NCBI GenBank assembly: GCA_942493095.1
Contig: OW818675.1
Coordinates: 523,406-555,405, forward strand
Source: Candidatus Electronema halotolerans
GTDB lineage: Bacteria; Desulfobacterota; Desulfobulbia; Desulfobulbales; Desulfobulbaceae
Direction: 5' to 3'
Length of the DNA stretch: 32,000 nucleotides
Shown: piece by piece, positions 1 through 32,000 of the stretch
How the letters are laid out: every line of letters begins with the position of its first letter
Position numbering within the stretch: the stretch's first letter is position 1
Translations under genes and position numbers: made by a program
Notes under the pieces: generated by a model
The model's database searches: none
What the model was told of the DNA's origin: nothing
The model's input: only the letters and a program-made list of their open reading frames with translations

Positions 1-3000
1 ACAATGGCCTGCGCAGCTGCCGCAGCCCTTGCAGACAGCCTCGTTGACCTCGCTGACTCCTTTATAAGCATTAAAGGTGATGGCCCCGTAGGCGCAGAGT
101 CCGATGCAGGCTTGGCAGCCAATGCAGATATCCGGATCAATTGCGGAAATCATCGGAGAAATCTCAACCGTGCCAGAAGAGCTTAACGACAGGCATTCCG
201 CCGCCGCGCCTTTGGCCTGGGCCACGGTGTCGGAAATATCCTTTGGCCCCTGACAGGTTCCAGCTAAGAACACGCCGCTGGAAGGGGTGGAGACCGGCTC
301 CAGTTTGGGATGCTCCTCTTGGAAAAAGCCGTCTGCTCCAGTGGTGATGCCAAAGGTGCGGGCCACATCGAGAGCATCCTTGCGCGGCTCTATGGCCATG
401 CAGAGGATGGCCATTTCCACATTGATTTCCACCATCCTGCCGGACAGGGTGTCCTCGGCCCGGACCACCAAGGTCTTGTCAGCCAGCTCGGTGATCTGCC
501 CGGCCTTGCCCCGGATCATGCGCACGCCCTCTTCCTGCACCTTTTTGTAGAACTCCTCATACCCCTTGCCAAAACAGCGCATGTCAATATAGAAGTTATA
601 GACCTGCGTGTCATGGCCGCATTTGTCCTTGAGCAGGTGAGCGAACTTGAGGGCGTACATGCAGCAGACCCGCGAACAGTACTCGTGATGATTCTTGTCG
701 CGACTGCCGATGCAGTGGAGAATGGCCACGCTCTTCGGAACCTTGGTGAACTTGCCTTCGTCATCCCGAATGAGCAGTTTGCCAGAAGTCGGGCCGGTGG
801 CATTGCTCAGGCGCTCAAACTCAAAGCTGGTATAGACATTGCGGTGTCTGCCATAGCCGTACTGGGTCATCGGGGTCGGGTCCATCAGATCAAAACCAGT
901 GGCTACGATAATTGAGCCAACCTCCAGCTCCAGCGTTTCCGGCTGCATGTCATGATCAATGGCCTTGGGCATGCAGGCATCCACGCACTGATAGCATTCG
1001 GAACAAACCCCGCATTCAAGGCAGCGTCTGACTTCGCGCTGCACCTGCTCCTCGGTGAGACTGCCGATGATTTCCCGGAAATTGCCGGTCCGCTCTCGCA
1101 CCGGCAGCCGGGGCGCACGTTCCCGTTTCACCGGCTTTTTGTCGCCGATATCAGGTTTTGTATAATCCCAAGACCTTGCCCGGCCCTCTTCCAGCTGCCT
1201 GCCGTTGAGGAAGCGGTCAATGCTCTCTGCCGCCTCTTTGCCAGAGGCAACCGCTTCAACCACGGAGCGCGGCCCATGCACAGCATCGCCGCCCGCAAAA
1301 ATCCAGCTAATCGGCGACTGAAGGGTCAGTGGATCAACATCCAGACCACCTCGCTTGGTGACGGCAATATTCTCACTGTCGGCAAAATCCAGCTCCGCGC
1401 TCTGGCCAATGGCGACAATGACCGTGTCCGCTTCCAAAGAGATCAGCTCGTTTTCATCGTACTGAGGCCGGAACGCACCGCTGGCATCAAAGACCGCTGT
1501 GCAGCGTTTGAACTCCACCCCGGTGCAGACGTGATCTGCGCCAAGGAACCGCTTTGGTCCCAGCGAGTTGATGATATCGATCTGTTCCTCCAACGCCTCT
1601 TCGACCTCATAGTCCCAAGCAGGCATCTCCTCCCGCTTTTCCAAGCAGATCATAGTGACTTTTGCCCCGCCCAGCCGTTTGGCAGTCAGGGCCACATCAA
1701 CCGCCACATTGCCGCCGCCAATGACAATGACTTTCCTGCCCACGGTCACGTCTTTGCCCAAGGCCACATTGCGGAGGAAGGCCACGCCCGGCAGAATGCC
1801 CTGCATCTCCTCGCCCGGCACGCCCAAGGCGCGGCTGCCGTGCAGGCCGGTGCCGATGAACAGGGCCTTGTAGCCGTCCTTGCGCAGACTCGCCGCAGTC
1901 ACATCCCTGCCAAAGGCGGTGTTGGTTTTGATGACCACGCCCAGCTTTTCGATCAGGCCGATTTCTTTGGCCAGAGTCTCTCGCGGCAGGCGGTATTCCG
2001 GGATGCCGACCGCCATCATGCCGCCCTTGATTGGCAGCTTTTCAAAAATCGTGACCTGATAGCCTTTCTGAGCCAGATAATAGGCAGCGGTCAGACCGGC
2101 TGGGCCTGAGCCGACCACGGCCACTTTTTCCGAGCGTTTCTGCTCAATCTCCGGCATGTACGGATCGGCTGAATCCAGATCAAGGTCAGCAATGTAGCGG
2201 TGCAGATGCTGAATGGCCATAGGCTGCTCGACATCGCCGCGTGTGCAGGCCCCCTCGCAGGGATGGTGGCAGACCCGACCGCAGGTGGCTGGGAAAGGAT
2301 GATCTTTCTTAAAAACCCGCACAGCCTCTTTGTACTTGCCCAGCTCCATCAGGGCGATGAAGCCCTGAATGCTGACATGGGCCGGACAGGTCGCCTTGCA
2401 GGGCGCAGGTCCTTTTTTGTCAATGATGTAGGTGATCGGCACTGCTTGGGGAAAGGAGCGGTAGATGGCCTTGCGGTCAGCAATGCCCACATCCCACTCA
2501 TTGGGCCGGGTGATTGGACAGACCTTGGCGCAGTCGCCGCAGCCGGTGCAGATGCCCTCTTTGACGTAGCGGGGCTTTTTATGCACTTTGACCTTGAAGT
2601 TGCCGATAAAGCCCTGCACTTCCTCCACTTCCGCATGGGTGATCAGCTCAATGTTCGGGTGCTGGCCCACGGCAACCATTTTCGGAGTGCCGATGCAGGC
2701 GGCGCAGTCCAAGGTAGGAAAGGTCTTGTCATACTGGAGCATGTGGTTGCCGACTGTGGAGCCTTTTTCGACCAGATAGACCTTGTAGCCCGCCTTGGCA
2801 ATGTCCAGCGAAGCCTGCATTCCAGCAATGCCGCCGCCCACCACTAACGTATTTGTGTTGACGGAAAATTTGCTTGGCGTGAGCGGGCTTTGCTTGGTTA
2901 CTCTGGTGATGCCGGCCCTGACCACGGTTTTGGCCTTTTCCGTGGCCTCATCCTCATTTTCCGTGACCCAGGAGACATGCTCGCGGACGCAGACCATGTG

Positions 3001-3282
3001 GAATGCCTTGTACGGATTCAGCCCGGCCCGCTGACAGGCGGCCCGGAAGGTTTTTTCGTGCATTCTCGGCGAACAGGAGGCCACGACCACGCAGTCAAGG
3101 TCATGCTCCTTGATGTCCGTCTCCACCAGCTCTTGGCCGGGATCGGAACACATGAAGAGGTAATCGCGGGCCACGACCACGCCGGGCAAGGTGGCCGCAT
3201 ATTCAGCCACTTCCTGCACCCGAACTCTGTAGGCAATGTTGATGCCGCAGTGACAAATGTAAAATCCAATCCGTTTTGACAT
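1..3282 (-). CDS. HdrA-family flavoprotein with an inserted GltD/NfnB-like NAD(P)H-binding module (HdrL-type large heterodisulfide-reductase-like subunit). Partial: the 3' end lies beyond the left edge.
   Basis: Absent from the ORF track because it has no stop inside the window. The ATG is at 3282-3280, preceded by caGGAGAAacgac. My reverse-complement translation starts MSKRIGFYICHCGINIAYRVRVQEVAEY (HdrA-like N-terminus). It continues through VVGGGIAGMQASLDIAKAG (FAD fold) and GICTGCGDCAKVCP (4Fe-4S). Next come CKATCPAH...GRVCHHPCEGACTRG, KVAVVGSGPAGLTAAYYL and VIVIGGGNVAVD, which are GltD/NfnB-type motifs. The sequence then returns to HdrA-like motifs (CLECGVCSECYQCVDAC, HCIGSRD, CSRVCCMYALK) and ends at the edge in ICIGCQACIGLC...CKGCGSCAGHC. 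No minus-strand ORF is listed in this frame, which fits one uninterrupted 1094-codon frame. Confidence 0.85.
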   Translation of the reverse strand, partial: MSKRIGFYICHCGINIAYRVRVQEVAEYAATLPGVVVARDYLFMCSDPGQELVETDIKEHDLDCVVVASCSPRMHEKTFRAACQRAGLNPYKAFHMVCVREHVSWVTENEDEATEKAKTVVRAGITRVTKQSPLTPSKFSVNTNTLVVGGGIAGMQASLDIAKAGYKVYLVEKGSTVGNHMLQYDKTFPTLDCAACIGTPKMVAVGQHPNIELITHAEVEEVQGFIGNFKVKVHKKPRYVKEGICTGCGDCAKVCPITRPNEWDVGIADRKAIYRSFPQAVPITYIIDKKGPAPCKATCPAHVSIQGFIALMELGKYKEAVRVFKKDHPFPATCGRVCHHPCEGACTRGDVEQPMAIQHLHRYIADLDLDSADPYMPEIEQKRSEKVAVVGSGPAGLTAAYYLAQKGYQVTIFEKLPIKGGMMAVGIPEYRLPRETLAKEIGLIEKLGVVIKTNTAFGRDVTAASLRKDGYKALFIGTGLHGSRALGVPGEEMQGILPGVAFLRNVALGKDVTVGRKVIVIGGGNVAVDVALTAKRLGGAKVTMICLEKREEMPAWDYEVEEALEEQIDIINSLGPKRFLGADHVCTGVEFKRCTAVFDASGAFRPQYDENELISLEADTVIVAIGQSAELDFADSENIAVTKRGGLDVDPLTLQSPISWIFAGGDAVHGPRSVVEAVASGKEAAESIDRFLNGRQLEEGRARSWDYTKPDIGDKKPVKRERAPRLPVRERTGNFREIIGSLTEEQVQREVRRCLECGVCSECYQCVDACMPKAIDHDMQPETLELEVGSIIVATGFDLMDPTPMTQYGYGRHRNVYTSFEFERLSNATGPTSGKLLIRDDEGKFTKVPKSVAILHCIGSRDKNHHEYCSRVCCMYALKFAHLLKDKCGHDTQVYNFYIDMRCFGKGYEEFYKKVQEEGVRMIRGKAGQITELADKTLVVRAEDTLSGRMVEINVEMAILCMAIEPRKDALDVARTFGITTGADGFFQEEHPKLEPVSTPSSGVFLAGTCQGPKDISDTVAQAKGAAAECLSLSSSGTVEISPMISAIDPDICIGCQACIGLCAYGAITFNAYKGVSEVNEAVCKGCGSCAGHC

Positions 3283-3296
3283 GTCGTTTCTCCTGA

Positions 3297-5576
3297 TCAC
3301 AGCTCGTTGTTCCGACCGGAATTCTTTTCGTCAGATGCCGCCAAGGACTGCAAGACCAGCTCCGCGACATCATGGACCGCAATTTTTTGCTCAAGCCCGC
3401 GCTGCCGGACAGCATTATCGAGCATTTTCAGACAATAGGGGCAGGCGACCGCAATAATGTCCGCGCCCGTATCCAGAGCCTCCTGCACCCGCATTGCGCC
3501 GAGATTCTCGGCAGGCTGCTCCTTGAAGATGCCGCCACCACCACCGCCGCAGCAGAGGCTCTGCCGCCGGTTGTGGGCCATCTCAACCAAGGTGAAGCCG
3601 GGAATGCTGCTGAGTATCTGGCGCGGAGCATCATAGACACCATTATAGCGTCCCAAATAGCAGGGGTCATGATAGGTGACAGTCCGGCGCAGCTCCTTGA
3701 CCGGACGGACAGTGCCTTCCTGGATCAGCCGCCAGAGCAGCTCAGTGTAATGCTCCGCAGGCAGGTTCAGCCCCTCATAGTATTGGCTGAACGCGGTCAG
3801 GCAGTGCGGCGAGGCAGTCACCATCTTCTGCACACCAGCCTCAGCAAGGGCTGCCCTGTTTTTTGCCGCCAATTTGTTGAAAGTGGCAGTGTCGCCGCTC
3901 CGATGGGCCAAGTCGCCGCAACAGCTTTCCTTGTCACCCAAAGTGCGCACAGAAAGCCCAGCGGTTTGCAGCAGCCGCAGCAAAGCTCGACCCGCCATTT
4001 TGTTCCGCTGCGCCGGAGTCTCGTCATAGGCCGTGGTGCAGCAGGTGAAGAGACAGTATTCCGTTTCCGGTGTGACAGCGGGAAGGGCGGCATCTCCTGC
4101 CCAAGCAGCCCGCTGCGCCGGAGCACCCTGCCACGGATTGTTCTGTTCTTTGAGACTGTTCAGCGGTGCTTGCAAATATTCTGGAATCTTACCAGACTGG
4201 ATGTTCCGCTGCCGGATGGTTCTGGTCACATCAATAATTTCAATGCCGCGTGGACAGTTCTCCACACAGGCGTTGCAGGTCAGGCAGTTCCAGACGTTTT
4301 TGTCAACGTCCTCGACCGTGGCCGAGTCTGTGGAAATCGCCCGCAGAATCCGCCGGGCACTGTACGTGCTGACATTGTTGACCGGACAGACCGTGGTGCA
4401 GGTGCCGCACTGCATGCAGGCCATAAAGGTTTCATCAAGGTCTTTTTTCAAGGACTCGGCGTTGACCGTGGAAGGCTGGACCGCCTTTTTCTTGACTGTG
4501 GTCAGAAAGATGGCAAAGGGCCGGTAGAAGAGATGCGACCACTTGCCAAAAGGCACTTCAATGATCAGCATGGGCACGGCAATCGCCAGATGCACCACAT
4601 ACATGATGTAGGTCGGCAGCGGCCAGTTGCCAATGCGGAACAGGTGCATGACCATGCCGGACAAGGCGGTGAGGAAAAGCAGAATCAGGAAGAGCCAGTC
4701 TGTGGCATGGGAATAGCGATGGAGTGCCTCCTCCTTGGTCTTGTAGCGGCTCCAGAGCTTTTCCCCGGAAAAATACAGGATGGTGCCAGCGGCGTAATAC
4801 CCGAAGATGCTGGTGAAATGCCATTCTGCCGTGTCCCGCTGAAACCAGCGGATAAAGACCACGATCAGGAGCATCTTGGTCATGTAGCCGGTCATGAGGA
4901 GGAAATGCTTGAGCCAGCGCGAAATTTTCTTGGTATCGCTCGTGCAGCCCCGCCAGCGTTTCTGGGTGGCGAAATGGATGAGGAACTGCTTGGCCTCACT
5001 GAGCAGAAGGCTGGGCGGCACTGAGCTGTCGCCCATGATGTGGCGGTACATGCGGAACAGATTCGTGCCCAGAAACAGGGTCAGAATGCCGGTCATGAGC
5101 AGGTCGCCCATTTCAATCCAAGCGACCGGAGCAAAGGTGTTCAGTGCCACCCGGTCTGTGATCACCGGGCCATGAAAGAGCACGAACATCAGAATGATGC
5201 CAAGGGAGAGCGTGGCCAAGGAGCCGATTTCCCACGCCTTGGAAAGATACAATTTTTTCGCCAGTCCAGTCCAATCCAGCTCCGTGGTCAGCCAGCGGCG
5301 GACCGCCATCATGGTTTCCGCCGGTTCTGCGCCGCGTGGACAACGGATGTTGCAGTCGCCGCAATAGTAGCAGAGCCACGGCTCTGGCGCGGCCAGCAGC
5401 TTGTCCTTCAGACCGAGCTGGATATAGCGGTATATTTTCCGGGGAAAGGCATGGCTGCTCTCAGACAGGGAGCAGGAGGCGGAACAAAGACCGCACTGCA
5501 TGCACAGCTCCATGTCTTTGGCACCCAGCTCCTCAAGTTCCTTGTGCAATTCTTGCTGAACACTGTACTGTTTCAA
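3297..5576 (-). CDS. Membrane-anchored FeS/CCG-domain oxidoreductase: N-terminal ferredoxin-like Cys clusters, a multi-helix membrane domain, then an HdrD/GlpC/DsrK-like 2x[4Fe-4S] and CCG-domain part (HdrE-HdrD fusion type, HdrF-like).
   Basis: 759-aa ORF with a TTG start preceded by GAGGAG 7 nt upstream. Motifs seen: CMQCGLCSASC, CYYCGDCNIRCP, a block of hydrophobic helices (residues ~115-350), CMQCGTCTTVCP, CLTCNACVENCP, and CCG-type motifs CCGDLAH, HDPCYLGR, CCGGGGG, CPYCLKML. Its stop lies 14 nt upstream of the HdrL-type gene start. Confidence 0.85.
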   Translation of the reverse strand: MKQYSVQQELHKELEELGAKDMELCMQCGLCSASCSLSESSHAFPRKIYRYIQLGLKDKLLAAPEPWLCYYCGDCNIRCPRGAEPAETMMAVRRWLTTELDWTGLAKKLYLSKAWEIGSLATLSLGIILMFVLFHGPVITDRVALNTFAPVAWIEMGDLLMTGILTLFLGTNLFRMYRHIMGDSSVPPSLLLSEAKQFLIHFATQKRWRGCTSDTKKISRWLKHFLLMTGYMTKMLLIVVFIRWFQRDTAEWHFTSIFGYYAAGTILYFSGEKLWSRYKTKEEALHRYSHATDWLFLILLFLTALSGMVMHLFRIGNWPLPTYIMYVVHLAIAVPMLIIEVPFGKWSHLFYRPFAIFLTTVKKKAVQPSTVNAESLKKDLDETFMACMQCGTCTTVCPVNNVSTYSARRILRAISTDSATVEDVDKNVWNCLTCNACVENCPRGIEIIDVTRTIRQRNIQSGKIPEYLQAPLNSLKEQNNPWQGAPAQRAAWAGDAALPAVTPETEYCLFTCCTTAYDETPAQRNKMAGRALLRLLQTAGLSVRTLGDKESCCGDLAHRSGDTATFNKLAAKNRAALAEAGVQKMVTASPHCLTAFSQYYEGLNLPAEHYTELLWRLIQEGTVRPVKELRRTVTYHDPCYLGRYNGVYDAPRQILSSIPGFTLVEMAHNRRQSLCCGGGGGGIFKEQPAENLGAMRVQEALDTGADIIAVACPYCLKMLDNAVRQRGLEQKIAVHDVAELVLQSLAASDEKNSGRNNEL

Positions 5577-5682
5577 GGTATGACTCCTCGCTTGCGTTGT
5601 ATTTCAGTCTCTCAATATCCTTTGTTTTCTTTTTTTGTCACCGCCCCGCCGCACTGTGGGCAACGCATGCAGCCTGCCCATG

Positions 5683-5699
5683 ATGCAGGTTGTTTTCCA
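5683..5699 (-). promoter_or_regulatory. Possible sigma-54 (-24/-12) promoter for the hdr-like genes.
   Basis: The minus strand reads TGGAAAACAACCTGCAT, giving GG-N10-GC spacing. That is about 9 of 11 matches to TGGCAC-N5-TTGCA. It lies about 107 nt upstream of the TTG start at 5576. Confidence 0.25.
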
Positions 5700-5936
5700 A
5701 CATCCTGATTTAGTTTAAATAATTTCAAACCTTGCCGTTAAGGCAACCTGTTGCAATAACTGTAATTTTTATTTTCACATCTCGCGGATTCTCACTATAA
5801 TCGGATAAAGACAAAAATGAAACACCATTAAGAGATGTCTGCGCGTAATTTTTACCCTGAAACCACAGAGTGGCATATTGAAAGCCGCCGTTTCCTGACA
5901 GGCTCAGGCTGCTGCCAAGCAACCTGAGCCACGCGC

Positions 5937-6278
5937 TCAATGCGTCTGCTCTTCTGCTGTCCCCAGCACCTTGGCGGCAATCACCTGTTTTGCCGTTGCA
6001 TCTGGCTCCGGCTTTTTCCAGCTGATGAACTGCTCCAGCACCCGCATGTAGCTGCCATTGTCCTCTTGGCACTGAGGGCAGATTGACTCCGCCTTGTCAC
6101 GGTACATGATGATTTTGCTGGCTGGCTCACCTGCCGCGCTCACTGCCGCCATTTTCCGGCAGCCGCAGTCCAGCCGCACCACAGCCACGCCGACCGCATC
6201 CGGGCTGCCCTCAAGAATGCCTGCAATCATCGCCTGTTCGCCCTGCTCTGGTGTTCTCGATGTTTTTTTGGATTTCAT
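5937..6278 (-). CDS. Small Cys-containing hypothetical protein (CxC ... CxxC, zinc-ribbon-like).
   Basis: The track ORF 5937..6302 begins at a GTG. An internal ATG at 6278 (MKSKKTSRTPEQ...) seems a likelier start. The composition is protein-like (VVRLDCGCRKMAAVS...ICPQCQEDNGSYMRVLEQFISW). The stop is followed by a perfect 8-bp hairpin (5901-5908 / 5923-5930) with no U-tract. I do not recognise the family. Confidence 0.45.
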   Translation of the reverse strand: MKSKKTSRTPEQGEQAMIAGILEGSPDAVGVAVVRLDCGCRKMAAVSAAGEPASKIIMYRDKAESICPQCQEDNGSYMRVLEQFISWKKPEPDATAKQVIAAKVLGTAEEQTH

Positions 6279-6551
6279 CTCTCTGTTCTGTTTTTGTTGC
6301 ACAACATCAACTGCGCTTGCCCCGCTCGCTTACCACAGAATGCCTTATAACCCTGTTTGCCGACAGAGACAAGCATTATCCAACTTGCAGCTTGCATCCA
6401 GCCCATAAAGAACAGCTCAAGACAAAAATGCCATTTCTGCATCATAATTGTCATGACATCCTGAAAGCAGAATCATCCAGCTCGCCGTCCCGCGCTTGAC
6501 GGTCACAGGCAATGTCTTGTTATTGAAAGATATTCATCGCAAGAAAACTTC

Positions 6552-6567
6552 TGGCATAAACCTTGCT
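6552..6567 (+). promoter_or_regulatory. Sigma-54 (-24/-12) promoter upstream of the nifB-like operon.
   Basis: TGGCATaaaccTTGCT matches the consensus TGGCAC-N5-TTGCW with one mismatch and exact GG-N10-GC spacing. It lies about 50 nt upstream of the ATG at 6619. Confidence 0.55.
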
Positions 6568-6618
6568 GTTCTTATTCAAAAAAGCTCTGAAGTTTGAACT
6601 CCGCATCGAAAACAGACC

Positions 6619-7755
6619 ATGAATATTCCGTGTGAAAAACAAGCCTGCGCCCGCTCCATGCAGATCGACAGCCTTGTTCTGCCTATTGCGCCGCAGGCTG
6701 TCTGCGGCAAACGTTTCTGCGGCGGCAAGGCGGCAGCAGCCATGTCCCCTGCCGAAGCGGTCGCATGGATCAGCGAGCTGATCAAAGGCGGCAAGACTAT
6801 CCACGGAGTGAACCTCTGCGGCCCGGGCGATGCCTTGGCTGCGCCGAACATCCTCTCCGCTGCTCTGGACTTGCTGCGGCAGCAGCATCCTGCATTCAGC
6901 CTGCAATTGACGACTGCCGGACTGGGCGGGGCAGCCCTTGCCCCTGCTCTGGCGGAACAAGACCTTGCCCAAATCAACCTGCAAGTTGAGGCGGTTGATG
7001 CTGCAATTATCGAAAAAATTTATGCGTGGATTCGTCCGGGCAAGAAGACGCTGCCCTTGAGCCAGGCCGCAGAAATGCTCTGTGATGCTCAGGCGGAAGC
7101 GGTCATGGCTCTCAGCCAAGCTGGACTGACTGTCAATATCCAGACCACTGTTTATCCGGGCCTCAACGACCAGCACGCAGCAGCGATTGCCGAAAAGATG
7201 GCCGGATTGGGCGCGGCTTCCATGACCTTGCTGCCCTTTGAGCCTGCTGCTGAGGAAGAGGGGCCGTCCGCCTGTTCCGCCGCCTTGCTGGAGCAGACGA
7301 AAGAGGCTGCGGCAGTTCATCTGCGCCTGATCGACTATGGCTGCGTCTGCCTGACCCCGCCCAACAGCGGCAGCAGCTTTGCCGGAACCGTGCTGCCCAA
7401 GCCAAGCAAGGAGCGGCCCAATGTGGCTGTGGTCAGCAGCAGCGGCATGGAGGTCGATCTGCATCTTGGCCAGGCTGTCAAAGTGCTGATCTACGGGCCG
7501 CGCAGCGGTGACGAGCTGCCCTCTCTGCTGATGGTGCGCGATGCGCCGGAAGCTGGGGCAGGCGATTCCCGCTGGGAGGCATTGGCCCGTGAATGCCTGT
7601 TTGACTGCTTCGCCTTAGTGGCGGCCAAGGCTGGGGAAAATCCACAAAAGGTGCTGGCTGAACAAGGCATCAAGGTCCTGCTGGCTGAGGACAGCATTGA
7701 AGGGCTGGTGGATGTGCTCTACGGCGGCGGCAAGAAACAAAAATGTAAAAAATAA
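6619..7755 (+). CDS. NifB-like protein (radical-SAM-type N-terminal region with a degenerate Cys motif) fused to a NifX/NafY-type FeMo-cofactor-binding-like domain.
   Basis: The N-terminal part parallels NifB (LPIAPQAVCGKRFCGG...MSPAEAV...VNLCGPGDALAAPN...). However, CX3CX2C is replaced by C-x4-C. The C-terminal ~110 aa (NVAVVSSSGMEVDLHLGQAVKVLIYG...FDCFALVAAKAGENPQKVLAEQGIKVLL) matches the Nitro_FeMo-Co (NifX/NifB C-terminal) pattern. Confidence 0.7.
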   Translation: MNIPCEKQACARSMQIDSLVLPIAPQAVCGKRFCGGKAAAAMSPAEAVAWISELIKGGKTIHGVNLCGPGDALAAPNILSAALDLLRQQHPAFSLQLTTAGLGGAALAPALAEQDLAQINLQVEAVDAAIIEKIYAWIRPGKKTLPLSQAAEMLCDAQAEAVMALSQAGLTVNIQTTVYPGLNDQHAAAIAEKMAGLGAASMTLLPFEPAAEEEGPSACSAALLEQTKEAAAVHLRLIDYGCVCLTPPNSGSSFAGTVLPKPSKERPNVAVVSSSGMEVDLHLGQAVKVLIYGPRSGDELPSLLMVRDAPEAGAGDSRWEALARECLFDCFALVAAKAGENPQKVLAEQGIKVLLAEDSIEGLVDVLYGGGKKQKCKK

Positions 7756-7779
7756 TTCCCGTTCCAAGGAGAAAACAAA

Positions 7780-8085
7780 ATGGCAATTCCCAAGCGGCAG
7801 ATTCTGCTCTGCCAAAGTTTCCGGGCCGCAGGCGACAAAAAAGGCATCTGCCACAAGCAGAGTGATGGTTTCCTGCAATACATTGAGGAAGAAGTGATTG
7901 ATCGTGGCTTGGACTGTCTCGTCAGTGCCACCACCTGCCTCAAACAGTGCGAAAAAGGGCCGATCATGGTGATTCAGCCGGAAAACTGGTGGTTTGGCGG
8001 GGTGAACAGCGAGGAGGTCGTTGATGCCATTCTTGACGGTCTTGAAGAGGGCGAACCAGCAGCAGACTACCTGATTTCCGACTGA
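7780..8085 (+). CDS. Thioredoxin-like [2Fe-2S] ferredoxin.
   Basis: 101 aa with Cys pattern LLCQS...GICHK...TTCLKQCEKGP and the hallmark GPIMVIQPENWWFGGV. The AAGGAGAA RBS is 6 nt upstream of the ATG. Confidence 0.8.
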   Translation: MAIPKRQILLCQSFRAAGDKKGICHKQSDGFLQYIEEEVIDRGLDCLVSATTCLKQCEKGPIMVIQPENWWFGGVNSEEVVDAILDGLEEGEPAADYLISD

Positions 8086-8537
8086 TGAGCGCATCTGCCC
8101 GCATCCGCCGGGCCGAGCAGGCCGACATTCCTGCGTTGCTCGACCTGCTGCAACTGCTCTTCAGCATTGAGAAAGATTTTGTTTTCAATGCGGCCAAACA
8201 GGAGCGCGGACTGCGCCTGCTCTTGGCCGAGAGCAGGGCAGCAGTCATGGTTGCCGCGCAGGACCGGCAGGTGATCGGTCTATGCAGCGGGCAGCTCCTG
8301 ATTTCCACAGCCCAAGGCGGGCTGTCAGCGCTGGTGGAAGATGTCGTTGTCGCGCCCGCTTGGCAGGGCAAAGGAATCGGCAGGCAGCTTTTGGCAGCAA
8401 TCAGTGCATGGGCGGTCAGTCATGGCGCGAGCCGGGTGCAGCTCCTTGCCGACCAGAATAACACCCCGGCCTCAGCCTTTTACCAAAAAACAGGCTTTCA
8501 AACGACAGCAATGATCTGTCTGCGGAAAATAATATGA
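8085..8537 (+). CDS. GNAT-family N-acetyltransferase.
   Basis: 150 aa with acetyl-CoA motif A VVVAPAWQGKGIGRQLL and C-terminal NTPASAFYQKTGF. Its start overlaps the ferredoxin stop (TGATG). Confidence 0.85.
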   Translation: MSASARIRRAEQADIPALLDLLQLLFSIEKDFVFNAAKQERGLRLLLAESRAAVMVAAQDRQVIGLCSGQLLISTAQGGLSALVEDVVVAPAWQGKGIGRQLLAAISAWAVSHGASRVQLLADQNNTPASAFYQKTGFQTTAMICLRKII

Positions 8538-8965
8538 AGATTCAGCCTTTGCAGAGCTTGCAGCCAATCAGTGGCTGGGAGGATTTTTTCCGGCACGGCC
8601 AGGGCTATCTGAACGCCGCTGTCGGAGCGCACCGCAAGCAGGTGCAGGCCTTCACACCGGAGATTCTCTATAACTTGGCGGCAATGGCGATTGAGAAATT
8701 TGTCATGGCCGCCCTGATGCGGCACGGGGCCATGCCCTACAACCATACTATGGTGGATTTGGTTGAAGCGATGGAGAAAACCTTTCCGGGCAGACTGGGG
8801 CAAATTCAAGACGACCTGCTCCGTTTAGATAAATACCAGGAAATCTGCGATCTGGACGGCTTCAAGATCAGTCCGCCAAAGCCGGAGGAAATCCCGGCCA
8901 TGCTGGAAGTGGCAGAGAAGCTGCGGGAGCTGGTTCTTGGAGAGCTGCTTGCCTGCAACGTATAA
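8534..8965 (+). CDS. HEPN-domain-like protein.
   Basis: 143 aa. The helix pair YNLAAMAIEKFVMAALMRHGAMPYNHTMVDLVEAM follows the classic HEPN pattern (A.EK..KA.L...G..P...H.LV.L). The start overlaps the GNAT stop (ATGA). There is no clean Rx4-6H RNase motif. Confidence 0.55.
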   Translation: MKIQPLQSLQPISGWEDFFRHGQGYLNAAVGAHRKQVQAFTPEILYNLAAMAIEKFVMAALMRHGAMPYNHTMVDLVEAMEKTFPGRLGQIQDDLLRLDKYQEICDLDGFKISPPKPEEIPAMLEVAEKLRELVLGELLACNV

Positions 8966-8994
8966 AAAACAAACAGATAAATCTGGTTGCGCAG

Positions 8995-9294
8995 ATGACA
9001 GAACGAAAGCTCGGTGTGGTCAAAGAAATCGTCGAAGAGGTGGGCATGGGCATTTCCCATGTCTATGAAGATTTGGTCTTTCTCGACCATAACGCCATCT
9101 TGCTCCAGTTCACCGATGACAGCAGCAAACTCCTGCTGCGCATCAACCGCGAGGCGGATCAAGAGACGGCTGCCAGTGGTGCGGCTCTGCTCAAGCAGGC
9201 GGGGTTGGCGCGGGAAATGCAGTTTGTGGAAAGCGGCAGCTATGCGCTGGCCCAGGACGGGCCGGAACAGGTGCGGATTGAGTTTTTCTCCTGA
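8995..9294 (+). CDS. Hypothetical protein.
   Basis: A 99-aa ORF with protein-like composition, in operon orientation. The alternative frame (9014..9304) is Arg/Ser/Cys-rich junk. No family recognised and the RBS is weak. Confidence 0.45.
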   Translation: MTERKLGVVKEIVEEVGMGISHVYEDLVFLDHNAILLQFTDDSSKLLLRINREADQETAASGAALLKQAGLAREMQFVESGSYALAQDGPEQVRIEFFS

Positions 9295-9334
9295 GTTGTT
9301 TTAACGAAAATAATGCCTGAACGGAGGTCGGATC

Positions 9335-9556
9335 ATGGCAAAAGCAGATGTGGAAAAATTGCTGGAAGCAGGCGGCAAGGATAAGAAGATCAAGGCAAAA
9401 TATGATGTTCCGGCCACCAAGGAAGAGTTTGTCGCCTTGGCAGCGCAGGACGGCTACAACTTCACCGTGGAGGAGCTGGAAGCTGTGCTCAAAGAATCCG
9501 GCGATGTCTTTGAAAAATACGGCAATCCGCCTAAACGGTCAATTTGGTGGACATAG
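9335..9556 (+). CDS. Nif11-domain small protein.
   Basis: 73 aa. MAKADVEKLLEAGGKDKKIKAKYDVPATKEEFVALAAQDGYNFTVEEL fits the Nif11 N-terminal domain pattern. The GGAGG RBS is 7 nt upstream. A strong terminator follows. Confidence 0.75.
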   Translation: MAKADVEKLLEAGGKDKKIKAKYDVPATKEEFVALAAQDGYNFTVEELEAVLKESGDVFEKYGNPPKRSIWWT

Positions 9557-9562
9557 AAAGAC

Positions 9563-9600
9563 AAAAGAAGGATGCAAGTAATGCATCCTTCTTTTTGTTT
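9563..9600. terminator. Bidirectional rho-independent terminator.
   Basis: Perfect 12-bp stem AAGAAGGATGCA (9565-9576) / TGCATCCTTCTT (9582-9593) with a 5-nt loop. A-rich 5' flank and TTTGTTT 3' flank. It sits between the convergent genes ending at 9556 (+) and 9652 (-). Confidence 0.8.
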
Positions 9601-9651
9601 GACAGGATAGGCAATCTAAATCATTAGATTGATTTTAGCTGATTGCCTTTT

Positions 9652-10209
9652 TTACATTGGAATGCAGAACAACCTCTGGTCGAACGATTCCTTGCCGAAT
9701 ATGTACCAAACACTTCCTGCTGCACTCAAGCAGATTTTATGCACATCGAATGACAATGTCAAAGAAAGATCAGCACCCGCCAATCCTACATTTGGGTGAA
9801 AACCAACAGTTACGTTATGACTGTCAAAATTGTATGATGTGCACCATACTTTGGCACCTGCAACAATAAGACACACTTTAAGCTCTGCTTGCCAGTCTGA
9901 TGGCGTTCCGCATACCTTTAATTCTCCCCCTATTCCTACGATTTTATACAGAGAAACTTCAAATGGTTGGGTTTTGCAGTTGTCAACAGTTTTCAGTGCG
10001 CCAAGAACAGGCATACGAGCTGCTGCTGCACGAACCATAGGAGCTGCTGTGGCAGGCTCTGCCGCATCTCTGCTAATAGCAGAGAGAATCTGCTCTTTAA
10101 GCTTGTCAACTGGCATGTCAGCATGCGCTGCCATCATCTGCCAATCTTTCTCGCTAACATGAGAAGATACAGCTTGTAATGTATCCTTTTCCATTTTTAC
10201 ATCCTCCAT
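9652..10209 (-). CDS. Orphan hypothetical protein encoded in AT-rich island A.
   Basis: A 185-aa ORF that is visibly lower in GC than its neighbours. The second ATG (10194) has a GGAGGA RBS and may be the true start. The acidic/helical N-terminus is followed by a beta-rich, Cys-containing C-terminal half. No family recognised. Confidence 0.6.
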   Translation of the reverse strand: MEDVKMEKDTLQAVSSHVSEKDWQMMAAHADMPVDKLKEQILSAISRDAAEPATAAPMVRAAAARMPVLGALKTVDNCKTQPFEVSLYKIVGIGGELKVCGTPSDWQAELKVCLIVAGAKVWCTSYNFDSHNVTVGFHPNVGLAGADLSLTLSFDVHKICLSAAGSVWYIFGKESFDQRLFCIPM

Positions 10210-10330
10210 GTAATTTGTTAACTTCCATCCAAGATAGATGGAATAATTTTGTCCATTATAATTTGGCTAAAAAAAAATCAATAAAAAAGTATTGTTAGGA
10301 ATAATTATTATTCTTGAAAGTAGGCAAAAA

Positions 10331-10447
10331 TATAGTGTTGCAGGTTTCCGAAGCAGAGTGTTTTAAGGAGTGGTTCGCATTCAATTTGCTAATTTTACTT
10401 GCTTAATATTGGCACAGGCTAACGTAACAGAAAGTTGCAACACTATA
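10331..10447. repeat. Perfect 12-bp inverted repeat enclosing a 93-nt AT-rich segment.
   Basis: TATAGTGTTGCA (10331-10342) and TGCAACACTATA (10436-10447). The pairing extends by TTTC/GAAA after a 2-nt mismatch. It lies at the right edge of island A. Confidence 0.7.
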
Positions 10448-10485
10448 GGTTCAGTTTATTAAAAAAAATGAAGAATGGAATAGGC

Positions 10486-10592
10486 ACGGCTACAACTTCA
10501 CCGTAGAGGAGCTGGAAGCGGTGCTCAAAGAATCCGGCGATGTCTTTGAAAAATACGGCAATCCGCCCAAGCGTTCCATCTGGTGGACCTGA
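10486..10592 (+). pseudogene. Start-less duplicate of the last 35 codons of the Nif11-like gene.
   Basis: Encodes (H)GYNFTVEELEAVLKESGDVFEKYGNPPKRSIWWT*, identical to the C-terminus of the 9335..9556 product. There is an in-frame TAG at 10447-10449 and no ATG/GTG/TTG between it and the repeat. Confidence 0.7.
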
Positions 10593-10621
10593 GCGGAACC
10601 AGAGGCAGCAGGGCGGCTCAA

Positions 10622-11728
10622 TCATCTTGCCGGGATGCTCCGGGATGCCTTGACCGCCGCTGCTGCCGCATCATGAAACCAAGGCCGGAACTGGCGGATT
10701 CTGCTGTTCTCCCGGCTCGGATGAACCCGGTTGCTGAGGAGAATGACAATCAGCTCCTGCTCCGGGTCGATCCAGAATGAAGTGCCGGTGAAGCCCAGAT
10801 GACCGACACTTTGGGCGGAGAAATGCCTGCCGCTGCTGGATGAGCCGGGCGTGGGTCTGTCAAAGCCGAGACACCAGGTCTGGCCGGAGAGCTGCGGCTG
10901 CAAGCCTTGGGACAGAAAAGCCGCCCAAGAGCTGGCCACGGCTTCCCCTCTCTCACCCTGCCAATTATCCAAAATCACCCCGCAGAGCTGCAACACCCCG
11001 CTGACTGTGCCGAACAATCCCGCATGACCGGCAAGGCCGTTTACGAGCCAGCAATGCTCATCATGCACCTCACCCCGCATCATCCTGCCCCGCCATGAGC
11101 ACTGCTCTGTGGCGGCGCAGTTCTGCCTCTGCTCCACGCTGACCTGACAGAGCAGCTCTTTTCCCAGCCCCAGCGGCCCCGCAATCCGCTCCTGAAAATT
11201 GGCGGCCAAATCCTTGTCAGTCAACTCCTCCGCTATCCACCCCAGCAGAATGAAGCCAAGATCGCTGTACAAACAGCGGCTCTCCGGCGCATAGGCCATT
11301 GGCTCGTTGAGAATGAGACGAAGCAACCGCGCCTTGTGGTCCGTTTTTTGCACCGGCGCAAAGGTCTTGAACCACGGCTGATAAGCGGCCAGCCCGGATG
11401 AATGCGAGAGCAGCCTGCGCAGCGTGATCTGCTGTTTGTCCGGCGGCACATCAGGCAGCAGATCAGCCAGCCTGTCTTCCAGCCGGAGCCGCCCTTCCGC
11501 AAAAAAATCGTAGAAAAGCAAGGTGGTCGAAAGGGCCTTGCTCAACGAGGCCAGATCAAACAGGGTGGCCGCCGTCACCAGGGACTGGTCGCGGCTGTCC
11601 ATGACTCCGGCCCACGCTGTCCACGTCTGCCGGGCCGGGCCAGTGCCGCAGGCGACTGCCGCTGCCGCGCCGGGAAAAACCTGTTCGGCAAGCCCCTGCC
11701 GCAGGAGCCGCTGTAGTGTCTGGATCAT
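10622..11728 (-). CDS. Serine hydrolase of the beta-lactamase / penicillin-binding-protein (class C-like) family.
   Basis: 368 aa with SxxK motif FDLASLSKAL, a YSDLGFILLG (YxN-like) motif and a late HLGFTGTSFWIDP (K/HTG-like) motif. Confidence 0.85.
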   Translation of the reverse strand: MIQTLQRLLRQGLAEQVFPGAAAAVACGTGPARQTWTAWAGVMDSRDQSLVTAATLFDLASLSKALSTTLLFYDFFAEGRLRLEDRLADLLPDVPPDKQQITLRRLLSHSSGLAAYQPWFKTFAPVQKTDHKARLLRLILNEPMAYAPESRCLYSDLGFILLGWIAEELTDKDLAANFQERIAGPLGLGKELLCQVSVEQRQNCAATEQCSWRGRMMRGEVHDEHCWLVNGLAGHAGLFGTVSGVLQLCGVILDNWQGERGEAVASSWAAFLSQGLQPQLSGQTWCLGFDRPTPGSSSSGRHFSAQSVGHLGFTGTSFWIDPEQELIVILLSNRVHPSRENSRIRQFRPWFHDAAAAAVKASRSIPAR

Positions 11729-11749
11729 GTTTGAGGGTCATATTTGGGT

Positions 11750-11894
11750 GTTGAAAACTTGTTGAAAACCTGTTGATAACTTGTTGATAACTTCCTGCCG
11801 CCGCTGCCGCCCGCCGAGTTATCAACAAGTTATTAACAAAGTTATCAACACCTCTTTTACTGAAAAACAAGCAGGTTGCGTTAGTTTTCAACAG
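11750..11894. repeat. Phased array of 11-bp repeats forming a long imperfect palindrome. The 9-mer cores resemble DnaA boxes.
   Basis: Four tandem units: GTTGAAAACTT, GTTGAAAACCT, GTTGATAACTT, GTTGATAACTT (11750-11793). A 24-nt GC-only spacer follows. Then come inverted units GTTATCAACAA, GTTATTAACAA, GTTATCAACAC (11818-11851) and a distal GTTTTCAACAG (11884-11894). TTATCAACA matches 8 of 9 positions of the TTATCCACA box. A nearly pure A/T tract follows at 11921-11946. Confidence 0.8.
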
Positions 11895-11958
11895 GTGCGG
11901 CCCGTCCCAACAACAATAGGTTATATATATACAATATATTTATTAAGGCCGCTCCGAC

Positions 11959-12048
11959 CTGTGGAAAACTGCGTCATAAAAAAAGCCCGTGACCAAAAAG
12001 ATCACGGGCTGCGAACATCTTTGAACGAAAAACGGTCAGCGGCTCACC
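11959..12048. repeat. Direct repeat copy 1 (DR1), a terminator-containing ~90-nt segment.
   Basis: Aligns by eye with 13053-13144, roughly 85-90% identical with a few 1-2-nt indels. A further partial copy of its first ~10-20 nt (GGAAAACTG/GAAACTGCGT) lies at 12068-12086. Confidence 0.75.
11978..12010 (-). terminator. Rho-independent terminator downstream of the DUF559-fusion gene.
   Basis: Minus strand: AGCCCGTGA-loop-TCACGGGCT (9-bp stem) followed by a U-run (the A-run 11978-11984 on the plus strand). Confidence 0.7.
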
Positions 12049-13052
12049 GTAGCTGAAAAAAAGAGGCGGAAAACTGGAAACTGCGTTGGAGATTCAAATT
12101 ATCGTTATATATCAAACAGATTCAGTTGAACAAAACCGGGTTCTTTCAAATTGATTTTTTGCTGGGCAGACTCACCTTCTTTCAAACCGCCTAATCTGTT
12201 GATATTTTTTACTATTGTCGGGACACAATATTCGGATGCGCTTTCTTTTACTTGGAGGGTATTAAAACGAAGCACTCTCCAGCCTTCTGTTTTCAAATTA
12301 TTGTCACGAACATTATCTTTTGCGGCTTGTTGACGATTTGCGTGCCAAAAGTCTCCGTCTGTTTCAACGTCAATCTTTCCTGATTGACAATATATTGCAA
12401 AATCCAAAGCATAGTGTCTGTTATTAACATTTACAAACTCCTGACGTTCCGCATTTATCTGCAACCGTTTAAATTCTGACCATAAACGGTCTTCAAGGGG
12501 ACTTGCATCGAAAAGATCATTTATTTCAACTGCTGTGACAAACTTTTCCCATGTTGTCGAAATGAACACTAATCGTCTGTAACGCCTGCTGAGAATAGGT
12601 TTTGGTAAACGTTTAAGGGGCGGATCGATAAAAATTTGGTAATACCTTTTCCTGCTTTTTACATTAGCAGGTTCATCAGGAAAAAGCTGCCATCTGTAAG
12701 CCTTTTTGATATCTAATATTTTCGCGTAATAGTTTATCGCATAAGCATCTTTGCCAAAGACTTTCGTCATGTAAAACGCTATAAAGCAAGGAGGCCAACG
12801 CTTTTTCAGCCATTTCTCAACGCTGCTGACAGGAATCCGATACCAATGCTTTTCATTCACAATGGAAAAATCATGCAAATTGTTAATTATTGCCACAAGC
12901 ACTTCGTTATGCAAATCGTTATCCATTACAACAGCTTCAAATGAAGGCCTTCAACAGCAGCCAAGTTAATCCGCGCATCTGCCCCCTCCACGCGAGAACT
13001 TCAGCACTTTCCGAAAAATCATCCAAGGCATGGAATTTCAGACAGTACCAAT
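12049..13052. mobile_element. AT-rich single-gene insert (island B), bracketed by ~90-nt direct repeats.
   Basis: Visibly low-GC DNA with one gene, lying between DR1 (11959-12048) and DR2 (13053-13144). No recombinase gene. Confidence 0.5.
12105..12926 (-). CDS. Two-domain protein: an uncharacterised N-terminal domain fused to a C-terminal DUF559 / Vsr-like (PD-(D/E)xK superfamily) endonuclease domain.
   Basis: 273 aa. The C-terminus HYALDFAIYCQSGKIDVETDGDFWHANRQQAAKDNVRDNNLKTEGWRVLRF is the DUF559/Vsr-type motif set. I do not recognise the N-terminal ~150 aa (HWYRIPVSS...PPCFIAFYMTKVFG...). Codon usage is strongly AT-biased relative to neighbours. Confidence 0.75.
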   Translation of the reverse strand: MDNDLHNEVLVAIINNLHDFSIVNEKHWYRIPVSSVEKWLKKRWPPCFIAFYMTKVFGKDAYAINYYAKILDIKKAYRWQLFPDEPANVKSRKRYYQIFIDPPLKRLPKPILSRRYRRLVFISTTWEKFVTAVEINDLFDASPLEDRLWSEFKRLQINAERQEFVNVNNRHYALDFAIYCQSGKIDVETDGDFWHANRQQAAKDNVRDNNLKTEGWRVLRFNTLQVKESASEYCVPTIVKNINRLGGLKEGESAQQKINLKEPGFVQLNLFDI

Positions 13053-13144
13053 CTGTGAAAAACTGCGCCATGAAAAAAGCCCGTGACCAGAAGATCACGG
13101 GCTGCGAAACATCTCTGAACGAAAAAGCTCGTCAGCGGCTCACC
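13053..13144. repeat. Direct repeat copy 2 (DR2), covering the stop codon, 3' UTR and terminator of the YTD-type operon.
   Basis: Aligns with 11959-12048. It overlaps the TGA (13140-13142) of the 57-aa ORF. Confidence 0.75.
13073..13103 (-). terminator. Rho-independent terminator of the tusA-dsrE-like operon.
   Basis: Minus strand: AGCCCGTGA-loop-TCACGGGCT followed by TTTTTT. It lies about 40 nt downstream of the stop at 13140. Confidence 0.75.
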
Positions 13145-13313
13145 ACCAGCAGACAGTCTTGTCAGCGGCGAAAATCTTGCTCACCAGCTCATCGTAGTTG
13201 GGATTTTCCTCATAGAGACGGAATTCATCCGCCTCCCGGTCACGGTTGAGAATCTCAACCAAGGTCGTGACCACCTCGTTCGGCTCGGAACGATACACTT
13301 GCAGCATTTTCAT
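13140..13313 (-). CDS. Small conserved-hypothetical-type ORF (57 aa), last gene of the tusA/dsrE-like operon.
   Basis: Below the ORF-track size cutoff. The ATG at 13313 is preceded by AGGAGGAGAA. My translation is MKMLQVYRSEPNEVVTTLVEILNRDREADEFRLYEENPNYDELVSKIFAADKTVCWW*. It starts 15 nt after the upstream gene's stop. Confidence 0.6.
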   Translation of the reverse strand: MKMLQVYRSEPNEVVTTLVEILNRDREADEFRLYEENPNYDELVSKIFAADKTVCWW

Positions 13314-13328
13314 GATGATCTTCTCCTC

Positions 13329-13676
13329 CTATTCCGCGCAGGCTGGCGGCGGCTCATTGGTCTGCTTGGACAGGCCGTAGGGAATGATGATATCAGCCTC
13401 GCGCATTCTCTCGCCCAGGGCCTGAAGATCGATTTCAGTCAGAGACACGTCCTCCGGCAGATCATCCGGCGCAGGCGCGCCGCAGGTGAAGACCTCGCCC
13501 TCCATGTCGGCAATCCAAGCGATGTTCTCAGCCATGTAGCTGGAGAACTTCGGAAATTCTCCGTTCAAGATCACCGGGTAGCCGTAGTGGTTCTCTACGG
13601 CCAGCCCCAGTGCCGAACGGATGCCGTCGTTGTACATCCGGTTGGCGATCAGCACATATACTTTCAGCGATTCCAT
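13329..13676 (-). CDS. DsrE/DsrF-like family protein.
   Basis: 115 aa. The opening MESLKVYVLIANRMYNDGIRSALGLAV resembles a DsrE/F-fold N-terminus. AGGAGG RBS. It sits in the tusA/dsrE context. Confidence 0.65.
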   Translation of the reverse strand: MESLKVYVLIANRMYNDGIRSALGLAVENHYGYPVILNGEFPKFSSYMAENIAWIADMEGEVFTCGAPAPDDLPEDVSLTEIDLQALGERMREADIIIPYGLSKQTNEPPPACAE

Positions 13677-13689
13677 AGCAGGGGCCTCC

Positions 13690-14022
13690 TTATAAGACGA
13701 TGTACTTGCCGCATTCGTCCAGCAGCGCGCCGTGGAATGCCTGAGTTCGCATCTGCTTGGCGGTCAGTCCGGCAGGAATGTCCTTAGCCGAGTCATAGCC
13801 CTCGCAGGTGTAGCTGTCCGCGCAGATGGCCAAGTTGTCCTCGCCGCACAGCTCGGCCAGCGGCTGAAAGCGGGGGTCCTTGGTCAGATGAACGGATTTG
13901 TAGGTAAAGAAAATCATCGGCTTTTTGCCAGCTCTTGCCGCAGCTTGGGCAATTCCCACCACATGCGTCATCTGCTGGGGCGAGGTGACAAAAATCGCCA
14001 GTTTGTCTGGATCAGCAGCCAT
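13690..14022 (-). CDS. DsrE-like sulfur-relay protein.
   Basis: 110 aa: KLAIFVTSPQQMTHVVGIAQAAARAGKKPMIFFTYKSV...AICADSYTCEG. AGGAGG RBS. Confidence 0.7.
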   Translation of the reverse strand: MAADPDKLAIFVTSPQQMTHVVGIAQAAARAGKKPMIFFTYKSVHLTKDPRFQPLAELCGEDNLAICADSYTCEGYDSAKDIPAGLTAKQMRTQAFHGALLDECGKYIVL

Positions 14023-14071
14023 TTGGCTTATCCTCCTTGGTTATGGCTTTGCAAAGCGGTTGCGGAAAGAA

Positions 14072-14329
14072 TCAGCCCTTCTGAACAAAAAAGCTCATGT
14101 AGCCGGTCTCTTCCTTCTCGCCCAGATACTCATGACCGGCCCGGGCGCACCAGCCAGGAATGTCGTTGCGGGAACCAGGATCAGTGCCGTCAACCTGGAG
14201 GATTTCTCCAGTATTGATCTTGTTGATTTCCTTTTTGGTTTTCAACAGCGGCATTGGGCAGCTCAAACCTTTCGCATCCAGAACCGCAGCCGGGGTCAGG
14301 CCCTCAGGGGCTTTTTTCACATCGCTCAT
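14072..14329 (-). CDS. tusA: TusA-family sulfurtransferase.
   Basis: 85 aa with the diagnostic LDAKGLSCPMPLLKTKK (CPxP) motif. AAGGAGAA RBS. Confidence 0.9.
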   Translation of the reverse strand: MSDVKKAPEGLTPAAVLDAKGLSCPMPLLKTKKEINKINTGEILQVDGTDPGSRNDIPGWCARAGHEYLGEKEETGYMSFFVQKG

Positions 14330-14784
14330 TGTGCATTCTCCTTATCGTGAATGAAAAAAAAAGAGTGGTTATTCCTTGTGCTGAACTGCCTTTGATCAGG
14401 CCTTTTTTTCAGCTCATCAGCTAACTGAGATTTGTTCTCTATAACGAATGCAAACCTGTCTGTCAAGCTATTTCCTGCCGGAACGCCTTTGGCAGCCGGA
14501 AGGTCATCTTGTTTGAATAGCAGGGAAAAATAAACAACCCGTTGTCTATCCGCTTGATCTGGCGGCTGATTCCCTGAAAAAAATCTTGCAGGAATGTCAG
14601 ACTTTCGCAAACCCTGTCCGCCTAAAATCCTCAAGAAAAAAACTGTACAAACAGGACGGAAAATTATAAAATATTTTTCCGACAATTCAGCGCCAACAGA
14701 CTGCCTCTGCTTTTTTGGCGGAGACAGTTTATGAACAGACTGTATAACTGTCGGAACCTCAAGAGAAAAGAGGATGGAGAGACT

Positions 14785-16110
14785 ATGAGTGAATCAAGTT
14801 TTGTCGGCAAGACAAGAAACCTGTACAAGCAGGTCTGCGAGACTGAGTGGGAGGCCAACATCACCGGCGTGATTGTCGCCCTGCTCAGTATCCTGCTGAT
14901 GGTCTGGTGGCGGCCTTGGGGCGCAGTGGGGGCGATCCGCAACTGGGGCGACTGGCTGCTCTCCTTTGTCGGCGGCGCAACTCCCAAGTCAATTTTCATT
15001 GACTCCGGCTCCGTGATCGGCATCGGCTTTCTCGGCGGAGCCTTTCTCTCCGCCTTTTTGGCCGGACAGTTCGCCTTCCGTTTTCCACCCTACCGCGAGG
15101 CGGTCAAAGGCGCAATCGCCGGAGTGCTGATGGGAGTCGGCTCGGCCTTGGCTGGCGGCTGCAATGTCGGCGGCATGTACAACGCCCTTGGCAATCTGGC
15201 CGCCAACGGCTTCAGCATGTGGCTGGGAATCGTCGCCGGAGTCCTCCTCGGTCTCTGGCTGATCTACAAGGAAATGGAGCATATTTCCTGGGGCGACAAC
15301 GGCGCGTGGACTGTTGACCTGCCCCGCGAGCTGCAAACCCTGCTCGGCCTGCTGACCTTTTTCGCCCTGCTTGCCGGAGCGCGCTGGTACAGCAGCTACA
15401 GCGGCGAGGACAACGCTGACATCATCACCTCGCTGTCCGGGGTGCTGCTGCTGGCCGCAGGCATCGGCTATGCCATGCACCGGGGCCGCTGGTGCATGAT
15501 TCAGGGCTTCCGCGAGCCGCACATGACGGGCGACTGCACCTTGGCCAAATCTGTGGCGCTGTCCATTTTCGTCCTTGCCATTGGCGGGGCAGTGGTCAAA
15601 TATGCCGTACCGGTCAAAGGCGCGGCAGTGCTCAATCCTGCCTATTATGTGCGCGGCACCTTTGGCTGGGGCGGCGTGCTGGGCGGCTTCCTCTTTGGAA
15701 TAGGCGGCATGTTCGCAGGCGGCTGCGGCTCCGGCACCCTCTGGCGGGTCGGCGAAGGTCAGCTCAAGCTCTGGATTGTCGTGCCCTTCTTCGGCATAGC
15801 CAATTCCCTGATGACCAAATGGTTCAGCATGGATGTCGAGGTCAGCGGCAATGGCCTCAAGAGCCTGATGGCTCAGGCAAAACTTGGTCTGATCGGCTAT
15901 GATGTTGACGAGGTCAAGGAAGCGATTGCAACAGGCGGCAGTCTGACAGTCTCCGGCATTGAGAAGGCCGGGTATCTGGGCCGATACATCTACATGCCCG
16001 ATGCCATCGGCTTTGGCTGGACCTTAACCATCATCACCTTTATGATGGCCCTCTGGTATGTGGTTGTGACCTGGAACGAGGAGAGCAACAAGCTGATCGT
16101 GCCCATGTGA
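14785..16110 (+). CDS. YedE/YeeE-family sulfur-compound (thiosulfate-type) transporter.
   Basis: A polytopic Gly-rich membrane protein with repeated GGCxxG motifs (ALAGGCNVGGM, FAGGCGSGTLWR). The track ORF starts at 14731. The ATG at 14785 has the better RBS (GGATGGAGAG). It is divergent from tusA. Confidence 0.85.
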   Translation: MSESSFVGKTRNLYKQVCETEWEANITGVIVALLSILLMVWWRPWGAVGAIRNWGDWLLSFVGGATPKSIFIDSGSVIGIGFLGGAFLSAFLAGQFAFRFPPYREAVKGAIAGVLMGVGSALAGGCNVGGMYNALGNLAANGFSMWLGIVAGVLLGLWLIYKEMEHISWGDNGAWTVDLPRELQTLLGLLTFFALLAGARWYSSYSGEDNADIITSLSGVLLLAAGIGYAMHRGRWCMIQGFREPHMTGDCTLAKSVALSIFVLAIGGAVVKYAVPVKGAAVLNPAYYVRGTFGWGGVLGGFLFGIGGMFAGGCGSGTLWRVGEGQLKLWIVVPFFGIANSLMTKWFSMDVEVSGNGLKSLMAQAKLGLIGYDVDEVKEAIATGGSLTVSGIEKAGYLGRYIYMPDAIGFGWTLTIITFMMALWYVVVTWNEESNKLIVPM

Positions 16111-16131
16111 TCAGCCTGCGGTCATGGATGG

Positions 16132-16171
16132 AAAAAAACGCTGCGTCCGGCAATGGCGCAGCGTTTTTTTT
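16132..16171 (+). terminator. Rho-independent terminator after the yedE-like gene.
   Basis: CGCTGCG (16139-16145) / CGCAGCG (16157-16163), flanked by an A-run and followed by T8. Confidence 0.8.
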
Positions 16172-16264
16172 GCTGAAAACGCAAAAAGAGCCTTGACTTT
16201 TCCTCCTTGCAGTGTTTGTGTTAGCGCAGGAGCTTGTTTTTTCATCAAGAAAAGGAGGGGCAAA

Positions 16265-16513
16265 ATGAAAGCGTTCTTTGGAATGACTGCTGCCGTGCTG
16301 CTGGTTGTGACGATGCTCTTTGTGGCATTGCCCGGAACTGCGATAGTTTTTTATGATACAAACTGCGAAAACAACAACGTAGTTTATACTGCAATCAGCA
16401 AAATTAAGGAAAAGTGCAGCGTAAAGAAATGTGTCTCCAATTATTTCATCAAGTCTGCAAACGCAAAAGTATCGGCCAGCGGAATGCCCCTCCCTGCTGC
16501 CCGGCCAAAATAA
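16265..16513 (+). CDS. Small secreted or membrane-anchored hypothetical protein.
   Basis: An internal ATG of track ORF 16124..16513, with an AAGGAGGGG RBS. MKAFFGMTAAVLLVVTMLFVALPG is a signal/anchor-like segment. GC is lower than the surroundings. Confidence 0.45.
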   Translation: MKAFFGMTAAVLLVVTMLFVALPGTAIVFYDTNCENNNVVYTAISKIKEKCSVKKCVSNYFIKSANAKVSASGMPLPAARPK

Positions 16514-16533
16514 GGGGCAAAAGGAAAACAGAA

Positions 16534-16902
16534 ATGAATTGGTATTTGGAAGTGGTGAAAAAGTATGCTGAATTCTCTGGAAGGGCACGGCGGATGGAAT
16601 ACTGGATGTTTGCTCTTTTCAACGTCATCATCGCCTTTGCATTGGGTATTTTTGAAGGAATATTCGGGGCAATCATAGGAGTTGACCTGAATATTCTGTC
16701 ATTTCTTTACGCAGCTGCCATCTTGCTGCCGAGCATCGCTGTTACAGTGCGGCGACTGCATGATACAGGCCGGAGCGGCTTGTGGATTCTCATTGGTCTT
16801 GTCCCAGTTATCGGCTGGTTCGCATTGCTTGTATTTTGTGTGCAGGACAGCCAGCCGGGCCAAAATCAATATGGCTCCAATCCAAAGGAGATCACCTCCT
16901 GA
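16534..16902 (+). CDS. DUF805-family inner-membrane protein.
   Basis: An internal ATG of track ORF 16414..16902. MNWYLEVVKKYAEFSGRARRMEYWMFALFN...TVRRLHDTGRSGLW...QPGQNQYGSNP is the typical DUF805 signature. Confidence 0.8.
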   Translation: MNWYLEVVKKYAEFSGRARRMEYWMFALFNVIIAFALGIFEGIFGAIIGVDLNILSFLYAAAILLPSIAVTVRRLHDTGRSGLWILIGLVPVIGWFALLVFCVQDSQPGQNQYGSNPKEITS

Positions 16903-17024
16903 AAGGATGCATCAGGGTTCTTGCTCGTTCCACGCTCCAGCACTGGAACACACAGCCCGCAACATGCTGCTTGCTTTACCGGGCAAATCTGGTTAGTTTG
17001 GTGCGTTGCAGCCATTGCCTTGAT

Positions 17025-17053
17025 GAGGCGGGCGGCAACGCCCTCTTTTTTTT
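17025..17053 (+). terminator. Probable rho-independent terminator.
   Basis: Imperfect GC stem GAGGCG...CGCCCTC followed by T8. Confidence 0.4.
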
Positions 17054-17114
17054 CAAGGCAGCAGACGTTGCGCCTGCAACGGGTAAATCATCAATAAAAA
17101 AGCGAGCATAGCCA

Positions 17115-18209
17115 ATGTCCAGCACCTGTCAGTCCTGCAAAACAGACCACGTCAATTTTCTTGAAGCGGCCTTCCGGCGCATCTTTCCCCAAGACAGCGA
17201 GTTCCGTGACAAGGCCAAGGCGCGGCTGGAGCAGCTCACCATGCCGCACTGGGCCTTGGGCAGGCTGATGGACTTGGCCGTTGATCTGGCTGGCATGACC
17301 CGCTCCCTGCATCCGCCGGTGGCGCGGAAACGGGTGGTAATCATGGTCGGCGACCACGGCGTGACTGCTGAGGGCGTGTCCAAGTTTCCCTCGGAAGTCA
17401 CAGCCCAGATGGTCTATAATTTTGTCAATGGCGGGGCAGGCATCAATGCCTTGGCCCGGCAGGCGCGGGCCGAGGTCACTGTGGTTGACATGGGCTGCGC
17501 CGCTGATCTCACAGCCTTGGCTGAGGCGGGCAAGATTATCTCGAAGAAGATCGGCCCCGGCACAGCCAATATGGCCCTTGGCCCGGCCATGAGCCGCACC
17601 AACGCGGTCTTTGCGGTCGAGGCAGGCATCCAAGTGGCGGAGCAGCTTGCCCCGGAAACCGATATTTTTGCCACTGGCGAGATGGGCATTGGCAACACCA
17701 CGGCCAGCACCGCCATTGTCGCTGCTCTGAGCGGCAGAAGCATTGACGAGCTGACCGGGCGCGGCACTGGCTTGGATGATGCCCAGCTTGCCCATAAGCA
17801 AAAGGTGCTGGAGCGCATTCTCCAAATCAACAAGCCGGATGCCAAGGACGGCTTGGACGTGCTGGCCAAGGTCGGCGGTTATGAGATCGGCGGCATTGCC
17901 GGGCTGATCATCGGCGCGGCAGCCAACCGCAAGCCAGTGCTGGTCGATGGCTTCATCTCCACTGCCGGGGCCATGATCGCCTGCAAGCTGGAGCCGTTTG
18001 TCCGCGACTACATCATCTGCGCCCACCGCTCCGTGGAGCGGGGCCACGCCATCATGCAGGAGCAGCTCGGCTGCCAGCCGCTGCTGGATTTGCAGCTCCG
18101 GCTCGGCGAAGGCACAGGCGCGGCCTTGGCCATGAATATTGTCGAAGCCGCTGTGGCGGTGCTGACCGAAGTGGCCACCTTTGCCGAGGCAGGAGTGAGC
18201 GGCGCATGA
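17115..18209 (+). CDS. cobT: Nicotinate-nucleotide--dimethylbenzimidazole phosphoribosyltransferase.
   Basis: 364 aa with KPxxALGRL-type LTMPHWALGRLMDLAVDLAG, GDHGV and GEMGIGNTTASTAIVAAL motifs. Confidence 0.9.
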   Translation: MSSTCQSCKTDHVNFLEAAFRRIFPQDSEFRDKAKARLEQLTMPHWALGRLMDLAVDLAGMTRSLHPPVARKRVVIMVGDHGVTAEGVSKFPSEVTAQMVYNFVNGGAGINALARQARAEVTVVDMGCAADLTALAEAGKIISKKIGPGTANMALGPAMSRTNAVFAVEAGIQVAEQLAPETDIFATGEMGIGNTTASTAIVAALSGRSIDELTGRGTGLDDAQLAHKQKVLERILQINKPDAKDGLDVLAKVGGYEIGGIAGLIIGAAANRKPVLVDGFISTAGAMIACKLEPFVRDYIICAHRSVERGHAIMQEQLGCQPLLDLQLRLGEGTGAALAMNIVEAAVAVLTEVATFAEAGVSGA

Positions 18210-19081
18210 ACCGCTGGCGCAACAAGGACAGACCGAAACGGCCTGTGCCGACAAGGCAGCCGCAACTCCACATCGAGAAGGAGCAGCACCGCCATTCATT
18301 CTCGGCTGGCAGCCTGCTGCGTCCTGTGGCCGCCTTTGCCGCAGCCCTGCGCTTTCTCACCATTCTGCCGCTGCCGGGCCGTTTTGGCACAGCGGAAAAG
18401 GACTTGGCTCATGCTGCGCCCTTTTTTCCCCTGATCGGCCTGCTCCTCGGCTGCGCCGCTGCTCCGGCGGCCAAACTGCTCTTCATCCTCCTGCCGCCTC
18501 TGCCTGCGGCAGTGCTGACCACCCTGCTCCTGCTCGCCTTTTCCGGCGGCCTCCATCTTGACGGACTGGCTGACACGGCAGACGGCTTCTTCTCCGCCCG
18601 GACAGGGGCGCGGATGCTGGAAATCATGAAGGATTCCAATATTGGCACCATGGGAGCCATTGCCTTGCTGCTGGTCCTGCTGCTCAAAACAGCCTGTCTC
18701 GCCTCCCTGAACAAGCAGCTCCTGCCTGCGGTGCTGCTCATGCCCTTGGCAGGCCGGACCGCCATCCTCCTGCTCATGGCCCTGCTGCCATATCCTCGCA
18801 AGCAAGGCTTGGGCCGCCTCTTTGCCCTCTATTTCAACAGCACCGCAGGCAAAATGGCCGCCTTGGCCGGACTGCTGCTCTGCGCCGTGGCCGCTCATGT
18901 CTTTGCCGGAGCGCAGGGGCTGGCGGCTGTCGCCGTCATGCTGCTGCCGATCCTTTGCTTTGCCGCCCTTTGTCAGCGCAAAATCGGCGGAGCCACTGGC
19001 GACACCCTTGGCGCGGCCTGCGAGCTGGCGGAAACAGCCCTTGTTCTGCTTTTCACGGTCAGAACCGGACTGCTGCTGTAA
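18206..19081 (+). CDS. cobS: Adenosylcobinamide-GDP ribazoletransferase (cobalamin synthase).
   Basis: A polytopic membrane protein with LRFLTILPLPG and GLHLDGLADTADG motifs. Its ATG overlaps the cobT stop (ATGA). The N-terminal ~35 basic residues may be an over-extension. Confidence 0.85.
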   Translation: MNRWRNKDRPKRPVPTRQPQLHIEKEQHRHSFSAGSLLRPVAAFAAALRFLTILPLPGRFGTAEKDLAHAAPFFPLIGLLLGCAAAPAAKLLFILLPPLPAAVLTTLLLLAFSGGLHLDGLADTADGFFSARTGARMLEIMKDSNIGTMGAIALLLVLLLKTACLASLNKQLLPAVLLMPLAGRTAILLLMALLPYPRKQGLGRLFALYFNSTAGKMAALAGLLLCAVAAHVFAGAQGLAAVAVMLLPILCFAALCQRKIGGATGDTLGAACELAETALVLLFTVRTGLLL

Positions 19082-19221
19082 GATTTCACTGCCGCGAAAA
19101 GCAATTTCAGAATATAATAGTTCATGCCCTTGGCATGAACGCGTCCTTGCGCCGTTGGCAGCCGCATGATATGCTGCCCGGAATTGCACAAAAAAACCGC
19201 ACAATATCCTTGGAGGAGACA

Positions 19222-19632
19222 ATGGCTCTTTATGATTGGAAAGATGACTACAGCGTCGGAGTGAATCGCTTTGACGGCCACCATAAAAAACTGTTCAATA
19301 TCGCCAATCAGCTTCATGAAATGATGAAGCAGGGACGGGGCGGGGACGTGATCGAGCCGGTCCTGCGGGAGCTGGTTGACTACACCCGCTATCATCTGGC
19401 GGAAGAGGAGAAAGTCATGGAGACCATTGGCTATTCAGACATTGCCAACCACAAAAGGGCGCACAGGATTTTCATTAATGAGCTCAACGAAGCAATGGCC
19501 GAGGTGGATAAGGGCCGGACGATTTTTGTGGTCATCAAAATCGCCAAAATGGTCATTGACTGGCTGATCAATCATATTTACATGATTGATAAAAAATATA
19601 TTCCAGAGATGAACGCGGCCGGCATCCGCTGA
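19222..19632 (+). CDS. Bacteriohemerythrin (hemerythrin-like metal-binding protein).
   Basis: An internal ATG of track ORF 18955..19632, with a GGAGGAG RBS. MALYDWKDDYSVGVNRFDGHHKKLF...YHLAEEE...HKRAHRIF...DWLINHI gives the His/Glu ligand pattern. Confidence 0.85.
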   Translation: MALYDWKDDYSVGVNRFDGHHKKLFNIANQLHEMMKQGRGGDVIEPVLRELVDYTRYHLAEEEKVMETIGYSDIANHKRAHRIFINELNEAMAEVDKGRTIFVVIKIAKMVIDWLINHIYMIDKKYIPEMNAAGIR

Positions 19633-19650
19633 CGCAGCCCGTGCGGCCCC

Positions 19651-22600
19651 GTGTTTTGTTTTTCTTCAAAAGAATCGCCTTTCATGCAACAGCAGCGTGT
19701 GCCCTTCTACAGACGGCTCCGGTTCAGCATGATCATGACGGTGCTGCTCATCATCACTTTGGTCAGCGGCACCAGCATTCTAATCAGCTATCAGGTGACC
19801 GGGAAGAAGATTATCCGGGACCTCAATGATGATTTTGTCAGCACGGAGGCGATGATTGACACCTGCCTGCGGCTTTTCAGTCAGCATCTCAAGGCGGCGG
19901 CAGAAGCGGCAACAGGTGAACTGGCCCTGCGGGAGCTGCGCGGCACTGCGCCGTCGCTGCCCCCAGCAGAGGAGATGCGTCTTCTGGAGCAGGACAATGA
20001 TGTTGACATTCTTTTCTTTTTTGATCAGAATCGACAAGTTGTCGCGGTTTCCAAGGAGAGCCAGGCCGCAGCTCAAGCTCTGCTTGCCAATTCTTATTTA
20101 ACGGATAAAATAAACCGCCGCATGCCGTTCACTGCCATTCTGCTGGTTACAGAGCAGTCTGGGAAAAAATTTTTTCTGGTTGAAGTGCTGCCGACTCTGC
20201 TGAACATGAACAGCACAGGTCAGGAAGGCTTTGTCTTGAGCGCGTATGTCATGGACAACGCCTTTCTCAGGCAGATGCCGGTCAACACATACATGAAAAT
20301 CAGCCTGATCAGTGACAACACCGTGCTGGCGACCACCTTGGAGCCGGAGCTTGCCCAGCACTCCCCCGGCACTGTCGCCTACAGCTCCTCGGTGCTGCTG
20401 GCCGGCGCGCTTGACCTGGTGCAGGAAAGCTCCTTTTTCAAGGAAAAAATGTACATCAAGGTCAAGTACATTCCTTTCATGGAGAACAGTAGTCCGAATT
20501 TCCTTGTCCTTTCCCATCCATCCAGACTCATCTTGGCCACAGACAAGGAATTTGCCCAGCATTTCCTGGTCCTCTTCTTTGTCGGCTTCTGCTCCTCCCT
20601 GATTCTGGTCTTTTTCATCACCGGCTCAGTGCTGAATCCGATCAAACAGCTCCAGCAGTTAGTGCGGAAAATCAGCGAAGGTGATCTTGGCGACCGGATC
20701 GACACCAGCGTCAGCAACGAGTTCACGCCGTTGATCATGCAGTTCAACACCATGCTCAACCAGATTCAGCGGAAGGACGAGGATATGGTGGAGCAGGTGG
20801 AGGCCAAGACCAAAGAGCTGCGGCAGCAGAACATCTTTATCGACAATCTGCTCTGCTCCTCGCAGATCATGGCCATCGCAGCCACAGACATGGAGTTCAG
20901 GGTCACCTATTTCAATCCGCTGGCCGAACAGCTTTTCGGCTACAAGGCGGAGGAGGTGATCGGCAAAAAAGTGACCCGCTTTCAAGTCCATGTCAAAAAT
21001 CAGGAAAAGGAATTCTCCCGCCTGATCGAGCTGGCACTGCAAAACGGCTCGCACACCTTCACCATTGGCACGCCTGACCTGAAGCAGTACGACCTGCTGG
21101 CCAAATCAGGGCAGGAGCAGCAGAGCAGCAGATACCAGCGCATCATTGAAGTGCATCTTTCCCCCATCCAAGCGCGGAAGGGTCTCAACAGCAGCGATGT
21201 CTCCGGCCTGATGCTCATGGCCCAGGACATCACCCAGGCCAGACGGATAGATGAGCGTCTCCATGCCGCCTTGGCCGAGCTACAGGTGATCATTGACAAC
21301 ACCATGCTCGGTCTGGTGCTGGTCCAGAATGACCGGATCATCCGGGTCAACAGCACCTTTGAGCGCATGTTCGGCTGTCAGTTCAGCGGGATCAAGAACA
21401 GCTCCTGGGCGGTCTTCTACGCTTCTGTGTCTGAGGGCAAAGAAGCGGACTGCTGGGACGGCAGCGGCAGAATGTTCTTTCTGGCTGGCAGGGCTGATCA
21501 GGACGGCAAAGCGCCGCCGCCTTTCTGGAGCAAGGTCCGTCAAGTGGCGATTGAGGACGAGCAGAAGGAGCTGCGCCGGGAGCTGCTCCTGTTTGAGGAC
21601 ATGAGCCGCCAGATTGAAATGTTTGAAAAGATTCAGCGGCTCAGTCAGGCAGTGGAGCAGAGTTCCAATTCCATTGTCATCACAGACATTGACGGCGTGA
21701 TTGAGTATGTCAACCGGACTTTTGTTCAGCTCGCCGGCTATCAGGCCAAAGAGGTCATTGGCGGCAGTCTGGCCATGCTGGCTCCTGACGCGCAGCAGGC
21801 GGCCTTGTACGAGGAGATATGGGCGGCAGTGGGGGCGGGCCGGGAATGGAGCGGCGAGTTGATCAATCAGAAAAAGAACGGCGATTTGTATGAGGAAAAC
21901 GTGCTCATCTCGCCGATCCGCAATGAGCAGAACGAGATCACCCATTTTGTCGTCACCAAGGAGAATATCACTGATCTGAAAAAGGCGCGGCAGCTCGCGG
22001 ATGCGGCCAACAGGGCCAAGAGCGAATTTCTGGCCAAGATGAGCCACGAAATCCGCACGCCCATGAATTCGATCATCGGCATGACTGAGCTGCTCTTGGA
22101 CACTGCCCTGCGGCCTGAGCAGCGCAACTATTTGGAAAATGTCAACAGCTCGGCCTCAGTTCTGCTCTCGCTGATCAACGACATCCTTGATTTTTCAAAA
22201 ATTGAGGCAGGCAGGCTGGAGCTGGAGCATATTCCCTTCAGCGTCTCCCAGCTGGCCAAGGAAATCATCGCCACCCTGCATATCCTCGCGGAACAGAAAG
22301 GGATTGAACTCCGGCTCGACCTACAGGATGACGACGGCTGCTTTCCGCTTGGCGACCCGCTGCGCATTCGGCAGGTGCTGCTCAATTTAGTCGGCAATGC
22401 GATCAAATTCACCCGAGCAGGCTATGTGGCCTTGAAGATAGAGGTTCATGCCGCTGCCCGCCGCAGCTGCATGGCGACGTTCAGCATTATTGACACTGGC
22501 ATCGGCATCCCCCAGGAGCAGCAGGAGAAAATTTTTGCTGACTTCACCCAGGCGGACAACTCCATCACCAGACATTACGGAGGCACCGGCCTTGGCCTGA

Positions 22601-23571
22601 CCATCAGCAACCAGTTGGTCCAGATGATGGGCAGCAAAATTGAGCTGGAAAGCGAGCCGGGCAAAGGCAGCGTCTTTTTTTTCACCCTGCTGCTGAAGAA
22701 CGGCGGCTCACGGGCGGCGGCGGACATGGAGGAGCAGGATGAGCCGATTGACAACCTGCTGCCAAGTCTGGATATCCTCTTAGTTGAAGACAATCCGGCC
22801 AATCAGCAGCTTGCTGTGGTGCTGCTGGCCAAGCAGGGCCATGAGGTGGCAGTGGCAGGCAGCGGTGTCGAAGCGCTTGCCGCTTTGAGCAGCCGCCATT
22901 ATGATGTGATCTTCATGGACATGCAGATGCCGGTCATGGACGGCCTGACCGCCACCAAGCACATCCGCCAGATCGAGCAGGGCCGGGTTAGCTGTCTGCC
23001 GGAGGAGCTGACTGAGGTGGAGGAAAAACTGCGGGAGCGGCTCCAAGGCGGTCATATCCCGATCATTGCCGTGACCGCCAATGCCCTCCAGGAAGACCGG
23101 CAGCTCTGCCTTGAGACAGGCATGGACGAGTATCTAAGCAAGCCCTATAAAAAGCACACCCTGCTCCGGGCACTGCAGCGGATTGAGAAAAAAGGCTTGG
23201 ACGAGTCACCGCTGCCGCAGAGGCCGCCGGAGGAGACGGCCCCTGCGGCGCCTGTTTCCCGCGCAGCGGTCAGGCGGCATGTGATAGAGCAGTTTGAACT
23301 GGGACATGAGGACGCGGAAGAGGTGCTGGCTGCCTATGCTGATTCGCTGAAAGACAATCTCAGTAATATTGTTCAGTGGATGGAGCAGGGGAACGGCGTG
23401 GAGGCAGGCCGTCAAGCCCATGCCCTCAAAGGCGGCCTGCTCAATCTCGGCTTGGATCAGCTGGCAGGCATGGCTTTGATCTTGGAAAAGGAGCTGCCCG
23501 CGCAGATCGAGGACAGGCACCAGGAATTGACAGACCAGCTTGAGCAGGCTCTCAAGGATTTCATCGCCTGA
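19651..23571 (+). CDS. Hybrid sensor histidine kinase: TM, periplasmic domain, TM, HAMP, multiple PAS, HisKA, HATPase_c, REC, HPt.
   Basis: H-box [17 protein letters not shown]-box [15 protein letters not shown] and [13 protein letters not shown] shows [11 protein letters not shown]...[11 protein letters not shown]...SKP. HPt shows [13 protein letters not shown]. The track start is a GTG, and the ATG at 19684 is an alternative. Confidence 0.9.
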
Positions 23572-24086
23572 TGAGGCCGCCGCTTGTCACGTTTATCGGC
23601 TGGCACAGCTGCGGCAAGACCACCTTGCTCAGTCAGGTGGTCCGCCTGCTCAAGGAGCGCGGTTATATGGTCGCAGTGGTCAAATCCACCAAGGAGCGCG
23701 GCCTGCTTCCTGATCAGGAGGGCACGGACACGGACATCCACCGGCAGGCAGGCGCGGACGCAGTGGCCTTGGCCGGGCCGGACCGGCTGCTCATCACCGT
23801 GGAAAAGCAGGGCAAGGACTTGGCCGCCATTGCCAGCCGCTATTTTGCTGACATGGACCTTGTCCTCGGCGAAGGCTTCAAGGAGGCGGAAAATGTGCCG
23901 AAAATTGAGGTGCATCGAGGTGGCCCGCTTCTCCGGGAGCAGGTTCGGGGCGTGATTGCCGTGGCCAGTGACCAGCTCCTGCAGATGCCGGAAGAGAATA
24001 TTTTTGCCCTGCACGAAGCTGGCAGATTGGCCGACTTTATTGAGCAGCGTTTTCTTGCGCGCAGAGGGGCAAAGGAATCGATATAA
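23571..24086 (+). CDS. mobB: Molybdopterin-guanine dinucleotide biosynthesis adaptor protein MobB.
   Basis: 171 aa with P-loop-like FIGWHSCGKTTLL, VAVVKS and GEGFKEAENVPKIEVHR motifs. Its ATG overlaps the kinase stop by 1 nt (TGATG). Confidence 0.85.
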   Translation: MRPPLVTFIGWHSCGKTTLLSQVVRLLKERGYMVAVVKSTKERGLLPDQEGTDTDIHRQAGADAVALAGPDRLLITVEKQGKDLAAIASRYFADMDLVLGEGFKEAENVPKIEVHRGGPLLREQVRGVIAVASDQLLQMPEENIFALHEAGRLADFIEQRFLARRGAKESI

Positions 24087-24099
24087 GAAGGAAGATGTC

Positions 24100-25275
24100 A
24101 TGATGCTGAACCAGTCATTCATCATTGCCCAGCCGACCCGCATTCGTTTCGGAGTCGGCGCAGTCAGGGAGCTGGGCGCGACCGTCAAGGATTTTAAGGG
24201 CAGCAAAGTTCTGCTGGTGATTGATCCCGGCTTGGTCAAAGCGGGTCTGCTGGCCCGTTTCACTGAGCCGCTGGCCCAAGAGGGGATTCCTTTTTTGGTT
24301 TATGATCAGGTTGACCCGGAACCAGGCCTGCGGCTGGCTGATAAGGCGTATGCTCTTGCTCAGAAAAATGGCTGTGACTGCGTGATCGGCGCGGGCGGTG
24401 GCTCGGCGATGGATGTGGCCAAGGCAGTCTCCATCCTCCTGACCAACGGCGGCAGGGCGGCTGACTATCTTGGTCTTAGCCTGATTAAAAAACCGGGCGT
24501 GCCCAAGATCATGGTGCCGACCTCGGCAGGCACAGGCGCGGAAGTGACTTTCACGGCGGTCTTCATCAACGAGGAAACTGGTTCCAAGGGCGGCATGAAC
24601 GGCGATCCGCTCTACCCGGACGCAGCCATCCTTGACCCGGAGCTGACCCTGAGCCTGCCGCCCAAGGTCACAGCCTACACCGGCATTGACGCGCTCACTC
24701 ATGCCTTGGAGGCTTATACATCGGTCCAAGCCCATGCGGTTTCAGAAATGTATTCGCTGGAGGCGGTGCGCCTGATTGCCGAGAATCTGCCTGCGGCCTG
24801 CGCCAATGGCGGCAATCTGGAGGCGCGGACCGCCATGCTGCTCGGCTCGCTTTTAGGCGGCAAGGCCTTGGCTATGGCCGGAGTCGGGCTGGTTCATGCC
24901 ATGGCCTATCCGCTCGGCGGCATGTTCGGCATTCCGCACGGCTTGGCCAACGCAGTGCTCTTGCCTTACGTGGTGCAGTACAATTTGCCCGGCAACCTGC
25001 GGAAATTTGCTGACTTGGCAGAAGTGCTCGGCCAGAACTGCGAAGGACTGCCGCTGCGGGAGGCGGCCCAGCTCTGCGTGGAGGCACTCTTTGATCTGAA
25101 TGCGGACACAGGCATTCCAGCGACGCTGGCTGACTTGGACATCCCGGCGGAGAGCATCCCGAAAATGGCCCGCATCGCCCTGACTGTGGCCCGGCCAGTG
25201 GCCAACAATCCGAGAAAGCCGACCTTGGAGGAGGTCATCGCCCTGTATCAGGAGGCGCACAGTCCGGTGCTGTAA
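24100..25275 (+). CDS. Iron-containing (group III) alcohol dehydrogenase.
   Basis: An internal ATG of track ORF 23956..25275, with a GAAGGAAG RBS. Motifs: GAGGGSAMDVAKA, VPTSAGTGAEVT, and the His-rich metal site DALTHALEAY...HAMAYPLGG...HGLANA. Confidence 0.9.
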   Translation: MMLNQSFIIAQPTRIRFGVGAVRELGATVKDFKGSKVLLVIDPGLVKAGLLARFTEPLAQEGIPFLVYDQVDPEPGLRLADKAYALAQKNGCDCVIGAGGGSAMDVAKAVSILLTNGGRAADYLGLSLIKKPGVPKIMVPTSAGTGAEVTFTAVFINEETGSKGGMNGDPLYPDAAILDPELTLSLPPKVTAYTGIDALTHALEAYTSVQAHAVSEMYSLEAVRLIAENLPAACANGGNLEARTAMLLGSLLGGKALAMAGVGLVHAMAYPLGGMFGIPHGLANAVLLPYVVQYNLPGNLRKFADLAEVLGQNCEGLPLREAAQLCVEALFDLNADTGIPATLADLDIPAESIPKMARIALTVARPVANNPRKPTLEEVIALYQEAHSPVL

Positions 25276-25471
25276 TGCCGTATAAGCAGTTGAAGCAAGA
25301 TAAAATGACTCTGCCATCTGTCTTTCTCCCGTAGAGGCGGCAGAAAGAACGCTCAGATTATACTGTTTCAGCAATATTTGTGTTTTGAAGCAGATATTTC
25401 AGTTCCAGCCGCGCTGGCTGGAGGATGAAATATAAGAACTCGCATCAATCCCATCTGTCTCAGCAGGAACC

Positions 25472-28400
25472 ATGAAAAACAGCAAAATGCTCATTCTGTA
25501 CATTGTCATGGCGGCTGGGCTGATTGCGCTGGTCCTGCTGGGCGGCATCTTTGTTGTTCTCAAGCATCAGGAGCATCTTGATCAGGATATCAAAATTTAC
25601 CGCTCCTCTTTGAGTCAAGAAGGAGAGTCACTGAAACAGAGCTTCAATCAACTTGTCAGCATCTCCACCCTGCTGGTTAAAAATCCGGTCATCATCAACA
25701 CGCTGGACAAGCATCTGGAGGGGCAGGAGGCCTCACGGATTGCGGCGGGCATGGTTGACAGAAGTTTGGATGCTGTTGCCGCCATTGAGAACATCGCCTC
25801 GGTCTTTTTGGTCAGCTTGGACGGCACCTGCCTGCATTCCAGCAAAAGGGACCTGGTTGGCAGGAATTACCGCCAGAGCATTTATGTCCGCAACGCCCTG
25901 CGGAGCGGACATGGTCTCTACGCCGTCATGACAGTGACCGATGGCCGGACCAAGCTCTACTATGCCCAGACGGTCAGAAACGGCAATCTGCCGCTGGGCG
26001 TGGCTGTGCTGGAAATCCGGCCTGCGTTTTTTCATCTTCACTCCTTCACCACCGCCTTCACCACTGAGCCGCCCAAGCCAGAGGAAATGCGCATGGGCCT
26101 GAGCACGGACGGCAGCATTCTTTTCAACACCACAGACGGCTCCTTGGCTTCCCTGAAGCCGCTGGCCGCTGACATTCTGCCGCCCCGGAAAGATCAGCCG
26201 CTGCCCATCCAAGTGCTTGACTTTCCCGGCTACAGCAAGGAGAATCTCTTTAATGAAGAGTTCCTGCAGCTATCGGACAGCGCAGGCCGGGAGTATTATT
26301 TTTTCTGCGAACCGGTTGTCAACCGGAGCCTGTCCCTGATTCATCTGATCAGCAAGGACTGGTTCCGCAGCAACTATCATCCCGCCTCCTCTGACTATTC
26401 CGGCTATATCGGCATGCTGGCCGTGATGCTGCTCATCATGCTGATCCTCCTCTACATGGTCAACCGCCGCCACCGGCAGGCCATGCAGGCTGCCGAGATT
26501 CTAAAAATCGAGGCGGAGCGGCGGATCAAGGAGAAGGAGAAATACGAGGCGATCATCAACCGCAATCCGCAGGGCTTCTGGCTGGAGGATGACAGCAGCG
26601 GCCTGATTCTCGAAGTCAACCAGAGCCTCTGCGAGCTGCTCCAGTTGGAGGCCGGGCTGATCATCGGCCATCATCCTGGTGAATTCGTTGTCCGCAGCTC
26701 CGGCGAGATCAAAAGCAAAGCCAATATTTCTCAGGAAGGCAGGCTGCGGCTACAGCACGGCGGCGCAGTTGACGTGCTGATCAACTCATCCTGCATTGCC
26801 GCGCCCGGCAGCAGGGAAAAGCTCTGCTTCTCCTTTTTTGCCGACATTTCCGAGCGGAAACAGGAGCAGGAGCAGCTCTTCCTCTTTTCGCAGGCTGTGG
26901 AGCAGAGCACCAGCGCCATTGTCATCACGGACCGCAATGCCAAGGCCGTGTATGTCAATCCGTTCTTCACGGAAATGACCGGCTGGACCAAGGAGGACCT
27001 GCGGGACGCGGATCCTGGTCTGCTGGCTGCCGGCGAGACTGATGCCGAGATGAGCCGGGAAATCTGGCGGCAGATCAGCAGCGGCGGCACATGGCGGGGC
27101 TTCCTCAGGCGGCGGCGCAAGGATGGCCGTCTGTACTGGGAAGGACAGACTGTCTGCCCGCTTTATGATGACAAAGGAGAGATTTCCTATTATCTTGCCA
27201 TTAAAAACGACATCACCCAGCGTCTGGAGCTGGAGCGGCAGTACAAGGCCCAGTTGGCCAAACTGGAGCTGATGGTTGAGCATGCGGCCATCGGCATTGC
27301 TCATGTGGTGGAGGCTCAATTTGCCTGGATCAGCCGGGCGGCCACGGAAATGTTTGGCTATGAGGAGGAGGAGGCCCTCCTCCTGCCCATGACCGCAATT
27401 TTTGAGCATGAGAACGCCTGTCAGGAGGCGCTCCGGCAGGCGGAGGAACGCTTTGCCAAGGATCAGATTTTTCATGCTGACCTGCGCATGCGGCGCAAAG
27501 ACGGCAGCCTGTTCTGGTGCTCGCTGACTGGCAAGCTCATCGACCTGAACTCGCCGGAGCAGGGGGCTGTCTGGCTGCTCAAGGACATCAGCCGCCAGAA
27601 GGAGGAGGAGCGGCAGCTGCAGTTAGCCAAGGAACGGGCGGAAGAGGCCAATCAGGCCAAGAATGATTTTCTCGCCAACATCAGCCACGAGCTGCGCACG
27701 CCGATGAATGCGATCATCCTTGGCATGAAGCGGCTGGCCTTGGATCAGGAGCTGCTCAATGAGGAGCAGCAGCAGTGCGTCATCAGGGCCCAGCATGCGG
27801 CAGACTTCCTCTTGGGCCTGATCGACGATCTGCTCGATTTCGCCAGAATTGAGTCAGGCAGGCTACAGCTCTCCACTGCGCCGTTTGAGCTGGAGGCGGC
27901 AGTGCGCAGGGCAGTGCAGTCGGTCCGCTATCCGGCAGAGGAAAAGGGCCTGAGCCTGGCGTGGGAGATCGCTCCTGAGATTCCGCGCTTTGTGGTCGGA
28001 GATGCGTTGCGTTTGCGGCAAATTCTTGTTAATCTGCTCAAGAACAGCATAAAATTCAGCGAACAAGGCGAAATTTTCGTCCGGGCCGCTGTGGAGAAGC
28101 GGCAGGAGGATGAGCTGCGCCTGCTTTTCCAAGTCTTTGATCAGGGCATTGGCATTCCCTCGGACATGCTCCATGATATATTTGAAAAGTTTGTCCAAGT
28201 TGACAGCAGCGTTCGCAGAGTGCAGGAGGGTGTCGGTCTGGGTCTGACGATCTGTAGTCAGCTCTGCACCTTGATGGGCGGCAGGATTGGCGCGGAAAGC
28301 GAGCCTGGCCAAGGCAGCGTCTTCACCTTCACCGCAAGGTTCGGCCTGACTGAGGAGGAGCTTGAGCCGTCCGAACCGCCGCAGCCCATGCGCATTTTGG

Positions 28401-29251
28401 TGGTGGATGACAATGAGGCCAACCGCTTTCTCGCCAAAGCCATGCTGCGGCGGGACGGCCATGAAATCATGGAGGCGGCCAACGGCGAGGAGGCCCTGCG
28501 GCAGCTCCTGAAACAGGACTTTGATGCCGTGCTCATGGACGTGCAGATGCCGGTCATGGACGGACTGGCTGTGACGCAGGTCATCCGGGCCTGCGAGGAG
28601 GAGAACTGCTGTCTGAACACCATGAACATGCCCAGCGACTTCTGCGAGGCACTGCGCAGCCAGCTCAAGGGCGGGCATCTGCCGATTGTTGCGTTGACAG
28701 CGAACAATTTCAAAGTGGATGAGCAGCGCTGTCTTGCCTGCGGCATGGATGCCTATGCTGCCAAGCCATTCAGCACCAAGGAAATTTATCAGGCATTCAG
28801 GAAATGCTGCCTGCAGGGACGGCAGCGGCTGCCAATGGCGGCGGACTGCGCCTGCATGGCGCAACAAGCACAGGCCGGGGAGGCTGACATGACGGGCATG
28901 GAGGAGAAGAAAAACGACGGATTGGTGGTGGCGGTTGCCGAACATCTGAAAAACATATACAGTCTGGAGCCGGACCAGGTGGAGCAGATGGTGCGGATTT
29001 CAGCCAGCTCGATCAGCGAGACCTTAGCTCAGGCCAAAGAGGAGCTGGCTGCCGATGATCTGCGCGCATTGTCAGGCTCCGGCCATAAGGCCAAAGGGGT
29101 GCTGCTCGGCATCGGCCTCAAGGAGGAGGCCGAGCTGGCCCGGCAGCTTGAGCTGAAAGGCAAGGCCGGAGAAGCGGCAGACTATGCCGGGCTGCTGGCC
29201 CGTCTGGAGGAGGCTCTGCAGCCGCTGCTGATGCTGAACAGTGCCGCCTGA
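25472..29251 (+). CDS. Hybrid sensor histidine kinase: TM, extracytoplasmic Cache-like domain, TM, PAS x3, HisKA, HATPase_c, REC, HPt-like.
   Basis: H-box ANISHELRTPMNAI, N-box LLKNSIKFS, DQGIGI and GVGLGLTIC. REC shows ILVVDDNEANR...LMDVQMPVMDG...AKP. The C-terminal SGHKAKGVLLGIG is HPt-like. Confidence 0.9.
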   Translation: MKNSKMLILYIVMAAGLIALVLLGGIFVVLKHQEHLDQDIKIYRSSLSQEGESLKQSFNQLVSISTLLVKNPVIINTLDKHLEGQEASRIAAGMVDRSLDAVAAIENIASVFLVSLDGTCLHSSKRDLVGRNYRQSIYVRNALRSGHGLYAVMTVTDGRTKLYYAQTVRNGNLPLGVAVLEIRPAFFHLHSFTTAFTTEPPKPEEMRMGLSTDGSILFNTTDGSLASLKPLAADILPPRKDQPLPIQVLDFPGYSKENLFNEEFLQLSDSAGREYYFFCEPVVNRSLSLIHLISKDWFRSNYHPASSDYSGYIGMLAVMLLIMLILLYMVNRRHRQAMQAAEILKIEAERRIKEKEKYEAIINRNPQGFWLEDDSSGLILEVNQSLCELLQLEAGLIIGHHPGEFVVRSSGEIKSKANISQEGRLRLQHGGAVDVLINSSCIAAPGSREKLCFSFFADISERKQEQEQLFLFSQAVEQSTSAIVITDRNAKAVYVNPFFTEMTGWTKEDLRDADPGLLAAGETDAEMSREIWRQISSGGTWRGFLRRRRKDGRLYWEGQTVCPLYDDKGEISYYLAIKNDITQRLELERQYKAQLAKLELMVEHAAIGIAHVVEAQFAWISRAATEMFGYEEEEALLLPMTAIFEHENACQEALRQAEERFAKDQIFHADLRMRRKDGSLFWCSLTGKLIDLNSPEQGAVWLLKDISRQKEEERQLQLAKERAEEANQAKNDFLANISHELRTPMNAIILGMKRLALDQELLNEEQQQCVIRAQHAADFLLGLIDDLLDFARIESGRLQLSTAPFELEAAVRRAVQSVRYPAEEKGLSLAWEIAPEIPRFVVGDALRLRQILVNLLKNSIKFSEQGEIFVRAAVEKRQEDELRLLFQVFDQGIGIPSDMLHDIFEKFVQVDSSVRRVQEGVGLGLTICSQLCTLMGGRIGAESEPGQGSVFTFTARFGLTEEELEPSEPPQPMRILVVDDNEANRFLAKAMLRRDGHEIMEAANGEEALRQLLKQDFDAVLMDVQMPVMDGLAVTQVIRACEEENCCLNTMNMPSDFCEALRSQLKGGHLPIVALTANNFKVDEQRCLACGMDAYAAKPFSTKEIYQAFRKCCLQGRQRLPMAADCACMAQQAQAGEADMTGMEEKKNDGLVVAVAEHLKNIYSLEPDQVEQMVRISASSISETLAQAKEELAADDLRALSGSGHKAKGVLLGIGLKEEAELARQLELKGKAGEAADYAGLLARLEEALQPLLMLNSAA

Positions 29252-29261
29252 GACAGATGTC

Positions 29262-30410
29262 ATGAGAGTCATCTTCTGCGAGGAATGCGGAGGTCGGAAC
29301 AATGTCCGGGAAGAGCTGCTGGAGCGGATTGACAGTCAGCCGATCATCTGTCAGTTCTGCGGCAATGTCATGTCCAAGGAGACTGTCATTCAGCACAGGT
29401 GCTCTGTCAAGACGATCAACACCCTGCATTATCATCTGCTGTTCATTGATGATGATGTCTTTCATCTCCAGCTCATGAAAAAGACGCTGGAAAAGGAATT
29501 CACGGTTTCCATCGCCTCGACCGGCATCCACGGCCTTGACTTGGCAGCGGCCAGGCAGCCGGACCTGATTCTGCTTGATCTCAACATGCCGGGCATGGAC
29601 GGGTATGAGGTCTGCCGCCGCCTGAAGGAGAATCCGAAAACGCGGCGGATCGCGGTCATCTTTGTCAGCGCCCGCGACCGGGAGGACGATGAGTGCCAGG
29701 GCTTCAGCTTAGGCGCGGTTGACTACATCAGCAAGCCGATCAACCTCCAGATTCTCAATGCCAGGATCATGGTCCAGCTCAGGATCAAACAGCTTCTTGA
29801 GCAGCAGCGGCTTCATTCTGACAGCCTGATCCAGTCGCTGCACCAGAACACCATGGCCACGGAAACGGAACTGGATCAGCTCCGCCGGGAGAACAGCAGG
29901 CTGCTGGCCATGTTGGACAGTGTGCAGGAAAAGATTTTCGTTGAAAACAGGGAGGGCCAAGTTTCCTGGGCCAACCGGCAGGCAGTCGAGTTTTTCGGTC
30001 TGTCCCTGACTGCCCTGCTGGGCCGCACCAGCAAGGAAGTTCTCAGCAGCGGCGGCGCCTCCTGTGACGAATGCCTGCCTGCCGCAAACGGCTGCCAGGC
30101 CAAGTTTCTCCATCTGCCGCTTTTTAATGAGGACGGGGAGGCGGAAGGCTGCGCCCATATCCTCCAGGAGAATCCGGCCCAGCTCTGCCAGGCCGCAGAG
30201 TTGGCGATCAACAGCTTTATTGACCGGAACCGGGAGGCGATCCGGGAAAATTTGGCAACCATTCTCTTTGGCATTGATGCGGTCAGCAGCATACTCAGGG
30301 ACAACAAGGAATTTGAAACAGTCAGCCGGCCAGTGGTCAAGGCGGCGGAGCGGCTGGATCAGATGGTCGGCACACTGCTTGACTTTCAGCGGCCTGACAG
30401 GGAAAGCTGA
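29262..30410 (+). CDS. Zinc-ribbon, REC, PAS and His-less DHp-like protein (atypical response regulator).
   Basis: MRVIFCEECGG...CQFCGN is a CxxC...CxxC ribbon. REC shows LLFIDDD...LLDLNMPGMDG...SKP. The PAS-like core is LAMLDSVQEKIFVENREGQVSWANRQAVEFFG. The C-terminal SFIDRNREAIRENL...LLDFQRPD aligns to a HisKA helix pair, but the phospho-His position is not His and there is no ATPase domain. The track start 29241 is a GTG inside the upstream gene. Confidence 0.8.
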   Translation: MRVIFCEECGGRNNVREELLERIDSQPIICQFCGNVMSKETVIQHRCSVKTINTLHYHLLFIDDDVFHLQLMKKTLEKEFTVSIASTGIHGLDLAAARQPDLILLDLNMPGMDGYEVCRRLKENPKTRRIAVIFVSARDREDDECQGFSLGAVDYISKPINLQILNARIMVQLRIKQLLEQQRLHSDSLIQSLHQNTMATETELDQLRRENSRLLAMLDSVQEKIFVENREGQVSWANRQAVEFFGLSLTALLGRTSKEVLSSGGASCDECLPAANGCQAKFLHLPLFNEDGEAEGCAHILQENPAQLCQAAELAINSFIDRNREAIRENLATILFGIDAVSSILRDNKEFETVSRPVVKAAERLDQMVGTLLDFQRPDRES

Positions 30411-30442
30411 ATGTTTAATGAACTTCTTCAGCAGCATGGAAC

Positions 30443-31135
30443 ATGAAAAACGTGCTTATAGTTGACGATGATCTGGGGTTTCAGCGGCTGCTGGGCATCA
30501 GTTTGAAAAAATACAAGCAGGATTTCGACATCATACTCTCCAACAACGGCGAGGAGGCCATTGGCGTGCTCAACCGCAAGCCAGTGGATCTGATCATCAC
30601 CGACCTGCAGATGCCGAAAATTGACGGCCTCACCCTGCTGGCGTACATCAATGATGCCTTTCCCAAAATGCCCTGCGTGATCATGACCGCCCATTCCACG
30701 CCGGACATTGAGAAGCAATTTGCCCAAACCGGACAGCTCCTTCTGAAAAAGCCCTTCACAATCAACAAGCTGGTTGAGGCGATTCACACGGCCCTGAAGC
30801 CGCGTTCAGCTGCTGACGGCATGTTGAAAGGCATATCCGTGGCCAATTTCCTCCAGATGATCGCCTTGGAGCAGAAGACCTGCCTGCTGGAGATCACGGC
30901 TTCGGGCGGAGACAAGGGCTTCTTTTACATTGAAAACGGTGATGTCTTTGATGCCGCCTTTCGTGGCCTGACCGGTGAGGAGGCAGCCTACGCCCTGATC
31001 GGCACGGACGGGGCCAGCATCCGCTTCACCAACATTCCGGCTAGCAAAAAGGTGAAGCAGCGCATTCAAGCAAGCCTGATGGCCTTGATCATGGAGGCCA
31101 TGACCCGGAAAGATGAAACCATTGGCAGCCCCTGA
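30443..31135 (+). CDS. Response regulator: REC plus a DUF4388 domain.
   Basis: MKNVLIVDDD...ITDLQMPKIDG...KKP forms the receiver. The C-terminal LKGISVANFLQMIALEQKTCLLEITASGGDKGFFYIENGDVFDAAFRGLTGEEAAYALIG matches the DUF4388 pattern. Confidence 0.8.
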   Translation: MKNVLIVDDDLGFQRLLGISLKKYKQDFDIILSNNGEEAIGVLNRKPVDLIITDLQMPKIDGLTLLAYINDAFPKMPCVIMTAHSTPDIEKQFAQTGQLLLKKPFTINKLVEAIHTALKPRSAADGMLKGISVANFLQMIALEQKTCLLEITASGGDKGFFYIENGDVFDAAFRGLTGEEAAYALIGTDGASIRFTNIPASKKVKQRIQASLMALIMEAMTRKDETIGSP

Positions 31136-32000
31136 GCCGGACAGGCCGCCTGAGCAGAGCAGCGATGCCCCGCATATCCTGATTGTTGATGACCGGCGCA
31201 GCGATCTCCTCCTGCTGGAGGCCATTCTCAGAGGGCACAGGTTCCGCTCTGTCGCTCTTGCCGACCCCACCAAGGTCGTGCAGCACTGCAAGGCTGCGCC
31301 GCCCGAAATCATTCTCTTAGATATCAGCATGCCCAAGCTGGACGGCTTTCAAGTCTGTGCCCAGCTCAAAAGCGATCCCCGGCTGGCTGAGATTCCCGTG
31401 CTCTTTCTCACTGCCATGAGCGAGGTGGCCAGCCGGATCAGGGGCTTCAAGGTCGGCGGGGCGGATTTTCTGACCAAGCCTTACGAGCCTTCCGAGCTGA
31501 TTGCCAGAGTCTCGACCCACATCAAGCTGCGCCGGACCCAGTTGGAGCTGGCCCGTCGCAACCAGCAGCTCACAGAACAAATCAATGCCCTTGAGCGCGC
31601 TCATGCGGCCCTGCTGGCCAGCGAGGCCCGCAACGAGGCCGTGCTCAACAATGCGGGCGTGTGCCTTGGCCTGATGAACATCGATTGCGGCTATGAGCAG
31701 GTCAATGAGATGTATGCCCAGATTTTCGGCTATTCTCAGGAGGAATTCCGGCAGATGCGGCTCTGGGACATGCTGCATCCCGACTTTGTCGCTTCGGCGC
31801 AGGAGACGGTGAACCGGCTGCGCAGCGGCAGGCTGGAGCAGCATTATGCGGTCAAGCAGTTTGTCCGCAGAGACGGGTCGCAATTTCCCGGCGGCCACTG
31901 GCTCAGTCCGCAGCGGGACAGTGACGGCTTATGCAAGGGCTTTGTCTGTGTGATCAGCGACCTGACCGAGCAGCAGAAGGCGGAGGACAGGCTGCGGCTG
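31113..32000 (+). CDS. Response regulator REC, coiled-coil, PAS protein. Partial: it runs off the right edge.
   Basis: Not in the ORF track because there is no stop in the window. My translation from ATG 31113 is MKPLAAPEPDRPPEQSSDAPHILIVDDRRSDLLLLEAILRG...ILLDISMPKLDGFQV...FLTKPYEPSELIARV. This is followed by LELARRNQQLTEQINALERAHAALLASEARNEAVLNNAGVCLGLMN...YAQIFGYSQEEFRQMRLWDMLHPD, which is PAS-like. The frame stays open through 32000. The exact start is uncertain (TTG at 31122 is possible). Confidence 0.8.
   Translation, partial: MKPLAAPEPDRPPEQSSDAPHILIVDDRRSDLLLLEAILRGHRFRSVALADPTKVVQHCKAAPPEIILLDISMPKLDGFQVCAQLKSDPRLAEIPVLFLTAMSEVASRIRGFKVGGADFLTKPYEPSELIARVSTHIKLRRTQLELARRNQQLTEQINALERAHAALLASEARNEAVLNNAGVCLGLMNIDCGYEQVNEMYAQIFGYSQEEFRQMRLWDMLHPDFVASAQETVNRLRSGRLEQHYAVKQFVRRDGSQFPGGHWLSPQRDSDGLCKGFVCVISDLTEQQKAEDRLRL

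Follow-up and report, generated by a model that had tools for sequence, protein, structure and literature searches.

A stretch of 32,000 nt from the genome of Candidatus Electronema halotolerans (hereafter the window, meaning this whole stretch) carries the 3′ end of a Nif11-domain gene twice, with a block of AT-rich DNA lying between the two copies. The locus raises the question of how a gene end came to be duplicated around foreign DNA that contains no integrase, and why the sense codons of the two copies differ by silent changes only. A sequence-only reading of this DNA had offered two explanations: that the right copy is the remnant of a second Nif11 paralog, or that the insert brought one copy with it from a related genome, through a Campbell-type single crossover or through homology-facilitated illegitimate recombination (HFIR). 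The account favoured here is a recent, strain-specific horizontal acquisition through duplicative insertion anchored in the Nif11 3′ end. The most likely route is a single, Campbell-type crossover of a small circle, and this account is given about an even chance of being correct.

The features discussed below are the following, in window coordinates; L003, L093 and L004 are related loci of the halotolerans clade.

9335..9556, plus strand: Nif11-domain gene, 73 aa, intact and chimeric (PF07862, E=5e-14)
9450..9531, plus strand: left copy, host-type part; 0 differences to L003, 2 to L093, at least 9 to every other Electronema species
9532..9556, plus strand: left copy, foreign part, PKRSIWWT codons and TAG; 8/25 nt differ from all halotolerans-clade relatives
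9559..9600, no strand: predicted bidirectional intrinsic terminator; 14-bp stem between A and T runs, dG -22.2 kcal/mol, z=-5.6
9652..10194, minus strand: cargo gene, 180 aa; GGAGGA 8 nt ahead of the ATG at 10194
10195..10485, no strand: AT-rich region upstream of the cargo gene, by composition (32-41% GC)
10486..10592, plus strand: right copy, the displaced native Nif11 3′ end; last 25 nt identical to the single gene end in L003, L093 and L004
10622..11728, minus strand: beta-lactamase-family gene (PF00144, E=1e-53)
11959..13144, minus strand: second insert with a DUF559 endonuclease-like gene; flanking repeats of about 90 nt, 88% identity, 3 indels

The duplicated gene end

Copy 1 (9450-9556) and copy 2 (10486-10592) give a gapless alignment with a period of 1036 nt, and both are translated as GYNFTVEELEAVLKESGDVFEKYGNPPKRSIWWT*. 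No two-copy direct repeat of the window is longer, and none of the repeat families listed with an identity value has a higher one. The copies differ by eight third-position changes, all silent, and by a swap of the stop codon from TAG to TGA. A formal substitution count gives S=22.2, N=79.8, Sd=8 and Nd=0, and the chance that all eight changes fall at synonymous sites is 5e-6. Copy 2 is not conventionally translatable: an in-frame TAG lies upstream at 10447-10449, no ORF of at least 30 aa covers it, and an in-frame GTG inside it would give a product of about 23 aa at most. On these points the sequence-only reading stands, since re-alignment agrees with the gapless duplication at its period and the listed silent differences and stop swap are exactly reproduced. 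A multi-copy dispersed repeat, which that reading had named as a finding that would speak against it, was rejected: in the window and 91 loci, the 107-nt segment was not found outside Nif11 genes.

The differences are clustered, with two in the first 82 nt vs eight in the last 25 nt (Fisher p=1e-4). The latter comprise six silent changes and two stop-codon bases, and the former are silent, strain-level variants. Between them, at 9485-9531, lies a stretch of 47 nt identical in both copies, which holds the left junction or crossover; it is here, inside Nif11, that host sequence switches to foreign. The gene is native to position 9531 and then continues with eight foreign codons and TAG. Five other contigs encode a protein identical to the 73-aa Nif11. 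The nearest match to 9532-9556 is found in Ca. E. aureum (L014), with 3 differences. The GC content at third codon positions is 0.375 in the last eight codons of copy 1 and 0.378 in the cargo gene; it is 0.875 in copy 2 and 0.71-0.74 in host genes. These comparisons show a foreign origin for the last 25 nt of copy 1 and a halotolerans-type one for the first 82 nt of both copies. A copy composed in this way requires at least two recombination events.

Copy 2 consists of the last two bases of an Asp codon, 34 full codons and TGA. It is continuous with native downstream DNA, a flank that is 99% identical to L093, and its sole private base is the A at 10505. This alignment identifies copy 2 as the untouched native end of Nif11, now a recent, untranslatable fragment. 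The end of copy 1 is that of an ortholog in a different Electronema lineage. Because each end belonged to a functioning Nif11 gene up to the time of the event, they differ by silent changes alone. The silent-only pattern does not reflect selection on a fragment. The earlier inference that both copies diverged under coding selection is correct insofar as both ends come from working orthologs; it does not extend to the fragment as such, which belonged to a working gene until very recently.

Empty and filled sites in relatives

The empty sites that the sequence-only reading had proposed to look for do occur. L093, L003 and L004 each have a single intact Nif11 gene without an insert, followed by the beta-lactamase-family gene, which starts 26 nt past the Nif11 stop and is the native convergent neighbour of Nif11 in these strains. 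The polarity of the event is that of an insertion. Identity of L093 to the window is 99.0% downstream and 97.7% upstream; the flanks of L003 are 97-99% identical and those of L004 86-92%. The relationship changes along the locus. Over 8976-9531 the window has 1 difference to L003 against 9 to L093; over 10568-10662 it has 6 to L003 and 0 to L093 (flank mosaic, Fisher p=0.01).

These relatives decide against the first explanation, in which the insert overwrote the 5′ half of a tandem Nif11 paralog. Genes of the Nif11 family may be arranged in arrays, and the silent-only divergence does indicate a coding history for both copies. However, strains 98-99% identical to the window have an empty site with one gene, whose end is identical to copy 2. 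Moreover, a second Nif11 copy is present in 0/80 related genome loci and in none of the close-strain contigs, and tandem intact genes are likewise absent from the 80 loci. Divergence is counted as confined to the last 25 nt, apart from the two strain-level variants. A paralog remnant is thus refuted as far as these relatives can tell, and is retained only as a very improbable origin.

It is hardly more credible that the structure arose during assembly, through an artefactual tandem join of two strain haplotypes. In favour of this, the genome is derived from a metagenome and the flanks of the locus are mosaic. Against this, it is a circular Nanopore and Illumina MAG with a SNP rate of <0.1% (PMC10030654), and a tandem haplotype join would not create the junction between AT-rich DNA and ACGGCTAC. 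In addition, an independent short-read unitig (L011; run ERR9670067; 1049 nt, 989 + 2x30) matches 9502-10550 at 100% identity and crosses the junction of the truncated copy. The insert sequence and the right junction at 10485/10486 are therefore confirmed in short reads.

A filled site is known from another Electronema lineage (L006/L007), in which the same cargo family (74% amino acid identity) follows Nif11 with the same terminator. The cassette of L007 ends at the Nif11 stop codon and is not accompanied by a 107-nt duplication. Homology between the two cassettes fades at about 10335 and the ends align again (GTTCARTTT...ATGGAAY). The lineage of L006/L007 also has an empty-site relative, L075.

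The cassette, its cargo and a neighbouring insert

The foreign cassette spans 954 nt (9532-10485, 0.95 kb), and its interior has 39% GC vs 56% for the window, in line with the AT-rich interior noted earlier. The terminator is predicted to serve Nif11 on the plus strand and the cargo gene on the minus strand. The hairpin after Nif11 in L007 is homologous to it, and a similar hairpin is present in L018. The opposite-strand orphan gene described from the sequence is indeed the only gene between the copies, and it has no Pfam family. Its start may lie further upstream, as an ATG at 10209 would extend the protein from 180 to 185 aa. The product is recorded as a hypothetical protein in Ca. Electronema halotolerans (P0001) and matches no entry of Pfam, NCBIfam or the PDB sequences. 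The fold predicted by AF2 (pLDDT 90.7) would combine an N-terminal three-helix region with a Cys-rich beta-meander, and a Foldseek comparison of this model with known structures gave no match. The family has 63 remote representatives; its distant members are solitary genes with no shared neighbours, and a metagenome scan for further cargo contexts returned only the L007 contig again.

The absence of a recombinase between the copies, stated earlier from the sequence alone, was borne out: the insert has neither an integrase nor a transposase, and none of the window ORFs scanned against Pfam showed a recombinase domain. A transposon, MITE or insertion sequence was rejected, given that the insert has no terminal inverted repeats, that the duplication measures 107 nt and that the cargo protein cluster is recorded on one contig only, that of the 3.2-Mb genome, with no sign of a second copy. 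An origin of the interior from phage or plasmid was also rejected, as blastn against such sequences gave no match. No tRNA, tmRNA or Rfam-listed RNA that could serve as an integration target was found in the window.

A second insert lies 1.4 kb from the first and has the same topology. Its DUF559 endonuclease-like gene (12105-12926) sits in DNA of 39% GC, and its repeats (11959-12048 and 13053-13144) duplicate the stop codon and terminator of a 57-aa gene at 13140-13313; the distal repeat copy is followed by native downstream DNA. This insert is shared by L093, L094 and L097, and its empty site is found in Ca. Electronema sp. KV (L108). When 885 kb of related loci were scanned for AT-rich inserts flanked by repeats of at least 45 nt, only the two inserts of the window and the L093 copy of the DUF559 insert were recovered. 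A candidate for the same architecture in L047 was rejected as a repeated promoter-like element.

Site-specific integration, with the Nif11 3′ end as attB, would require a tyrosine or serine recombinase that acted in trans or was lost with a decayed island or prophage. The layout recalls that of e14, icd and icdC (PMC13626634), with a gene kept intact by a silently differing 3′ end that the element brings and with a displaced C-terminal fragment, and members of one cargo family lie at this gene end in two lineages. Nevertheless, the cargo of the L007 lineage, which lacks a duplication, and the empty-site relative of that lineage speak against site-specific integration. The right junction varies in position, falling at codon 38 in the window and, without a duplication, at the stop codon in L007; the second insert uses an unrelated anchor; the interior has no phage or plasmid similarity; and neither the insert nor the Pfam-scanned window ORFs contain a recombinase. 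Such an integration is accordingly rated quite unlikely.

Routes of acquisition and known systems

In the favoured account, the foreign cassette would first have become linked to a Nif11 gene of halotolerans type, by an earlier event in the same lineage. Such a link is needed because the anchor of the circle is itself chimeric, with 82 nt of halotolerans type and 25 nt foreign. A point against this account is that the left junction of that earlier event may rest on only 5 nt (CCGCC), because position 9526 is T in the window and C in all sampled freshwater Electronema. A circular DNA of about 1,036 bp, formed by the 107-nt anchor and the cargo, would then have undergone a RecA-type crossover with the chromosome within an identical stretch of 47-82 nt. 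The Nif11 protein has remained unchanged, its gene now ending in cassette-borne codons, and the native last 107 nt have been displaced downstream as a dead fragment, too recent to have decayed. The sequence evidence establishes the polarity of the insertion, its boundaries, the chimerism, the foreign origin and the lack of an integrase in the insert; we infer a circle as the intermediate and the involvement of homologous recombination by the host.

A duplicated anchor is what a single crossover with a circle ordinarily produces. At 9469 and 9484 the single gene of L003 has the alleles of copy 1, and at every right-hand site, as in its TGA stop, it agrees with copy 2; this is the reciprocal phase expected from one crossover. 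The neighbouring DUF559 insert, with its shared topology and its empty site, also speaks for this account. On the other hand, no circular form was observed, the L011 unitig being compatible with circular and integrated forms alike, and the evidence of reciprocity is thin: only the A at 10505 marks the left part of copy 2 as donor-derived, because the G at 10520 is also the host allele of L093. The junction at 10485/10486 would still need one illegitimate joining to create the circle.

The second of the earlier explanations, arrival of one copy with the insert by Campbell-type recombination or HFIR, holds in essence, with the refinement that the foreign part of copy 1 is limited to its last 25 nt and that two or more events are required.

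The close rival of the circle is one-sided homologous and illegitimate recombination of a linear fragment (HFIR-type), a possible route that is nonetheless held only tentatively. The donor would be a member of the halotolerans clade with a clean insertion like that of L007. A fragment of its DNA would have recombined upstream through homology with the recipient, and the far end, 2 nt past the cargo, would have been joined illegitimately in the recipient Nif11 at codon 38, so that copy 1 would be all donor and copy 2 all recipient. A linear donor-to-recipient event explains the mosaic flanks more directly, since L003-like upstream and L093-like downstream sequence meet exactly at the insert and copy 2 has the L093 allele at 10520. 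The mosaic may, however, be coincidental, the region being a patchwork of short recombination tracts. L007 does carry a clean insertion of the same cassette type, but no halotolerans-clade strain was seen with one (cargo, ...TGGAATAG GCGGAACC, beta-lactamase-family gene).

The right end of the foreign DNA also bears on this route. It reads ...GAATGGAATAGGC, in which TGGA-ATAG equals the end of the chimeric gene, TGGACATAG, minus one base, and the GC that follows matches the 2 nt after the native stop. The cargo would thus end in what resembles a decayed gene end plus these two bases. This possible remnant is suggestive and is given little weight, its probability by chance being ~1-2% by a rough, uncomputed estimate. 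The junction itself (...ATAGGC|ACGGCTAC vs ...GCAGG|ACGGCTAC in the host) offers only AGG, offset by one base, as against the usual microhomology of 3-10 bp, and recipient DNA has been duplicated here and not deleted as is usual in HFIR (PMC3240628). In T6SS and Rhs loci, HFIR has been put forward to explain how 3′ ends become displaced (PMC5361080). Under such a route here, two neighbouring inserts that each duplicate an anchor of about 100 nt would be a coincidence.

Two units of anchor and cargo flank the same gene of the window: in one, the anchor is Nif11 and the cargo the 180-aa gene; in the other, the anchor is the 57-aa gene and the cargo DUF559. A more speculative extension of the circle, considered unlikely, is that of a recombinase-free, self-perpetuating cassette: the repeats would recombine, a circle of about 1 kb would exit, and this would re-enter related genomes via host RecA. 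The cassette would never damage its anchor gene, because it brings its own synonymous gene end and terminator. If true, this would point to homology hitchhiking as a general means by which accessory genes come and go in cable bacteria.

The locus is an unusually well-resolved natural example of gene gain without a dedicated mobility enzyme: filled and empty sites are found in strains that are 98-99% identical, both junctions are located to a few bases, and the possible donor lineages can be limited. The case illustrates how a dead gene fragment can differ from a live copy at silent sites only, and such a pattern should not be taken as selection on the fragment. It also marks the Nif11 3′ end as a breakpoint of gene order and a hot spot for accessory genes in Electronema, and it draws attention to an uncharacterised cargo protein family with a confidently predicted fold and no known structural match.

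Among known systems, HFIR (PMC3240628, PMC5361080) shares one homologous and one non-homologous junction and a gain of about 1 kb of foreign DNA; its typical recipient deletion and microhomology contrast with the duplication, lacking clean microhomology, described here. In the displacement of effector C-termini in Rhs, CDI and T6SS loci (PMC2935791, PMC5361080), a new end and a downstream gene are likewise inserted via a conserved part, the incoming DNA stands out by its GC content and the old end moves downstream with a piece of the conserved coding region. Conversely, the Nif11 ends encode identical peptides with no toxin tip, and the event is single and not part of an array. There is no evidence that the cargo acts as an immunity gene, its family being an uncharacterised, solitary gene in other genomes.

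The integration of e14 or phage 21 in icd (PMC13626634; Hill et al. 1989 cited there) also provides a replacement 3′ end with mostly synonymous changes and leaves the icdC pseudogene, as the native Nif11 end is displaced here; in both cases excision would recreate a gene that is chimeric yet functional. The prophage e14 measures 15 kb, brings its own integrase and has a fixed att core, whereas the present insert measures 0.95 kb, has one non-recombinase gene and varies in junction position between lineages.

A further likeness is with Campbell-type integration in E. coli, where a selection for illegitimate events yielded mostly anchor duplications of 109-950 bp (PMC3240628). The anchor is directly duplicated there as it is here (107 nt), the upstream gene stays intact and no dedicated recombinase is needed. 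The present case differs in being natural and not selected, in having an incoming anchor that is a host/foreign chimera, and in that its circle is hypothetical. The kind of event is already known, and this locus is a clean example of it.

Duplication of the Nif11 3′ end and its empty sites

The 3′ end of an intact 73-aa Nif11-domain gene (PF07862, E=5e-14) is present twice in the window. Copy 1 (9450-9556), within the gene, and copy 2 (10486-10592) align without gaps at a period of 1036 nt, encode the same peptide (GYNFTVEELEAVLKESGDVFEKYGNPPKRSIWWT*), and differ by eight third-position silent changes and a stop swap (TAG/TGA) and by nothing else, as the sequence-only reading had described. 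They form the window's longest two-copy direct repeat, with the top identity among the repeat families for which identity is listed. The formal dN/dS computation proposed there gives S=22.2 and N=79.8, with Sd=8 and Nd=0, under the Nei-Gojobori method; the probability of all eight changes being silent by chance is 5e-6. Copy 2 is preceded by an in-frame TAG and lies within no ORF of at least 30 aa, in agreement with the earlier view that it cannot be translated conventionally. The interior had been described as AT-rich, with an opposite-strand orphan gene and no recombinase. Indeed, the DNA between the copies has 39% GC vs 56% in the window, and a Pfam scan found no recombinase there, the sole gene being on the opposite strand and of no known family.

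The published Ca. Electronema halotolerans genome is a circular Nanopore and Illumina MAG with an SNP rate <0.1% (PMC10030654). In run ERR9670067, an independent short-read unitig of 1049 nt (989 unique bases, with 30 nt of repeat on either side) matches 9502-10550 at 100% identity and thus confirms in short reads the insert sequence and the junction 10485/10486. It is the long-read circular assembly that joins each copy to its flank.

Contigs of close relatives were obtained by exact-protein look-ups. In three loci of the halotolerans clade, L093 (99.0% identity to the window over 10486-16388, 97.7% over 7822-9552), L003 (97-99%), and L004 (86-92%), a single Nif11 is followed by 26 nt and a convergent beta-lactamase-family gene, with nothing else between. 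The alignment to relatives suggested earlier thus yields empty sites, with one intact Nif11 and no insert. A second Nif11 copy and the cargo gene (the minus-strand gene between the copies) were each found in 0 of 80 related genome loci. The structure is a recent insertion. The proposal that copy 2 is the remnant of a second Nif11-like paralog is ruled out by the empty-site relatives, where one Nif11 adjoins the beta-lactamase-family gene, and by the absence of a second Nif11 in the 80 loci, which also rejects tandem paralogs. The other proposal, that one copy came with the insert from a related genome by Campbell-type or illegitimate recombination, was essentially right, given the empty sites and the chimeric copy 1 described below.

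Origin of the differences between the copies

The differences are clustered: the last 25 nt hold 8 (6 silent changes and 2 stop-codon bases), and the 82 nt before them hold 2 (p=1e-4). In its last 25 nt, copy 2 matches the single Nif11 end of L003, L093, and L004 exactly. The last 25 nt of copy 1 show 6-8 differences to every halotolerans-clade relative and are nearest to Ca. E. aureum (3 differences). Over its first 82 nt, copy 1 has no difference to L003 and at least 9 to every other Electronema species. Copy 1 has a GC3 of 0.375 over its last eight codons (cargo gene, 0.378), and copy 2 has one of 0.875 (host genes, 0.71-0.74). By these allele matches and the GC3 of both ends, the working Nif11 gene is a chimera, native to 9531 and foreign from 9532; the foreign segment spans 9532-10485, and copy 2 is the displaced native end.

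Two orthologous ends, each under purifying selection in its own lineage, account for six differences and the stop swap, and the differences at 9469 and 9484 are strain-level polymorphisms; the empty-site strain L093 also has G at the 9484-equivalent site. Since native and foreign orthologous ends and strain polymorphisms make up the differences, the silent-only pattern is fully explained. The copy 2 fragment is too young for decay.

In the L093 Nif11, a G-to-A change at the 9470-equivalent site is non-synonymous (Glu to Lys) and falls in an otherwise strongly conserved C-terminal region.

Cassette contents and the Nif11 3′ end in other lineages

The cassette comprises the following features:
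9559-9600, both strands: strong bidirectional terminator (dG -22.2 kcal/mol, z=-5.6)
9652-10194, minus strand: cargo gene, 180 aa, with a GGAGGA ribosome-binding site ahead of the ATG at 10194
Upstream of the cargo gene: very AT-rich DNA, 290 nt

The native Nif11 arrangement is without a terminator of this kind. An 18-nt inverted repeat (10331-10348 and 10430-10447, 89% complementary, 81 nt apart) sits in a cargo upstream stretch that has no counterpart in the cassette of L007, a locus of another Electronema lineage.

The cargo family is rare and unannotated. A word-index protein search returned only three clusters (its own, 74%, and 45%), and an exhaustive profile search returned 63 remote representatives among 1.8 billion proteins; Pfam, NCBIfam, and PDB sequences gave no match. 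Distant members are solitary genes, around which no recurrent neighbours were found. The AlphaFold model (28-sequence alignment, pLDDT 90.7) predicts three N-terminal helices and a long Cys-rich beta-meander, and Foldseek with this model found no match in PDB and BFVD. Two family members are fusions, P0021 with QxW-like repeats and P0028 with a long C-terminal extension.

A 74%-identical cargo homolog occurs in the other lineage (L006, L007, L008), convergent, just past Nif11, behind a homologous terminator and in low-GC DNA. Ca. Electronema sp. TJ (L075), closely related to it at about 92-93% nt identity, has the corresponding empty site, where Nif11 is followed by about 330 nt and amt. No duplication of the Nif11 end surrounds the L007 cassette, whose right end (...ATGGAACTCAA) adjoins the nucleotide just after the native stop codon. 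The window and L007 cassettes have a common left boundary in the last Nif11 codons and homologous right ends, and their right host junctions lie 107 nt apart. Such differing junctions are not the product expected of a site-specific recombinase with a fixed core. An integrase-bearing element failed its tests (no integrase, differing L007 right junction), and an IS or MITE failed likewise.

Synteny with every other Electronema genome stops at the Nif11 stop. Downstream of it are found:
Window: beta-lactamase-family gene
L013, L016, L018: low-GC convergent 280-aa lipoprotein-like gene and amt
L014 (Ca. E. aureum), L075: amt
L001: obg

The Nif11 3′ end is a hot spot for accessory genes and a breakpoint of rearrangement.

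At the 3′ end of the beta-lactamase-family gene, 10 bases at 10630-10639 (CCGGGATGCT, a local tandem duplication) are present in the window and missing from L093 and L003, which alters the C-terminus (368 aa vs 366 aa). Upstream of this gene, 11-nt repeats of the TGTTGA(A/T)AAC type are arrayed over 11749-11850, together with a nearly perfect 22-nt palindrome (11771-11792 / 11817-11838). In Ca. Electronema sp. KV (L108) the repeat region is conserved in part; it looks like a putative operator or regulator-binding region.

A second insert, routes of duplication, and known systems

Another insert lies 1.4 kb from the Nif11 insert:
11959-13144: AT-rich insert (39% GC) with a single gene
12105-12926, minus strand: DUF559/REase_MTES_1575 endonuclease-like gene
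11959-12048 and 13053-13144: flanking imperfect repeats of ~90 nt (88% identity, 3 indels)

The repeats are the duplicated stop codon and terminator of a 57-aa gene (13140-13313, minus strand). The insert occurs in every close strain seen (L093, L094, L097) and is therefore older than the Nif11 insert. Ca. Electronema sp. KV has the empty site, and comparison with it places native downstream DNA after the distal repeat copy. Both inserts have the same topology; no further inserts of such architecture were found in 885 kb of related loci scanned. The DUF559 family is very widespread, with 60-65% identity across phyla. The 57-aa protein is conserved; its NCBI name in Ca. E. halotolerans and Ca. 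Electrothrix gigas, "GNAT family N-acetyltransferase", is probably an annotation error, because 57 aa are far too short for the GNAT fold and no Pfam match exists.

Two routes fit the Nif11 duplication. In the first, which is slightly ahead because the second insert 1.4 kb away shares its topology, a small circle bearing the 107-nt anchor and the cargo would meet the chromosome, and a single (Campbell-type) crossover would integrate it and duplicate the anchor. Such a crossover ordinarily duplicates the anchor. The allele phase of the copies, with L003 as reference, is exactly reciprocal; with L093 as reference, only position 10505 points to reciprocity. The identical core of both copies measures 47 nt (9485-9531), which should suffice for RecA-type exchange. 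Screening of E. coli for illegitimate events yielded mainly 109-950-bp anchor duplications, made by single crossover with a circle (PMC3240628).

In the second route, slightly behind, the donor would be a halotolerans-clade strain that carried a clean insertion like that of L007; a linear fragment of its DNA may have entered by homologous recombination upstream and illegitimate joining at recipient Nif11 codon 38. This would explain the mosaic flanks that meet exactly at the insert: over 8976-9531 the window has 1 difference to L003 and 9 to L093, and over 10568-10662 it has 0 to L093 and 6 to L003 (p=0.01, both flank tracts), although the region is anyway a patchwork of short recombination tracts. 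The cargo right end, TGGA-ATAG GC, resembles the decayed end of a gene followed by the two bases after the native stop, as this route would predict; however, clean microhomology is absent at the junction, and such illegitimate events usually delete recipient DNA rather than duplicate it (PMC3240628).

With the favoured circle as with the linear fragment, the chimeric anchor implies at least two events. Known freshwater Electronema have C at 9526, and if the first donor resembled them, the first junction would have been based on only about 5 nt. That anchor-plus-cargo units cycle as recombinase-free circles seems improbable.

The structure is a well-documented example of an event of a known kind, in which a homology-anchored duplicative insertion displaces a 3′ end. 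As in the case of e14 and icd, the replacement end is brought by the element and shows synonymous differences, and a fragment is left on the far side, there known as icdC (PMC13626634); unlike e14, the insert here has neither an integrase nor a fixed junction. C-terminal displacement is likewise a feature of Rhs and T6SS loci (PMC2935791, PMC5361080), from which the present case differs in that the Nif11 protein is unchanged.

Follow-up and report, generated by a model that had tools for sequence, protein, structure and literature searches.

How a bacterial chromosome comes to carry AT-rich, single-gene islets at the very ends of small conserved genes is the question raised by a locus of Candidatus Electronema halotolerans. 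We analysed a window of 32 kb from this genome, which holds two such islets, A and B. The GC content within each islet is 0.39 compared with ~0.57 in the host, and on either side of each islet stands a direct repeat comprising the 3' end and stop codon of a small conserved gene, as the first-pass annotation of this DNA had described. Likewise as described there, a single gene is credible in each islet and lies on the minus strand, at 9652-10194/10209 in islet A and at 12105-12926 in islet B. Relative to the small ORF, the gene is convergent in islet A and co-directional in islet B. The repeat length of 90-107 nt given in the annotation holds for islet A (103 nt) but is an underestimate for islet B, in which the copies extend to 141 and 133 nt when gaps are allowed. 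Such length and identity are far beyond chance, and no further direct repeats of at least 35 nt were found in the window outside coding paralogues. Between the islets lies bla, a host gene for a serine hydrolase with a beta-lactamase fold (10622-11728, minus strand; PF00144, E 1e-53), whose orthologues are present in loci L003-L043. Synteny downstream of Nif11 and around bla is highly rearranged among the relatives, and the right-hand neighbour is one of at least five (bla, Obg-ProB, Amt-GlnB, a GCAxxG protein and cargo A).

The host gene targeted by islet A encodes a Nif11-domain protein of 73 aa (9335-9556, plus strand; Pfam PF07862, E 5e-14). Its 105 homologues across Desulfobulbaceae are always 73 aa long and show 70-96% amino acid conservation. 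The two plus-strand copies of repeat A, at 9450-9552 and 10486-10588, are identical at 96 of 103 positions. Copy 1 lies in frame inside the functional Nif11 gene. It is of host type in its 5' part to ~9531, and a foreign, AT-richer synonymous tail of ~25 nt starts at 9532 (CCT AAA CGG TCA ATT TGG TGG ACA TAG), which resembles the Electronema F1 type (locus L119). Copy 2 is of host type and is the displaced 3' end of the resident Nif11 gene (34 codons and TGA, 10486-10592), in frame with no start codon and ~30 nt from the end of bla. Since the translation of copy 2 (10485-10592) gives exactly the last 34 residues and the stop of the 73-aa ORF, all differences between the copies are synonymous, the stop codons being TAG and TGA, respectively. 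The copies are almost identical over the 5' ~80 nt and differ by ~26% in the last ~25 nt. The convergent Nif11 and cargo A genes are separated by a hairpin with a 14-bp stem (9563-9595), homologous to the hairpin in L070/L071; it is a bidirectional terminator that arrived together with islet A. Upstream of cargo A, an AT-rich region (10195-10485, minus strand) shows homology to L070/L071 only to ~10318. The right junction of the islet is at 10485/10486, where an AGG(C)ACGG microhomology is shared between 10483-10489 and 9447-9453. The GC content between the repeat copies is 0.39, as against 0.54 in the flanks.

Comparison with relatives revealed that foreign DNA was genuinely inserted here, as the annotation had supposed. 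Islet A is missing from L124, a ~99%-identical genome whose sequence on either side of the empty site is 98.96% and 97.3% identical to that of the window, and also from the further relatives L125 and L063/L064. In all of them Nif11 is intact and bla starts 25 nt downstream. The Nif11 gene of L124 corresponds to the 5' part of copy 1 joined to the 3' part of copy 2. The last ~25 nt of copy 1 differ from the tail in L124, L125 and L063 at seven synonymous sites and the stop codon, and this tail and the hairpin match the type in L070/L071, in which cargo A lies natively beside Nif11, and in L119. Between copy 2 and L124, 2 of 103 sites differ; this is in line with the local divergence of 1-2.7%, and the remnant is therefore young. 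Since neither this 99%-identical strain nor two more relatives have islet A, the insertion is very recent and took place in the lineage of the window; because three successive outgroups lack it, one gain suffices.

Cargo A (GCAAIG_02485), the sole credible gene of islet A, encodes an orphan protein of 180 aa with three N-terminal helices, a disordered linker and an eight-stranded beta domain that bears six conserved Cys. Its AF2 model has a pLDDT of 84 and gave no structure matches in the PDB at E <= 0.001, and the sequence has no matches in Pfam, NCBIfam or PADLOC. The homologues form only three clusters. In L070/L071 the gene adjoins Nif11 with neither a repeat nor a second copy. The divergence figure for cargo A against L070 is 76%, the same as for the genes beside it (74-76%).

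The target of islet B is p57, a conserved ORF of 57 aa (13140-13313, minus strand) with orthologues in 35 loci, which is the last gene of a TusA/DsrE-like operon. The repeat copies, both on the minus strand, share a core of 93 nt with 88% identity. The proximal copy (13037-13177) is the functional 3' end of p57, with the TGA stop at 13140-13142 and the terminator at 13078-13103. The distal copy (11943-12075) comprises a decayed p57 tail, a stop, a terminator hairpin at 11984-12010 and ~45 nt more, and continues unbroken into the ancestral bla promoter region. Decayed p57 coding sequence accounts for no less than 33 nt of it in the window, and for no less than 52 nt in L062, as would be expected of an old displaced p57 tail. 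Compared with L003, the two copies have derived states in common. A 5' leader (12927-13036, minus strand), conserved with L063 and L062, separates the proximal repeat from the start codon of cargo B. Seven Electronema genomes have the empty site, in which p57 is followed by one terminator, ~290 nt and then bla. The islet is common to three lineages and shows host-like divergence: the nucleotide divergence figure of its DUF559 gene (87-88.5%) matches that of the flanking host genes, indicating vertical inheritance. Thus islet B arose once, long ago, in an ancestor common to three lineages; its remnant has since decayed, and the islet has stayed put through ~12% nucleotide divergence. The two islets are therefore independent events, one recent and one old, in agreement with the independence claimed for them in the annotation. 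No inserts were present at the p57 3' end in 31 other loci, so that this site is no hotspot.

Cargo B, the sole credible gene of islet B, encodes a protein of 273 aa with 1174 homologues, including proteins of other phyla, at 60-86% identity. Its N-terminal domain is PUA-like (ASCH/YTH/EVE-type); Foldseek matched residues 1-135 to ASCH/YTH structures with a probability of 0.98-1.0, although the E values were only ~0.008-0.03. The C-terminal domain (residues 144-230) is a DUF559/Vsr-like PD-(D/E)XK nuclease (PF04480). Fusion of a PUA-superfamily reader to a PD-(D/E)XK or HNH nuclease is typical of modification-dependent restriction (Lutz et al. 2019, PMC6765204), and the architecture of cargo B is that of a predicted modification-dependent (type IV) restriction endonuclease. 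Its relatives in metagenomes are integron cassettes with attC-like flanking repeats, and another relative in L065 lies between MoaA and YbjQ without repeats. Cargo B has the look of an anti-phage restriction enzyme, one that elsewhere moves as an integron-type cassette. We also considered a free-standing homing endonuclease gene. The PADLOC match to "HEase" is weak (E 0.002), and the location of the homologues in integron arrays or at unrelated sites and the PUA-like reader fold led us to reject this candidate.

The annotation had noted neither integrase nor transposase nor terminal inverted repeats, and our search agrees. No recombinase or transposase family of Pfam was found in 29 window ORFs, a set that comprised the two cargo genes and the main candidates of the whole 32 kb. 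Nor are the islets bounded by terminal inverted repeats. Insertion sequences, transposons and casposons were rejected because no transposase or Cas1 was found among the window ORFs tested and no terminal inverted repeats at the islets, and because the duplications, of 103 nt and at least 130 nt and unlike each other in sequence, are far from the expected 2-15 bp. Neither an intI/attI platform nor a cassette array in one orientation was detected in the window.

We favour, with moderate confidence, the reading that both islets are scars of "3'-end displacement" made by the recombination machinery of the host, with no enzyme supplied by an element. Islet A has an incoming diverged tail and linked new downstream DNA, and in both islets the resident 3' end is kept downstream in a non-functional form. 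The incoming DNA, for islet A a chromosomal fragment of another cable-bacterium lineage or a circle derived from one, would pair with the chromosome via the 3' end of a small, highly conserved gene. A crossover within this short homology would fuse the resident gene body to the incoming sequence, which in islet A would consist of the foreign Nif11 tail, the terminator and the cargo gene, and the second end would be joined upstream of the crossover point. The joining may occur by a single crossover with a circular intermediate (Campbell type, as proposed for Rhs tips), or by homology-facilitated illegitimate recombination with re-entry on the sister chromatid; transformation-driven interchromatid integration creates duplications (PMC3784515). 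For the microhomology at the far junction of islet A, the illegitimate joining and the single crossover of a circle predict an identical product. The resident 3' end would not be deleted but moved downstream, where it would survive as a non-functional copy. As the repeats would begin at the join or break point and extend as far as the gene homology does, they must include the stop codon and, in islet B, the terminator.

Several points count against host recombination. The identical stretch available for the crossover in islet A is only 47 nt within the 103 nt. The mosaic of the A copies, with near-identical 5' and divergent 3' parts, needs a true host duplication or gene conversion and is not what a simple donor homologue would predict. 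Islet B may be a pure target duplication of at least 150 nt, its proximal copy showing no sign of foreign origin. In experimental homology-facilitated illegitimate recombination, longer anchors are usual, and deletions rather than duplications are the normal outcome. To our knowledge, no natural competence or other DNA-uptake route has been reported for cable bacteria. Finally, two rare scars lie within 3.7 kb, whereas a scan of 1.27 Mb of fetched loci found no more islets like A and B. Chance is a poor explanation for this clustering, which hints at a local hotspot.

The architecture had been regarded as unnamed, but it matches the published "C-terminal displacement" of Rhs and T6SS genes and the att sites of e14 at icd/icdC. 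Displacement in Rhs has been explained by a circular intermediate and a single crossover (Jackson et al. 2009, PMC2935791), and that of T6SS effector-immunity genes by homology-facilitated illegitimate recombination (Kirchberger et al. 2017, PMC5361080). In these systems, as in the orphan arrays of CdiA-CT, incoming DNA is anchored by homology to a conserved part of the resident gene, which gains the incoming 3' end and a linked downstream gene; the old 3' end moves downstream with a conserved fragment, resulting in direct repeats, and no recombinase is encoded by an element. Unlike in those systems, the old and new tails at our islets encode the same peptide, so that nothing is diversified; the targets are tiny housekeeping-type ORFs (Nif11-domain, p57) and not polymorphic toxins; the cargo includes no immunity gene; and each locus shows one displacement and no arrays. 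The duplicated part in islet B, unlike that in Rhs or T6SS, is mostly non-coding terminator. A similar event was reportedly described in 1994 by Paquin, Laforest and Lang in the mitochondria of Allomyces, where a mobile endonuclease ORF is said to carry a foreign atp6 3' end. The foreign tail and linked ORF reportedly replace the resident tail, which stays downstream as a remnant. The product of that ORF is a homing-type endonuclease, which is said to drive the event, whereas cargo B looks like a modification-dependent restriction enzyme and cargo A is no nuclease.

The repeats could instead be attL and attR of small integrative elements of the kind formed by e14 or phage 21 at icd, which we regard as unlikely, albeit the most serious rival. 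Such elements would depend for their movement on a tyrosine or serine recombinase that acts in trans and is encoded elsewhere, or be remnants of larger islands whose integrase was deleted, and an attP carrying the target 3' end would restore the gene upon integration. In E. coli, e14 and phage 21 use an att site inside the 3' end of icd (Hill et al. 1989, as summarised in PMC13626634). According to this account, the repeat consists of the last 100-165 nt of the gene, the tail supplied by the element differs mainly at synonymous sites, the displaced tail (icdC) is kept as a pseudogene at the far end and excision restores a chimeric functional gene, all of which resembles our islets. Direct repeats like attL/attR that regenerate the target gene are present, the presence of islet A is polymorphic between 99%-identical genomes, and recombination of the two copies would give precisely its empty site. 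However, e14 as described there measures 15 kb and has its own integrase and excisionase and a defined core site, whereas the islets are ~1 kb with one gene each. Repeats A and B share no core except TGGTGG, which stems from Trp-Trp codons. No recombinase lies in or beside the islets among the window ORFs tested, and the same element and att site were not found to recur elsewhere. Moreover, islet B was already a one-gene islet when its three lineages shared an ancestor, no second att-like copy accompanies cargo A in L070/L071, and the other 31 p57 loci are unoccupied. The inspection for recombinases covered 32 kb of the genome, and a trans-acting enzyme thus keeps a share in this low probability. 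We consider it improbable that the islets belong to an unrecognised, self-perpetuating class of enzyme-less cassettes that use a gene tail as their address and cycle among cable-bacterium genomes, with the Nif11/bla/p57 region as a preferred docking place. RecA recombination between the gene-tail repeats would free a circle of cargo and one tail, which would be transferred to relatives and there re-enter that conserved gene through a single crossover. Such recombination is feasible for the 103-nt repeats with their 47-nt perfect stretch, and Nif11 of L124 is the predicted excision product. The variants of repeat A lie near the inner boundaries (offsets 20 and 35; 83-104), as expected if the central part were repeatedly homogenised. 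This reading, if true, would extend the tip-exchange model published for Rhs (Jackson et al. 2009) to ordinary genes. Against it, no repeat accompanies cargo A in the one other lineage that carries it, the relatives of cargo B use attC sites or no repeats, a single gain of islet A is enough, and islet B was immobile during the divergence mentioned above. The dedicated recurring mechanism or new mobile-element class envisaged in the annotation is hence not borne out: islet B is one old, vertically inherited event, p57 is no hotspot, neither cargo keeps such repeats elsewhere, and nothing further was found in 1.27 Mb. It had offered a recombinase acting in trans and homology-anchored capture as options, and the latter fits the evidence.

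For islet B, insertion by an integron integrase at an attG or secondary site beside the p57 terminator is quite improbable. Among the metagenomic homologues of cargo B, at least eight are cassettes with a conserved left boundary, GTTGGCACGCCCCTTGCA, and an attC-like element of their own that starts with GTGCCAACACAGCG, and L082 has six 141-nt repeats at a spacing of 650-1000 nt. The window itself shows faint relics, GCTGTTGAAGG 32 nt upstream of the ATG and GAATCTCCAACGCAG past the stop. Like integron cassettes, with their 60-140-nt direct repeats, cargo B is a single, promoterless-looking gene of ~1 kb and odd composition. In integrons, however, the repeats are part of the cassettes and consist of attC imperfect palindromes, whereas those of islet B are host gene and terminator sequence, present as a single copy in the empty site, and fold only as a plain terminator (11-bp stem). 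Islet B contains no intact attC, the window no intI, and islet A would be left unexplained. Cassette insertion by integron integrases at GWT sites in genomes is documented, but a target duplication is not mentioned in that work (bioRxiv 10.1101/2022.09.11.507474), so that this route would not account for a host repeat of at least 130 nt. Least probable of all is that nothing was inserted horizontally, the repeats resulting from local tandem duplication or rearrangement of paralogues and the AT-rich genes being old residents. The rearranged synteny and the flank-like divergence of cargo A from L070 would agree with such a history. It is strongly disfavoured by the clean empty sites in the near-identical L124 and the successive outgroups L125 and L063; the foreign tail of copy 1, synonymous yet 26% diverged from the resident tail, the close similarity of cargo B to proteins of other phyla and the GC difference also argue against it.

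Read as 3'-end displacement by host recombination, the islets are clean, datable cases of the entry of single accessory genes in which mobile-element machinery is not seen, in an unculturable, multicellular bacterium whose conserved small genes would serve as recombination anchors and whose old gene tails would be left as scars. Gene-tail repeats with only synonymous differences are a usable search signature for recent recombinational gene gain, and the two islets caution that a repeat-flanked islet need not be a new transposable element. A third AT-rich single-gene islet was found in L122, a 95%-identical relative, in which the 3' end of a HEPN gene has been replaced by a homologous but AT-richer tail with no repeat left, indicating that ordinary recombinational import at gene ends happens in this neighbourhood.

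Left of islet A, the plus strand of this locus (window GC ~0.57) carries, in this order, genes for a NifB-like radical SAM protein, p101, a GNAT protein, an HEPN-like protein, p99 and the 73-aa Nif11 (9335-9556). Islet A lies between Nif11 and bla, a beta-lactamase-fold gene on the minus strand (10622-11728) that separates the two islets and whose best genomic relatives are in Ca. Electronema genomes (66-71% amino-acid identity). Beyond bla come an operator-like repeat region and islet B, then the minus-strand p57 (57 aa, 13140-13313), two DsrE-like genes and TusA, followed by YeeE on the plus strand. A single minus-strand gene is credible in each islet: cargo A (9652-10194) encodes a 180-aa protein and cargo B (12105-12926) a 273-aa PUA-like and DUF559 protein. 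The GC content between the repeat copies is 0.39 in both islets as against 0.53-0.54 in the flanks. The copies of repeat A (9450-9552 and 10486-10588) are identical at 96 of 103 positions; those of repeat B, gaps included, span 13037-13177 and 11943-12075, with a 93-nt core of 88% identity. No inverted repeats bounding either islet were found, none of the 29 ORFs tested in the 32-kb window matched a recombinase or transposase family, and inspection by eye found no common recombinase core in the two repeats except TGGTGG. All of the features listed in the first-pass annotation are present in the sequence. The five properties it listed as shared stand, except that repeat B is longer than the 90-107 nt claimed. 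One point needs correcting, since the geometry is not the same in the two islets: cargo A is convergent with Nif11, the two sharing a bidirectional hairpin (9563-9595), whereas cargo B lies downstream of p57 in the same direction.

Chance or an assembly artefact was rejected on the lengths of the repeats (103 nt and ~135 nt), on separately assembled Logan contigs of this organism that end within repeat A, and on the orthologous repeats present in comparison loci L062-L064. A transposase target-site duplication was also rejected, since the repeat A copies differ at synonymous sites only and have unlike stop codons, and neither terminal inverted repeats nor, among the ORFs tested, a transposase were found. 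The independent short-read Logan assemblies ERR9669565 and ERR9670067 both break at window position 10538, within repeat A. This is the expected behaviour of a repeat; mixed occupied and empty alleles could be hidden there.

Comparison locus L124 (98.96% identity to the window left of islet A and 97.3% right of it) has an intact Nif11 with bla 25 nt further on and no islet A. Nif11 is also intact, with bla 25 nt on, in L125 (92% and 85.5%) and L063/L064; three losses would be a less parsimonious account than one gain of islet A on the window's lineage. The distal copy of repeat A (copy 2) differs from L124 at only 2 of 103 positions, and the insertion is very recent. Copy 2 (10485-10592) encodes exactly the 34 C-terminal residues of Nif11 plus the stop codon and has no in-frame start codon; its tail is of the resident type, the sole differences from L124 being GTA and GCG near the 5' end. 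Copy 1, which is part of the functional Nif11, is L124 sequence as far as 9531, beyond which it shows seven third-codon changes and another stop codon (CCT AAA CGG TCA ATT ... ACA TAG versus CCC AAG CGT TCC ATC ... ACC TGA in L124). This foreign Nif11 tail is followed by the hairpin and cargo A. In L070/L071, where cargo A is flanked by Nif11 and a gene for an ammonium transporter, TAG, a homologous hairpin and cargo A occur in like order without any repeat, and the Nif11 of Electronema F1 (L119) ends in a tail almost identical to the foreign one. These matches indicate that the functional Nif11 tail arrived together with cargo A. Judged from sequence comparison, the source of both was probably a lower-GC cable-bacterium lineage, and the resident Nif11 tail was displaced ~1 kb downstream. 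The L070-type homology stops near 10318; 10319-10485 has no similarity to L070-L073 or L119, and only AGG(C)ACGG microhomology is seen at the right junction. The 5' part of the two copies is almost the same and their last 25 nt show 26% divergence; such a mosaic requires a true host duplication of ~80 nt or later gene conversion.

Cargo A matches a hypothetical protein of Candidatus Electronema halotolerans (GCAAIG_02485) at 100% identity, which together with the Electronema relatives of bla places the window in a cable-bacterium chromosome. It is an orphan with three homologue clusters only. Its AlphaFold model is confident (pLDDT 84, pTM 0.80), though built from only three sequences, and has three helices at the N terminus, then an Ala/Pro-rich linker and a Cys-rich beta domain of eight strands in which six Cys are invariant. 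The model had no PDB match at E <= 0.001.

An empty islet B site was found in seven Electronema genomes (L003-L005, L008-L011), in which p57 is followed by a single terminator, ~290 nt of a conserved AT-rich/operator region and bla. In the window, the distal (bla-side) copy of repeat B runs seamlessly into this conserved region. Islet B is at the identical position with both repeat copies in three lineages (the window, L063/L064 and L062), and across these lineages proximal copies group with proximal and distal with distal. The nucleotide identity of the DUF559 gene to that of the window is 88.5% in L063 and 87.3% in L062, and the host flanks have diverged to a like level (bla 89%, YeeE 88-91%). 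Islet B is on these grounds a single old insertion that has since passed down vertically. The p57 3' end was considered as an insertion hotspot and rejected, since the tail is unoccupied in 31 other p57 loci. Ahead of the former stop codon, the distal copy retains a recognisable but frameshifted stretch of p57 coding sequence, no shorter than 33 nt in the window and 52 nt in L062, which implies that the original duplication was at least 150 nt and that the distal copy is a decaying displaced tail. The terminator stem is intact in both copies, which makes sense if one ends the TusA-p57 operon and the other ends cargo B. Both copies carry shared derived states relative to the outgroup L003, the nearest empty site; the proximal copy may have entered together with the islet or be a genuine duplication of host sequence. 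In L062 (5790-5950), ~90 extra nt separate the cargo B stop codon from the distal repeat. Within them is an inverted pair, GTTCCAC...GTGGAAG, and L062 also keeps a longer p57 remnant; the extra sequence may descend from a cassette attC or simply reflect less decay.

A DUF559/Vsr-like PD-(D/E)XK domain occupies residues 144-230 of cargo B. The model of the N-terminal domain (pLDDT ~90) resembles ASCH and YTH structures at probabilities of 0.98-1.0, although with E values of only ~0.008-0.03. Modification-dependent restriction enzymes have such an architecture, a PUA-type reader fused to a nuclease of this kind (PMC6765204; PMC7641849), and cargo B looks like a putative member of this class. The family is widespread and strongly conserved, with 1174 matches at 60-86% identity, reaching as far as Chloroflexota. 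Among 34 metagenomic DUF559 loci, 9-11 have flanking repeats of 64-135 nt. These repeats lie in attC-like cassette arrays and belong to the cassettes rather than being host gene tails. One locus, L082 (74-4402), contains six 141-nt attC-like imperfect palindromes 650-1000 nt apart, with the ORFs all on one strand. A left cassette boundary (GTTGGCACGCCCCTTGCA...) and, past the stop codon, an attC-like start (GTGCCAACACAGCG...) are common to eight loci; the boundary GTTGGCACGCCCCTTGCAWAACGAGAG lies ~35 nt ahead of the ATG in L082, L077, L079, L081, L087, L088, L090 and L097. These DUF559 relatives are integron-type gene cassettes, and the PUA and DUF559 putative restriction enzyme appears to be a common cassette. 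A self-mobilising DUF559 element making ~100-nt duplications was rejected on the attC-like arrays and the conserved cassette boundaries. In the Electrothrix locus L065, a cargo B relative lies between moaA and ybjQ without repeats. In L095, a contig of only 1.4 kb, the 94-nt DUF559-flanking repeat (96-189 and 1084-1177) is the 3' end of the upstream ORF including its TAA, and six codons differ synonymously and five non-synonymously between the copies; this architecture seems nearer to the window islets than to attC.

The original observation is confirmed, and the islets are best explained as 3' end displacement scars, a known kind, here with small non-toxin genes in a cable bacterium. The order would be gene body, incoming tail, cargo, displaced resident tail and original downstream DNA, which is the C-terminal displacement of the literature. 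For Rhs genes, Jackson et al. proposed homologous recombination with a circular intermediate, one crossover moving the old tip downstream (PMC2935791). The effector-immunity modules of the Vibrio T6SS led Kirchberger et al. to homology-facilitated illegitimate recombination (PMC5361080). Sister chromatids bridged by a transforming fragment can give rise to duplications, as Johnston et al. showed (PMC3784515). By any of these routes, the repeats would begin at the join point and continue for as long as the gene homology lasts, which is why they always take in the stop codon. We favour such host-recombination routes by somewhat better than even chances, either as a circular single crossover or as homology-facilitated illegitimate recombination with sister-chromatid re-entry, because no tested ORF proved to be a mobility gene, the repeats consist of host sequence, and a third islet, in the same neighbourhood of the relative L122, swapped a gene tail and left no repeat. 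This islet (L122:66-1054, GCA_976560315.1) is AT-rich, with a single minus-strand gene for a 166-aa type IV pilin-like protein starting MSMAKQLRNEEGFTLLEVVVV, and lies between the HEPN-like gene and p99 in a locus whose p99-Nif11 segment is 95% identical to window 8995-9552. The HEPN 3' end has been exchanged for an AT-richer homologous tail, with no displaced copy and no direct repeat in L122, and the event was an ordinary two-sided recombinational import in the neighbourhood of islets A and B. A further reason for the preference lies in the cargo genes, whose recurrence elsewhere the first-pass annotation had suggested checking: cargo A in L070/L071 and the relatives of cargo B at other sites do not carry these repeats. 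Of the mechanisms it had put forward, homology-anchored capture is supported, but a new mobile-element class or a recombinase acting in trans is not, though it keeps some small probability.

An integrase acting in trans, or since lost, is an unlikely but conceivable alternative: the e14/icd system has such an architecture (PMC13626634), and our recombinase search covered 32 kb of the genome. Cassettes that cycle without an enzyme of their own seem rather improbable, given that cargo A occurs in L070/L071 without the repeat and islet B is immobile. That an integron integrase put cargo B at a genomic site is still harder to credit; the text of the attG paper makes no mention of target duplication (bioRxiv 10.1101/2022.09.11.507474), so the host repeat would be left unexplained. 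Local rearrangement alone is contradicted by the empty sites, and we give it very little credence. A role for Chi was rejected: the p57 tail (13143-13150) has the E. coli Chi octamer GCTGGTGG, which is not enriched in the window (4 versus 2.0 expected), and its presence there is probably a coincidence. Both target ORFs end in Trp-Trp, and the Nif11 tails (9539-9545 and 10575-10581) have CTGGTGG or TTGGTGG.

The claim that the islets are two independent instances is borne out, since the events are apart in time, islet B being old and vertical and islet A very recent. When 1.27 Mb of fetched loci were compared with themselves, no further repeat-flanked AT-rich islet emerged apart from orthologues and attC arrays; with two in 3.7 kb, such clustering is not trivially expected. 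In close relatives (L063, L118-L120, L122-L126 and L070/L071), the right-hand neighbour of Nif11 is of at least five kinds (bla, Obg-ProB, Amt-GlnB, a C_GCAxxG protein and cargo A), which makes the Nif11 3' end a recurrent synteny breakpoint in cable bacteria. In other Desulfobulbaceae, bla has other downstream partners and another orientation. It is convergent with the TusA-DsrE-p57 operon in non-cable members (L012-L024) and co-directional with it in Electronema (L003-L011) and the window, a contrast suggesting that bla changed orientation at the origin of the cable-bacterium clade. The neighbourhood of the islets is a rearrangement-prone junction, and a local recombination hotspot is the simplest reading. 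Just upstream of bla (11749-11840), three 11-nt TGTTGA(A/T)AAC units stand in tandem opposite an inverted set (AGTTATCAACAAGTTATTAACA). This block, whose sequence and place are conserved across seven Electronema genomes, looks like a candidate operator or iteron for a DNA-binding protein.

Follow-up and report, generated by a model that had tools for sequence, protein, structure and literature searches.

The closest well-described counterpart of the locus examined here is the replication origin of Escherichia coli, oriC, which is not adjacent to dnaA and whose low-affinity DnaA boxes, separated by 2 bp (an 11-bp period), form two opposed arrays. It is found as a single copy, between mnmG and mioC, in 5425 of 5426 genomes. 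The E. coli origin was retrieved, and it and the window (the whole 32-kb stretch of DNA analysed in this study) were marked by identical rules. On its upper strand the E. coli sequence runs from TTGT ... TTATT through a 13-nt GC-rich linker to box R1 (TGTGGATAA), and continues with a gap, boxes of the same sense and finally opposed boxes; TTGT and TTATT lie at least 15 nt upstream of R1. These are the motifs by which DnaA holds the unwound, T-rich strand in E. coli (PMC10316083). A second described arrangement, the basal unwinding system of the Bacillus subtilis type, follows a simple rule: a DnaA box with no more than two mismatches, a spacer of 0–16 bp (commonly about 13, with 16 as the maximum) and at least three trinucleotides with a central adenine (NAN x3), the DnaA-trios (Pelliciari et al. 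2021, PMC8287927). Closer to the present genome are the predicted origins upstream of dnaN in Desulfobulbus propionicus and other Desulfobulbales. The datA and DARS sites of E. coli, like the locus described here, are clusters of DnaA boxes away from dnaA, but they are not known to possess a DNA unwinding element (DUE) whose single-strand-binding motifs keep a fixed distance to an oriented box.

Positions 11749–11969 of the window (221 bp) probably constitute a chromosomal oriC, the ancestral dnaN-side origin that stayed with a serine hydrolase gene when dnaN was relocated. An oriC is an ordinary element, and this one is unusual only in that it no longer adjoins dnaN or dnaA. The block contains nine 9-mers, all within two mismatches of the DnaA box TTATCCACA, which bears out the DnaA-box-like cores noted in the original prediction, and the clustering is far beyond chance. 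The exact motif TTWTCMACA occurs 11 times in the window, with eight copies inside 11740–11975, against a mean of 0.5 per window in 300 shuffles, where the largest 235-bp cluster held two. TGTTGAWAAC, allowing one mismatch, has 16 matches in the window compared with 2.6 ± 1.7 in dinucleotide shuffles, and nine of the 16 fall within the 221 bp. A dispersed repeat of the REP/BIME type, which had also been raised, was not seen within the window: there is one cluster in 32 kb, the other matches being single 10-mers, and the relatives carry one cluster per 13–21-kb locus, always at the syntenic site. Among the features by which Ori-Finder 2022 recognizes oriC (PMC10225481), both the cluster of boxes in an intergenic region and an adjoining AT-rich element are present, the latter a candidate DUE by composition. 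The adjacent indicator gene is not: no dnaA, dnaN, gidA or other such gene was found anywhere in the 32 kb of the window, nor, in five relatives (including L225, L226, L313 and L314), less than 10 kb from the block. The orthologous region does have one, dnaN, next to it in D. propionicus, strain B35 and 15 metagenome contigs.

The block begins 20 nt from the ATG of the minus-strand hydrolase gene (10622–11728, 368 aa, beta-lactamase fold), whose start at 11728 was correctly placed in the original prediction and which is the conserved neighbour in all relatives. The hydrolase-proximal array (11749–11791, minus strand) has four boxes with an 11-bp period, reading TTTTCAACA, TTTTCAACA, TTATCAACA and TTATCAACA on the minus strand. 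They correspond to the four direct 11-mers of the form GTTGA[A/T]AAC[T/C]T that had been reported at 11750–11793 (GTTGAAAACTT, GTTGAAAACCT, GTTGATAACTT, GTTGATAACTT), and the exact 11-bp period was confirmed. By its layout the array appears analogous to the right DnaA-oligomerisation region of E. coli, and 3–4 boxes are its counterpart in L225, L224, L313, L314 and L226. A spacer of 24 nt follows (11794–11817, CCTGCCGCCGCTGCCGCCCGCCGA); its length is as predicted, but it is not made of G and C only, having 21 of 24 G+C (two T, one A). It is near-identical in L225 and L224, is represented by a GC-rich stretch in L314, and is AT-rich in L226. Beyond it lie three boxes of opposite sense (11818–11850, plus strand; TTATCAACA, TTATTAACA, TTATCAACA), with units starting at 11818, 11829 and 11841, giving spacings of 11 and 12 bp. 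This inverted array is similarly a likely analogue of the left oligomerisation region.

The three inverted units and a fourth after 33 nt were found as predicted, the fourth being the R1-like, DUE-proximal box GTTTTCAACA (11884–11893, plus strand), which has the orientation relative to the AT tract that R1 has in E. coli. Its sequence is TGTTGAAAA in the window, L224, L226, L313 and L314, and TGTTGATAA in L225. The length of the intervening gap (11851–11883) is kept in relatives at 33–34 nt and its sequence is not. By analogy to the IHF region that separates R1 from R5M in E. coli, it is a possible candidate site for a DNA-bending protein; the IHF consensus was not found inside the 33 nt, and perfect matches to it, TATCAACAAGTTA, arise only as a by-product of the tandem boxes.

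On the other side of the R1-like box, a 14-nt GC-rich linker (ggtgcggcccgtcc, 11894–11907) leads to the trinucleotide run TTGTTGTTG (11908–11916, minus strand), a TTR repeat with TTGT motifs that shares its strand with the TGTGGATAA-sense of the neighbouring box and is a candidate single-strand DnaA-binding element. The AT-rich tract TTATATATATACAATATATTTATTAA (11921–11946) is a candidate DUE and occurs at the equivalent position in all relatives. It had been described as a 26-nt tract of A and T only, about 27 nt past the last unit, and while the length and the 27-nt distance from box 11884–11893 hold, one C reduces the A+T to 25 of 26. A ninth unit, overlooked in the original prediction, lies beyond the tract (plus-strand TGTGGAAAAC, 11960–11969). 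Together with a 13-nt GC-rich linker it occupies 11947–11969, and its box, TTTTCCACA (11960–11968, minus strand), points at the AT tract from the far side. It is conserved in L225 and L224 and degenerate (TTTTGAACA) in L226, and similarity to close relatives stops just past it. The outer boundary of the block is an intrinsic terminator (11984–12010, minus strand) of an upstream minus-strand operon, so that the block fills the gap between this terminator and the hydrolase gene. A terminator scan of 11500–12300 returned 12010–11984 and one weaker candidate, and a homologous stem, CCCGTGATC...GGGC, is present in L225, L226, L313 and L314. The operon behind it consists of a 57-aa gene and an inserted DUF559 gene; the latter (12105–12926) is the operon's last gene, is AT-rich and specifies an endonuclease-like protein.

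As far as can be read from the sequence, the order of elements in the block matches that of E. coli oriC. Followed along the minus strand from the DUE side, it presents the AT tract, TATTGTTGTTG, the 14-nt GC-rich linker and TGTTGAAAA, and then the 33-nt gap, three same-sense boxes, the 24-nt spacer and four opposed boxes. The TTGT/TTATT-type motif that in E. coli stands on the strand carrying the TGTGGATAA sense would thus be represented by TATTGTTGTTG, 14 nt upstream of TGTTGAAAA on the minus strand. There are also clear differences. The boxes of the window are near-identical copies of TTWTCAACA whereas those of E. coli are a mix of strong and weak sites, clusters of GATC are absent, the gap proximal to the R1-like box has no IHF consensus, and the ninth box, beyond the AT tract, is additional. 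The two loci also have different neighbours: a serine hydrolase gene and a small-protein operon in the window, and gidA and mioC in E. coli.

The same tandem unit is found in many other genomes. A scan for two adjacent units (TGTTGAWAACNTGTTGAWAAC, TGTTGAWAAC-N-TGTTGAWAAC), using one genome per species, gave at least 120 loci across many phyla, and in many of them the units form opposed arrays as in the window. In the loci inspected, units are interleaved with the canonical box TGTGGATAA, and the arrays lead into a box, a short GC-rich linker, then (CTA)n DnaA-trios and an AT tract. Flanking genes identified by Pfam include dnaA-[array]-dnaN (L023), dnaN-[array]-dnaA (L106), dnaA-[array]-recF (L063) and gidA-[array]-nusA (L109), and among the matches listed, 29 of 120 genome loci have dnaA or dnaN inside the same 8-kb block, as against none of 101 viral loci. 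From these loci and their flanking genes it follows that TTATCAACA and TTTTCAACA are DnaA-box variants of real origins, and that phased, opposed arrays are an origin layout.

The occurrence of similar tandem units in viral contigs is one of the observations in favour of an iteron-type origin, as had been suggested, or a partition site, inherited from a plasmid, phage or other replicon that had integrated. Short phased repeats in direct and inverted sets would also suit such an origin, as would the flanking AT-rich islands at 9.5–10.5 kb and 12–13 kb in an otherwise AT-poor chromosome. Nevertheless, it is the least probable of the readings considered, and only a very slight chance can be given to it. 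No Rep, Par, integrase or relaxase gene was detected in the window using Pfam and NCBIfam, a similarity search of plasmids gave no match at E ≤ 1e-5, and phage matches were limited to two 5-kb viruses and to 44 bp of tandem boxes. Neither a cognate rep or par gene nor similarity to a known replicon beyond those 44 bp was found, and synteny of the block with its neighbour gene extends across a bacterial family, the two lying beside the housekeeping genes dnaN-gyrB-gyrA in the basal arrangement. Resemblances to the 11-bp ParR sites of the plasmid R1 parC type, and to operator arrays of ribbon-helix-helix proteins, were set aside in view of the missing par or rep gene and of the units being DnaA-box variants.

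Comparison with relatives supports the oriC reading. The hydrolase protein shares 66–67% identity with its orthologs in Candidatus Electronema species, 49% with that of D. propionicus and 69–98% with those of metagenomic relatives, which puts the organism in the Desulfobulbaceae, with Ca. Electronema as its nearest named kin. The block is kept directly upstream of the hydrolase ortholog in six relatives, among them L225 and L224 (88% identity), L313 (71%), L314 (69%) and Ca. Electronema aureum (L226, 67%). In each, the order is terminator, AT tract, TTG/TTA run, a 12–14-nt linker, TGTTGAAAA (TGTTGATAA in L225), a 33–34-nt gap, same-sense boxes, a spacer, 3–4 opposed boxes and the hydrolase start codon. 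What surrounds the block is far less stable. The gene downstream of the hydrolase is different in every relative, the flanks beyond the block differ too, and L224 has insertion-sequence debris at the position of the window's DUF559 gene. That the core is conserved amid so much rearrangement speaks for its being under selection.

In more distant relatives the hydrolase gene is paired with dnaN. In D. propionicus (CP002364.1, at about 3.78 of 3.85 Mb), as in strain B35, the ortholog and dnaN-gyrB-gyrA point away from each other, and genes on both sides diverge from the intergenic region of 259–290 bp that separates them. A metagenome scan with a hydrolase alignment, which returned only distant relatives (33–59% identity), found the pairing in another 15 of 80 loci. 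The dnaN-linked intergenic regions align with the block of the window and have the same order of elements: an AT-rich stretch and a run of TTGTTGTTG or TTATTA..., 23–48 nt from the dnaN start codon, followed by box-like 9-mers in matching orientation. The latter are enriched 5-fold, with 71 found against 13.3 ± 3.8 in shuffles. Since the regions of D. propionicus and B35 have only weak boxes, that they are themselves origins is something we infer. In contrast to these dnaN-side regions, the window and five close relatives lack dnaN-gyrB-gyrA and have a TusA/small-protein operon instead, to which the DUF559 gene is an addition in the window and L225; their boxes, at least in the window, are more numerous and more regular. 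A DnaN search aimed at Ca. Electronema returned only Desulfobulbus-type proteins among its best 120 matches. The AT tract and TTR run have been conserved despite the loss of dnaN, and in the window the strand that dnaN formerly occupied encodes nothing; this argues against their being mere signals for dnaN expression. Overall, the first of the functions originally proposed, an oriC-like DnaA site, is supported by the usage of the units in other genomes, by orthology to dnaN-side regions and by the E. coli-like order.

A different function is suggested by the symmetry of the arrays. They could serve as an operator to which a protein other than DnaA binds cooperatively at several sites, or form a large cruciform or leader hairpin that controls the hydrolase gene. 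The complementarity is real, with 20 of 22 positions matching in the strings first compared and 21 of 22 for the arms 11771–11792 and 11817–11838. The 11-bp phasing and inverted arms permit a stem of about 22–40 bp, and folded as single-stranded DNA the region reaches −32.9 kcal/mol (z = −5.7), so that the predicted cruciform or hairpin is physically possible; the tandem units also create the perfect IHF consensus mentioned above. As the primary function of the locus, however, this is very improbable. Hairpin potential is reduced in Ca. Electronema aureum and has disappeared in D. propionicus and B35 (z = −2.0 and −0.15), whereas the orientation and spacing of the boxes persist, and variation between the arms is not compensatory. 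The units themselves are DnaA-box variants of origins that are linked to dnaA or dnaN elsewhere, no regulator gene is adjacent, and a scan of the whole window found no Rfam family, leaving neither a known family nor covariation in favour of a structured RNA. Boxes that reach to within 20 nt of the hydrolase ATG must nevertheless overlap its promoter, and a side effect on transcription is likely; DnaA occupancy of the block probably also affects expression of the hydrolase. A sigma-70 promoter scan of 11500–12300 found nothing.

The trinucleotide run requires separate comment. Measured against the basal unwinding rule (PMC8287927), the window has the box (TTTTCAACA, two mismatches) and a spacer of 14 nt, but in place of DnaA-trios the run reads TTG TTG TTG, and no (NAN)x3 occurs within 16 nt of either flanking box. 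The geometry is nonetheless that of the B. subtilis-type system, including a box, a 14-nt spacer, at least three trinucleotides and an AT-rich tract, and relative to the box the run takes the same strand as its counterparts in the reference origins from the tandem-unit scan. The difference lies in the repeats, which are TTG/TTA rather than TAG/TAA, the central adenine being replaced by thymine. As the trio-defining adenine is absent, the element is described here as E. coli-like and not as a DnaA-trio array. Of 23 orthologous intergenic regions, 18 contain an exact (TTR)≥3 run (chance 1–19% for each), with the next box usually 12–14 nt away; the gap between box and run is 14 nt in the window and 12–14 nt in most relatives. 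At the trio position the relatives have TTG/TTA, and a TAG run was found in just one of the 23 regions (L241). It may be speculated, tentatively, that in Desulfobulbales origins TTG/TTA repeats replace the TAG/TAA DnaA-trios 12–14 nt from an oriented box, and that the module works uncoupled from dnaA and dnaN, amid variable flanks, in the cable-bacteria-like lineage. Should this prove true, a search rule based on a central adenine misses a whole bacterial order, and the first origin of a cable-bacteria relative would be fixed for peak-to-trough estimates of growth rate from metagenomes.

How such an origin would operate can be modelled on E. coli. DnaA would bind the nine boxes, seven of which form two opposed, helically phased arrays (3 + 4). 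Head-to-tail oligomers of DnaA could build on these, the 11-bp phasing setting the monomers on one face of the helix, with the two arrays carrying oppositely directed oligomers. A bending protein may occupy the conserved 33–34-nt gap, and DnaA extending or looping from the boxes would then open the AT tract. Opening would be directed by the R1-like box, 14 nt from the TTGTTGTTG run, and possibly also by the ninth box, which faces the AT tract from the far side. The T-rich strand that continues from the TGTTGAAAA box could be held single-stranded via its TTGT motifs, as in E. coli oriC. Historically, the origin of the family would have been between dnaN and the hydrolase gene, and in the Electronema-like lineage a breakpoint at the start of dnaN presumably removed dnaN-gyrB-gyrA and left all origin elements with the hydrolase.

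The main rival to the oriC reading, and the other half of the first function originally proposed, is a non-origin cluster of DnaA boxes, either a relic of the dnaN side or a titrating or reactivating site (datA/DARS-like) that regulates the hydrolase, with the active origin elsewhere, for example beside dnaA or a relocated dnaN. Such a cluster would account for the lack of a nearby indicator gene and for boxes that overlap the hydrolase promoter, 20 nt from the ATG. It would also agree with the position of the homologous locus in the closed genome of Ca. Electronema aureum (OW818638.1), about 924.5 kb into 2.94 Mb, which is far from dnaA if the record starts at dnaA. Many assemblies do start at that gene. 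The local GC skew, which relates to the chromosome-wide GC-disparity minimum that Ori-Finder also looks for, is weak too. In the window the cumulative skew falls to 14.7 kb and then rises, with a mean of −0.016 to the left of the block and +0.021 to the right; this leans toward an origin, but the signal is weak and noisy and its minimum lies about 2.8 kb from the block. In the 13–21-kb flanks of five relatives the signs are mixed, without a clean sign change in three of the five (L226, L231 and L225). Between 14.7 and 31 kb, to the right of the block, almost every gene is on the plus strand, which likewise leans toward an origin; those to the left are mostly on the plus strand as well, and would run head-on to replication.

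Even so, a cluster without origin function is unlikely. Titration or regulation needs no AT tract, no TTR run and no fixed 12–14-nt linker to an oriented box, yet these DUE-side elements are conserved at protein identities of 67–98% despite the loss of dnaN. It is in this conserved AT tract and run beside an oriented box that the locus differs from datA and DARS. A relic would be expected to decay, but in the lineage of the window the boxes exceed those of the dnaN-linked versions in both number and regularity. In addition, the breakpoint left every origin element on the hydrolase side.

Taken as an oriC, the block provides a concrete and testable origin coordinate for an uncultured Desulfobulbaceae lineage related to cable bacteria, which can anchor growth estimates from metagenomic coverage, analyses of strand bias and the orientation of genomes. 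Sequencing runs that contain this sequence are ERR9669565 and ERR9670067. No origin coordinate was found in the literature searched on cable-bacteria genomes and their cell cycle, and a search for publications on the origin in cable bacteria or Desulfobulbus retrieved nothing relevant. What is modestly new is the detachment from both dnaA and dnaN, the unusual regularity of the box arrays, and an order-wide TTG/TTA run in place of TAG trios. It would be a natural example of an origin that stayed while its marker gene, dnaN, moved, and advises caution in locating origins by adjacency to dnaA or dnaN alone. The conserved TTG/TTA run at trio distance, for its part, represents a small, testable challenge to the central-adenine rule for DnaA-trios.

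Outside the block, the window is ordinary chromosome. A tRNA/tmRNA scan of the window detected none, and the other genes include those for an Hdr-like Fe-S protein, a NifB-like radical SAM protein, a sulfur transporter of the YeeE/TsuA type and an iron alcohol dehydrogenase, along with cobT, cobS, mobB and genes for hybrid histidine kinases.

A DUF559/Vsr-like endonuclease-fold gene (12105-12926, minus strand, in the region 12000-13000) is AT-rich, having a G+C content of 40%, and is placed between the gene for a 57-aa protein (13140-13313) and the conserved terminator of that operon, which marks the outer edge of the predicted origin block. Since it is present in L225, a relative with 88% identity in the serine hydrolase, but absent from Ca. 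Electronema aureum, L313 and L314, it looks like an insertion beside the predicted origin. A second AT-rich island (9500-10500, 39% G+C) lies downstream of the hydrolase gene and contains an ORF of 185 aa (9652-10209, minus strand) that gave no significant family match; the neighbour at that place differs in every relative. In L313 (71% hydrolase identity) the gene adjoining the hydrolase gene is dnaE, specifying the DNA polymerase III alpha subunit (L313:11193-16052), and it contains an intein with a LAGLIDADG domain. The other relative at 88% identity, L224, has no intact gene beyond its origin block (L224:1-1830), and because only short ORFs are found there, including one IS-like zinc-finger/HTH fragment, this stretch suggests transposon debris at a rearrangement point.

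Placing TTATCAACA units in tandem with an 11-bp period automatically yields sequence that fits the IHF consensus WATCAANNNNTTR perfectly (TATCAACAAGTTA). Such candidate sites lie in the window at 11817-11829 and at 11771-11793 (reverse complement), as a by-product of the tandem boxes.

DnaA-box-like arrays may also lie at or near the origins of small ssDNA phages. Two 5-kb GenBank records named 'bajarodmic virus' (PQ006335.1 and PQ006436.1) share 44 bp of similarity with the tandem boxes of the window. On viral contigs of about 6 kb (L165 at 3079-3300, and also L155, L127, L202, L187 and L172), TGTTGATAAC and TGTTCATAAC units form arrays of opposite orientation directly downstream of a Rep gene; in L165 the stretch 1979-2935 matches Pfam REP_ORF2-G2P. 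Three larger viral contigs (L150:7495-7760, L135:3452-3700 and L216:1258-1500) carry 8-11 TGTTGAAAAC units in one direction, followed by 'ggggggttagtttt' repeats, an arrangement that looks like a phage origin made of DnaA-box-like iterons.

DnaA-box-like cores are also part of a dispersed repeat of about 150 bp, containing TGTTGATAACTTGTTGATAAC and an inverted GTTTTCAACA within conserved flanks ('aaaactgcgtcgaaaaa...'), of which there are at least six copies in each of two MAGs, Kiritimatiellae RGIG7486 (L026, L029, L032, L035, L044, L045) and Ca. Spyradenecus (L027, L037, L068, L094, L108, L116).

Elsewhere in the window, at 8085-8965, a small gene with a weak HEPN match (E 0.0016, below the Pfam cut-off) comes after a GNAT acetyltransferase gene and overlaps it by 4 bp; the two possibly form a toxin-antitoxin-like pair.

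Follow-up and report, generated by a model that had tools for sequence, protein, structure and literature searches.

A foreign-looking DUF559-family gene between two copies of an operon tail in Candidatus Electronema halotolerans: a probable scar of homology-anchored capture

How does a gene come to lie between two copies of the tail of another gene? This question is raised by a locus in the stretch of the Candidatus Electronema halotolerans genome analysed here (32,000 nucleotides, referred to as the window), in which two direct repeats, DR1 and DR2, flank a single AT-rich gene at the end of a tusA-containing operon (Table 1). Loci fetched for comparison are denoted by L and a number.

The repeats, the segment between them and the empty site

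DR1 and DR2 are 88% identical over 93 alignment columns, with three small indels (blastn E = 6e-26), in line with an initial annotation of this DNA that had described direct repeats of ~90 nt with ~85-90% identity and small indels. No identical block is longer than 18 nt, and the mismatches are spread out. A weaker likeness extends ~7 nt beyond the distal ends (11952-11958 / 13046-13052), and at the proximal ends it continues for ~13 nt, reaching the final codons of the 57-aa gene; L089 shows this best. We found no inverted repeats at the insert ends. The claim that DR2 contains the stop codon, 3' UTR and terminator of the 57-aa gene is borne out by the ORF coordinates and by the hairpin: the TCA at 13140-13142 is the TGA of this minus-strand ORF, each repeat copy holds GGTGA (the GG of the last codon followed by the TGA), the 3' UTR and an intrinsic terminator, and a terminator-like hairpin, with an 11-bp stem and then a T run, lies on the minus strand at 13103-13078 and again at 12010-11984. 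A third, partial copy that the initial annotation had placed at 12068-12086 did not survive scrutiny. Its resemblance is at chance level: 2.5 occurrences of a 12-mer are expected in the window when 2 mismatches are allowed, and five or more matches were counted in 14 of 100 shuffles. L087 and L089 have a similar short motif at the equivalent position.

The interior between the repeats spans 1004 nt with a GC content of 0.393, compared with 0.53-0.55 in the flanks, and carries one ORF, whose GC3 of 0.35 lies far below the 0.6-0.76 of neighbouring genes. Pfam searches found no recombinase domain in the insert and no integrase domain in the window ORFs that were scanned, so the earlier description of an AT-rich, foreign-looking interior lacking a recombinase stands. 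Apart from the same locus in close relatives, nothing matched the untranslated regions of the insert. Rfam searches returned no credible match and no intron, and no tRNAs were detected; a structured RNA, intron or tRNA as the target was rejected on these grounds. The operon had been called tusA/dsrE-like, of which only the first half is supported, since the Pfam matches in the operon are confined to TusA (14072-14329) and Sulf_transp, and the 110-aa, 115-aa and 57-aa products have none. The 57-aa protein is 73-100% identical in relatives and has exact matches in 6 metagenome contigs; no database record holds the exact 273-aa protein, and near-identical contigs were reached via the 57-aa protein.

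Table 1. Coordinates of the two inserts and adjoining features in the window
Feature	Position	Strand	Remarks
Insert 1 left repeat	9450..9552	+	Last 34 codons of the Nif11-family gene (9335-9556); distal 25 nt imported, AT-shifted, synonymous, ending in TAG
Insert 1 interior	9553..10485	-	GC 0.39; bidirectional terminator 9563-9595, 185-aa orphan gene 9652-10209, AT-rich upstream region
Insert 1 right repeat	10486..10588	+	Displaced native Nif11 3' tail, then native TGA; matches the empty-site allele
DR1, downstream repeat copy	11959..12048	-	Orphan GGTGA, UTR and terminator; kept in L087 and L089; placed to terminate the inserted gene
Downstream region of inserted gene (56 nt)	12049..12104	-	Includes the short motif 12068-12086
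Inserted gene, 273 aa	12105..12926	-	GC 0.38; N-terminal PUA-like (YTH/ASCH/EVE-fold) domain, C-terminal Vsr-like DUF559 nuclease domain
Upstream region of inserted gene (126 nt)	12927..13052	-	Foreign segment; last ~58 nt kept in L087/L088
DR2, upstream repeat copy	13053..13144	-	Still terminates the tusA operon; one orthologous copy in L007
57-aa last gene of the tusA-containing operon	13140..13313	-	Its tail is the duplicated anchor

An uninterrupted arrangement of 57-aa gene, terminator and upstream region, which the initial annotation had proposed to seek in relatives, is present in seven sister Electronema species (L007-L011, L013 and L015). In these, the 57-aa gene is followed by one terminator copy within 285-310 nt of intergenic DNA and then by a beta-lactamase-like gene, and in L007 the repeat sequence is present once. 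The insert, its repeats and its low GC are common to three close lineages; relatives with the gene at this site but with native GC and no repeats, which would have argued against an insertion, did not turn up, as the carriers have both low GC and repeats. The dS of the DUF559 gene is 0.38 to L087 (flanking genes 0.13-0.27) and 0.45 to L089 (flanking genes 0.25-0.89). Because the insert, repeats and low GC are shared by the three lineages and dS resembles that of the flanking genes, the insertion is a single old one that is now inherited vertically, and not a currently mobile unit. The ~1.0-kb segment is a foreign single-gene insertion, acquired horizontally.

A companion insert and the origin of the repeat copies

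The window contains another insert, insert 1, which is set apart from the DUF559 insert by a syntenic native gene. It consists of 103-nt repeats (93% identity) around 933 nt of GC 0.39, and neither its repeats nor its orphan gene, which lacks a nuclease domain, is related to those of the DUF559 insert. Empty sites are found in L001, L087 and L088, the first being a contig that is 99% identical over 5.7 kb. The single copy in L001 corresponds to the left part of the left repeat joined to the right part of the right repeat, and the imported Nif11 tail reads CCTAAACGGTCAATTTGGTGGACATAG. The two repeat copies have 10 nucleotide differences, all of them synonymous, with TAG in one and TGA in the other, an outcome reached in 0 of 50,000 random placements. 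In addition, the dS of Nif11 to L001 is 0.167, compared with 0.05 or less for eight neighbouring genes. Synonymous-only differences together with this outlying dS indicate that the gene's present tail has a history as a functional tail in a different genome, and the 10 of 10 synonymous differences thus argue that one copy is the orthologous tail from a related genome, rather than the product of a fill-in duplication. In L175 and L176, where a p185 homologue (74% aa identity) runs convergently with Nif11, there are a TAG and a shared terminator but no repeat, an arrangement that looks like a donor-like layout without the duplication.

A third, independent case is L127, in which a 243-nt repeat (95.5% identity), equivalent to the last 80 codons of an upstream 300-aa gene, brackets a DUF559-family gene and one ORF. 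The copies differ by 7 synonymous and 4 non-synonymous changes (P = 0.006 for 4 or fewer non-synonymous). For both insert 1 and L127, these substitution patterns show one repeat copy to be an imported orthologue. The cargo is co-directional with the duplicated tail in the DUF559 insert and in L127 and convergent with it in insert 1; this lack of a fixed orientation argues for a generic recombination route over an element-encoded one. A scan of ~1.1 Mb of related Desulfobulbaceae loci for direct repeats of 50-300 nt spaced 0.3-4 kb apart yielded no further AT-rich insert of such geometry, which leaves the occurrence of two within 3.5 kb as a clustering without explanation. Scan matches in L026, L035, L067 and L052 were rejected because they have no GC-deviant interior; L067 resembles two adjacent paralogous gene starts.

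The inserted gene and its family

The C-terminal domain of the inserted gene's product matches Pfam DUF559 (E = 1.3e-9), with PDB profile matches to 3HRL (E = 4e-4) and, weakly and over 45 residues, to 3R3P, the catalytic domain of I-Bth0305I (E = 1.7e-3); a PADLOC homing-endonuclease model also matches weakly (E = 2.3e-3). In an AlphaFold2 model the N-terminal domain has a pLDDT of about 90-95, and Foldseek relates it to YTH, ASCH and MJECL36 with probabilities of 0.97-1.0 and target TM-scores of 0.33-0.54, at E-values of only 5e-3 to 2e-2. Residues D175, E188, D190 (near-invariant) and H195 of the 'ETDGDxWH' motif are kept in 25 homologues. The family comprises 1174 homologues and is 60-86% identical across phyla. 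We read the enzyme as a predicted modification-dependent (type IV-like) restriction enzyme, which would make it cargo and not a mobility enzyme.

PUA-Vsr fusions have been listed as uncharacterised candidates (PMC6765204). Like the EVE-HNH enzyme VcaM4I and other modification-dependent restriction enzymes of the PUA superfamily (PMC7897488, PMC6765204), the inserted gene is a single-gene unit that joins an N-terminal PUA-like reader to a C-terminal nuclease. It differs from VcaM4I in that its nuclease is Vsr-like/DUF559 and not HNH, and here the fold match is weak by E-value and the function predicted only. With the EDxHD homing endonucleases, in the account of I-Bth0305I (Taylor et al. 2011) cited in PMC9403480, the gene has a Vsr-like catalytic core in common. 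Set against that account, however, it lies outside any intron or intein, its N-terminal region is PUA-like instead of sequence-specific DNA-binding, and its pattern of presence and absence fits one old insertion and not ongoing homing.

Eighty metagenome loci were fetched, of which 69 were usable, and no flanking repeat is present at 55 of these 69; long target duplication as a family-wide trait of DUF559 was therefore rejected. The long repeats examined at other family loci are attC-like arrays (L165/L164, L153), REP-like hairpins (L152, L111), a shared intergenic repeat (L108/L123) and tandem paralogues (L134, L129, L140). Of the cases examined, only L127 shares the tail-duplication geometry.

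How the gene may have entered the chromosome

We favour, at a probability of roughly 0.55, the explanation that the locus is the scar of a homology-anchored, Campbell-type or one-sided capture of foreign DNA. In an ancestor of the Ca. Electronema halotolerans clade, such DNA would have recombined into the chromosome by means of an anchor of ~92-105 nt that shared homology with the end of the 57-aa gene, from the final codons through the stop codon and 3' UTR to the terminator. Because the incoming DNA would have been homologous on one side only, it could have circularised and integrated by a single crossover of the Campbell type, or gone in by another one-sided, homology-facilitated event of equivalent topology; either route would duplicate the anchor on both flanks of the cargo. 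The upstream copy would preserve the stop codon and terminator of the operon, the downstream copy would supply a terminator for the new gene, and the promoter region of the next gene would be left intact; the insertion may have persisted because it was harmless to its neighbours. The scar has a single-copy empty site, no element-encoded recombinase and no terminal inverted repeats. The initial annotation had proposed integration of a circular molecule through ~100 nt of host-like sequence. The host-like part of this proposal is strengthened by insert 1, where one copy is imported; the circularity of the molecule is unproven. We infer that the process that made insert 1 also made the DUF559 insert, and we infer the circular topology; an identical scar would be expected from homology-facilitated illegitimate recombination, or if a linear fragment had bridged sister chromatids. 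The mosaic of native and foreign sequence that a crossover predicts is seen in insert 1; the repeats of the DUF559 insert are non-coding apart from 5 nt, and the L007 outgroup is distant. A three-lineage consensus suggests that at the root of the clade the repeat copies were ~93-94% identical, rather than identical, which fits an imported anchor and would also fit an older fill-in duplication. No donor genome, circle junction or excised allele came to light. With one or two genes each, the four inserts are more orderly than would be expected if fragments circularised at random, although selection against disruptive events could explain this.

Several other routes could be imagined. Duplication of the 3' tail of a gene, with the gene reconstituted, is a classic signature of integrative elements, and the same geometry is seen three times; the repeats could thus be the attL and attR sites of a minimal, integrase-less (CIME-like) element, moved by a tyrosine or serine recombinase acting in trans at the 3' end of the 57-aa gene and carrying a replacement tail. 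We consider this unlikely, as there is no integrase in the inserts or among the scanned ORFs of the window, the two 'att' sequences 2.5 kb apart are unrelated and have unrelated cargo, the short identical blocks and scattered mismatches between the copies are not what it predicts, and the orientation of cargo relative to tail varies among inserts. A true long target-site duplication would require a nuclease, possibly the DUF559 protein as a nickase or homing-type enzyme, to cut the strands ~92 nt apart around the terminator hairpin, with fill-in duplicating the interval. The weak likeness of the C-terminal domain to homing enzymes speaks for this, as does the high identity of the family across phyla, which suggests mobility. 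It nevertheless appears improbable to us: insert 1 has the same geometry around an orphan gene that encodes no nuclease domain, fill-in cannot yield the synonymous bias seen between the copies at insert 1 and L127, flanking repeats are missing at most family loci, and where long repeats do occur elsewhere the longest ones (L165, whose repeat family is also seen in L164, and L153) belong to attC arrays, and the PUA-like N-terminal domain points to modification-dependent restriction and not to site-specific homing. Transposons and insertion sequences were rejected, there being no transposase, terminal inverted repeats or short (2-15 bp) target duplication at a site whose duplication is 92 nt. 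A phage origin was likewise rejected, since viral contigs have no match to the repeat core, the imported Nif11 tail, p185 or the DUF559 family.

An integron-related origin, in which the gene would have come as an excised cassette that an integron integrase placed at the terminator hairpin, used as a pseudo-attC site, deserves attention because the gene family does occur in cassette arrays, a context that the initial annotation had not considered. PUA-DUF559 genes are cassette cargo in L165, L164 and L153; L165 has five repeats of ~130 nt at a spacing of 719-1002 nt with GCCCAAC...GTTRRRY ends, homology between L165 and L152 begins exactly at G|TTGGCAC, and L153 and L164 have canonical attC-like repeats. 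Cassettes are ~1-kb circles and, like the insert, single-gene units of that size without a recombinase of their own, bounded by repeats of 60-140 nt. However, judged from alignments, DR1 and DR2 are not attC sites: they have no RYYYAAC/GTTRRRY pair (R''/R' core sites) on either strand, and instead of folding end to end as an imperfect palindrome they form only the local 11-bp terminator stem. The repeats are, moreover, native operon-tail sequence that is single in species without the insert, the units are not arrayed, no integrase was found among the scanned ORFs of the window, and integrase-mediated insertion does not duplicate ~92 nt of target. We regard this origin as very unlikely. Least credible is that the 92-nt unit is one of many terminator- or REP-like intergenic elements and that the inserted gene brought a similar one by coincidence, although a palindrome in the flanking repeat of L152 does recur a third time 2.7 kb away. 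The initial annotation had named a common REP/MITE-like family as a finding that would speak against an insertion, and this is not what we see. No further copies of the hairpin core (exact to 3 mismatches) exist in the 32-kb window beyond the two, the hairpin pattern is confined to the DUF559-insert locus among 179 fetched loci, and two repeat copies are seen solely at loci that carry the insert. L007 has a single copy, the orthologue of the one at the 57-aa gene, and the likeness between the copies, besides its very low E-value, spans the GGTGA stop region and reaches the coding tail in L089. The repeat is thus the 57-aa gene's own terminator in duplicate and, across the window and the 179 loci, not a dispersed family.

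Homology-anchored capture has precedents. Homology-facilitated illegitimate recombination and displacement of 3' tails have been proposed for T6SS and Rhs loci (PMC5361080), and interchromatid integration of transforming DNA leads to duplications (PMC3784515). In the work on natural transformation that these papers cite (de Vries & Wackernagel 2002; Prudhomme et al. 2002), Campbell-type and homology-facilitated events involve, as here, no element-encoded recombinase and a homologous anchor of ~100 nt beside non-homologous cargo, and one crossover leaves the anchor in duplicate, with a copy at either end of the cargo. The expectation that follows is matched in insert 1, whose repeats are native towards the flanks and imported towards the insert. 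As so far described, homology-facilitated illegitimate recombination usually deletes recipient DNA, whereas here the anchor is duplicated, presumably via a circular or interchromatid intermediate. In the C-terminal displacement of Rhs, CDI and T6SS genes (Jackson et al. 2009; Kirchberger et al. 2017, PMC5361080), an incoming homologous gene end likewise brings new downstream genes, and the old tail, displaced downstream, survives as an orphan fragment, which gives direct repeats of the tail. Unlike in those systems, the new tail encodes the same protein (insert 1) or only a stop codon and terminator (DUF559 insert), the host gene is unchanged, and the cargo is unrelated to it.

A bolder extension would be that cable bacteria and others, such as the source of L127, host 'homology-addressed mini-cassettes', ~1-kb single-gene units that use a copy of the 3' tail of a host gene as an address and move from genome to genome, or from one chromosome copy to another, by RecA-dependent excision across the repeats that flank them and Campbell re-integration. 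We think this improbable. If true, such units would parallel integron cassettes without needing a recombinase, and would explain why two of them flank one gene; a variant reading has a Vsr-like nuclease promoting the event by nicking around the terminator hairpin.

As a likely scar of homology-anchored capture, the locus is an informative, fairly ordinary trace of gene transfer, and it does not reveal a new mobility system. With its empty sites and internal control, it is a clean natural example of how a gene can be gained without harm to its neighbours and with no obvious mobile-element machinery at the site, the incoming DNA bringing a second copy of the host gene's tail and terminator. The synonymous-only repeat differences of insert 1 offer a simple test, usable genome-wide, that separates homology-anchored capture from true target-site duplication. 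Finally, an uncharacterised family of PUA-like/Vsr-like nucleases with more than 1100 homologues, which is often integron cargo, joins the candidate modification-dependent defence genes.

The duplicated gene tail and its empty site

The roughly 90-nt direct repeats with stop codon and terminator described in the initial annotation are real: DR1 and DR2, which bracket the inserted DUF559-family gene, are 88% identical when aligned, three small indels aside (blastn E = 6e-26). The AT-rich, foreign-looking interior was likewise borne out, as the 1004 nt separating the repeats have a GC content of 0.39 against 0.53-0.55 outside, and the inserted gene has a GC3 of 0.35 against 0.6-0.76 in neighbouring genes. 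A search with the repeat core found no further copy in the 32-kb window, and the short motif at 12068-12086, taken earlier for a third partial copy, is indistinguishable from chance.

Features of the inserted segment and of the surrounding window (window coordinates)
Feature	Position	Strand	Description
57-aa ORF	13313-13140	minus	ends TGG TGG TGA
DR2	13053-13144	minus	from GG of the last codon of the 57-aa gene through 3' UTR and terminator hairpin
DR2 hairpin	13103-13078	minus	11-bp stem and T run
Upstream region of inserted gene		minus	126 nt, between DR2 and 273-aa ORF
273-aa ORF	12926-12105	minus	inserted gene
Downstream region of inserted gene		minus	56 nt, between 273-aa ORF and DR1
DR1	11959-12048	minus	same hairpin as DR2, at 12010-11984
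AT-rich tract			past DR1
Array of TGTTGATAAC boxes			past the AT-rich tract
Beta-lactamase-family gene	11728-10622	minus	past the box array
TTWTCAACA clusters	11749-11896, 11915-11945		7 of the window's 9 boxes
Insert 1 repeats	9450-9552, 10486-10588		103 nt, 93% identical; last 34 codons of Nif11-family gene
66-nt coding stretch	22902-22967, 28522-28587, 30586-30651		three diverged copies, 67-77% identical to reference copy

The orphan protein of the neighbouring insert, insert 1, is 100% identical to one from Candidatus Electronema halotolerans, a cable bacterium in the family Desulfobulbaceae. Scanning with the 115-aa protein of the operon yielded 80 loci from species-representative genomes. 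The uninterrupted 57-aa gene, terminator and upstream region that the initial annotation proposed to look for in relatives are found in seven Electronema species (L007-L011, L013, L015), where the 57-aa gene is followed by 285-310 nt and then by the beta-lactamase-like gene, with no DUF559 gene between the two. In alignment, the stop codon, UTR and terminator are present once at this empty site and are followed by an AT tract and box array matching those past DR1, which identifies the repeat as the 57-aa gene's own native tail, duplicated by the insertion in the window. The proposal of an insertion with a host-like anchor and no recombinase was right in essence; the circular molecule that it invoked would be one of several possible routes.

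Only 0.5 TTWTCAACA boxes are expected per window. The observed array runs as four tandem boxes at 11-nt phase, a 24-nt GC-rich spacer, three inverted boxes and one more, and then an ATATATA-rich tract. The motif differs from the DnaA box TTATCCACA by a single mismatch. Electronema species conserve the array on the upstream side of the beta-lactamase-like gene, and the cumulative GC-skew minimum of the window lies nearby, at about 12.8-14.8 kb; the array may act in replication, as an origin, or as a set of operators. The copies of the 66-nt stretch sit in large ORFs on the window's right side, are unrelated to the DUF559 insert, and presumably represent a domain common to paralogous genes.

Age and inheritance of the insertion

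Six metagenome contigs encode an identical 57-aa protein. The insert is present in all five that reach beyond DR2; two extend to DR1, both with 88% repeats, and one (L003) stops within DR2. The closest homologues of the inserted gene (85-86% amino acid identity) are found at this very site in a further two close lineages, L087/L088 and L089. Rather than a gene of native GC without repeats, which the initial annotation had named as the contrary outcome, these loci have recognisable repeats (71-72 nt, 85-87% identical) around a gene of GC 0.36-0.38 between flanks of 0.56. The window has its closest relatives in these lineages, whose beta-lactamase-like proteins are 87-89% identical to its own, against at most 71% in insert-free species. 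Between the window and L087, dS is 0.38 for the inserted gene and 0.13-0.27 for flanking genes; the corresponding values for L089 are 0.45 and 0.25-0.89. The simplest history suggested by these comparisons would be a single insertion in the ancestor of the sub-clade, with vertical inheritance since. The insert is a long-fixed scar and not an active element.

The repeat copies group by position (upstream or downstream) across lineages, which means that most differences between DR1 and DR2 are older than the lineage split. In L089, similarity of the downstream copy reaches into the final codons of the 57-aa gene, so the duplicated unit was originally the gene tail, beyond the terminator alone. 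In hosts of GC 0.56, the inserted gene is still AT-rich (GC 0.36-0.38, GC3 0.35) at an inter-lineage synonymous divergence of about 0.4, and amelioration is not visible in the three copies (window 12105-12926, L087:4001-4822, L089:4001-4789). About 130 extra nt separate the DUF559 stop codon from the downstream repeat in L089 (4790-4952). They hold GGAAGTGCTGAAGTGCTCG, resembling window 12975-12994 (minus-strand reading), a segment that in the window is found on the gene's upstream side. They also hold part of the repeat's beginning as an inverted copy (GCTCGTCAGCGGC), and together these hint at a rearrangement or a permuted junction.

The inserted gene and its family

Residues 144-230 of the 273-aa protein match Pfam DUF559 (E = 1.3e-9), and a 25-sequence profile finds the solved DUF559 protein 3HRL at E = 4e-4; its weaker match is to 3R3P, from the homing endonuclease I-Bth0305I (catalytic domain, E = 1.7e-3). 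The AlphaFold2 model has a mean pLDDT of 74, with about 90-95 over the N-terminal 130 residues, and in Foldseek this part of the protein resembles YTH, ASCH and similar folds of the PUA superfamily with probabilities of 0.97-1.0, at E-values of only 5e-3 to 2e-2. A PUA-like reader domain fused to a nuclease is the architecture of modification-dependent restriction enzymes. Given this predicted fold, and since PMC6765204 includes PUA-Vsr fusions among its uncharacterised candidates, the inserted gene is probably defence-type cargo and not the agent of its own insertion. The DUF559-fusion family has 1174 matches, with 60-86% identity across Desulfobacterota and Chloroflexota, which indicates frequent transfer.

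A direct-repeat match flanks the gene in 14 of 69 family loci with usable flanks, and most of these are other things on inspection. In L165 (74-3753), L164 (1131-3958) and L153 (1100-5047), genes of the PUA-DUF559 family are accompanied by attC-like repeats of one site type (GCCCAAC...GTTRRRY; GCCTAAC...GTTAGGC) spaced 0.7-1 kb apart. These runs look like integron cassette arrays, and no integrase was seen in the examined stretches. L165 has five copies of a repeat of about 130 nt with GCCCAAC...GTTRRRY ends, spaced 719-1002 nt apart, and its homology with L152 begins exactly at G|TTGGCAC; by its sequence it is an integron-type cassette array. The family is therefore often integron cargo, which speaks for an integron integrase having acted at the terminator in the window. 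The window repeats, however, are native sequence with neither attC core sites nor an end-to-end palindrome, and we consider this origin highly improbable. The remaining repeat loci comprise REP-like hairpins, a shared intergenic repeat, or tandem paralogues. On two unrelated contigs, L108 (2896-2962, 4449-4515) and L123 (2261-2341, 3826-3906), a common 67-81-nt intergenic repeat (CCTTAAATGCC...GGCTAAAAGAAGTAGTT) lies on both sides of DUF559-family genes; its ends are not attC-like, and it may be another cassette-type repeat.

One locus, L127, has the geometry of the window: a 243-nt repeat (95.5% identical), consisting of the last 80 codons of an upstream 300-aa gene, brackets a DUF559-family gene and one 239-aa ORF without a Pfam match (2742-4912). 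The DUF559-family gene there begins 8 nt past the host stop codon, and the next feature downstream (4949-5755) is a fragment of an IS200-like Y1 transposase.

Origin of the duplication

Insert 1, the neighbouring insert, acts as internal control. Its 933-nt interior (GC 0.39) carries an orphan gene for a 185-aa protein and a terminator belonging to that gene; only three homologues of the protein were found. L001, a contig that matches 5.7 kb of the window at 99% identity, is without insert 1 and has a single tail copy. The copy attached to Nif11 ends CCT AAA CGG TCA ATT TGG TGG ACA TAG, and the displaced copy and L001 both read CCC AAG CGT TCC ATC TGG TGG ACC TGA. The copies differ at 10 nucleotides, in each case synonymously, as in none of 50,000 random placements, and dS against L001 is 0.167 for Nif11 but at most 0.05 for eight neighbouring genes. 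These two observations show that the copies evolved as working tails in different genomes and that the attached, synonymous variant was imported with the insert. In a more distant lineage (L175/L176), a homologue of the orphan gene is convergent to Nif11, with TAG, a shared terminator and no duplication, which is the layout required of a donor. A fill-in target duplication cannot yield such a synonymous-only pattern, and the L127 copies show the same bias (seven synonymous and four non-synonymous differences, P = 0.006); that the repeats of the DUF559 insert are a true staggered-cut duplication is accordingly very unlikely.

DNA from a related genome that shared just one flank with the recipient could not enter by double crossover. 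It might enter by a single crossover within the shared stretch if the fragment were circular, by a linear strand bridging two chromatids, or by an illegitimate join together with a homologous anchor. By each route the cargo would end up between two copies of the shared stretch, which would reach from the junction (illegitimate or circle-closing) to the end of donor-recipient homology. The gene would stay intact only if the anchor included its stop codon, which would be why tails are what is seen. Published analogues are 3'-tail displacement at Rhs and T6SS loci, for which homology-facilitated illegitimate recombination was proposed (PMC5361080), and interchromatid integration of transforming DNA, which makes duplications (PMC3784515). 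Because the repeats of the DUF559 insert are non-coding, its mechanism is argued by analogy, and we put the probability that homology-anchored capture made it at about 0.55. A site-specific recombinase acting in trans is an unlikely source; cargo orientation relative to the tail differs between the window's two inserts, which argues against an element-encoded, directional mechanism. Both scars fall within 3.5 kb of sequence, and no others were found in about 1.1 Mb of related loci scanned. We give almost no credence to the repeats having arisen by coincidence. The finding is an instructive case of a known type of event, and its cargo belongs to a nuclease family that can be recognised but is uncharacterised.
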